Source of the DNA: Oikopleura dioica
Lineage: Eukaryota; Animalia; Chordata
DNA length: 64,000 nucleotides
Reading direction: 5' to 3'
Assembly: GCA_907165135.1 (NCBI GenBank)
Contig: OU015566.1
Location: forward strand, 1,488,001-1,552,000
Both the position numbers and the translations under genes were made by a program. Shown here one piece after another: positions 1 through 64,000 of the stretch (positions are counted from its first letter, which is position 1; every line of letters begins with the position of its first letter). The notes beneath the pieces are model-generated. The model saw nothing but the letters and a program-made list of their open reading frames with translations. It searched no databases and was not told where the DNA came from.

Positions 1-85
1 TTTGAATTTTTGAAATTTTGAATTTTTGAATTTTTGAAATTTTGAATTTTTGAATTTTTGAAATTTTGAATTTTTGAAATTTTGA
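1..85. repeat. Simple tandem repeat of TTTTGAA(A)T-type 8-9 bp units; similar tract at 2066-2165
   Basis: Directly visible runs of ttttgaat/ttttgaaat. Confidence 0.9.
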
Positions 86-93
86 ACACACAG

Positions 94-1835
94 ATCGGTG
101 GTTACATTTGTGGTGGCTGAGCATATAAGACTTTTTGATCAACATGGAACTGCTGTCAGTTCTATAGCCTCTACTTCCGAGTCACAATAAAAACGTTGGA
201 GACAACTTCTAGTACAACACAAGAAGGCCGAAAGAACCTAAAAAGAAAAACTGCGATCCCAAAACGAAGTTCGAGCGGGGCCGCCCTACACCCCTCCCGG
301 GAACAAGTCGGTGATGAGACTCGTTGTGGGCAAGCATTGTCGCTTTTCGAAACATGAATTTTGAAATTTTATCAGCACGGTATCCTCTGATTCAGAGTCA
401 CAATGAGTTATGCGTTCTTTCTTAAAAATCCCAAAACGAATTTGGGCTTCGCCACAGTTGCCCTGCCGGGTATAAATCGGTGGTTGGCCTGGTGTTGACC
501 GAGCATTGTCGATTTTTTAAGCGTCATTGCAGCTGCATTGTCTGCTCTATATCCTCTTATCTAGGGCAGGGATCTAAATTTTTCCCGAAAATCAATTGCG
601 ACGCAAAATATTCAGGAAATTGCGATGCGATTGCGATTTTTTCGCTAATTGCGAATTTTTCGCGAATTGCGATTTTGTCGCGATTTCTGAAATTTTAGTG
701 AAAAAATCACTTTAAAAGGATTTAAGACTATTTTTCGAACTCAGGCTTTTAATTCAGCCTTCAAAACACAGAAAAAAGGCTCTGAATCAAACAAAACTCA
801 GGTCAGAACATCGTGGGAGCAATTTGACAAGACCGAAATTCGCAAAAAAATCGCATTTTGCGAAATCTTGACGAAAACTGAGCTGCGATTGTGATGCGAT
901 TGCGATTCGGTCAGAAAAGTTCTTGCGATTGCGAATTTTCTGCGAAATCTCGCATCGCAATCGCAAAATATTCGCAAATTGCGATTTTCGCGAAAAAAAT
1001 TAGATACCTGATCTAGGGTCACAAAACACATAAAATCCGTTTCTGAGACTTTCGGGAGGTGATTTCTGTTGTGGTGTTTCATAAACATCCATTTGTGGCA
1101 ATGGAACTTGTTCTGGCTGATCATCTTTTTTGTCTGATCGTAGCCACTTCAAAGGATCACAAGATACAAAAAATTAAACCAATCAAAAAACCCGTTCCTG
1201 CCAATTTACGAAGAATCTTTTGATCTTTTCGAAAATGATTTCTGTCGTGGTAAATTAAAAAGTTCCCTTTTTTAAAAGAGAACTTTTTACTTTTGCTGAG
1301 CGTTGTTTAGCAAAACCCACTTTGGAGGATCACAAAATAAAACAAAGTTCAAGTCAATCCCTATCCGACTATTTCTCGCCCGTGATGATTGAAATTTTGG
1401 TGGCCGATCATGTTCCTCTTATGAAAGTATTTGGCAAGAGGGCTCGAAATGCCACTGGAACTATCGGTCGCCCTTGATCCGGGTCACAAAATGGAAGAAG
1501 TCGAGTCTAATCCAAACTCGAAATTGTTACAGATCGATCTAATTTTTAGATGTTTACAGTTGTGATGCGCCGCGAGAAGAGAGTTTTTGAGATAGTAGCG
1601 CTTTTTATACAGGCCAGCGCCGGGCTTGAAGAAGCAGTAAGGGAGGGTCACAATACTTGTGAAAAGGACAGAGCCAGAAGAGCAGACAATCCCGACCCTT
1701 GATGGTAGCGAGTATGATGCGTGAGCATCGTGAACTTATGAAGGTACAATCGCTGGGAGGACAAGTTCCCCGGGCCGCGTTTGAATGCACTTGCCGAACA
1801 TTTATCAAGACAATCATCAGTCTTCTGCCAAACAC
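94..1835 (-). other. Degenerate tandem array of eight ~140-215 bp cassettes, each with a K-x-x-M-L-x-H-H-x-x-N-H motif
   Basis: (G/A)TCACAA recurs at 181, 397, 1018, 1156, 1329, 1483, 1647, with ACAAT at 1810. Minus-strand translations between them align without gaps over about 14 codons, except one unit. Confidence 0.6.
561..1016. mobile_element. MITE-like element with internal (TGCGA/TCGCA)-rich repeats
   Basis: Imperfect terminal inverted repeats ctagggcagggatctaaatttt ... aaaaattagatacctgatctag; CTAG at both ends; no ORF of recognisable function. Confidence 0.6.
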
Positions 1836-2165
1836 AAAATGAAATCAAGATAAATGTTCCATTAAAACGAGTAAAAGCATTTTTTTTAAATCCTCATATA
1901 AACCACAAGTCAATTATGAGTAGAAAATATATCATGAGTAAAAAAGTATAATTTTTTGAAAATCATCAATTATGCACCGGGTAAACTCGTAACTAGCCCT
2001 TGTAAAAATTCCCCCGCCCCACCCCTAGCTTCCAAAATAACCACGTCTCACAATTTCTAAAGAAATAGAAATTTTGAATTTTAGAAATTTTGAATTTTTG
2101 AATTTTTGAAATTTTGAAATTTTAGAAATTTTGAATTTTCGAATTTTTGAAATTTTGAAATTTTT

Positions 2166-2350
2166 GATTATAATACTTTTTGATTATAATACTTTTTCGT
2201 TATAACAAATTTCGACAGAAAAAGTATTATAACACAGAAGTTTATAACCAAAAAGTATTATAACAAAAAAGTTTATAACCAAAAAGTATTATAATGAAAA
2301 AGATTATATTGAAAAAGTTTTATAATAAAGAAGAATTAGATTCAAAAAGA
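2166..2350. repeat. AT-rich degenerate repeat (aaaaagtattataac-like units)
   Basis: Visible repeated ttataa/gtattata units in both orientations. Confidence 0.7.
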
Positions 2351-2443
2351 TTTATAACTGAGAAGACGAACTCATCAGAGACGAGTTAAAGGTTTGTTCA
2401 ATTTGTTGTTTTCTTGACATTTGAAAATTTTCAGAAATTCAAT

Positions 2444-3357
2444 GCGGCGTGGCTATCAAAAGAAACTCCAACAAACGATGAAATCAAAAGCTTATCAAAA
2501 ATGATTTCGCTAAAAAACGCGCCTTCCCATTTTTGCCTGAACGATCGAAACTTGACAAAGTCCTCTGCGATGGCCAATCTCAAACAGAAAATGACAAAAC
2601 AAATCAATTTCGACTTCAAAAACGTGACGAAGAATGTTTTGAACCAAAAAGAAAGCAATCTTTGTGTCCCTATTTCAGTCACTACTCTTTTGAGATGGGC
2701 CATCAAAAATGATTTAAGAGTTGATGATTGGAAAATGGAAGGTGCGTATTCTTTTGAAAAAATCTTCACAATCCTGACGATGGTGATTTATCCGCGCAGT
2801 TTGGCTGGACTCAACCTCAATCCGAAGTTTGAAGAACAAGATTTTCAAACGAACGAAATTGCGTTGCTTCTAAAAAGATTGAAATTTGAAACTTATTTGA
2901 ATAAAAGTGGATGGGAAATGATAACTTATGATGGTGGAAAGTTTGAGTTTGAAAAAGGTAAAAAATTCAAAAAAAGTCTAAAAAATACAAAGTTTCAGTG
3001 CTCCTCCATCACAACTTCTCAAATTTCACGCGTCCCCTTACCGTCACTGGTTCCTACCTGAGTCCCGACGGAGAAGTGTTTTTCCACCAAATGGTGCTCG
3101 ACCGAATCGAAAACTCAAAATTAATTCTCCAAAACACTCTCATTGGGCATTCTGGCACTAAAATCGAAATTCCTCAGGACAGGCCATTCTACACCGATTA
3201 CTACGTGATGACAGATTGCTACGACCGCTACAAAAAATATGAGTATCACGGAGACAAGGGCGAGTTTATGACTCTGGCGAGCGAGCAGATCAAAAATATG
3301 AAGAAAGAAACTTGGTATCTTCTCCCACAGGCGTATTCGATCATTCTCAGAAAATAA
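2444..3357 (+). CDS. Putative papain-fold cysteine peptidase-like protein (5' end unresolved)
   Basis: ORFs 2414-3061 and 2998-3357 join in frame via a 41 nt GT-AG intron at 2958-2998. Motifs QKESNLCVPIS (Gln/Cys) and FFHQMVLD...LILQNT (His/Asn) have papain/C39-like order. Confidence 0.5.
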
Positions 3358-4221
3358 TAAAAATCAATTTTCCAATGTTTGATACTTAAACACGTGGATA
3401 GGGATCTCCGCCCTTCTGTTTTCTTGGCTCAAGAAATTTTCCGTCGAAAAATAAATTTTCTTTTTCTAATTTCTGAAATAAAAGCCCTTCCTGTATGTTT
3501 TGACATCACTTCTTGCAAAAGCTGATCATTTCTTCTCAAATATTTTCCCCAGAAAAGGTTAATTAGGGCTTAAAGTTTGGATTTAAGGGTAGGGTTTAGG
3601 GCTAGTGTTGAGTAATGTATTATTTCCCGGCGTGTCGAGGGTCAGGCTAAAATCTCGGCGAGTCGACGGTGTCCCGTTAAATGCTTTAATGAAAATGGCC
3701 TCAAGTGACTAGAATGGCCGCAATGGCTAAAATATTCAATAATGATAATAATGATAATGATAATAATAATAATGATTCCTGATTATTTGTTTTTGATTGA
3801 CAACAATGATTGGTTGATGTAATAAAGAAGCACACGATTATGCCCACCCAAAATAATTATGCCGGCAGAGCACCGGAGATAATGTAGCAATTGGTCAATC
3901 ATCTGAGGCTCAAGTGGGATTTTAGAATAGCAGATAGTATGATCTTCAAAGAGCATCAATGCTCAATTAATCATTCATCCTTTAACGAACCGTGTTTCGA
4001 TATGATATCGAATGTAAAGCCGGTGATATACTTCCAAGTTGAAAGTTCCATCAAGAGTTTTTATCATAATTGAAGTTTCTATCGGGAAGAGGGGGAGCCA
4101 CAAATAACCCCGATAGAAACGGTCAAGTTTTGATAAATCAAAATTTTCTCGCAGCCCACAAAATGCGGTTTTCCTTCAAAACGGTTCAAAATCAAGGCTT
4201 AGTATAAACATGTCTAATTGT

Positions 4222-5752
4222 TTATTCACACATTATAAAAAAAATGAACAGAAGAAGAATTGCTGAAGAAATTTTAGTGCTAGTTGAGCTTGAAGAACTT
4301 TCAATATTTTTTTCATTGAGGTTGAAATTAAAATTGATATCAGCGTCGATCTTGAAACTGATTTCGATTGAAGGATGTTTGCTCACATCATAATTTATGA
4401 TTTGAGAAGAAATCGTTGGCTCTAGAATTGTTGAATTTTCGCGTGGAAGAATGCAAAGCCCCATGATCAAATTTGAACAATTCTCCGGCGCCCAAAGAGG
4501 AAGTGAATCATTATTCTGAAAGGCGAGTTTTTAGACTTTAAAATTTAGACTTTCTGGATTGCAAAATTTCATCTAAGGTAAAGCCCTTACCACTGAAACA
4601 CATCTTTTCTCCTCGTCGAAATCTGGCATCGCCGCCCAGAGCAAGAACTGAATCGATTTTCCATCCATCCTTCTCCATTTTCCATCATCAAGATGAACTC
4701 CTAGCCAAAATTTTTCATTGAAACCAGTATTGTTGTTCACGGGCATGAAACTACTCAAAGCGTAGTTTTCTTCAAAAGTTGTCGGCATCGGCAAAGTTGA
4801 ATTATGAAGTTTTGAACAGGTGTTTTCTACATTTTCTTTGTTGTCTGCGGGAAGAATATGCCCACAGGAGGAGTCAGAGATTGGGACAAAGGGGGTTCTA
4901 CAACCAGCGATGATCTCGAAGGAGGATTCTTGAGGATAAATTGCTTCTTCCTCAATTTGATTTTGATGCGGATCAAAATTTTCTTCAGTTTGATTTTCAC
5001 TTTGAATCAGATGAAAATTTTCATCCTGAGTTTCTTTCAATTCTTCAGAAAAAGCTTCGAGGTCGACGTTTTCATTCGTCATTATCGCTTTCATCAAATC
5101 TGAGTCCTCCACCCCAGATTTTTGACCAATGAAAGCGATGAGATTCAAAAAGTCCGTCCCGTTTTCTCGTGATATTTCTTTGAAGATTTCTTCGATCTCG
5201 ACCCCTTTATTGTTTGATAGCTGAATTTCTAGTGCTTCTTGAACTTTGAGCATTTTGGTGATGTCTTCTGAAGACTCCAAGCTCAAGAAAACAGCGCTCA
5301 TAACCGCCATTGAGCTTCGAAACTCTTCAATTTTCTCCCAATTCTCAAATCGCCCGATTTTCGGGGGAAAATCAACAGGAGCGCGAATGGCCTTTGGATC
5401 TTCGCGATGAGTTTGGCAGAAAGAATACCGCTCTCGTATTTTGAAGTCATCGTCAAGCTTCGTCGGCTGTTGTTGAAGATTCACGACGAGAAAATCCTGC
5501 GTTTCCGACTCGAAAACGTCGTTGTCTGGCAAAGGCTCTCCCTCCCACGATCCCCAATTGTCTATTTCAAGGGCATTTCCGTGTCGATCGACCCAGTTTC
5601 CTTCGTCTTCATGATCCGAGTACCCGAGCCAAAGCTTTTCGAGACCGAGGTCTTTTTTTCTCGGCGCGCTGAGTGAAGCTTTCAGAAACCAATTTTTCTC
5701 ATGAGCGAGGAAGACGGGAAGTGTGCCATTGATTTTGGAACAATTTTCAGAG
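4222..5752 (-). CDS. Two-domain C-type lectin-like protein with hydrophobic C-terminus (GPI-like); first exon(s) probably upstream near 6370-6420
   Basis: CTL1: ASENCSKINGTLP...KLWLGYSDHEDEGNWVD...DNW. CTL2: ENTCSKLHNSTLP...FWLGVH...W...RCVSV. Ends SSSSSTSTKISSAILLLFIFFIMCE. Confidence 0.75.
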
Positions 5753-5887
5753 GCTAAAATTTACTGTTAAATTTTGAGTAAAAAAAAAAGAAAATATCTA
5801 AAAAGCCGAAAATTTAAAAAAAAAAATTTGCGATTTTTCGGGGAAAATTGGATTTAAGATTTTCCTTTTTTTGACCAAAACATTTTG

Positions 5888-6231
5888 TTAAGGACCACCC
5901 CGCCAACAATTTTCCTCAAAATATTGAAAATTTAAAAACAGCCATATTTTGGCTTCTGAGTGCGCCTGGAGGTTAAATTTATCATAAAAACTTGTTGGGA
6001 GCACTTTTTGTCCAATAAAAATCTAAAATTTAAGCAAAATTGCGACTTTTTCGTCATTTTTTGTCAAAAAATCTAATTTTCAAACTCGATTTTGAGGGTG
6101 TTAGAGTCGAGATAGACCCCCAAAAAATGGAGCCTCAAAATCGTTTTTGACCAAAAGAATCCATTTCCGGGGTCAAAATTTCGAAATTCCGAAAATAGAT
6201 TTTTTGAAAATTGTTGACGGGGGTTCCTTAA
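5888..6231. mobile_element. TTAA-flanked MITE, copy 1 of 3 (~340 bp family)
   Basis: ttaaggaccaccccgccaacaatttt ... aaaattgttgacgggggttccttaa; interior is the reverse complement of copies at 13495 and 29102. Confidence 0.85.
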
Positions 6232-6404
6232 CCAGAATCTTTTAATACCTGTAAAAAAGTCCACTTTTGGAAAAAGCACAAAACAAGAGCCGTGAAAAAG
6301 CTCTCTTGCTCCAAAATTGATATCAAGAAAAGGAGCTGGGCAAAAAGTCATATTTTCTCTCTTTATCTTAGGTCCATGGATTCAATATTCTTCGTATTTT
6401 ATAA

Positions 6405-8939
<2,535 letters not shown>

Positions 8940-9042
8940 TAATTAAGCTAAAAACAAAGATAATTTGACTTTTTAAAACAATGGGTGTGGGTGGGGTTGG
9001 GGACGAAACTGAGATTGATCCACTTATTGTTCCAAGCCTATA

Positions 9043-10578
9043 TCAAGCCCCTTAAATAAAAAAATCAAGTAACGGGGCTGAGACGGCCCGAAGGGCCGTC
9101 ATGCCCCTTAAATAAAAAAATCAAGTAACGGGGCTGAGACGGCCCGAAGGGCCGTCAAGCCCCTTAAATAAAAAAATCAAGTAACGGGGCTGAGACGGCC
9201 CGAAGGGCCGTCAAGCCCCTTAAATAAAAAATTCAAGTAACGGGGCTGAGACGGCCCGAAGGGCCGTCAAGCCCCTTAAATAAAAATCAAGTAACGGGGC
9301 TGAGACGGCCCGAAGGGCCGTCAAGCCCCTTAAATAAAAATCAAGTAACGGGGCTGAGACGGCCCGAAGGGCCGTCAAGCCCCTTAAATAAAAATTCAAG
9401 TAACGGGGCTGAGACGGCCCGAAGGGCCGTCAAGCCCCTTAAATAAAAATCAAGTAACGGGGCTGAGACGGCCCGAAGGGCCGTCAAGCCCTTAAATAAA
9501 AATCAAGTAACGGGGCTGAGACGGCCCGAAGGGCCGTCAAGCCCCTTAAATAAAAATCAAGTAACGGGGCTGAGACGGCCCGAAGGGCCGTCAAGCCCCT
9601 TAAATAAAAATCAAGTAACGGGGCTGAGACGGCCCGAAGGGCCGTCAAGCCCCTTAAATAAAAATCAAGTAACGGGGCTGAGACGGCCCGAAGGGCCGTC
9701 AAGCCCTTAAATAAAAATCAAGTAACGGGGCTGAGACGGCCCGAAGGGCCGTCAAGCCCCTTAAATAAAAAAATCAAGTAACGGGGCTGAGACGGCCCGA
9801 AGGGCCGTCAAGCCCCTTAAATAAAAAAATCAAGTAACGGGGCTGAGACGGCCCGAAGGGCCGTCAAGCCCCTTAAATAAAAAAATCAAGTAACGGGGCT
9901 GAGACGGCCCGAAGGGCCGTCAAGCCCCTTAAATAAAAAAATCAAGTAACGGGGCTGAGACGGCCCGAAGGGCCGTCAAGCCCCTTAAATAAAAAAATCA
10001 AGTAACGGGGCTGAGACGGCCCGAAGGGCCGTCAAGCCCCTTAAATAAAAAAATCAAGTAACGGGGCTGAGACGGCCCGAAGGGCCGTCAAGCCCCTTAA
10101 ATAAAAAAATCAAGTAACGGGGCTGAGACGGCCCGAAGGGCCGTCAAGCCCCTTAAATAAAAAAATCAAGTAACGGGGCTGAGACGGCCCGAAGGGCCGT
10201 CAAGCCCCTTAAATAAAAATCAAGTAACGGGGCTGAGACGGCCCGAAGGGCCGTCAAGCCCTTAAATAAAAATCAAGTAACGGGGCTGAGACGGCCCGAA
10301 GGGCCGTCAAGCCCCTTAAATAAAAATCAAGTAACGGGGCTGAGACGGCCCGAAGGGCCGTCAAGCCCCTTAAATAAAAAAATCAAGTAACGGGGCTGAG
10401 ACGGCCCGAAGGGCCGTCAAGCCCCTTAAATAAAAAAATCAAGTAACGGGGCTGAGACGGCCCGAAGGGCCGTCAAGCCCCTTAAATAAAAAAATCAAGT
10501 AACGGGGCTGAGACGGCCCGAAGGGCCGTCAAGCCCCTTAAATAAAAAAATCAAGTAACGGGGCTGAGACGGCCCGAA
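9043..10578. repeat. Minisatellite of 54-56 bp, 27 complete units plus a partial one, each with a perfect 8 bp-stem GAA-loop hairpin
   Basis: Unit aagccccttaaat(a5-7)tcaagtaacggggctgagacggcccgaagggccgtc, counted by eye; units differ almost only in homopolymer length. Confidence 0.97.
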
Positions 10579-10854
10579 AATTATAAAACGAGGGGTCTGT
10601 CGATAGCTTAGAATGCAATGAGAAAGGTAGATTTCTCTGTTTTGAAGAAGTTCTATTGACAATAATATTCGTCTGGATTCATAATTCAAATCGGCTGATT
10701 TTCCAGTCAAAGATTGCCAAAGCGGTCTTTATTTAAAAAAACTGGCTCTTTATTCATAAATCAAGGAAGGGGGCTTATTCATTTAAAATGAATCATTTTA
10801 CGCAAAGTTTTTTTTGATGAAAACCCAACATTATTAACTAGGCTAATTCAATTA

Positions 10855-11239
10855 CAGTCGGAGTCCAGAATAAGGGACACCAAGATAAGGGACTTTTTGG
10901 CTCTAAATGCCGAAAATCAGCGGCAGAAAAATCCAATTTAAGGGACTTTCTGAGATTAGTAAGCTTTTTCGGTTAGCTGAGAGTCAATAAATGGTATCAA
11001 TAACCTTGATTTCAACCAATTTTGCCGCAAACTGAAGTGATTTCCCTTTCAGTATATGGTTTCCTCTTTCAAAAATGTCATAAATTCCACAAAAACAATG
11101 ACTTCAGCTTATTTTGCCGCAAAAAATATACTTTGAAAAAATTTGGCAGCGACATATTTTTTGCTTTGATGACCCAATTTAAGGGACTTTTTTCGAAAAT
11201 TTTAGAGCAAAAAAAGTCCCTTATTTTGGACTCCGACTG
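10855..11239. mobile_element. Tc1/mariner-type MITE (385 bp)
   Basis: 24 bp TIR cagtcggagtcca(g/a)aataagggac with one mismatch; TA on both flanks; CAGT termini. Confidence 0.85.
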
Positions 11240-11249
11240 TAATGGTGAG

Positions 11250-11431
11250 CCCCGGGCGCCCGCGGGCGCGAAAAAAATTTCCACGGGCGCGGGAGGGCGC
11301 GGGGGCCAGATCAAAAATTTTCTACGGGCGCGGGCGGGCGCGGGGGCCAAATCCGAGATTTCTTGCGGGTACGGGGGGCGCGGGCGCCCGTGGCCCCCGC
11401 CCGCGGCCCCCGCGGGGTTCGCGGGCGGGTT
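11250..11431. repeat. GC-rich dispersed element, copy 2
   Basis: Same gcgggcgggcgcggggg units as 8644-8888. Confidence 0.75.
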
Positions 11432-12213
11432 TTTTCAAACACTGCGCATAGTATTCTTGAGAAATTAAATTTTCCACTGTTCAATGTAAATGATTATATT
11501 AAACGACTAAAATAGCTTCATTCTTGTTATTTTAAAAATAAAAAATATAAATAAATAAAGTTTATACATGAAAAATAAAGATTGACATATGAAATTTCCA
11601 GTTGTTTGTGAGATTTATCAAAATTATGCCAATTGTTTACAAAAATTATCTTGAGTAAATTTTCATAAATAGTTGGCATAATCTGAATATTCCCCCAGTT
11701 AATTTTGCAATTTCCAACTTTACAGATCTCTCTCTATATATGTCTTTTTCATTCTCATTTGTATATCTCGTAGATTTCGAGCATTTCTTCAAAGACGCAT
11801 TAGATTCTCTTCTCGCCTTTACTAGAGAAAAAAATCTACAAGCGCCTTTTTTGAAAACTCCGGGGAATTTAAAACTGGCATGAAAAATGAAAAGAGGAGG
11901 AGTATTTATAGCCCAGGAAGAATTCTCCTGAGAGAAAATGAGAAGTCGGAAAATACTTCGAAATTTTCATGATTTTCAAGTTAATTCGTGAACAAAAGAG
12001 ACGATACAAGTAGGTATTTGATGGATCTTTTGCCTCTCGAAAATTAGGGAACGAAGATGTTAATTTAATAGAAGGCACCATTGATGGTTGCGATTGAAGC
12101 GGCGTGTACTCAGTATATTTTATCGCATAGACCGGAAATGAGTTACCACATTTGCTCTCCTTAAGCTGCCGGCAAGTTGATTTCTTCATCAAACCTGAAA
12201 ATGAGCTTTTGAG

Positions 12214-13297
<1,084 letters not shown>

Positions 13298-13494
13298 TAA
13301 AATTTTTCCTTATTTGACAAATCTTGTTGAAATACACTTGCAGTAAATTATTAAATGCTTTTTATTTGCCGTTATTTTAAGCAAAGAAAAAAAATTGGGA
13401 GTCACTTAATAGCGCCGCCTTCTGCCGCCCGGTCCTGCTTCAAATTGCTCTTCTCGAAGATTCTCGGCGTTTCAATGAAGATTTTTTTTTCTTA

Positions 13495-13840
13495 TTAAGG
13501 ACCCCCCCGTCAACAATTTTCGAAAAATCTATTTTCGGAATTTCAAAATTTTGACCCCGGAAATGGATTGTACGGGTCAAAAAACGATTTTGGGGCTTCA
13601 TTTTTTGGGGGTCTATCTCGACTCTAACACCCTCAAAATTGCGTTTGAAAATCGGACTTTTTGACGAAAAAAGACGAAAAGGTCCCAATTTTGCTTTAAT
13701 TTCGGATTCTTATTGGTCAAAAATTGCTCCGAACAAGTTTTCTTGATAAATTGAACTTCCAGGAACGCTAAGAAGCCAAAATATGGCTTTTTTGAAATTT
13801 TCGGTTTTTTGAGGAAAATTGTTGACGGGGGGGTCCTTAA
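13495..13840. mobile_element. TTAA-flanked MITE, copy 2 of 3
   Basis: ttaaggaccccccgtcaacaattttc ... gaaaattgttgacgggggggtccttaa. Confidence 0.9.
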
Positions 13841-14416
13841 GACGTTTATTTTCGTATATTTGAAAAGTCTGACCACTAGAAAAATGAAAACTAATAATTT
13901 AGGGTGTTCTCCATATTTTTGCATAAAATCATCAATAAATTTAGCACGCGACGGGCCAGAGGCCCTTACGCGCGCATTTTCTGGTAGAAAACTCATCAAG
14001 TTGGCGGGGCCCAACTCTCGCTCTTGTTCCGATCACTTAGTTTGGCCAGGATTTGGTCAGACGAGACCCGGTTTGTACCGAACTGGGCGGCGCAGGGCGC
14101 TATTCAGTACCCCCCAAAAAATTATTTTTGACGCAATATCCCGATAAAATTCTTTTTGGTATCATTTTTTTAATCGACATTCTGAACTTTGTTGTTAAAA
14201 TCTTCATTGAAGTCGTTGTTGTTGTCGTTTGAGTATTTTCGTGAAAATTATATTTTACTTCGAATTATTACGAACGATCTTAACGGTAGAGGTATTACAC
14301 AATTCGCTAAAAAGCCGAAGATCAATCGTAAAATTTAACGTTCATGTCCAAGTGTTAAAGAAACAACGTTTATTGTGACAAAAAGCCGCTAGCAGAATTT
14401 TCCAGCTTTTTGTAGA

Positions 14417-17400
14417 ATGAAATTCTTATTTTTTCTTCTTTTTTATAAGAGACTTTACGCCGAAATTTTGCCCAAATCCCAAGAACAGATCATATTGCAA
14501 AATCTTATCCATCAAGATTATAACAAGCTTATAAGCCCAATTTTTCCGAGGTCTTGCTTAAATTTCGTTTAAATAATTACAATATTGGTAGGTACGGGGT
14601 GTTGACGAAGGATGGAAGTAAGGATCTTGATCGGATCCGAAGAGTATGTGAAAAAACGAGAACAATGTTACGACGGTATGGTTACTTTTTCACTTTTGAT
14701 GAAGGTCTGATGGCGAACATTGCATTCAATTGCCGTGCTGAAATTGGAGATCTTGATTTTATTGACGCTTGCATTGACTGGGTTGGAGCGATTTGGTATA
14801 AGGACTGGTTGAGAAAAGATTTTTTACAGATTCAACTGAGAGGTCAAGGTTCTTTATGAGAACTTTATTCTTAAAAATCAATAAGTAATCAATAAATCTC
14901 ATTATGATTGTCAACAATTTAAAGAATAGAGACGCCGCGTATTCTGGGCATTGCGATAAACAAGGCTCACCCCTTCAGGAAAAAGCTACTTTTCTTTTTA
15001 TTTACAGTGATAACCCATTTTAAGGCCCACCATTTTAAGGCCACTTTTTTGAAAAATTCCCAAAAATTGTCATCCTCGAAAAATCCATTATAAGGCCACT
15101 TTTGATCATCTTTTAAAATTCTAAAATTAGAGTTTAGCGACCATACCCTAACCCTGAACTTTCGCCGCTGAAATTGAGCGCAAAGAAGGGGTTTTTTAAT
15201 TGTCATCAGGACTAAATTGAGTCTGGAATGATCTGAGCCATATTTGGTCCTCGATTGATTCGAGAATCTAGCGTGACAACTGAACGTTCTTGTAAAATAT
15301 GGAGCCGGTCTTAACAGAATCTCAATTGAAATTTTTGTTCTTCTGTGGAGAGGCAGTTGGAACTTCCTCAACTTGAGAGAGCAAAATTCAGTCAATGATT
15401 TGTCTTTGACCGAAGAGGTTCTCACTAATCTGAGTTTAATTTGTACTCTTTCCAGAACACCAAAAGCCAATTGGCATTTGTTTCAAATTAAGTTGAAACT
15501 TTTGATAAAGTGATCAAAGCTGATCTCCCGATGAAAAATCTTTATATGTTTTTCTTAGTTCCTAATAATATTAGGCTAATTTCTATTTCTGCACGAAATT
15601 AGCAGGCAAGAGACGACAATTTTCGGCAAATGTCTGTTTTCTGCGCAAAAAAAAAAGAAAAAATAATCATTGTCATCCGGCTCAACATGAAAAATGTCCA
15701 TTTTAAGGCCACTTTTTAAATTTGCTGTCATCCAAAAATCGGCCTTAAAATGGGTTTTCACTGTAACAAAGTCGCATTATTTTTCTTGAAAATAACGAAA
15801 AAACAAAAAATCAAAATATAAACGCAAAACAAAATTGAAAGCTAAAATAAAAGTAGCTTATTTGAAGAAAATTATTTTCGAAAAGCAAAATTTATCCACC
15901 CCTCTTTTAGACGATACCGATATTTTCAATGTCGAGCATATTGTTGATATTCAGACAATTTATTCAGCAGAACCGAATCTGATGTCGATTCTTGGCGATC
16001 TTTATCCATTTGACTATGGTGAATTTAATGCCACAAAGAATTGCTCAAAAATTTTTGCATTTTCAGAATATTTAAAATGTATTCTGTACTTATTGGTGAG
16101 CAAAAATGATAGATTTTGGGTTTTACTGGCTTTATTAAACCAAACATGTACCCATTATTAAGTGAATTTAATCTTGTCCAGTTTCAATCGATTTTTATGG
16201 ACTTATATCTTTCAGCTTCTGTTCAAGTCGCAACGCCTCCTTTGCAGATTAATGTGATGCTTGAATTGGTGAGTTTAAATGACCTCATTTTATCTGAAAG
16301 CGCGATGGATGTGACGATTGTTCTTCATGCAAACTGGATGGGCAAACATTTGACAGCAAATAAGAGAATAAAATTTGATAAGACTCACGTCTGCAATGGG
16401 ATTTCAAGAAACAAAATTTTTCCACCCAGATATCTATTGATCCTTCTCTTATCTGGACACCGCCAATTGAAATCGTCAACTTGGACTTATGGAGAAATAA
16501 TGGCCAGAAAACAGATTTCAGTTGTACAGTTGATCATATGTAACGTTATATTTCAGATTTTTTAAAAATATTCTTCAATAGCGGACGAGTCACGCAAGCG
16601 TATAAATGCGGGTTGTAACTGCTTGCGAGATGTCTTCAAAATTTTACCCATTTGATGTTCAAAACTGCTCCGTTGACTTGGCAACCCCTTCACAAACTCA
16701 AGATAGAATTGTCCTCGATGTAAGAGAATGGAAGACCGAAAATGGTCATCGTTACGATCAATCATATAAATTTCCGTTTTCAATCGGTTTTAATGTAAGT
16801 TTAATCACAGACTATTGACTACGGACGAAATTCTAGGAGACGAAAGTCAAAATTCTAGAAAATACATTCTACGATGGGAACCCAGAATGGGAGCTTCTTA
16901 ACTACAAAGTTGATGCAGTGTCTCTTCGCCGAAATCGATATGAGAATTATACAAGTGTAAAAGTGACCTTTGTATTTGCTCGTAGAACCTCCTTCTACGA
17001 ACTGACACTTTTTTTGCCAATAGTTTGCATAAACTTGCTTGTTTGTGTTGGACTCTGGATTCCAGCCTGGGTTCCAGATAAGAATCCTAATTATTAACTT
17101 TGACTTAACCTGTTGCCGAGCAGTAGGCTAAATAATGCCTTCTTTGCCAAAAGGAGAGCCTCGGGGCGTCTCAAAGCAGCGACACTGCTAGGCGCTCGGC
17201 AACGGGTTAAAAATATTACAAAATGCTTTCTGAACTCATTATGTAGTTTCCAGCGGAGAGAGCATAGGATTTCAAGTAACAATGTTGCTTACAATGATTG
17301 TCTATCTCGATGTCTTATCAAGCTCAGTTCCAATTTTCGAGGAACTTGGTAAAGCTCCAAGGCTGTTATTTCTGTTCCTGCTCACTGTGATTGGCAGTGT

Positions 17401-17875
17401 TTTCGCTCACATAATGATAAGTCATTCTCGATCAGCTTTTTCATAATTTTAACTGTCAATTTAGCTGTGAGTTTATGGTGCCAGGAGAAAAAAGAAGACA
17501 GAATTTTTGAATTTTCGAAAACTCAAGCTAAATTCGCTCTATGCTGCGCCCGTTTTAACGAAAAATTTATCCAGGGCGAGTACAATATTCCTCATGTAAT
17601 CTTACAGAAATGCAATGAGGATGAAAAAAATGACAATGAGGATGACAATCTTCATCGCATTCGAGGTTTTTCAGAACTTGAACTTTTCGATTCTTAATTT
17701 TGTAGAAAATCAAAATGCGGATGAATACCATGATGCTTGGATTTTCTATGCAAAAATGCTTTCTCACTTTTGGGCCTTGATTTTGACTGTAACGATTATA
17801 ACTGTGACATTTGGTATCATCATTGATCTTCATGTTCAAAGTTCAAATGCGTTGGATGAAATTTATCTCAGCTAA
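14417..17875 (+). CDS. Divergent Cys-loop ligand-gated ion channel subunit (5-HT3/non-alpha nAChR-like, probably cation-selective)
   Basis: Signal peptide plus QDYNKLISP; Cys-loop CEMSSKFYPFDVQNC (C-x13-C); pre-M1 FARRTSFY; M2 GESIGFQVTMLLTMIVYL; M4 before stop at 17875. No vicinal Cys in loop C. Confidence 0.88.
15005..15763. mobile_element. Tc1/mariner-type non-autonomous element (759 bp), intronic
   Basis: TIR cagtga(t/a)aacccattttaaggcc; TA on both flanks; subterminal ttttaaggcc repeats; no transposase ORF. Confidence 0.85.
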
Positions 17876-18076
17876 ACTTAATAAATCTATAACTCGACGT
17901 AGTAAAAGCGTTTTAATTAAAAGTTTTTCGCGTTATCTTAGAGCAACGCGCTGAAAAATTAAATTTCAGAGGAAGTCGTCTGTTTCCGTTCTATTTGGGA
18001 TAAAAGTTTAACAGTTGATTTCTTCATCGGATTTTCGCGCATTTTGATCTTCTTTCACCAAATCATCGTAAGCTTT

Positions 18077-18492
18077 TTATGGACTTTTTATGGAGAAGTT
18101 TTTGCTTTCTTTTTCAGTGTCTTTGGCTCTTGAATGTCCGATCCTGGAGGAGCATCTGGAATAACAACGGATACCGCGGTTTCTCGAGAAACTATGAAAA
18201 TTATGTTCATACTTCAATGCACATTTTTTACCATTTGTCTGATGATTTTGAACAGGCGCTACTGCATTTACCGCTTGACTCATCTGAATCGCTCTCTTCG
18301 CTTTATTGCGATAGTACTGCCGGATCGCATAGATAATGCCGATGAAGACAATAACGAAAATCGTCCCAATCAACCCTAGAAATGATTCAAGCGACGAGAT
18401 TTCTCGTCAACTTACATGGAGCTAAATCTTCAAAATCGTCCAAATCTCCCATTTTCTCTCCGAAAAATGGGAGAGGTCGGCAAATATCGCAT
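18077..18492 (-). CDS. Small single-pass membrane protein, hypothetical
   Basis: GT-AG intron joins ENGDLDDFEDLAP to WLIGTIFVIVFIGIIYAIRQYYRNKAKR (TM followed by a basic stop-transfer stretch). Confidence 0.5.
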
Positions 18493-18682
18493 CTCAATGC
18501 GTTTTTTATATCCTTTTGTAAGATCTTGATTTCTAAAGAAATAAAAAGCGAAGAGTTCATAACCTCACATGCAAGAAAAGAGCAAGAATTAGTCAGAAAA
18601 GACTCATTTTATTTCATTTTTGAGATAATAAAGAGGGAAAATGTACAAAAAGTGTCGAAAAAGGGGGCAAAAGTCCATTTGA

Positions 18683-20138
18683 TTACTCAAAATCCATGGA
18701 GCAGGGGAAACGCTCGTCGACGATTTCTCCATCTTCGCAGCATCGCTGTCCCTTTCGGAAAAAGTGAACATGCGGGGCGCGGCCGCAGCAGCCGATTATC
18801 GGGCCATAAGCTGATAGACCGCGGGGTTTGTAGAGAGTCATGTCTGGTCGACCACCGGCTTCTTAATTTCCGAGGTCAAAAACGACAGCAAGGAAGGAAA
18901 CACTCACCTTGAGAAATCGCTTCGAGCTTCAATTTCGAAGGCTGTGAAGCTTGATCAGCGGGTTCTACCAGCGCTTGCGGGTTGATTTGCTCGACGACGG
19001 TGTATGTCAATGTCTGCTGCTCCTCGGGATCCTGAAAGAAAGCTCTAAAAAGGTGAAAAAGGGGTGAAAAGTGTACGTCGCGAATGAATTGGTTGACGTT
19101 GTATGAGCAGACTTCTTGAGGATTGAACTTTGGATTTCCCCAGTGATGATGATTTTGGATGCTCCACTCGGACTCGTATTTTTGTAGCTTCAGTGCGAGA
19201 TCTTAGGCAATTATAATTTTTGTTGATGGAAGGGAAAAGAAACCTTTGTCGCATTCGCACCGAGATCGCTCGCAAGTTCCTTGAGGATCTTTGCAGAAAA
19301 TCGTGATTTCTCCGGTTTCGACGTTTTGGCTCCCTCCGATGTTGTATCTTGAAAGGATTTGAAGAGGAATTCTTAGATTTTAACTTTTTTACCTGACAGG
19401 ATTGGTCTCATCACATCGTTGTCCAATCAGCTGTTGATTGAAAATGCAGTTGTAGCAAGTCGTAAACTCGCGGCAGGATTTGTCAATGTTGTCAACAGGA
19501 ACTCCGTACCCGGACCATTGCTCACCAGCTGCTCGAGGGAAGCACCAGCATCCGTAGAAGCAGAATTTACCCATGAATTTGTTCTTTTGGAGGTACAGCG
19601 TCAAGTATTTGAGCTAAAAAATGACAATGAGAAACGTCGGGAAAATCAGAAATGTCAGTAATGTCAGAAAGAAACTGTTTTTGAGGCTATTTTTAGATCA
19701 ATATTTCCGTCAAATTTGTCGATATTCTTGATATTTCTGATAATGTCGACAGTGCTGACAATGGTGACAAAAAATAATGTCTAAAAATTTACATACCTGT
19801 AAGTATTTCATCACATGATATTGATCCATCGGACTCAGCCCCGACATTCGCCCTCCAACTCGCTGGATTTCGTTGTTCTCGATCAAGATGTTTTGTTCAG
19901 CTAGCTCGTCAAAAACGATCGCTTTGTCGGGAAAGTCACTTCGGTAGATGTTGATTGCATCGTCGATGTAGTCCTCAAAGTTGAGCCCGTCGAGATCCAT
20001 GTGTTCCTTGAGCATAGCCGCGGATTCTCGAGCAATGTCTTTGAGAAAAATGCTCTTTTTCAAAGGATCAACTCCAAGATTCAAGTTGTCATCTCCTAAA
20101 ACAGCGCCAAAGCTGCTGAAAGCGGCGAAAATTCTCAT
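18683..20138 (-). CDS. Secreted phospholipase A2-like fold protein with C-terminal CC-motif domain
   Basis: Signal MRIFAAFSSFGAVLG; YGCWC...GYGVPVDNIDKSCREFTTCYNC; CERSRCECD; tail IGCCG...QRCCEDGEIV. Confidence 0.8.
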
Positions 20139-20389
20139 TTTTTTCTCAAAAAATCGAAAATTCGAAAAACTCGAAAAAAAAAATCGAAAAATAATTCGAA
20201 GAAAAATTCGAAAAAAAAGTGACAGGAAAAATGGACCTAATCGGGATCCTTTTATAGGCGCTTGGCTCAGAACAAAATTGCGGTTTCTCGGCAAACGGTC
20301 TAAAGAGTTTTTTATGGTTGGTACGCGATTGTGGTCAGCTGCCGACGCTTCCAACGTGTTGAGAAGTACGGTAATTCTTTGAATGCGAT

Positions 20390-22686
20390 TTCTTGGCCAG
20401 GGAACTTCCTTTGTGGAGAGTTTCAGAGTCTCTAAACTTTATTTTCTAAACGACCTTTTCCTGAATGCAAATTCGTAAATTACCTTTTTTGGTCCCGAAT
20501 TGATTATTGAGAATTTTAATCAGCAAGAAAAAGAGCTTATCAAAAAGCCGTTTATTGATTTTGCCGACAATTAGAAACTCACACTTTCATTTTCTTCTTT
20601 TCAGCGCTGGGAGAAAAATGGGCGAGGAAAAATACTGCGATTTTAATTTTTGGGGAAGAAATGCAATTCGTAAGTGAAGAAATTTGACTCGAAAAAGCAT
20701 ATTTTTCAGCTTGTAAAAATATACCGATTCTGATTCTAGCGCTCAGCATCGTTTTTATAGGAATGGCTTCTTTTTGACTTAAGGGTGTCAACAACGATTT
20801 TCAGGAAAGTTTTGATAACCAAATTCGACACCAAATTTTTCAACGGGAATTTTTTCTCAACTGAAAAGCCAAAATGAGCTTCGATTTCTTCCCTGTCTTT
20901 TATTATTTTCTACCTTTATGCGCATTCATTCAAAAACCACCTCTTCTCAAAATGGCTTCTCAAAAATTTCCCCTGTCTGAAGGAAGAAAATTGTCATAAA
21001 GAAGATATAAAACGAACAAAAACGTAGGACAAGTCATTCTTCTCAATTTCTCCTTTCGATTCTAGCGTAAAAACGCGATCTGCGATGATTTCAAGGACAC
21101 CATCAGCTCGGCGAAAGAATTCATCGAGACCGCCGAAGAGTCCAACTTTGAGCCAACGATTTATCCGAACTGAGAATCTTTTGCATCCTGATTTTTGTAA
21201 TAAATGATGAATTTTATTATAAGAAAGAGTGTTCAGAGAAAAACAGGATCAGATATCGAGCCTCGGTTGCTCAAACTGGCTTCTAATGCCCTAGTTGAAA
21301 GTTCAAAATGAATTCTTTGAAAGACAATTTTTCTTGAAAAAATTATTTTTGAACTTTTCCTGAACCGTTCCGCGTTTAGATCGTCTGACATCCTCGAGGT
21401 GCTTCGAGCGCTCCCGTGCCTCGGGTCGTTGTTTACTGAAAATGATGCTTGAGAAATTGAAATTCGGATGATTACCTTTTACGTTGTTTGGAGAGCGATT
21501 TGATGATTTCCTGAACTTTGCCAGCTAGAACGAAATCACTCTTTGCTTCATCTTCTTGCTCTCCCTAAAAATATTTATCAAAAAGAAGTCTCAAGAAATA
21601 AATTTTGAGATATTACTTGATCTTGCTCGTCCCGTTTTGTTCTTCTGATTGTCTTCTTACGCTTCAATTTCGCTAGAAATACTGCTTCAAAAGATCTTAC
21701 TTAAAGAACTAACGCTTTGTTTCTTCTTCCTTATTCTTGTCGACAGGAGGCTCACTTGTTTCAGATGCAGGGTCCTCTTCATCATTTTTAGTCTCAGTTT
21801 CAGTTTGATCGGGCTGTTTTTCTTGAGCTTCTTCTGGCGAAGATTTTTGGAGCTTTTTTGATTTAGACTTGGATTTTCTTTTTGCGCTGCTTGGTCTTGA
21901 TTTTTTAGTTCGCGATTTTGATTTTCGAGATTTGCTTTTTTTCTTAGAAATATTTTCATTCCCATCCAATACAGTTCTTTCTTCCGCGATGGTTTCTTTT
22001 TCAGCGTCTGGCTCAATCGGACTTGCTTCAATATCTTGGTCTTCAGAAGATTTTTCGACAGTTTCGACAATTTCTTCCACAATTTTTTCTACTTCAGAAG
22101 TCAAAGTAACTTCTTCAGGCTTCTGCTCGGTTTCTTGCTCTGGTTTTTCTTCAACATCATCATTTTGAGGCTCTTCTTCTTTGATAACAGGAGTTGTGGA
22201 TCTCTCTGAAGGTTTTAATTCTTCATCTGGTTTGGCGGTTTCTTCTTTGATTTCTGGAGCAGTTTGGGTGTCTTCAGATGAAGTTTTCTTTGTCGATTTC
22301 TTTTTTCGGCGGCTCTTTGACTTTTTCTTTTCAGGTTTTCGTTCATCAAGTGCGTCTTATTGAGAAATGAAGGGATAAAACTGATTTCAGGAAACTAACC
22401 ATTTGACTGAACGTCATTTTGAGCCGGCTGTTCATCATATTTTTGCCATTTTTCAGAGCAAAGGGAATCGGGAGCATCCACTTGAGTTTTTGGAATATCC
22501 GTCTCGGAAGCTGGTTTATCATCAATCAATCTTGAAATGTGCTTTATTCTGACTCTCTTATGTTCTTACTCTTTGGTTGATTTTCTCACACGCCTTTTAC
22601 TCTTTCGTTCATCGGCTTTGATGGAAGATCTTTTAACCCTTCCACGGGAGGCTCCCCTCGATTTGCTTTTTACTCTCTCCGTCATA
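20390..22686 (-). CDS. Multi-exon Lys/Glu/Ser-rich protein with a possibly folded C-terminal region, hypothetical
   Basis: Starts MTERVKSKSRGASRG; canonical introns join long charged ORFs (21709-22104) to RWLKVGLFGGLDEFFRRADGVLEIIADRVF near 21100. 3' end uncertain. Confidence 0.5.
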
Positions 22687-23139
22687 TTTGATTATCGTAA
22701 TGAAGAGCTTGTCTTTGGAGTGGAGCGTTTCCGGTTAGGATAACGAATCAGATTCAGAGCATATTTTCTATGTATATGGTCTTCATGTAAGCAGTCTATT
22801 TCTAATCAGAAGAGCATTCCAGATACTCCGATTAAATTTCATGGTTGTTTACTTTAAATTCTGGTTAGGGTTAGATGGCTTAAGTATTTATAATAGAGAC
22901 TAACAAGCAATAAGCAGATCGTTTCCTAGACTAGGAAGCTGGAGATCTCCGTCATCCATTCATCAAAACCAGTAGATCGTGTCCATCTTTCACTTTTCAC
23001 GACAAGCGAAATATAAAGAATTGACAATCTCTTTTTTGCTTAAAAGAAATCAAAATGATCATGAATTTCATATTCGTAATATAAATTATTTTTATGACTT
23101 GCTCTGAATATTTGACTCAAGAGAAAAATTATTCCATCA

Positions 23140-23776
23140 ATGATGACATCTTCAATTTCTTCATTAAATGATGATTCAAATATTTCGTTCAGTACACTTG
23201 GAAATTATCGGGATCTTGATACTCCAAGCCCTGTTGGATTGACAGAGCAACCAAAAATACACCGAAGAACGAGATGTTATTCAGGAAAATTAAGACTCTT
23301 TCTTTTAATTTTTGGTGCAAGAAACTGATTTTAAATACTCAGTCCTCAAAATATTCTTAAAATTATCATTCGATTCGAAATCATCAAGAAGTCTTCTTAT
23401 TGGTACCTTTGGCTTGGTTATTTACATTGTATTAGATCTTGCAGCAATAAAAGATGAACTTGAAGTGTTAACGACAGCAAGTTCTATTATATCTACTGAG
23501 TCGACAGCTCCTGCTTTGGCAACCGATTATTTCTCAGCCCTTTTGCAAACTGAATCAGCAATTGGAGGTCGTTTTGATTTTTGGGTAACGCGCCCTTCAG
23601 ACGCTCAACAGACGCTCCTAACGACAACAGCTTCAAATGAACCGACAATTTTACCCAAAACTACGACTGCGCCAAATATTCCAGCAACCAAAAATGCCAC
23701 TTCACATTTAAGTGTCCTCAGTGTGACCGCAGTTATGGATAAAAGACTCTCTTATACAAATATGATAATGAAATGA
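23140..23776 (+). CDS. Type II membrane protein with Thr-rich stalk, no lectin domain seen (possibly truncated)
   Basis: LLIGTFGLVIYIVLD TM followed by a T/S-rich segment; layout resembles the gene at 41693. Confidence 0.45.
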
Positions 23777-23811
23777 CAAAGAATATCCATCAAAAGTGAC
23801 ATTATTTCTTG

Positions 23812-24454
23812 GATGATTTCAAAAAACTTTTTGTGGGGCCGGAAATCGTAAAAAAACTGCAAGTGCAGTTTTCTTCAGCTCGTCAAGACGAGTCGTATGA
23901 TGGGTCTAACTCCTGATAACTCTAAGGATTTATCGGTTTACCGGCTGGTTACCGGAAAATACGTTGTCACCGGCCGTTTTTGTTCTAGAAGTGATAGACT
24001 AATGTTTGACACCGGAAATTGTTCCTTATAGTCAGTTCTCCTGCAGCCTAAAAGATGAAGGTTGTATCAATTCTCTGAAGAGAGTTGTCACTAAAATACT
24101 ATTTTTGGCGAAAATGGGACTAGAAATTAGGAACGTGCAGCAACAACAAAATTTTAGTAAAAATTACTGTTTTAGTGATAACTCTCTTCAGAGAATTGAT
24201 ACAACCTTCATCTTTTAGGCTGCAGGAGAACTGACTATAAGGAACAATTTCCGGTGTCAAACATTAGTCTATCACTTCTAGAACAAAAACGGCCGGTGAC
24301 AACGTATTTTCCGGTAACCAGCCGGTAAACCGATAAATCCTTAGAGTTATCAGGAGTTAGACCCATCATTCGACTCGTCTTGACGAGCTGAAGAAAACTG
24401 CACTTGCAGTTTTTTTACGATTTCCGGCCCCACAAAAAGTTTTTTGAAATCATC
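23812..24454. mobile_element. Foldback element: 285 bp near-perfect inverted arms with 73 bp spacer
   Basis: Arms 23812-24096 and 24170-24454 differ at about 2 positions by eye; TTG directly flanks both ends (candidate 3 bp TSD). Confidence 0.9.
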
Positions 24455-24773
24455 TTGGTGCTTCAGCAATTCTTTGCCTCTATTTATGTTTAGACAAAAA
24501 GAAACATCAAAGAGGCAGCTAATTCATCTCAACAATGACGATGAAGTAGAAAAGCGAATCGAAATTTGACGATTTGAAGTTAAACTGCCCACTCAATATA
24601 AAATAAATACATGATTGGTGTTTGTTTATTAGGTACAGATTTGATAATTTACAAGTATACTATAACTATACATTTTTCGTTGAGATATTGCATTTTCTTT
24701 ATCAGAAAAGTTTACGAATAGCGCCTGCACAATTTCCTGATTGGTCTTAATAAAATAATAAATGACGATTTTG

Positions 24774-27700
24774 TCAAAGGAGGGTATTACCTTTTCCAAA
24801 TGAGGAATAAACATTTACAGGAACCAAAATATTTCCCTCCTCAAACGGGCAGCAGGCAGATTTCAACGGATCGTACAAATACTGGCCGTTGACTTCTCCA
24901 GGGCAGCAAGCATGGATCAAAGTCGAGTAGGGTTTGGCCTGTGAAATGACTTTTCCGTTGACTACCTCGCAGGGCCCGCAGCATGCATTGTAGGGAATCG
25001 GGGGCGGATTGCCATTGCATTCTTTTGACTTGCAGCCGAGACATTCGGTCAGACAGACATCAGAAGTATCGCTAGAAATATGAGAAGGGAGAGGGTTTGT
25101 TTTCTTACCTGATCTGTCCTTTAACATCTCCAAAGATATCAAACAACTGCCTCCTCACATCATCAGCCGTCATTCTTCCATACGAGCTGAGTCCGATTTC
25201 GAAGTTAAGTTGAATGTCTTGTCCAGTTCGGCCGATGTTCGCGCCGATATTCGTCGTGATATTCCCCATCGGACGGCCGATTCTGGCGATTGAGCCAATA
25301 ATGGATCCCGAGGTCGAATCGTCGAGCTCGCGTCCAGTTTGACCTAGAACTTTTAAAGGAGGGAGACTTACCATTGGAAGTGGGTCGGGCCAGAGAAACT
25401 GGTCGTGGAACATGTTGACAGAGAAACTAAATGAAGCTGAGGAAAATGAGGAAAGAAGAAGAGGAGTACCGTTGCATAGCATTTGGATCCTTGCAGCTAG
25501 GAGCTTCAGATCCCCATCGAGAATCGTAGTAATCTGGATCGTACAGACACTTTTAAAAGGTTATTTTTTCGGGGAATCGACTCAAATCGATCAAAAAATT
25601 GGTCAAAAAAAACGAAATTTTGATCAAATTTTAGATCAACTAGATCGAAGCATTCGGCCGTTTGGCCAATCCGATTTCAAGAAAAATTTCTCGAAATTTT
25701 CGACTCGAAAAATTTAATTTTTCTTTCTTAAAATTTTTAACCAATTCCTGAACAGTTTTTCTGTCACTTCCATCCGCCATCTCATGTTTCGGCAAACATC
25801 CATATTCTGCGAAAAAGTTCCAGCTATCAAAATCTTCTTTCAAACTAACATATCCATTCCAAACTGCTCTTCCCCCTTCCTGCGGCTCAGGACATTCGGT
25901 TTCGAATTGTTTAGAGCAGTGCAATTTGCCATTACCGTCAGCTGGAATCACCCAGACGCCGGGAGAGTCGATATTCGAGCCGCTTAGGAGCTCCTCAGCT
26001 AAAAATTAGAGAGTTAGAAGATGGTTCAAAGGAAGTTTATAGTTTATTTTTGGGCGAAATAAACTAATCGTCGGAAGGAAAACTTGATCAAACAAGGGCG
26101 GAAACCACGTTAATCTTACAACATTTTTAAAACGTAACATCAAAACACCGCTCTAAAAGGGAAATGAACCCGTGTTGCCTTATCAGTCGCGCAGCGGGGT
26201 ATGATAATGTACTAAGGTTATAAAGGCATTTGCGGTGGAAATATTCTAGATGCGTCAAATTGATACAAAATGTTTTAAATAACGAGAAAATTCTTCAAAA
26301 CGTTATTTTTTACTGTTTTATTACTGACTTTTAATTGAAAAAAAAAACTGTAAAAACTGGAGTTGACCGATCAAATCAACAAAAAAATTGTGATAAAAAT
26401 TCGATATTTTGCGAAATTTTTTTTTTCCGAAATCTGATTGGTCTACCAATCGAACTGAGAAATCTGATTCGTCAAATTATTGGCAAAACTTTGACAAAAA
26501 TTGCCATAGTTTTTCGCTGATAAGGTTCAATTTTAAAATCTCAGATCAATAAAATAGCCAGTTAAAATCGTTGGAAATAAGGGTATCCTTTTGCTAGCTT
26601 GTAAAAACCTCCCCCCGAACAATGCTCGCACCTGTTATTTTTAGCCCATGTTCCCTTACGCAAGAAAAATTGTCAAGAAAAAAGGAAAATTATTTATTGA
26701 TGCGAAAAATAATCCTAGTTCATTCCACGCTTTTGGGTTGAGGCAAAACACGTTTTGGGTCGTTTGCGTATTTTCCCCAAAGCTGGGCACGCTCCGACGC
26801 AAAACAAATCGAGCTCGTTTAGAACACGTCAGATAACATCGGCTCTCTTCCATGAGCTCCGTTTTGCGACACGCACTGTTTCCGGAATCGGCTCTATTTG
26901 GATCTCCAAAGAGGAGGATTAAAGGAAGCAGATTGGTTTATCGATGTTTTTAGATGAGCAATATTATCGAAGACTTCTTCCTCTTAGAGAACCAAATCCG
27001 GGTGGGCAACCTGTCTAGAAAGCCTGAGTCAGGGTCTGAAAGATCTTTAATGGAAAGCCGCCACGCGGCTTTTTAAAGAACGAAGCCGCGAAGCGGCTTC
27101 GCCAAAATTTTTGACATGCCAAAATTTTTGACATGTTGCCGAGCCCAGAACAAAAAAATAAAGCTTCCCTTATTTTCAATCCTCTTGAAAAAGAAGCTTA
27201 CCATCAGCATTAACCAAAGACGAATAGCACTGTTCGCTCTCTTTTCTTCCAGCATAGATGCCGACGCTGACGTCTTCAGGAACCCAATCAAGTTGATGGT
27301 ATTTTATCCAAATCGCATCGCGCCCGTCTTTTCCAGTTACGTAAGCAACTTGGTGACAGTTTTCTTCGTCCGAGTTGAATGGATTCAAAACTCGGCAGAA
27401 ACCGACGATGATGATAGAAGATGACTCGAAGGTTGAGTAGTCGGGGGATGATCGAATGTTACTAAATAAATTATTTAAAATAATATTATATAATATAAAT
27501 TATATTATATAATGCTCACCTTAGGATTTCCTTCTGTTTCGTCCCCACACTCCACTGAACCTTCCCGAACGAAGCCTGCTCCTTCGTCCAAAACGGCGCT
27601 AGAATCAAGTTTCTCTCAACATGATCAGCATGATCTCCATCCGGCGTATCAATCGAAACCGTCCCGTCAAGTCCGATCCAAAGACTGTCAGTTTCGAGGC

Positions 27701-27876
27701 CGAAAAATTTTCCATCTGGGACTGGAATTTTCACGGCCAAGCGTTCTAGAGCTTCATCAGCTCGCTCGAACTTTCGCCTGTCTGTTAGACCATCTTCTGT
27801 TTTCAGAAGTCGACTTCCAGTTTCTGCGCTTGCCAAAGACGCGACTTTTTGAGGGATGAAAAAATCAACTTACCAT
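24774..27876 (-). CDS. Large secreted/extracellular protein with NIDO-like, sushi-like, SEA-like and CC-motif regions
   Basis: KFFGLETDSLWIGLDGTVSI...LILAPFW (NIDO-like); Cys-rich exons; C-terminal ACCG...ACCP...ACCP. Linkage of exons inferred. Confidence 0.55.
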
Positions 27877-28249
27877 AGTGACACCCTTATTTTTTATCTC
27901 TGTTTTTTCATCACCGCTCCTGATAAAAAGCTCCCTAACCTCATCGGTTAATGAAACCAAAAAAAAAATCTTTAGAATTTCAAAAAATCTATTCTTTATC
28001 AGAATAAATCTTCAGATCAAAAAATCGCGATATTTCATAACGCGAGCTCACTAGCGCCGGATCGATACGCGCGCCCTGCGCGTTTTCAAATACGCGTCTC
28101 ATAAATATGATTTTTAGAAAAATATTATTAGAAGCTGTTGGAGGTGCAAATATGCGTCTTTCATTTTTTGGAACATGGGTGCCGCGCCTAGGATGAGGGA
28201 AATTATGTATTTTAAAATTAAGACTATGGAAATTTATCTCTTTTTTCTT

Positions 28250-29755
28250 CAATTTATTTTAGGCAAAGGAGAATTGCTTTTGCTGTGTTTTTGACAGGTA
28301 TAATTCTCTGATCAAATTCGCGGAAGTAAACTCCCTCTTGCAAGTAGCTTGGCTGACCACTAGAAATTTTTGATTCATTCGAAATTAAGGCTGTTTTTTA
28401 CCTGCACCAAGGAAAGCCACTTTTTGACGAGTTGAATTGATGTTGTTTGAACCCAATGTTGATGAAGGTATAGAACAATTTTTCACTAAGGAAAATAATC
28501 AGAGTCCCTTTCAACGAAGTTCTTTACATTTTATCAGATGCTTTTCTCACGGTCCAGGTTTTGTCGAACCAATCGTTTTCTAACACTCGATATTTTTGAA
28601 AAATGATGCGTTTATCTTCATTTTCGGACAGTCGTAATCTTTCGAATTGCCATGGAAAACAATGACACGTCCTAAGTCATCGAATAGCTCGTCTTCGCAG
28701 AAAAATCTGACAGGGACATCTATCTCCTCTGCTGAAAAGAGCGTGAATTTAATAGTTCGAGCTGAATTCGACTCACAAAGAAGCGCGCAAAAAAGAAGAC
28801 CACTTTTCTCAGTTGTTTTTAAAATATAAATTTGATTGTCTTCTTCTTCTTTTCGCTTTTGAATGTACTCTGGATAATTTGTGTTATCATCATCGATCCA
28901 AAAAGCCGCTCCACCAAAATAACCAGGGTCAAAATGTCCGAAATCGATGCTTTTCCAGTTCAAGATTCTGAAAGGCTTCGTCGGAAGAGTCATTCCTCGA
29001 TCTTCACAGGACTTTTTCGCATCTTCGAAATGAAATCTCCCCGCTATGAGCTGACCGTCAAATACTGAAAATATCTGGTGATGAATAAATTTTATTTTTG
29101 CTTAAGGACCCCCGTCAGCTTTTTTCGAAAAATCAAATTTCGGAATTTTAAAATTTTGACCCCGGAAATGAATTCTTCGGGTCAAAAAACGATTTTGAGG
29201 CTACATTTTTTGGGGGTCTATCTCGACTCTAAGACCCTCAAAATCGCATTTGAAAATTGGACTTTTCGCCGAAAATTGACGAATTTGCCCTAATTTTGGC
29301 AAAAATATTGATTTTTCTTGGTCCTCTTATCAAGTTTTTGAAGCAAGTTTAACTTGAGAACGCATTACGACCGAAAATACGGTGTTTTTCAAAATTTCCA
29401 TTTTTTACGAAAAAAGCTGACGGGGGGGGGGTCCTTAATCATTACTTTCTCCTTGAATGTCTGCTGAAATGTTGAAAATTCTTTCTCCCGGTTCCGTTTC
29501 ATTGCTTTTCTAAACGACATTAGCAAAAATTCAATTTTCGTAAAATAAAACTTACGATTTTTTCATTGGCTTCACCATAAGAAATTCAAAATCATCAAAA
29601 TCCTCCATTCTTGGTATATCATTGTCGTCCGAAAGATACAGCAGAGCTCCGATAAAAATACTTAAAAAAAAGAAAAAAAAATAAATGATCGTTTGCTTAC
29701 GCAAGAAGCAGAAAAACTGTGGAAAAAATTTCGAAAAAATGTCTTTTTCTGATCA
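28250..29755 (-). CDS. Secreted/membrane protein with a degenerate C-type lectin-like domain
   Basis: N-terminal MIRKRHFFEIFSTVFLLL; FEDAKKSCEDRGMTLP...FWIDD. Ends approximate. Confidence 0.5.
29102..29438. mobile_element. TTAA-flanked MITE, copy 3 of 3 (variant TIR)
   Basis: ttaaggacccccgtcagctttttt ... aaaaaagctgacggggggggggtccttaa; interior matches copy 2. Confidence 0.9.
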
Positions 29756-29906
29756 TTTTGAATCCTCAAATGGTATTTTTATGATATTGTTCTTTATTTT
29801 GCTTGTTTCACGTAAATCAATCCATGCGAAACCTAAACATATGTTTTCTTCAAGCTCCTGTGCTTATGATATTGAGCCTATTGAGCTTATAATCAGAGTT
29901 TCAAAA

Positions 29907-30343
29907 CACGCGTGTGCGTGCGCGCACGCGTGCGCGTGCTTGCGTGTTCTCGCACGCCCACGCACTCGCACGCGCATTTTGAAAATTGTTGTGCACGCGC
30001 ACGCACGCGCACGCGACGATTGAGATTGCGCACGCGTGCATGATCGTGCGCGTGCGAAAAATCTGATAAATTTAGGCTTTTTATAATTATTTAGGCCGAA
30101 ATAATTTCTAGAGTATGTACAAGAATAGAAATCTTCCGTATTTTCTGCCATAAAAAGCAATTTTGACTTGGTTTTAGGAATAATATTTCTAGAATTTGCA
30201 TCTTTCGTGAGTAAAAAAATGAAAAAGGCCTAAAAATCGAAAAAATCAACAAATTTTATCCCGATCTGCGCACGCGCAGGATCATGCACGCGTGCACACG
30301 TGTTCGAAAATTGCCTCTGCACGCGCACGCACGCGCACGCGAA
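29907..30343. repeat. Inverted pair of alternating purine-pyrimidine (CGCACG/CGTGCG) tracts
   Basis: cgcacgcgtgcatgatcgtgcgcgtgcg...ataaattt is mirrored by aaattttat...cgcacgcgcaggatcatgcacgcgtgc. Confidence 0.8.
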
Positions 30344-30757
30344 ATTTCGGAAGCCCCCTGGGTTATGCCTTGGGTGGGGGGACTCGGGGGGCGTAGCCCC
30401 TGGGTTAGGTTCAGGGTTAGGGGCCACTCGAATGATAACCCTCATCTGTTTTTCTAGGTGGTTGCCGACCCCAGGTCTACATTTCATGATTCTGAACAAA
30501 ACTGCACAACAGAGTAAGACAAAAACAAAGCAAGATAATCTCGCGCGCAATCCATTTTCTCTCCTGAGTGCCTTGCTCCTTTCTTCAAACGTGGCAGTTG
30601 TCACGTTTTTGGAAGTATTCCTCATTCAGGAAAGCGTTTAATACTTGAGCACTTGAAATCAAACGCGATTCGTCTCCGGCGCAGGTGTCACTTTTTTGTT
30701 CTTTTTAATCCTCTTTCTACTTTATAAACCGTCGAAAATGCAATTTCTTTGAAAAAA

Positions 30758-32364
30758 ATGCGACTTTTTCGAGCATTTCCGTTGTTGGCCTCAATTCTAG
30801 CGCAAAAACCGGGAGAAGAAATAATTCACCAAGGAAGATCATTTTTCGTCGGTCAATCGAGAATCAAGTCAATTGATCCAATGGAAGTGAACCCTCTTTT
30901 GCCAAACGAAAAAAGTGAGTTTTTAATTATAGAGATTTTCGGCCACCTAAGCCATATAATTAAATGCGTTTTGGCGCTGGAAAATGAAGGATTTTAATTC
31001 GGGGTTTAGAAAAAATATTCAAGCGCTCTCAAGAATTTTGATTGACTTTCTGAATATTAAGAAAAGGGTGATGACGACCCTGACGATGAGTTTATTGGTA
31101 AAGTGACAATTTTTTTTATTCATTTTTTATTTTATTTTTATCTTTTTTTTTATCTTTTTCTTCTTATTTTTTATCAACTTTTTTATGAAGCCGTTTTTCG
31201 AAACAAAAATTATTAACCAATCAAAAGTCTTGATTTTTTGATGCAGCAAATAAAAATCAAGAAAAACGATTGGTTAATAATTTTTCAGAAATATCAAATT
31301 TTCATGTTATTGAAAATCGGTTTTCCACAATTTTTATAAACATTTTTTCTTTTTTACCTTTGGATTTGGACAATTTCAAATCTTCCTTTTTTTCTTATTT
31401 TTTTATACTTTGTCCTTTACTTTACTGAGATTTTTCAGGAGATTCTTTATGTTACGAGCGAATAACAGCAGGGATTCCTCCTTGTTGCGATGACATCAAT
31501 CTAGAGTGCTATGGGTGCAACCCTTTTTTGATCGAGGACGGAATCGTAAGTGCTTTTCTTGTCTACGGAACCTTATCGTCGTTAAGCCTTGCTTGGAGCA
31601 GCCAACTGACAGTCTTCAAACACACAGTCGGGATTGCTTCTGCGACGCAAGCTGCATCATTTTCAAAGACTGCTGCGTCGACCATCCAATCACATGCAAA
31701 CATCTTTACACCTCGACCACCACACAAAGATCTACCACTACCACGTCCACAACAACCACCACAACAACAACAACGGCGACAACAACGACTAAAACAACGA
31801 CAACAAGAACAACCACGACGACGACAACGCTCGAAAAACCAACTGAATCATGGATTTTTCGACGACTTTTCAAGGTAAGCGCGGATTTTTCAGCTTTGAT
31901 GAGTCATCTATGATTTCAGATTTTCAACGACTTGAGCGCTGAAAAATACTCTTCTTCCCCAAAAATGTCTCGGATGAAAAAGAAGATCCTGCACGTCTAC
32001 AACTGGCTGCTGAACGCTGAACATCGTTGTCGATTTTTTATCGCCCCACTGATCGAGGATCCAGATGATGGGTCGATCACCGAGTATAACTATTACTGGA
32101 GCGTGACGGAAGATACCAGTCAGCCGATTAGCGGGAGGTTTGCGACGCTTGGTTCTGCGTTTCAGAAATATATTGGGGGCTATTACTGGGATGCTCCTAG
32201 GAAACGGTTGATAAGAAAACGAGCGCTTATCTCTTGAAAAAAATCGTCAACTGAAAACAAAGTAATCTGAGAAAAGGAATCCAAGGCTGCGATGGAAAAA
32301 GAGTCACTGGTGCACCGCCAACGTTTCAGAAATTCGGCAAACATTTCAGAACCAAAAGGCTGAA
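30758..32364 (+). CDS. Secreted protein with somatomedin-B-like domain and poly-Thr stalk
   Basis: Signal MRLFRAFPLLASILA; DCFCDASCIIFKDCCVDHPITC; T-rich linker; C-terminal helical domain. 3' end approximate. Confidence 0.7.
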
Positions 32365-34047
32365 AAGAAAAACTTCAAAAGTAAGCTCTTCTCCAAAACG
32401 CTCATTCATTAATTTGAATTTAGATGATCAAAAAGTTTATGGTCCGTAAACCGTAAACTATGAAGTCTTCAGATTTCAGACAAATAGAAGTTTCTCTCAA
32501 ACTGTACATAAAATTATATTTTGGTTGAAAATATACCATTCTGTTCTTATTTGATTGACTTGTTTGCTTTAATTTCTGATTTTCGCACATTTTAAAATGT
32601 CTTACAGGAAATAGAAGAAAAAGCAAATATTTTGTTAGACGATTTACAAAGCATATTTTTTCCACAGAAAAGAAGTGTTGAAGAAAATTAAAGAAGAAAG
32701 AGAATAATTTTCGAGTCAGCAAAAGTCAAAGTCGGTCAAAGGTCACGACAAAAGCAGGTGCCACGTCCCCACAGTGCGCCCAAATAATCTTTATCATCAT
32801 ATATTGTTGGCTCATCGGCGAAGTATCGCTCCTGGGCACGGCGCTATTCTCAGTTGCCAAAGTTGTTAAAAAAATTTCCTTGAAAAAAACAACTATCAAG
32901 AGAAAATCAAGAAAAGAAAACGAAAAAATGAAATTTTATTAAAAAAAAATACATTGAGGTTTGTCACTTTTCTTTTTATAAAATTGAGTTTTTGATGAAA
33001 CAGAATCTATTTTTCTCTTTTTGGAAAATTTTCCGTCGAAGATAAAAAAGGTCAATATTTGACCGAGACCTGAAAGTGCTATTGACTTGAGTCTTTTGTC
33101 TTACTAACTGTGTGCTGTAAATTAGCAATGACAGAAGCTTCAGCAGATAGTGTCAATAAATAGAGAAAAATAGTCGCGAGCAGTAAACAGCTGTTTACGG
33201 GGAGAAAAAAGAGGGCCACTGAGAAAAATCAAGAGAAAAATAGGTAGAAAAAATTTTCAAAGGGGTCCCCTTAATACGATATATTTCGAAATCGGCCTTT
33301 TAGACAAAAGTTCGGCCTGTTTGGTTGGTTTTTTCCGCGTTTTTTGACTTCTTTTTTTCATCTCTTGAAAAAATCCGTTCGCGATCGTCATATGCGTTGA
33401 TTAATAATTAATCCCTCCTTCAGAAAAAAAAATCAAATTAGAAAGAAAAAGAGTCGATTAGGTCAATTCCCAGTTGGCTTTTGGCCAGCCAACTGAGACG
33501 CTTCTCGTTCTCTTACTCTCGCGTTTTCTCTCTGTAGCGCTTTTTCCTTTTTGGAACCTTTCTGAAAATAAGATTAGATAAATAAAAGCTAAAAAATTGG
33601 AAAAAATGATTAGAGAATATCTCAGAAATTGCAATAAGAGAAAATGATCAATCGAAAATGCGTTGAATAAAAGACAGTAATTGTCAAGGAAAAATGACAG
33701 TAAGTTTGATTCAGTAAAACTGTTTTTTTTTTGTCCTTTTTACGCATAATTTGACCAAAAACTCGATTATTTTTTTTGCCGATTTAATATTTGACAAAAA
33801 TTTTGTCAAAATTTTCGCAATTTTTTGTCCATTTCGCCCATTTTTTTCGTGAAAAATGCTTTTAATAACTTCTTCTTTTCAAAAAAATTGAACAAAGAAC
33901 GCCATGAGCGTCATTTTCTTCATTTTTTCTTCGAACAAAAACGAATTCTCCCCATTTTTCTTTCAAAAACGCTGATGCAGGTTTTCGCCTTTTTTCATTC
34001 TTGAGAGATCTTATCACTGTAAATTTTAGTTGAGCAAAGAAACAAAG

Positions 34048-36081
<2,034 letters not shown>

Positions 36082-36389
36082 GCCCTAGAACTCTTGAAAC
36101 CCTAGAAATCAGCTCAAGAACAAACTCTAGAACAAAAACAAAGTACTGTAGAAGAAGGAGATCAGAACAAAAACCAAAATCCTGTGCATTAAAAAGAAAA
36201 ATACAAAAATGCTGCTCTGTAAATTATTTTCTCGACCAAAAATTAATAAAATTAATTTCAAATAAATTTGAAATTTTCATCTTATCAGAATTTTTTACCG
36301 CAATTCAGCTGAAAAAGGTCACGCTGCGTTAGAGCTCGGGCGAGGCCGTTTTTGGGAAGAAAATTATGAAAGCCTAAAACAGAAAAATA

Positions 36390-37615
36390 ATGAAAGTTTC
36401 AGTTTTTCTTTTGCCTTTTGCGAATTCTTGCAGGCAGAGCAGCTCAGTTATAAATCTGAAGAGTTCGAGAAGAGGTGGAAAAGATGATTTTACGAAGATT
36501 TCGGAGAAGGTGATTGATTGCGTTCTTGGGGCGAAATATGAAGAGAATTTTCATGAATATGTTGCTGATCAGAGTGAGTGGCTCATGATGCTCAGGATGA
36601 ACTGTGGATCAGGAGAAATTCAAAATAAAGATAAAAAGATAAAAAAAAAGGCTTTTCCTCCCCAAAAAAGGGGAGGTGTCTGGAACCGACAAAAAATTTC
36701 GACAAATTTTGCGTAGGCGGCTACTAGGCTGCTGATTGGCCGGTTTGTCGAATCCAGGCTTCTGATTGGCTGAAAATTTCAATGCAAAATTTGTCGAAAT
36801 TTTTTCGTCGGTTCCAGACACCTCCCCCTTTTTGGGGCCCTAACCCTAACTCTAACCCTAACCCTATCCGAACAAAAATTATTGTTGAATTTACGAAAGT
36901 TTGTTCCTCTGTCAATTCTCTCGACTGCTACAAATGTTGGGAGCAGAATCTCATCTCCGAATCTGCCTTTGACGAGCTCTGCTATTTCTACCAATTCGAA
37001 AACTGCCAGTACGAAAATGACTTTCGAAGATTTTTTCGAAAGGCGAAAAATTGTCTTTCGCGAAAATTGAATCTCAACGAGCTGATTCAAGAAGAATCGA
37101 TGCGAGAAAAAATTATGCTCATGGATTTCGAGCTTGGTTCAGCCCGAAACGAGCAAATTCCGAGGAACGAAATAGAAATTCCAGAAAAAGATGTTTATTT
37201 CCGAAGCTTTGGAAAATGCATAAAAGTCGACGAGCAAGACCTTTTGAGGTTTCTACAGACAGCGCAATTCATCGAAAAATGCCTTGGAAAATGCGAAATT
37301 TGCGAAAATCGAGAAGAAATTTCAAAATGCGCTAAGTGCTGGAAAAACTCCTTGAACTTGAGTTCTGAAGCCTTCATCGGTAAAATTGCTGAATGAAAAA
37401 ATTTTCTTGAGTTTTTAGCATTCTGCCAACTTCCCTACAAAAACTGCGAAAATCTCAAGCAGAACACGTGGACGCGCCAAATCTCGGTAAGACCGATTTT
37501 TTCGAAGCATGTTTATTGAATCACTGACCTTCTTTTAGAAATGCATCGACAAGGTCGCGCGCAAGAAACAGAAAAACTTCAATTATCTTTTGATTAACTG
37601 GAGATTTCATGGTTA
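36390..37615 (+). CDS. Cys-rich secreted protein, hypothetical
   Basis: Signal-like MKVSVFLLPFANSC; several C-x2-C pairs in ORF 36782-37396; canonical downstream introns. Confidence 0.5.
36660..36836. mobile_element. ~160-175 bp MITE carrying two CCAAT boxes, copy 1 of 3
   Basis: TIR ggggaggtgtctggaaccgac...tttcgacaaattttgc; core gctgattggcc...cttctgattgg shared with 40687-40842 and 44146-44279. Confidence 0.85.
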
Positions 37616-37889
37616 GCGACTGACTGTTTATTCTGTAAAAAATATGAAATACAGGAAGGATGATTTCTTAAATACGATGACTTTGATTCTTGTCAATCTT
37701 TTTGGAGCTTCAAAAATGCCGAAAAATCACTAAAAACCCAATAAAAAAATCAAAAATTGAGGCTCCAATCCTTAATTTTCGGTGAGTTACTTGCTCTTCG
37801 TTGATGTTGTTCTTGCTGTTTTCTTGTTAATCTGTTCTTTGAAGAGCTCCTTAAAAATCTCATCAACGCGTCATTCAATCTTTCATTTT

Positions 37890-40056
37890 TTACCGTCCGC
37901 TCGCGCTACCAGTTTTCTCGGAACCGCTTCCAGTCGAGGCAGAAATTGGTTCGAGCGGAGAGAACTGGTCTTTTGACAGTTTTCTGATGCCAGAGTTCGG
38001 CATCCCGTGAATTTCGGGAATCGACATTGGCGGGGGAATGGGAGGAAGCGACATAGAATCGTGAGTCGAAGAAAAGCATTCAGAACCAGCTTGGGTTCGA
38101 TTTGGGTCTAAACCAGCGCCGAGAGAATCTTGAAAAGAGGTGTTGATTTGGGGAATTTTTATTTGCATTACCGAAGTAAGGGGGTGAGGGATCTTCTTGA
38201 AACGCTCGCCTGATTCGAATCCAGCCGATATACCAGAGCTCAAGGACGTTGATGATGCAGGTGATCAGGCCGATGATGTATTTGTAGTTGAAGAAAATTG
38301 TTCTGAAGATGTCAGTTTTAGATAATTTTGAAAACCATAATGACGAAAAAAATTAAAATTTTAAGCATTATCTGGTTCATTTTTAGGCGAGAAACTTTGA
38401 TAATGATAGAAATATTCTTCACGTTTACCAAGATTAAGAATTCTTACTTTTCTGTCGGTCTAGAAACGAAGCAATTAACTTGATAAGGACATGGATCAGT
38501 TGAGCAGACGAAGATTTCCGGAACGATAAATCTGAAATCTCACTATTTCTCTAGACCTTCATAATTCTACCTGTAGGGATAAACGAGCCACTGAACAGTC
38601 AAAAAGCCAAAGTCAACCATAGTCCGAAAAATGATCTGATAAATGTAAAATCTCCAAATTTTCCTCTCCATCGACGATTTCGCCGCCGCATCGCTCCGAT
38701 ACTCCGCTGAAATCAACGGTGAAAATCAAGTCTCCCAGAATTCGCTACCTGGGATGATCATGGTGTTGAATCGCGCGTATTTTCGCTGCTTCTTTTGAAA
38801 TTTCTGAATTTTCCTGAAGCTTAGACCGTTGTTAGACTCGGAGAGAATGTTTTGGCTGAAGGAATCCATGCTTTTCTGGTCGCTTTGGTTGTTGTTGCTT
38901 TGGTTGATCTGCGGTTTTGTGTCAGTTTGAGCCTAAAATTGACGATTTTCGAAAATAATTTTTTCTACTTTTTGAATTTTCATAGCATTCTTTCGCTCTC
39001 GATCTTCATTTTGCGCCCTTGAAACTAAGTGAAGGACATAAACGAGATACAGACACGCAGGAATACAGCAGCCAAGGAGCTGAAGTCCCCAGAGACGGAC
39101 ATTGGAAATCGGCGCGAATTGATTGAAACAGACGTTTTCGCAACCGACTTCTTTCGTGTTGCATCTTTTTTATTTTGACAAATAAAATAGGTGGTGGCCT
39201 AAAATGTCGTCCAGTTGCTGCATGTGCGGCCTGAAACGGCTCTCCTGTTCCTGCATGTGTAGGCCTACAACGTCTTTCCTGTTCCTGCATGTGTTGCTTA
39301 AAACGTCTTTCCTGTTGCTGCATGTGTTGCCTAAAACGTCTTTTCGGCCCCTAGGCTAATATCTGTTTTCCTGTCTCATCGTTACGTAAGAAGCCGAGTC
39401 ATCGTCGAGGCTAGCTATTACTGCTATTATTGGGCTGTTAGGCGACGTGGTTTTCCAAGCATCTCTCGACTCACTCATTCATTTAGCCTAGGGGCCTAAA
39501 AGACGTTTTAGGCAACACATGCAGCAACAGGAAAGACGTTCTGAGCAACACATGCAGGAACAGGAAAGACGATTTAGGCCTACACATGCAGGAACAGGAG
39601 AGACGTTTTAGGCCGCACATGCAGCAACTGGACGACGTTTTAGGCCACCACCTATTTTATGATGAAAATGAAAAAGGGTAGGATTTTTAGAAATTTTACT
39701 TATTCTATTTCTAGAAAAAAATTGATGAAATTAATAGAAAAATCATAAAACTTTATTTTTAGTAGTGAATTTATACTATTGCTTATGTATTTAGGTGATT
39801 TTCATAACCAAACATCCTCAAGCATTGCTATCGTTAGGAGACTACTGCTAATGTTCTCAATTGAGAAGTTATCATTGCACTTCCTGTATTTCTGTCAAAA
39901 ATTCCTGAACTCTTTCTGCTCATCACTCCAGGCCCTCTCCGCAAAAGTCAACATTGTCAGTCGAAAAATTACAATAATCGTAGCCCAGTACTTCCCAAAA
40001 ATCGTCGAGTGCCGAGCCGCCTTTTCCAGCAGCGGGTCAATATACCGCCAAGTCAT
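37890..40056 (-). CDS. Connexin (gap junction protein), intron-containing
   Basis: HSTIFGKYW...WSDEQKEF, CNTKEVGCENVCFNQFAPISNVRLWGLQ (EL1), [23 protein letters not shown] (EL2), four TM segments. C-terminal end uncertain. Confidence 0.95.
39183..39659. mobile_element. Foldback/MITE with ~175 bp arms built of ~30 bp tandem units, in connexin intron 1
   Basis: Left units cctgtt(c/g)ctgcatgtg...aaaacgtc mirrored on the right; taaaataggtggtggcc ... ggccaccacctatttta. Confidence 0.88.
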
Positions 40057-40291
40057 CCTTCCTTCTTTCTCTTTCGATTTCTCTACGACTAGATAGTATC
40101 TGGATCTCCCTCTTTCTTTTTGATGAAAAGGTTAACAAGGAGTGCGATTTAATAATTATTGAATAATTTGAGCGGGGTCAGTTGCGCGCGATTAACACTT
40201 TTGCTTGGCTCAATGTTCAAGTTTAAGACAGTTTTTTATTCGATAAAAAGAAAGAAAAAAAAATGCTAAAATTTTTATTTTTTGAAAAAAG

Positions 40292-41019
40292 TCAAGTTCG
40301 CGCGATGGTTTTTTCAGCAGGAGCGATCGAGTTTCCATTCAAAAGTCGGTCCATCGAATTGAGCTCTAGAATACACGTCTGGTTGAAAGAAGAAAATTAA
40401 GGGTATACCTTTGGCTTCCTGAATCATCGCACAATTCGAGCAGAAACAGTGGAGGCAAACGTCGGTAACAAAAGAGCCGGGAATCATCTTTTTCTTTCGA
40501 ATTTGGCTTCTCAACAATCCTCGAGTGCACTTGATCGAGTTTGAAGAAGGAATAAATTATTGAAAAATAATGCGTTTTCAAAACTCTTTCCGGATTCATT
40601 TGGTAGCAAAATCGCGATCCCCATGTTTCTGGCTCATAAAGGTACAATAAAAATTTTGGATTAAAAATTTGGGGCCTTAATTTTGAGGAAGTATGAGGAA
40701 GCGACAAAAATCCCGACAAATTTTGCGTGGAAATTTTCAACCAATCAGAAGCTTGGATTCGGAATAACAGCCAATCAGAAGCTGAGAAGCCGCCCACGCA
40801 GAATTAATTGCGATTTTTTTGTCGATTCCTAACGACGCCCCCTTATTTCTTGCTTTTTTTCAATTGTGCCCTTTCCTTCTCCTCAACTCCCTCGATATTC
40901 TTCCCCGCAACAATCCAAGGCACACAACAAACTGACCCCAAAATCGACCAGTTCCCGAAAATATCAAACAATCCATTTTTCCATCCTGCTGGGGAACTTG
41001 CTGACGCAGATCTCGACAT
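40292..41019 (-). CDS. PLAC8/cornifelin family protein
   Basis: GWKNGLFDIFG...VCCVPW; RSQIRKKKMIPGSFVTDVCLHCFCSNCAMIQEA. Confidence 0.85.
40687..40842. mobile_element. CCAAT-box MITE, copy 2 (intronic)
   Basis: Reverse-orientation match to 36660-36836. Confidence 0.7.
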
Positions 41020-41692
41020 CACTAAATTTACTTCTCTGTTTTTAAAATTCTGCTTATTGAGAATTTCGACAATTGAAATAAAAAAAGAAAAACTCGATGT
41101 GTTTTTGTTTCCATGGAAAATAAATCTCAAGATTATTCTTGATTTTCAAGAGCTTTAAGTGTTCACTAACGAGTTTGCCCCATTTATTTAAAAAAGCCTA
41201 TTTGAACTTCTTGCCAATAATTTGATCGCTAATCCAAATCATTGATAAAGTCGAAATTGAATGACCCACCAATTATTCTAGCGCTAGATAGATCCCATAG
41301 TCAATTATGACTCGTGAATAAGTAAATAAAGACCAACACGAGCACCACGTTGCTAGTTGCTGGTAATAACAATCGTAATTTAAAGCGGAAGGGTGTTTCC
41401 AAAGTATGAGATGGAACAATCAGTTTTGGGATCAACATCTTATAAAAAAAACTTTCTGCTTTTTCAGGGCATTTTGAACGTACTTATTATGGCAGTCAAT
41501 TAATGTATTCAGATATAGACTTTTATAACAAAACAAATAATCAGAAAAGAATGAATTTTGTGGTAAAAGTTTTTACGCTCGAAACTTTATGAATAAATTT
41601 TTTGAACCATGAAAAATCGAGCGTTTTCCGTCCTCAAACATGAAAAGAAACATAATATTAAGTTACTAACTAAAAAGTAAAGTGCACTTAAA

Positions 41693-42919
41693 ATGAGTCA
41701 GAGAACGAGCTACAGAGATCGACCTGCTACAGAGAGTCCTATTGGAAGTACAAATTCAAGTTTTTCTTCAAGACTTCCCTGGTTACCCGAGGAACAAGAA
41801 GATAGATGGTGGAAATTCAGATATTGCAAATTGAAGATTCCTTTTATGACATTAGGTGCAAGGCCAGGTTAAAAAACATATTTTTTAATTTTAAAATCCT
41901 TATGAAGAAATATATAAAAATCAATCAAAAATTGACCCTTTAAAAGTGTGATTATTCTTACATTTTCTTTGGTAATCTATTTGGTATTACGAGATCAAGC
42001 AACTCCAATCACAGACTTTACATTGACGAATTCATCATCAATGACATCAACCACAATACCGACAACTACGACATTAACAACTGAAAAATCGTCAACGACT
42101 ACGACAAATACGACAGATATGACAGCTACGACAACAACGACAACTTCGACTGAAATATCCTCTACAACTACGACAAATTCGACAACTACGACAGCTACGA
42201 CAACACCGACAACTACGACTGATATATCCTCTTCAACTACGACAAATTCGACAACTATGACAGCGGAGACAATAACGGCTCATACGACATTTACGACAGC
42301 TACGACAACAACGACAACTTCGACTGAAATATCGTCTTCAACCTCGACAAATTCCACAACTACGACAAATTCGACAATTACGACAGCTACAACAACTACG
42401 ACAGCTACGACAACACCGACAACTACGACTGAAATATCCCCTACAACTACGACAAATTCGACAACTACGACAGCAGAGACAAATTTATCGTTTCGAATTT
42501 ATCCTGATAATGAAATGATAAAGATTTCTCGAAATGAGGCATCGGCAAATTGCACTATAAAGGGCGAGAAATTAGGGAAGGACACGATCGGTCATCTTGC
42601 ATTTTTTCGCGACGCAACTGAGTATAATCAATTTCTTAGAAGCATAAAGCTAAATCAAGTAATTATCTGGGTAGGATACTCAAAACAAAAATTTACAAAT
42701 GTGTGCTTCAATGAGGACGGAACTAAAGCATCGTATATGCCAACAGCTTTAGAATCAGACAATGGTTGCGCACAATGGCATGGCGGATTCGTTAGCGGAA
42801 TTCATATTGTTGGATGTGGCGGCCCTTTTGGTGTTATGCGGTCATGTGGGTACTATACCCACATTCGACTCTCTCTTCGAACGTGGGTACCGGTACCCAC
42901 GCTCAGCATTTTCGGCTAA
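41693..42919 (+). CDS. Type II membrane mucin-stalk protein with C-terminal C-type lectin-like domain
   Basis: TM IILTFSLVIYLVL; Thr-rich repeats ~42040-42480; NEASANC...GHLAFFRD...IWVG...GCAQW...GC. Confidence 0.65.
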
Positions 42920-43291
42920 CGTGGGTACCAAGCTTTTCGAAAATAAATCAACTCTAGAAATGAGAATACTGAAAAAATGTGGTTTGACCAAGTCATGAGT
43001 TTACTTACAATTCATCCGCGGAGCGGACACTTCGCCTTTTTTTATAGTTCAACTGTCGTTTTTGGTATGAGATTCTTACTCTACGACTGATTTTAATTTG
43101 GGAGAAGCCATTTGTCAAAGAATATTCTTACTACGATTGCCGTTTTGAAACAGTCTGCAGTTGACTTTAACTCAACCAAACCCAAAATGAAGCATGGAAC
43201 CCAAAAGTTTTTGATAAGAGTTTATTTACAGCATTAAAGATTCAGAATCTTTCGTCGATCAGTTTTTCATCATCAATGACATCAGCATTTT

Positions 43292-44390
43292 TCAGCATCC
43301 ACCTTCGTTGACAATACCATCACAGCAAGACTTCGCGTTCGCATCGTAAAGCAAAAACGGCTTTGACTCACCTCCGCAGCACTGCAAATCTGCTTGGTAA
43401 TCACGATTGCGAGTTCCTCGAGAAGCAGGGCAGTAGACACGGTCGTCAAAGCCACTTGGAGAATAGAAACTGTGGTTTTCTTCGTTGTAAAATTCGCGCT
43501 AGAACGGTTTTAAGGCCTTTTCTTTTTCGAAAACAAAATTTTGTTTTTGGAAAAATATGAGTCAACGCTCCACTTTCGTTAACCAAGTTTTCCCTCAAAA
43601 CAAACCTTATCAGCATGTTCCCGCGCAAATCGATGGTCGCACTCGCAAATTGCCCTGGCACACGTGCCCGGCTCATCTCCACATTTGTAGTTACCAAGTG
43701 CATCGACCGTTTCCGAGTAACGAACGAATTCGCCGCGACACTCGTCCCCGAATTGCATTCTCGTGCATTTCTGGCAATTCCGGTATTCTCGGCAAGTTCG
43801 GTCGAGTTTGTCCATTGGTGGCCCGCCGCCAGGGCTAAAAATATTAAAAAAAATAAAGCTTGAAAAAACTAACCCGCTCATCGGTCGATCACCAAAAAAC
43901 TGACAATTGCATCCGTAAGCAAAATACGTTCTCGTGTCAAAGTCCGGATTGTACCGGGTCATCAAGCCAAGAAGCTGACTCCATCTTCGTGGTCCGAGAA
44001 GACCGATCGACGCTAGAATAAAGGGTTATTATGCTGAAACGATATTTAAGAGAATAACAATTATTAATTTAAAAAAAATAATCAATAAAATTTTGTAGAA
44101 AAAAATTTCGGGACGAAAATTTTGAAAATTTCGACCTCGAAAATTAGGAGCCCAAAATAATTCGACAAATTTTGCGTGGGCGGCTATTCAGCTGATGATT
44201 GGCCGGTTAGGCGAATCCAGGCTTCTGATTTGTTGAAAATTTCAACGCAAAATTTGTCGAAATTTTTGTCTATTCCTGAAAAATCGGTATCTTTCTTACC
44301 AGTTTCAGTATCCGGCTCATCATCAAGTGAATCTCTTGGCCCCATGAGCATCTGTCCCACGGCTAAGGAGTTAATAAAAAATTTTATCAT
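43292..44390 (-). CDS. Secreted phospholipase A2-like fold protein with CC-motif tail (paralog of 18683-20138)
   Basis: YFAYGCNC...PMDKLDRTCREYRNCQKC; CARAICECD; LQCCGG...KSCCDG. Confidence 0.82.
44146..44279. mobile_element. CCAAT-box MITE, copy 3 (intronic)
   Basis: cgacaaattttgcgtgggcggct...gatgattggcc...cgcaaaatttgtcgaaattttt. Confidence 0.8.
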
Positions 44391-45184
44391 TCTTTTTTCA
44401 ACTTCCTTTTCCCAAAAAAAGAAACACGAAAATCTCTATTTTTCGAGTCGATAATTTCGACCCTTTTGTGGTTTCTTCGCTTTGTTCAAGGGTTTATCAT
44501 GATTGCTTAGAGGGCGCGAGTGATCAATGCAGTTTCTCATTACTAAACAATTTTGATGAATAAAAACATTCTTTCTTCGAGGACCGGAACGTGAGTTTTC
44601 GTTTGCTTTGGTCGAAAACAGAGCGGAGAGGATACAAAACAAGAAAGGAACATCTAATTATGAGCTTGGCGTGTACTTACGCCTTGTTCAACAAATTGGA
44701 CAAACAAGCTGAGTTTTCTTTATCGAGTTAGTTATTGAACAACCACATTGTAAAAATGTAAATTAGCCGCGTGTCCAAGCCGCAATTCTTTGAAAACTCA
44801 TTAAAAGAATGAACAAGCAAATGACTCAATTCGAGTCGAAAAACTTGAGGATCCAAATTTTGTCAGAGCAAATATGCATCTCACTGGAGAGTAGTGATCA
44901 TTGTTGACATAGAACTAGTCCTATTTGCAGTTTTTACGATCGGCCCATTCCAAACCAACTATCCAAGCAGCTTGCACACTTTCCAAAAGATCAAAAACTT
45001 ATCGAAGATTTTTTAATTATCAAAAATTTTTAAAAGAGAAAAAGTATCAAAATAGACCCTGAAATATGTCATCATCAGAGGAAAAAGTCAAAAACCTAAC
45101 CCCAACCCTAACCCTATTACTATCATAAGTTATGAATCATACTCCTAAAAATCCTAACCCCAACCCAAAAAATTTTTTGACTTT

Positions 45185-46270
45185 GACAAGATCGATGTTA
45201 ATGGAGAAATCGACTTGAACCTGAATGTTACTGGAAAAGGAGGAGGTCAAATTGCCGTCATTGTTATTGGCGTTTTAGTTGCTGTAATTTGTATTATGCT
45301 TATTTTATATTTTTCTTGCAGGTACTTACAGAATAATTTTTCAAAATCAAAAGCGCTTTAGAAATGGGTGTAAATGCTGCGACAACCTTTGCTGCAAAGG
45401 AAGATGCCATCATAATCAACAAAAAGCAAAGCAAAAAGAAGCTGATGTCGACGGGTTAAAAAGACACATAGAAGATTTACAGCGACACATTGGTAAGTGC
45501 TTACGATCGTTATGATCTATTAAATTTATTTTCCAGGACGTCTGGAGTACCAAGTTCAAACAACGCAACCAGCGCTAGAATATCCTCTCGCGGGTTCAGG
45601 ATTTCATCAGTTTCAGTCTCCGATGAGTTCTGCTGTCTACGCCGGTCAAAATCTTCAAGGGTTTCAGAACTTTACCCAGCCGCAAGGCCAGATGCAGATG
45701 CCTCAGAATGCTCAAAATGCTTATAGTAGTGAGTGCCAGCTTTTATTGTCGCGTATACTGAGTTTTATGTCTTCACTTTTTTCTTTTTTTTTTCAAAGAA
45801 AATCTAGTTGATTTTGCAGAGACCATAAACTAACATTCTAAAACATAGGTCTATATTTTTAAAAGGAAGTGTTGAGTGAGCTAATGATTTTAATCCCGTC
45901 ACGAGTTAAAGACCAGTGTCCACCATATAGTTCCACTAGTACTAAAACCTCTCCTATGAATCATAGCTATAGCTATGATCATATGATCATCATCAATAGA
46001 TTCTACCAAATTTTTTTGGCGTATTCAAATGCGACATCTTTAGGAACTTCGTCTCGAGCCGCTGGATCAGACAATTATCTTATTCAAACCCAACCCAAAA
46101 ACTCCAAGAAAAAAAGCTCCAAATCAAAACAATCAAAGAAAAAAGCCTCTACTCACCAAAACAACAGAATTGTCGAACTTCAATCATCAAATTCAACCTC
46201 CTACCCACCTCCTACAGTCAATATCAGAAGTAAGTCCCGTGATTCATCGCTTGATTCATGGGAAAGCTAA
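45185..46270 (+). CDS. Single-pass membrane protein with juxtamembrane Cys cluster and low-complexity tail, hypothetical
   Basis: IAVIVIGVLVAVICIMLILYFSC TM, then GCKCCDNLCCKGRC; Gln/Ser-rich exons. Start not resolved. Confidence 0.5.
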
Positions 46271-46613
46271 AGAGGGCAAATACCACAGATCAGCGATTTA
46301 CGCATTTTTAGTGGAGCCAGATCGCTTTGTTGAAGTGTAGCAGTGCTTGAAGAATACCTCCGTCTGAGTGTTTAAAGCTTAAACATGTACAAAAATTTTC
46401 GTTGCCTTTCTATTTCTGTTCTAAATAAAATGAACCCTCACCACTTCGGGATCATAAGCCAGATGCTACTTGATGAGGGAAAATAATCACCTAATCTTTG
46501 ACACGCTTTTTTTGTTAAGAAAATAAAACGGAAAGTCGATAATTTAGTCAGAATAAGAAATGCCAACGGTATAAAAACTCAAAAAAACGATGTTCTGGAA
46601 CCATTTCAAAAAA

Positions 46614-46824
46614 ATGAGAATTTGCATTCTTTTTATCTTTTCAAGCGTTCTTTCTTCAATAGACCCGGATTTGTAAGTCCATTTCATTATTTTTTCTATC
46701 ATTTTTTAGCTTGACCGACTTCAACAATAGTCTGAAAAAAGCGAGAGTTCGATACATCAAACGAATGCTGATGGAGCTAAATGGCTACACAGGAGATTAT
46801 GGACAACTAGACGGATATTTCTGA
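46614..46824 (+). CDS. Secreted micropeptide A (57 aa), 2 exons
   Basis: Intron 46673-46709 GT-AG; MRICILFIFSSVLSSIDPDFLTDFNNSLKKARVRYIKRMLMELNGYTGDYGQLDGYF. An in-frame upstream ATG exists at 46590. Confidence 0.85.
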
Positions 46825-47039
46825 AAAACATTTATTCTTCAAATAAATCCGTCAAAATTTGTTTTCGTCTCGAAACGTTTGACCTAGATAAAGAATGAGA
46901 AAAAGAACATCTCGCAAATTGCAAATTGAGCATATTTCCCGATCTCCTGACGATCATAAAACGATACTGAATAAGAGATGATACAGTATCATACTGTATA
47001 AATAGCAGAATGGACAGCCACTTCCAGTCGTTTCTCGAA

Positions 47040-47292
47040 ATGAAATTGAGTTTTCTTTTTCTTTTATCAGTAGCATTTGGCGGAGAAAACCCGGAAAAGT
47101 AAGCATTGGCAGCCATAAAAGTAATTTTATAGGGACCATAATATAATATAATCTGGTGTCGCAATTAATCTTTTTAGCATGATTGAATTCGAAGAACAAT
47201 TGAAAGAAGCAAAATTTCATTACATAAAGAGAATGCTGATGGAATCACTTGGCTTAAATGGTGATTTTGGAATTCTTGCTGGGAAATTCTGA
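47040..47292 (+). CDS. Secreted micropeptide B (57 aa), 2 exons
   Basis: Intron 47099-47177; MKLSFLFLLSVAFGGENPENMIEFEEQLKEAKFHYIKRMLMESLGLNGDFGILAGKF; AATAAA immediately after the stop. Confidence 0.88.
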
Positions 47293-47516
47293 ATAAAAGA
47301 AATTTTTTAAACAATTTTAATTATGTCTTGCTGCAAATTTGAAAAAAAAATCAATGATGTGATATTTTATTTACTATGTTTCTTTTCAATTCGATGCGGA
47401 AGAAGCACATTTCCAACTACCTTGTTAAATAAGAAAATTAATTAAAGATGAAAGCGAACGCTTCAAAATCACAGGTATAAACTTCAAGTAAGATGCTCCT
47501 TTGAGCATATTTAAAA

Positions 47517-47733
47517 ATGAATTTTACTCTATTTTTTATTTTCTCTGGTGGCATTTTCGCGAAATATTTGGATAAGTATACTTTAAATACTGACTTTATT
47601 TCTGAGTTTTTAAAGCATGGAGGAATTTGAATATCGACTGAAGGTGTCGAAATTTCACTACATCAAGAGAATGCTGCAAGAATCACTCGGTTACAATGGG
47701 GATTTTGGTATTCTCGCTGGACATTATTTATAA
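47517..47733 (+). CDS. Secreted micropeptide C (58 aa), 2 exons
   Basis: Intron 47576-47615; MNFTLFFIFSGGIFAKYLDNMEEFEYRLKVSKFHYIKRMLQESLGYNGDFGILAGHYL. Confidence 0.88.
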
Positions 47734-47946
47734 TTTTCCTCAAATTCATTGAAAATTTTTGAATAAAACAATAGTTCTAAATCTGGCAATATAAATTTAT
47801 AAGTGACTATCTCAAAAATAACAATAAAGCAAATTGGCAACTATTGACTACGAACAACAAACTCTTAAAAGTTATAAATAAAGAATGCTAGTCTTCTTAT
47901 AAGCCTTCAAACAAGAAAAAAAGCATTGAATATTTTAACATTCAGA

Positions 47947-48176
47947 ATGAAAGTTCACCTTTTTCTTTTTATTTCAAGCGCTTTTTCGGCTGTTCAAAAT
48001 GACAAGTAAGCTTTTTTTCTTTTTGTTTTATTTCTTTCTTTTTCTTAAAAAATTTAAGGTTCTATTACTCTTTCAAGAATAATTTGAAAGCAGTAAAGCT
48101 CTATCATTTGAGACGAATGATTATTGACAAACTTGACCGAAGTGGAGATTTTGGTCGTCTTGCAGGATATTTTTGA
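47947..48176 (+). CDS. Secreted micropeptide D (58 aa), 2 exons
   Basis: Intron 48006-48058; MKVHLFLFISSAFSAVQNDKFYYSFKNNLKAVKLYHLRRMIIDKLDRSGDFGRLAGYF; AATAAA immediately after the stop. Confidence 0.85.
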
Positions 48177-48268
48177 ATAAAACGAACCTTATTTTGTTGT
48201 TTTTTATTCACAAAAGCTATTTTTTGGCAGGAGCGTTAAAAATTGTTTGAAGAGGAAAAATGATCATT

Positions 48269-49955
48269 TCAAGTTTGAGGTCGAAGCTGTTGAAGTGTAA
48301 CTTTTGCCTTAGGTCGGCCATCGTTTCCTAGGTCGACGTCGATCATCGTATGCGTTGGGAATTTATGGATCGCTTTGACGGTGTATTCCAGGGAGTTAAG
48401 GCCGTCTTCGGACATTCTAGAAACAAATTGGAAGAGAATAAATAAGGAAGCGAACCTTGAAAGAGAATTTTTCAGGAGAGAAAATCTTTTAGGGTTCGGT
48501 TTATTTGATGATTCATGATCATGCTTGATCATTTTGAAACGAGCCGTTGTTGGTGGAGGACGGAGAATTTTCATGTTTGCGAAACGAATTCTTCACATGA
48601 GCTCTTTTTTTTCCTTTTTCGAAGATCTCCTAAGATATTGGGCTCATTCCTGTTAAACATATCATCATCTTCGCCTCCCCATCCCCAGAAGAGATTTGAA
48701 TAGCCGTTGAGTTGAATGTACTGGTCCGTCGTCATCGATGTTATTCCTCCGAAAATGGCCGCGTATAAAAGCTTGTATTTGAACTTGTCGATGGCAACGG
48801 AGATATGTCTCGGCATTTCGGGACAACGGTACAGGCATTTATCGTTTTCCAAGACTGAAGGTCAGGTTCAAACGCAGTTTTTCCGAAAAAAGCCTACCAA
48901 GATCGACATCATGAAAAACAAAGCATTGCCAGTCGTATTGCTTCATTGCCTCCACAAATCCAACATTGAGCAGTTTCGCACGATTGAAGGAATTATCATC
49001 GACTTGGTTGACGACAAAAATTTGGTAGTCCAGCTCTTGTCGCTGGAGAGTCTTGTGCATGTACATCAAAAAGTAGCGCAGGTGAATTTCTCGATTTCGA
49101 TAAGGAATGACGATCGCGACCCGATTTTTTGCCTTGCAATAGGCTGGGGACCAGTGGCCGCCGGACTTGAGAGCGGGGGAGTCGGTGGCGATCTCGCTGA
49201 AGGACTTTGGACCAGCGGTTTGATTCAGATCGACTTCGAGTTGACCCCGGAGTTTTGGAGGAGTCTCGAGACAGGATTGCCAATTTTCGGGGTAGTCATG
49301 TGTTCTGGAAGAAATTAACATGAATTTCTTTCGTTTGACTTACTTTTCGGGCTTCGGGAGGTGAAAAATATTGTTCGTTACATCTTCTAGAGCTGTGTCG
49401 ATGAGGTAGGAAGATATGGTGTCCTTGACCAATTCGTATTCCTCGGCGTCCTTGATTCCTTCATTTTTTGATTGGAGTTGCATCACAAATGTCTGGACAA
49501 CTTGTTTGATCACCTTGATTTTTAAACTAACGCTGATGTCTTGATGTAGTTGTGGTATTAGCAGTTCTTTTTATTTTTTACATGATAGGCTAAGATCATT
49601 ATAATCAATTGAATAAGATTTTTAAATCATCATATAAGTAATGGAAAAGAAACATTGTGGGTCTTCATATTAAATGTTTCTAGAAAAAAGGACTTGTTAA
49701 GATACCTGAATGCTCGCTAGCTTATTTTGATCTTCATTGATAAACTCCCAGACATCGCTTGAGAGCTCTTTGACCAGAGTTTTGTAGTAGTTCCCGTCAT
49801 ATGACGCATAAAATGGGATGGTATGGCCTTAATTTTCTCGATACGCCGATGATGAAGAATAAAGTACCTTTATGAAAAATGTACAAGAGCGGAAACTGAA
49901 AAAAGACCAAGACGTAAAAGATCTTTCCAATCGTCAGGTTTGCTGAATCCTTCAT
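48269..49955 (-). CDS. B4GALT-like: Beta-1,4-galactosyltransferase family (GT7) enzyme
   Basis: VAIVIPYRNR, FNRAKLLNVGF, FVFHDVDL, PRHISVAIDKF, FGG, YSNLFWGWGGEDDDMFNR. 5' exons approximate. Confidence 0.95.
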
Positions 49956-50039
49956 TTTTCAAGCATTCTAGAAAAAGGGCATGTGATTCGAAAGTTTTTA
50001 TATTTACAATTTTTATGTTACAGGTTTGAGTATACAGTG

Positions 50040-51984
50040 GTTATTGAGAAATTTAATTTAAATATTCTAAAGTTGATGATTTCAAGTCGTTTTTGACCTC
50101 CGAGCGAAGCAGCAGCAACAAAGTTGAAGAATCCTCCATTTTCGCATAATATAAATCAGGGTCAGGAACTAAAAAATCGGATAATTGAATTTTTAATTGA
50201 TAAGTTTTACCCAAATAAAAACGGCTGCGTCCCATAGAAGATCGACTTCTTGCCAGCAATGCATGTGTCCCTCGTCAATGTCATTGACAGGGTGACCCTT
50301 TAGCTCTTCCGGCTCATCGCAGATTATTTGATTCAGGACGGTCTAAAGTTCACATGAGAAAAAAAAAAGCGGCAAAGAACACTTACAGTCGCGGAATGAC
50401 GACCATCAAGAAAAGAGTTCAAAAAAACAACCATGTGACAACCGCAAGTCCAGGGATTCTTGTCGAGTTGGACGCTCAGATGGTCGGAGTTTTTGACCCA
50501 GTTTACGTGAGGGATTTTGAGATGATTGTTGTTCAAACTAGAAAAAAATTTTTTTCCTCGGATTGTTGTCCTTAATTTCTTACCTGAGCTGATGAAGCTT
50601 CTTGTTGTAGAGAAAAATTTCCGGATCAAGTTCTTCAATTTTATTTTTCGAGAAATCTAGCTCTTTCAAGTTGTGCAGTTTTGTGAAAGAAGCTGATTCG
50701 ACGCTTGAGATAGTGTTTTTAGCGAGATCGAGTTTTTCGAGATCGACGAGATCGTCAAAACGGTGATTGTTGATCGACTTGATTTTGTTGTTGCTCAGGT
50801 CGAGTTCTTTTAGGTTTTTTAGGCCATCGAATGATTCTGGCTCTAGGATCGTTATTCTGTTTTCATCCAAATGCAATCTCCTCAAAGTCGAAATCGAGGT
50901 CATCCCTTTTGTCTTCACCAAAACAATCTGATTTGCCGACAAACTCAGCGTCGAAAGGCTCTTGAGTCCATTCAGTACTTCTGGCGGCGGAATCATCGCC
51001 AGGGAGTTGTTCGTGAGCGTCAAAACTTCGAGCTTCGAGGATCGCTCGAAGACGTTGCTTGGAAAGGAATTGTCGGTGAGCTTGTTTGAGTCGAGTTTGA
51101 GCGTGTTCGCGGCGGAGAGAGGCTTGAAGGCGTCTTCGTGGATGAGCTTGATCAAGTTGGAGGATAGATCGAGAATCACACAGCTGAAAATCGAGCATTG
51201 AGGAATTCTAGAGGAGATCAATCGTACCTAGAAAGATGGGCAAGAACACGAGCCCCGATCGCCTTGATCTGATTCCCTTCCAAATTCAAGAATCGAAGCT
51301 GATTGAGGCCCGAAAATGCGTCGCCAGCAATCATCGAAATATTATTATGCGCAAGATGGAGCCATTCTAGCTGTGAATTTTCATAAAGCGCTTTTTGACG
51401 AATCATTTGGATTTTGTTGTGGTCGAGGAAAAGCTCTTTTAGTTGCTGGACGAAAAACTGGATGAAGGGTTTTTTGAATGGTTTACCTTGGCGCTAGAAA
51501 TTCCGTTTGTTGGGACTCTGGTCAGCTGATTGTTTGAAAACGTCAATGTCTTTAACTTCTTCTGGTCCGCAAATGCCCCGTCAGCGATATCTACTAGCTG
51601 GTTGTTTCGGAAGTTGACCATGAGAAGATTATTTTTTGAGGGAAAGGCATTTTTCGGAATTCGCGTTAGCTGATTTTCGGATAGAGTCAGATCTTGTACG
51701 AACCATGGGAGATTTTCTGGTACTGCATCTTAATTTTTAATTGCTTTAGTAATAAATTATCTTTTTTGTTTTATTTTCTTCAATTTTTCAAATCTTAAAA
51801 AGGCCAAATTTCTAATAAAAATTTCTGTATTATGATTTTTCCTTTCGAACTTCACAAATAGTCCCGTTTTACCTAATTCTTGATTGCCACAATTCGCCGT
51901 TTTATCATGATCATCGCAGGAACAAACAAGTGGGCACTGGCCATTTACAGTAATAAATAAGCAAGTTATAAAAAATATCATCAT
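50040..51984 (-). CDS. Extracellular leucine-rich repeat protein (LRRNT, many typical LRRs, LRRCT)
   Basis: Signal plus QCPLVCSC; repeats such as LKNLKELDLSNNKIKSI; NPWTCGC. 3' end uncertain. Confidence 0.9.
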
Positions 51985-52259
51985 TTTCAGTCGTCTCTAC
52001 GTTGCTTCTTGATCTTGATTTGTTTTCTCTAAAAGTACCATTTCCCAGATTTACTGGAAGAATCGAATTTCTCCGGGAAAAAAGTGCAGCGCACTTGCCG
52101 CCCCAGGGCACGTTCGAAGACCCAATCGCGCATGAAAATAAGGGATGAAGAAAATACAAAGGTCAATTGAAAATTTTAAGGGAAGTGTTTATTTTTGAAA
52201 GAATTGTCATTTCTTTTTTGATTCAGGAGGAAAGTTTTCGTCTAGCGGTGAAATATTTT

Positions 52260-54904
52260 CTAGTTGCAGTTCATTTGGTAGCTGCCGTCGATGATTCCGT
52301 TGAGTTTTTCTTCGGTGAGCCAGATTTCTCGGTCGAAACCGCTGCATCGGATGCTGTTGCATGGCATCCAATAGTAGAGGTTGTCCGAGTTGTTTTTGAG
52401 ACACTTCAAGCTGAACTTGAACATTCCGCAGTCGGACTCGTAGCGGATAACTGACAGCTTGTCGAAGGTCTCAGCGTCTTAAAATAACAATAAGTAAAGA
52501 ATTCTCTCGCTTCCTTTTAACCTGTTGAAGCAGGGTAGAATTCTCTATCAGAGTCGTTCATTTCCGTCCAAGATCCAACAGCCCACATGTATTGCTCGAA
52601 TTTGCCGCCAATGATCGAATGGCAGAAATCCACACCACCTTCTGGCGGAACTGGTGGCAATGGAGCCTGAGGCTTGGTGCAAATAAAGGAGCATTCTTTG
52701 TCCGAATGACCGACGTCGATGTAGCCATGCTCGTGGCTGACGAAAGCGTTCAAATTCATGTTCCAGTTGCTCAATCCGGACATCTGAAGGAGAGTTAAGA
52801 AGGGGTCGTTTTGGGGGGGGGCTTACGTAAGAGCAGGCGTTGGAAACATCGAAATGCATCCAGAATTCATGACCAGTCACTTGTCCCATTCCGGAAATGA
52901 AGTCGAGGTGGTCTGATCCAGCGACTTGTCCGCCAATCGATTCACAAGCGATAGCAGCGGACTCGTATGGGACGGGGATTTGTGGAGGAGTGAAGCACCA
53001 GCCATCCTAAAAAATGTCAATTTGCCATCTTTTGATGTCAAAACTTACATTTGAGCAATCCCAGTCGAAATTTCCACCGATCGAGAATTCAATATTTGTG
53101 GTAAAGAAGACCTCAATATTCTGGCTGATGAAGACTGTGATCACATTTCCGAGGGAAGCGACCACATCAGCATCAACGAGGACAATTTGAGCGACGAAGT
53201 CGACGTCGAGCAACATTTCCGCGATGGAACTTGTGAAGAACTCAAAGACAGCTTCAAACTCGCCGTAGAAATCGTTCCAGTTGAACTCCATCGTCAGCTG
53301 AATGAGTATTTTCTCGATGACACCAGTGAAGCCGCAGCTCTGGATGAACTCGATCATGACGTTTTGGTAGGTGTTGACGTGGGTGATCAAGTTGATGTTG
53401 TAGTCGATGTTGACATCGATGTCGAGATTGAAGTCGGCAAAGTTGATCGTCGTCAAGTCGATGAAAAAGTTGCCGCTGTCGAAAACTGGGCAGAAAAGTT
53501 GCGAGTAGCTGATGCCGAAGGTAGCAGTGAACTGCTGAATGTACAGGACATTGTTGAGGGTTGTGGCGAAGAATGGACCGTAGCAGAGAGCAGAGAGTCT
53601 GTCCACGTGATCGCCTCCGTAGTTGGAAATGATGTAAGAGCAGAAGTTCTCCAAGTAGTTGGGGTAGCAGATCTGAGGAGATGGGGATCCGTAGCCGGAT
53701 TTAGGAGATTTCGGGGTGCCAGACTTTCCATAGCCAGATTTTCCCTTTCCACTCTTTCCGGATTTTCCAGTTCCGGATCGGCTAAATCGAGGCTGGGGAG
53801 AGTCGATTTCTCTTCGTCTTCGGCCAGATTTTCCTTTTCCGGACTTTGGTGTTTTCGTTTTTCCAGATTTTGGCGTCTTTGTTTTTGGGGTTTTTGTCTT
53901 GGGAGTTTTGGTCTTGGGTGTTTTTGTCTTTGGTGTCTTGGTTTTTGGCGTCTTCGTTTTTGGTGTTTTGGTTTTAGGGGTCTTTGTTTTTGGGGTCTTG
54001 GTCTTAGGAGTTTTGGTTTTTGGGGTTTTTGTTTTAGGGGTTTTGGTCTTGGGGGTCTTCGTCTTAGGCGTCTTTGGAGTCTTGGGAGTCCATGGAGAAG
54101 GTGGTGTTGGTGTGTCGCAGTGGTTTCCCAATCCGGACCAGGTCCAGTCAAATCCAGAAATGAGCGTCGCATCAAATCCAAAGAAGGTCAGGTAGGATTC
54201 GAACTGCGCGACCAAGCAGGTAACTAAATGACTCTTGAACGCAAATCATCACTGCTGACAGGTAATGATCATTAACTGATTTTATGCTCCCGGGTAATGT
54301 CCTGGGTGTGAGCTCCCAATAAATCGTTAGAAAAATGAAAATTCAGCAACTAATTGGCTTTCATCATTTTTATTTTATTGTTATTTTACCGCTAGCTTTT
54401 CTCTCTCACCAATGTGGCCTTGACATTTTTATGATGTTAAACTCAAAAGTCGCTGATTATCCTGCAATCAATCAATTTTCGAATATCAAGAAGCCGCAGT
54501 CGAAATGTTAAGTCGGTTCAATAAGCGTCCAATTATGTCGAGCAAAAATTCCCTCCTCGTAAAGACTTACTTTCACCAGCAGGAGAACAGTCAGCTTCAG
54601 GAATACAGACCCCAGCCCGAGTCTGAATATAACCATCATCACAGAAGCACCCTCTGTAGCAATCAGAAGACATTTCCATATGCTCCATTCCACCGCAGAT
54701 TTCACGGTCAGTGCCGCATTCCTGGTAGCTAGAATTTTCTAGACAGGTGACCTCGTCGACGAGGGACCATTCCCAGGCCTCGGCAACGGCGACTTTTCAA
54801 AATGTTCATAAAAAATTTTTTTGGGAAATCTTTTCTTTAACCAAATTTGAAGGCAAATTTGTCTCTAGAACATTTCCTGAGCCGGCCAAATAAGTCAGCT
54901 TCAT
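52260..54904 (-). CDS. Secreted mosaic protein: TIL domain, (KTKTP)n/KSGK basic repeats, RRRR site, helical domain, lectin-like and Cys-rich domains
   Basis: Signal MKLTYLAGSVAVAEA (GA-AG intron 54793-54876); CLENSSYQECG...CYRGCFCDDGY...CIPEADC; in-phase splice into ORF 53007-54215; DGWCF...YESAAIACESIGG...FWM. Confidence 0.75.
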
Positions 54905-55330
54905 CTCTTTTTAAAAATCCCCCGACCTGTTCTGCAGCAAGTCAGAAACAGATCTGCTCCGTCAAGTCTTGACCTAGTCGGCTGACGGCAATCGTAAAAC
55001 TTAACTATCGAGAAAAACCGAAGCTATACTAAGTAGGGGCATAAAATTCGATCTTGGGCGAGTCGGGTTTATTCGAGTTAAAAAATGGATGCGTCGGAAG
55101 AATTTCGATGATTGGACGTTTTTGGACTTGGTTTTCAATGAAATCAAGGAAGACAATTGCGGAAGTAATTTTTACTTTCATCTGAGCAATTTCCTGATCA
55201 ACAGAGCTCATCAAAAACAAAGAAATTTCAGATTCGTGGTCGAAACGATCAGACAAAATCTTTATTCAATTCAAAAAAATCAATTCAAACAGACATCAAA
55301 AAACACAAATCAGCAGTTAAATTCTCACAA

Positions 55331-57308
<1,978 letters not shown>

Positions 57309-57994
57309 TTTTTGAGTAATTCAGTTATTTCCGCTTTGAAGTTGTCTTTCTTTTTTTTTTCTCAGGAAAATAGGCGTGGCGAGGTGAACGAGACACCAAA
57401 GCGTTTTTGAGAGCAGGAGTAATGGGAGTGTCGTAAAAAGAGACGCAATGAATTTCGAAAATCAAAGAAAAAGGGTCAGAAACGAGCGACTTTTGCTCTC
57501 GAAAGTGAGTTCATTCAGGGCTACAGTTATACTGGAACAGTATTCCGAAAACGAATTTGCTTTTGGTACAAACCAAAAATGCAATATGCAGTGGCTTGAT
57601 AATGACAGTATCTGATCGAATAGTGAATCGAAAATGAGATAAGTAATCTCAGAATACCGTCTCTTCTGTTTTGCAATGAGAAAAATATCGTTGTTGAATA
57701 ATTGATTTTGTTGAAAGATTGCGCCCGCTTGAAGCTTCTGACACCACCAAGTGCCGATGGAACCTTTTAAAGAGGGGGGATGGAAGAAGTGCATTGCTAA
57801 AAGAGTCTATTTTTGAGCAAAGAAGAAAAAACTGATGAGAATTTTGAAGATTGGATTGATCCTACAAACTGTTTCCTCGCTTCCAGCTTCGTTTAATCCC
57901 TTCAACTAGTGAGTAATCAAATATTGACTTGATAGGCTTAAAAAAGATATACGAGTTTCTTATTGGCTGAGACGGCCCATGAATCGTAATTTAA

Positions 57995-58272
57995 CCTTAC
58001 GCCGCCAATTAAAATTTCACCCCCCGCCGCCAAATGTGCCATATATGGCACATCATCTTTTCCGTCGTCCTAGGCCCCATATAATGGCCGAACCCGAACC
58101 TTAGCCAAGATCCGAACTCGAACCAGAACCCGAGCTCAAAAATGAACCCAAACCCAAGCCCAGACTATTGCCCGAAAATGAGTAAAAATGGAAGAACCCG
58201 AAATGATGACGGAGAAGAAAATGTGTTTTGGAAAGCCCTTGTGCCATATATGGCACATTTGGCGGCGTAGGG
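57995..58272. mobile_element. piggyBac-like MITE (278 bp)
   Basis: TTAA at 57991-57994 and 58273-58276; termini cc(t/c)tacgccgccaa; two copies of the palindrome tgtgccatatatggcaca. Confidence 0.8.
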
Positions 58273-58310
58273 TTAAGGGACCTACCGTGCTCGAATATCC
58301 TTGAAAATTA

Positions 58311-58548
58311 GACTTTAAAATTAAAATGCATTTTTGGATAACCAATAAGATTGCTGTATTATGTACCTACCGGCCAATCAAAACCCTGATCCATAAAATC
58401 ACTTCCATCAATTGGTTAAACCCTAAAAATTGGGGTAGAACCAATTTTTGGAACAGATTTTTATGGGAAGGGTTTTGATAGACCGGTAGGCCAAATACAG
58501 CAATCTTATTGGTAATGCTAAAATTCACTTCCAAAAATTGGTTAAGTC
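58311..58548. mobile_element. Foldback element (inverted arms of ~70 bp)
   Basis: accaataagattgctgtatt...ccataaaatc mirrored by gattttatgg...aatacagcaatcttattggt; related arm at 8070-8190. Confidence 0.75.
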
Positions 58549-58863
58549 CGAAAATGGCTGTTTTTCATGTTTATTTTGTAGGCTTTTAATTTTTCTGAGA
58601 TTAAAATCATTATTTTTCGGATATATTGATAGAATCATCGTTTCCCAAATCAATTTCAATTTCAGTATGTACGCAGATGCAGGAGCTCCACTCCCAAAGC
58701 AGCTTGAATCTATTTATGAACTCGATCCTACTTGGTAGAAAAAAAACCTCTTTCGCTAATTGTAATTGTCACACTCTTTTTTCCTGAGAATAAAAAAAAA
58801 AGAAGAAGAAACTAAATAAAAATCTCATTTAAAATATATTTATTTAGCAAATAGAAAAATATT

Positions 58864-61293
58864 CTAGAAATTTGTTTGATCTTCATCAAACGGATTTTCG
58901 GTTCGTGTTTTTTCTTCGTCGTCAAAAGCGACATTTCTGACGGAAAGTGGACTTTTGTCGACTTCTTCGCGGGAGAAAAGACGATCCAAGGCGGGAAAAA
59001 GGACGATTTTCGGCAGTTGATTCGGGCTGAAAAGACGAGTTATGAAGATGAAGAGGAGAGGAATTGATTGTACCTGATTTTCTTGACCCTGCAGATGATA
59101 AAAGACACTAAGCTTCCTACGACCAGATTGGTAACCAAGCCAAGTGTGCCAAGATAAAGATAGCTAATCGCATAAAGTTGAGCGACAGCTGGATAGTCTG
59201 AGTCATCAAAATCAGAGTCGCACCAAGGATCCGAGCTGTTCGAAGTGCAGGGGAAGTCAGAAGGGTAGCCTTCGCATTGAGATATTGTTTGAGGCGTTAT
59301 TCTTGCCCATTGCGGGTCTGAATGTTTTCTTCACGAAAATAAAAGGGGGTGAACCTGTTTTGTAAATGGTCGAGCCAATATAAGTCCAAACTGCGATTCC
59401 AAGACCACTGAGAAAGCCGACTATTGTGCCGATTTCCTCCGCCCAGGGGTTGAAAAATCCAAGAATAAAAACAGCAAAACTAGTACCACCTAAAAACACA
59501 TGTTTTTGATCAAAAATTAAGTCATTCCCCGTGGTCAAGCAAAGGGCTTGTTTCTTAGAAAATTAACTTACCCATCATTCCATTAACACTCAGCGCAGCT
59601 TGAAGAACGCCGCCAAGATTTGCCGCAATATAAGCAAATCCGATGCAAGCGATTCCAAACAGAACCGTTAAAAGTTTCGATAGGCGGGTGAAAAAGACGT
59701 CACTCTTGTGAGGCAAACGGGGCTGAATGAAATCGGTAATGGCGACTGTTGTCATTGAATTGATTCCGCTCGACACGGTCGAAAGTGTTCCTGAGAACGC
59801 ACCTTTAAAAACGCTTCAGGAGGACTTTATTAAATTAGGGTCACGGGGCTCGGGCAAAAATATGGAAAACCTGAGTCAGGAAAAAAAACAGATTGATTCA
59901 TGAAGCGATTCCTGAAACATAAAGCCCGGCAACTCCAGGAGTCGTCTTAAAAATCACAACTGATAAATATGGCACCAACTGATCTGTCGTATCAACCCAT
60001 CCGGCAGTATAAGGATCGCAGCAGGCATTATACCTAAACATAGAAATTCCAACCAACATTGCAGTAACGACAATCGACGAAATCAGCACCCAAGCGAGGT
60101 AAATCGAAATTCTGAGCTTAATATTTTTTGCGAATCAAGGAAGACTTTCTCTTTTCTTACATTTTTCTTATTCTTCACCGCCAAGGATCTCTGAACCATA
60201 CTTTGCGAGCAGCAGAAGCTATTTCCCCAAGTTCCAAATAAGCCGCCAATAATAATCGTCCAAAATGAATGGCGAATTCGCGGGTCCCAGTCGAACTCGT
60301 CAAATACCCAGTTTTCTGAAAGCTTGTACGGCTCGCTGATGTTTTTGAAGGAGCCAAAATCGACGGAAGCTTTTGAAATGATCGCGACGTAGCCGGAGAG
60401 CATAATGCAGATTTGAAAGGTGTCGGTCCAGACAACAGCTTTGAGGCCTCCAATGCTCGTATAAAAGATGCAAATTCCTCCAATCAGCCAAACGCAAAGC
60501 CACTTATCCAACCCAGTCACCACTTCCAGCGCCGTTGCTGGAGAATAAATCACGATTCCGACATAAAAAATATTCTGCGCAATGAACTCAATCGTCATTA
60601 GTCCTCGAATGACTTTTCCATTCATCTTCGAGGTTTTTCCAAAACGACGTTCGAGATATTCGTAGATGGATGTCAAGCCCATGTCTTTGAACATCGGCCC
60701 GAAAATCTCAGCGGCGAAGATGGAGCAGAAGAGGTAGGTGATGATGAAGTAGATGAACATCGCGTTGTATTTGTAGAACTCGACCGGTGTTGTCAGAATT
60801 GTGATGGCTTTATGAATGATTCAGTTTATTTCAATTCGAAAAAAATCGGAAGATTTGCTGAATCCAAAGCACCATAAATACTCTTTCAATATTGGAAAAC
60901 ACCCAATATTTTTTCCGAAAATAATTGAAAGCTAACTCACAGAAAAATGGAAAGCTGTATATGCCGAAAATTGTGGGCCTTTTTTGTAAATATTATCAGT
61001 CTCTATTGAAACCATAAATTACCTATCTTTTTTCTTTATTATAAAAAATCATTTCCTGAGAAAAACGTCGTCGCCAAACTCATCGCAATCGGATAGGGTG
61101 AAACATTGCCCCCACCCATCATGTACTCATCTGCATTTTTATTCCGATCCTTCCAGGCAAAATAAATCCCGATCACCGTTGAAACTCCAAGAGTGCAGCC
61201 GAGAATCAAATAATCCTGCCATTCGAATGTATCCGTCGATTTCGGTATCTCTTCCGTTTGCCAGCTACAGTACTGCTCTATACTCTCTGCCAT
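58864..61293 (-). CDS. SLC5 sodium:solute symporter (SLC5A6/8/12-like)
   Basis: DYLILG...IGIY, EYMMGG, SIYEYLERRF, GGLKAVVWTDTFQ, DPRIRHSFWT, QSMVQR, STVSSGINSMTTV, GGVLQAALS. Confidence 0.95.
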
Positions 61294-61607
61294 TTCGATG
61301 TTACGAGACCATAAAAAAGAGCTCTTATTAAACTTTTGGAAACAAGTGCCGATTGAAAGTTTGCACGATAAGAGAAAAAAGAAATGTCAGCGGTCAAATA
61401 TTAAAAGTTCAAATAGTGATTTTTTATGCAGAAATCACAAAATTATCGCGTGGCAGAGAGGCAAATTTGACTTGTCACTTGCGCGTGTTCTCTTTTTACT
61501 TACAAAATAGTTCATAAAACAACTTTACAACCAACATTTATTTAGATCAAACCGACAGCTAATCATTTAACTTCTTACAACGGAAAAGAGATAAATTATC
61601 TAAGATA

Positions 61608-63346
61608 ATGAATTCGGAAGAAGCAGAATCTATCAAAGAGTTTTTCTCAAAGGATTTCTCCAATGTTGAAATAAAGGACATAATTTCGAGCTCTGATGAT
61701 GAAAGCTCTGATGAAACAAGCTCTCAACAATTATATAGCAATGCAGAAGAATGGTCATGCGAGGATAATCTTGATCCTGGATGGGAAAAACAGCAGCGAA
61801 GAGTAAAGTTTCAATAAATTAATTGAGAGAGTAAAACCGAGATTTACAGACTTTTGCAGCTTGGTGTAATTCTCATCTACGAAATGTCGGAACAAACATC
61901 GAAGCTGTCGATGTTGACTTCCGTGATGGCGTCAAGCTGATGCTTCTTCTCGAGGTAACATTTATTTAAATATGTTATAATCTTTTCACTTGTCAATCCC
62001 AGGTAATCTCTTGCGAGCGACTTGGTAAGCCGGACAGAGGAAATATGCGATTTCACAAAATCGCTAATGTGAACAAAGCTCTTGATTTCCTTAAAAGAAA
62101 AGGTATTCGATTGGCATCCATTGGTGCCGAGGAGATCGTCGACGGCAACGTCAAAATGACCCTTGGTATGATCTGGACAATCATTCTCAGATTTCACATC
62201 CAAGACATCTCTGTGGATGATTCTTCGGCCAAGGAGGGTCTCCTTCTTTGGTGTCAGCGAGAAACCTCGACGTATAGTAATGTTGACGTCAAAAACATCG
62301 ATAAAAGGTTTTCAGAATACAGTTAATATAAGATGAATAAATAATATTTCCGAGCAAAATGAGATGAAATAGAGGGACAGCTTGCATTTTATTTTCAGTA
62401 GAACAATCTAGATAAATTCGAAAATTTTGCTTTGATAAAAAATTTTCTAGCTGGAAAGATGGACTCGCTTTCTGTGCGTTGATTCACAAACATAGACCTG
62501 AGATTCTGCCACAGTTTTATGATCTTAAAAAGGTACTTTTAAAATCTGATGGCATCTTTATTCTCCTTCATAAAATACTTGCTCAGGAAGATCCGTTTAC
62601 AAATCTCAACTTGGCCTTCGATATTGCTGAAAAACACCTCGACATCCCAAAGATGCTCGATGCTGAATGTAAAAAACATATCTTATTGACTATTTGATTC
62701 AATGTTAAGATCTTGTCAACAATCCAAAACCTGATGAGCGTGCTGTCATGACATATCTTTCCAGCCTTTACCATTGTTTCAATGAGAGGCAATATCAATT
62801 ATTGAATTAAATTATCAACCTTATTTTAAGTAATCTCAATAATAATAATAGCGAAAATTTAACGAAGGTAAATGACAATGGTTCCAAGAAAAATGATACC
62901 GACGAAAATCTTATGAATGAGAATTCTGCAGCAAAAATCATCGATGATTTTAATGAACTAAATCTGAACCCGGATTCTTCGGTGCACCCGAAAACGATTC
63001 AAAAGGATTATTTAAAGTCGACAGGAGAAAGTTTTGACATTAATAAGAAAACAAATTCTGGAATGATAAATAAAAAGACGACGGCTCAAGAAGAATTCAA
63101 AAAGCAAGAAACCTTGGAAAAAAAGAATGGTTCTTTCTTGATATGTTTTAGTAATTATTTATTTTTCTAGCGTTAACTAGAGAATGCAAAATTTGCTGTG
63201 AAAATTTCGACGAAATCCGTTTTGAATGTGTTCTTCTTTGTGGACATCGATTTTGCAAAATTTGTATTCAAGAGATGCCCCAGAAGTTTTGCCCTGTCTG
63301 CAGAAAAGGTTACAGACCGGAACAAGCTATCAAGCTTTTTGACTAA
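61608..63346 (+). CDS. Alpha-actinin-type actin-binding domain (CH1-CH2) fused to a C3HC4 RING finger
   Basis: [21 protein letters not shown]...[25 protein letters not shown]...[11 protein letters not shown]...[13 protein letters not shown]...PKMLDAE...PDERAVMTY. In-phase GC-AG (62789-62830) and GT-AG (63130-63170) introns lead to CKIC...[10 protein letters not shown]...CPVC. Confidence 0.85.
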
Positions 63347-63451
63347 GCTGACTGTCTGATAATTAAAAAACGAATCGTGAAGTGAAAGTGTATTGAAAAG
63401 GGCAGTATGAAAAAAAGGAATATTTTCAAAGGCGAATAAACAGAGAAAAAA

Positions 63452-64000
63452 TCATACAACGAAGTCGAGATAGTAGACCATTTGGCGACGATTATTCCAG
63501 ACGAAGAGAGCTTTCTCGCGCATGTTGTATTGCATTTGCACGATATGACTAAAATAAAAAAAATTTCGAAATCGACGAAGAGAATTATTTACTGATAGCT
63601 GTCTGGGTACTCCACATGAATATCTCTTGTTCTTCCGCTGATTGTATCGATCGCGTATCTATAAAAAAGAAAGAAGAGCATTCTTTTGAAAGTTTACCGA
63701 ATAACACCATCTTTCTTCCCATCAGGCTCGGTCGCATAGAGGACACCACACATCATGAAGATATGCCCTATCTGCTTTGTCGTCGTAGAAGTTTCGATAA
63801 TTTGCTTGACGCTCAAATCCTTAGGGTCGAGGAGCTGAAGCTTCAACCGCTCTTCTTGGTGGTAGTCTTGTGGGCTTACTGACGGGTAGATCACCTTAAT
63901 TTTATTTTTTGAAAACCAGTAGGTAGATGAAAATCCTACCCAGAGACCCCGTTGATCAACCGAAAGCGTAATCCAACTATGCCCTTTCCACGTAAAAGGC
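63452..64000 (-). CDS. Olfactomedin-domain protein, 3' part (runs off the window)
   Basis: LSVDQRGLWVIY, LQLLDPKDLSV, FMMCGVLYAT, QMQYNMREKALFVWNN. Confidence 0.85.

Follow-up and report, generated by a model that had tools for sequence, protein, structure and literature searches.

Alpha-actinin consists of an N-terminal segment and a CH1-CH2 actin-binding domain (ABD), followed by a spectrin-repeat rod and an EF-hand domain, and it dimerises through the antiparallel rod. The coupling of a cytoskeleton- or membrane-skeleton-targeting module to a RING is known from MYLIP/IDOL (FERM-RING) and from the TRIM/MuRF proteins; their targeting domains are unrelated to the one described here and, to our knowledge, none of them has a tandem-CH actin-binding domain. 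RNF4 is an obligate dimer with SUMO-interaction motifs and a RING-HC at its extreme C-terminus, in which the last ligands lie in a CP-x-CRK sequence with a basic residue after the last Cys. RING domains generally contact the E2 through a hydrophobic residue in C-x-[IV]-C, the Pro of C-P-x-C and a basic "linchpin" after the last Cys.

Within the window, the whole 64,000-nucleotide stretch of Oikopleura dioica DNA analysed here, a gene at 61608-63346 (+) joins an actinin ABD to a RING in one continuous spliced frame. Three-frame reading and splice-site placement gave eight exons, all on the plus strand (61608-61802, 61850-61954, 62003-62307, 62451-62532, 62587-62668, 62710-62788, 62831-63129 and 63171-63346), whose uninterrupted frame encodes 440 amino acids. 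Intron lengths are, in order, 47, 48, 143, 54, 41, 42 and 41 nt. Intron 6 is of the GC-AG type and the other six are GT-AG; GC content is 0.19-0.32 in the introns versus 0.32-0.46 in the exons of this gene. The spliced translation is identical to the public prediction CAG5102525.1 (Oikopleura dioica OKI2018_I69 chr1.g341; Oidioi.mRNA.OKI2018_I69.chr1.g341.t1.cds), the genome assembly of the Okinawa lineage being that of Bliznina et al. 2021 (PMC8008620). The protein is already in the public annotation, where it is uncharacterised, and its architecture is new as far as our searches reach.

Four parts make up the protein: an acidic N-terminus, CH1-CH2, a stretch of ~70 residues predicted to be disordered, and a C-terminal C3HC4 RING. 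Exon 1 (61608-61802, +) opens with a start codon with A at -3 and encodes an acidic, Ser-rich N-terminus before an actinin-homologous end. Pfam scans returned two CH domains (E 9e-46) and, with the last exon alone as query, a RING above the cut-off; neither a spectrin repeat (PF00435) nor an EF hand was matched anywhere in the 440-aa protein. Likeness to alpha-actinin comprises the N-terminal segment followed by CH1-CH2, five shared introns and near-unchanged actin-binding helices, whereas CAG5102525.1 lacks both rod and EF hands, and since it has no spectrin-repeat rod it has no antiparallel rod dimer; where alpha-actinin continues from CH2 into the rod, it continues into a mostly disordered linker (predicted) and the RING. 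Candidate polyadenylation signals follow the stop codon, an ATTAAA at 63362 and an AATAAA at 63435 (region 63362-63440, +). An earlier sequence-only reading of the locus had reported an alpha-actinin-like CH1-CH2 with in-phase introns, the 42-nt GC-AG and 41-nt GT-AG introns, and a complete C3HC4 RING without frame disruption; all of these details were confirmed, with eight ligands present and a stop-free spliced translation equal to the public entry.

Exons 2-6 (61850-62788, +) encode the actinin-type ABD, residues 66-280, which aligns at 79% identity with the canonical actinin of O. dioica and at 72% with human ACTN2; its best solved match is the ABD of human ACTN2 (e.g. PDB 5a36, E 1e-115). 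An Oikopleura-specific one-residue insertion (DILPNY) is common to this copy and to O. dioica actinin, and a maximum-likelihood tree places the ABD inside the Oikopleura actinin clade as sister to O. dioica actinin (clade support 99/95), on a branch of length 0.41 versus ~0 for the parent. The parent is the canonical alpha-actinin gene at ~3.775 Mb of G000:C5 (L014, G000:C5:3770000-3779999), whose Bergen copy is P0136. Of the six intron positions that fall within the duplicated part, the two genes have five in common, namely those after QQR(K/R), after LLLE, before SWKDG, before (D/E)DP and after LDAE; the intron inside DFIESKG/VRL (DFLKRKG/IRL) has been lost from the copy. Because these positions are shared with the parent, the ABD is a partial actinin duplicate made at the DNA level, and a retrocopy origin is ruled out. 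The canonical gene (L014 ~6040-7270) contains two tandem, apparently mutually exclusive exon pairs inside CH2, beginning SWKDGLAFC(G/A)LIH... and LVEVAKPDER(A/S)(V/I)MTY...; the copy has a single version of each pair, and a marine transcript (P0137) contains the other exon of both canonical pairs.

Over 210 codons, the copy and its Okinawa parent differ by a dN of 0.115 and a dS of 0.85-0.98 (omega 0.12-0.14), and the Okinawa and Bergen parent actinins differ by a dN of 0.002 and a dS of 0.34-0.40. Since the two parents differ by a dN of 0.002 only, nearly all of the amino-acid change falls on the branch of the copy, and omega is still well below 1 when all of it is assigned to that branch. 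This comparison with the parental actinin, which the sequence-only reading had proposed, gives a value of ~0.13 over the ABD and indicates purifying selection, by which the domain has been maintained. Among the 119 positions invariant in 14 other aligned actinin ABDs, the copy keeps 103; the 16 changes are mostly conservative and cluster at the start of CH2, where the alpha-actinin segment KTAPYKNVNVQNFH is altered, and the actin-contacting helices are almost unchanged in the alignment. Where the actinins of Okinawa and Bergen have different states, the copy carries the Okinawa one at 24 sites and the Bergen one at 13. A copy-parent dS of ~0.9 is compatible with a duplication that may predate or postdate the Okinawa-lineage split, dated to ~25 Mya (PMC11067885).

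The RING, together with a 14-residue tail and the stop codon, is encoded by exon 8 (63171-63346, +). All eight ligands are present in C3HC4 order and spacing (C388, C391, C405, H407, C410, C413, C423 and C426), and the E2-contact positions are intact (CKIC, CPVC and CRK). Searched alone against Pfam, the RING exon scores 28.7 for zf-RING_5 (cut-off 27.9) and 23.2 for zf-C3HC4 (cut-off 21); with the whole 440-aa protein as query the same two families score 23.9 and 18.1, both under the cut-off. At least 119 places in the O. dioica genome match the last exon, the nearest RING paralogue being only 56-58% identical to it, and among 1.84 billion protein representatives the next best match reaches 55-57% identity. 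The closest solved RING by sequence is that of RNF4 (PDB 4ap4 and 2xeu), a weak match with a single-RING E of ~4e-4; the two proteins have in common the RING-HC at the extreme C-terminus, the CP-x-CRK sequence and the basic residue after the last Cys, and they differ in that the N-terminal two thirds of CAG5102525.1 are an actinin ABD where RNF4 has its SUMO-interaction motifs.

These matches define a family of O. dioica proteins with a C-terminal RING, the core EC-x-L-x-CGHR-x-C-x2-C...CP-x-CRK and a tail of 13-15 residues ending in (I/A)IKLF. Its RING lies on the last exon behind a phase-1 intron placed 5-7 residues before the first Cys. Examples are CAG5111119.1 (P0009), CAG5098476.1 (P0010) and CBY15173.1 (P0005), and, in the genome, L008 (C1:7746592), L010 (C5:5578667), L011 (C2:8227380) and L012 (C4:9916569). 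The RING of CAG5102525.1 has all of these traits, in core, intron and tail: intron 7 (63130-63170, +; 41 nt, GT-AG) is in phase 1 and lies five residues before the first RING Cys, the interrupted codon being G/CG, compared with G/AT in P0009 and G/AA in P0010. Family members are 75-250 aa long and have a Cys-rich N-terminal module and/or a coiled coil, whereas CAG5102525.1 has instead the actinin ABD and a unique low-complexity linker. In the larger members, the Cys-rich N-terminal module (VLSDAKLKCPA-KC...GKCC) is accompanied by a coiled coil. The public relatives of this RING are O. dioica proteins (Bergen and Okinawa) plus short environmental contigs, as given by the source records that were looked up, and a literature search for an expansion of RING genes in Oikopleura returned nothing relevant.

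The proposal that a partial actinin duplicate had recruited a RING exon stands in its first half, the duplicate origin being borne out by the tree and by the five of six shared introns, and the 3' end does derive from a RING gene. The recruitment of a lone exon does not stand: the donor is a RING-family gene that supplied the RING exon together with the phase-1 intron in front of it, and probably also the preceding helix-coding exon. We propose that a partial copy of the species' own alpha-actinin gene, from exon 1 to the end of CH2, was placed immediately ahead of the two final exons of a RING gene, the donor on that side being a member of a large RNF4-like family with a C-terminal RING, and that a new 42-nt GC-AG intron would join CH2 in frame to the penultimate exon of the RING gene. 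Work on nematodes leads to the expectation that a donor upstream of a leader acceptor converts trans-splicing into cis-splicing. In this locus, an upstream donor would turn the trans-splice leader acceptor of the downstream gene into a cis acceptor, which would offer a simple route to fusion.

In the resulting 440-aa product, the actinin ABD would place the protein on F-actin, the ABD would be linked to the RING through ~70 flexible residues and a short helix, and the RING would recruit E2~ubiquitin and modify actin-associated proteins or the product itself. A RING-mediated dimer may form, and it would also bundle filaments. We assign a probability of roughly 0.55 to the reading that the locus is a lineage-restricted chimeric gene of Okinawa-lineage O. 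dioica expressed as a fused mRNA. That its product would be a young, lineage-specific ubiquitin ligase with a complete actinin ABD as targeting module, and both an F-actin bundler and an E3 if the RING dimerises, is a more tentative suggestion whose odds we place a little under even.

The linker is encoded by exon 7 (62831-63129, +), which is rich in Asn, Lys and Asp, corresponds to residues 283-382 and ends in a helix that leads into the RING. Its only match in the genome is itself, and the exon alone returned no match from protein databases; its 99-codon frame is open, for which the chance probability is ~1e-4. In the AlphaFold model, the N-terminus forms a helix (residues 3-17) and then a disordered stretch, and block-mean pLDDT over the ABD is mostly ~75-97, falling below 50 at residues 163-173. 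Residues 295-365 are predicted to be disordered (pLDDT ~30, under 50), a helix spans residues 365-384, and the RING is modelled with a pLDDT of 92-96.

The product had been held to be probably monomeric, a view that the RING does not favour: it is closest to that of the obligate dimer RNF4 and has a C-terminal tail of the same length, exactly 10 residues lying beyond the end of the alignment in each protein. An aromatic residue stands at the penultimate position, as we take it to do in RNF4, where this residue acts across the RING dimer. By analogy with RNF4, a RING-mediated dimer seems at least as likely as a monomer, because the RING is RNF4-like, the tail length is equal and the penultimate residue is aromatic. 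A predicted complex of two copies of residues 372-440 scored 0.18 and 0.19, below the mark for any verdict.

The junction between CH2 and the linker is critical for this gene model. The putative intron 6 (62789-62830, +; 42 nt, GC 0.19) reads AG/GCAATA...TTTTAAG. Its length is a multiple of three, and the same reading frame runs through exon 6, intron 6 and exon 7, interrupted by a single in-frame stop (TAA 62808-62810) that is overlapped by ATTAAA at 62806-62811, ~20 nt ahead of a strong acceptor, so that stop, poly(A) signal and acceptor fall within 25 nt. Such a layout is that of an O. dioica operon junction, and operons are very common in this species: 1,765 have been predicted, their cistrons lying no more than 60 bp apart, and trans-splicing affects at least 39% of genes (PMC7986045), while the Okinawa-lineage assemblies contain thousands of operons (PMC11067885). 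Two cistrons may accordingly have been wrongly merged in the annotation, a possibility that we regard as unlikely but not negligible. The first would encode a protein of CH1-CH2 only, end at the TAA and be polyadenylated after the ATTAAA; the second would receive its leader by trans-splicing at the 62830 acceptor and start at the ATG at 62913-62915 (+), the first in the linker frame, to give a RING protein of ~130 aa. Both separate proteins may be functional, and the CH-RING protein would be absent or a minor by-product. A protein starting at this ATG would be complete and of family size, compared with 115-117 aa for P0003, P0005 and P0006, and no splice joints were seen in the RNA mapped, from runs of a divergent lineage at 90-95% identity.

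Several features of the junction weigh against two separate cistrons. An in-phase donor in good context lies exactly where it is needed: the 30 nt that follow CH2 contain no GT or GC other than that of AG/GCAA(TA), whose phase fits the acceptor. Between the acceptor and the first in-frame ATG, 28 codons are free of stops (chance P 0.08), and this ATG has a C at -3 and is preceded by out-of-frame ATGs at 62872, 62878 and 62893; whichever upstream AG serves as acceptor, at least one of them remains ahead of it. Intron 6 resembles its canonical 41-nt neighbours (introns 5 and 7) in length and GC content, and it has a T-rich run before the AG. Its donor lies 7 nt upstream of the ancestral actinin donor site, which is gone. 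Non-canonical introns make up 11% of the introns in the public O. dioica annotation, and that annotation joins both halves, its gene model coming from AUGUSTUS with RNA-seq hints; AUGUSTUS can predict a GC-AG intron without a hint. We hold it somewhat better than even that CH2 and the RING would be spliced into one fused mRNA, possibly alongside separately processed cistrons. Other placements of the donor fared poorly: a GT at 62773, taken as the donor, leads to a stop, and a 45-nt GA-AG intron from 62786 is in frame but has a poorer context. An apparent GC-AG intron occupies one and the same site in the paralogous RING genes P0009 and P0010 (AAAG/GCT...; L010:1157-1282 and L011:1139-1204), which provides a small internal check that GC donors work in the O. 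dioica genome.

Should the locus instead be a non-functional or decaying chimera left by genome scrambling, its frame would be open but it would be unexpressed or unused. The frame runs intact, free of stops and frameshifts, through 440 codons and eight exons despite a dS of ~0.9 from the parent, the ABD has an omega of 0.12-0.14, and all RING ligands and family-conserved residues persist although the nearest paralogue is only 56-58% identical; judged by these comparisons both halves bear marks of selection, and we consider a dead locus improbable. What speaks for it is the very long ABD branch (0.41 versus ~0 for the parent), the 16 otherwise invariant ABD positions that have changed, with their cluster at the start of CH2, a break in synteny 32 nt past the stop codon, the lack of an orthologue in the Bergen annotation, marine transcript catalogues and metagenomes, and the finding that none of the indexed RNA runs contains the stretch 61608-63346. 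Three bulk RNA runs of the same species label had no reads specific to the CH-RING gene and no joints, but their lineage is only 90-95% identical at the neighbouring gene, so this is not evidence of silence; a single-cell run under that label yielded no aligned reads. A few bulk RNA reads on 62110-62676 continue into canonical actinin sequence (LDAEDLIEVA). Judging by sequence identity, the same-label runs come from another cryptic lineage and are of little use for Okinawa-specific genes. Over 63406-63567 of the window, same-label RNA runs match at 90-95% with fixed differences.

The sequence-only reading knew of no animal protein with a CH+CH+RING architecture; the searches made since agree, with no orthologue and no other CH+RING protein found in any of them. 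A word search with the whole protein for an orthologue returned canonical actinins only, and a JGI metagenome scan with residues 285-440 returned one unrelated RING at 34% identity. No RING Pfam domain occurred among 120 listed CH homologues. An Atlas feature search produced no hit of use, the 99 structural models nearest to the protein in the Atlas had no RING in their listed family sets, and a literature search for CH + RING ligases found nothing relevant. A second CH-RING candidate at ~9.91 Mb of G000:C4, a CH cluster with a RING 3 kb away, proved to be a plastin gene and a separate RING gene. This region (L015, G000:C4:9908000-9917999) holds a plastin/fimbrin-type gene with four CH domains ~3 kb from a RING-family gene, with an unrelated ORF between them, a chance adjacency.

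If the fused mRNA exists, the gene is a natural experiment in E3 building, in which a high-affinity F-actin module has been joined to a catalytic RING, and its product would be a compact, tool-like protein for probing ubiquitination on actin filaments. It would also document a clear, datable gene birth by partial duplication and exon capture in a scrambled, operon-rich genome, and it suggests a mechanism open to testing, by which a donor arising upstream can, in an animal that trans-splices, make the leader acceptor of the next gene a cis acceptor and so fuse two genes. Were the locus an operon instead, it would represent a mis-merged gene model and a CH-only actinin fragment under selection, which would be of modest interest.

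Downstream, the convergent neighbour g342 (window 63378-64000, L016) encodes an olfactomedin-domain protein (P0257). Four ENA/Logan environmental contigs (L017-L020) carry this olfactomedin neighbour at ~75% nucleotide identity, with homology that starts at 63378, 32 nt past the stop of the CH-RING gene, and no CH, RING or SLC5 sequence was found in the 0.3-2.6 kb beyond 63378 on these four contigs. The end of homology at this point is as expected for a rearrangement breakpoint, and it is no sign that the gene is absent from those lineages because the species complex is extremely scrambled (PMC11067885). Upstream, two neighbours lie on the minus strand, a GAPDH-like gene (56002-57214, -) and a multi-exon membrane transporter (59043-61293, -) that by eye is sodium/solute symporter-like. 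The start codon of the transporter is 315 nt from the start of the CH-RING gene, and the two may share a divergent promoter.
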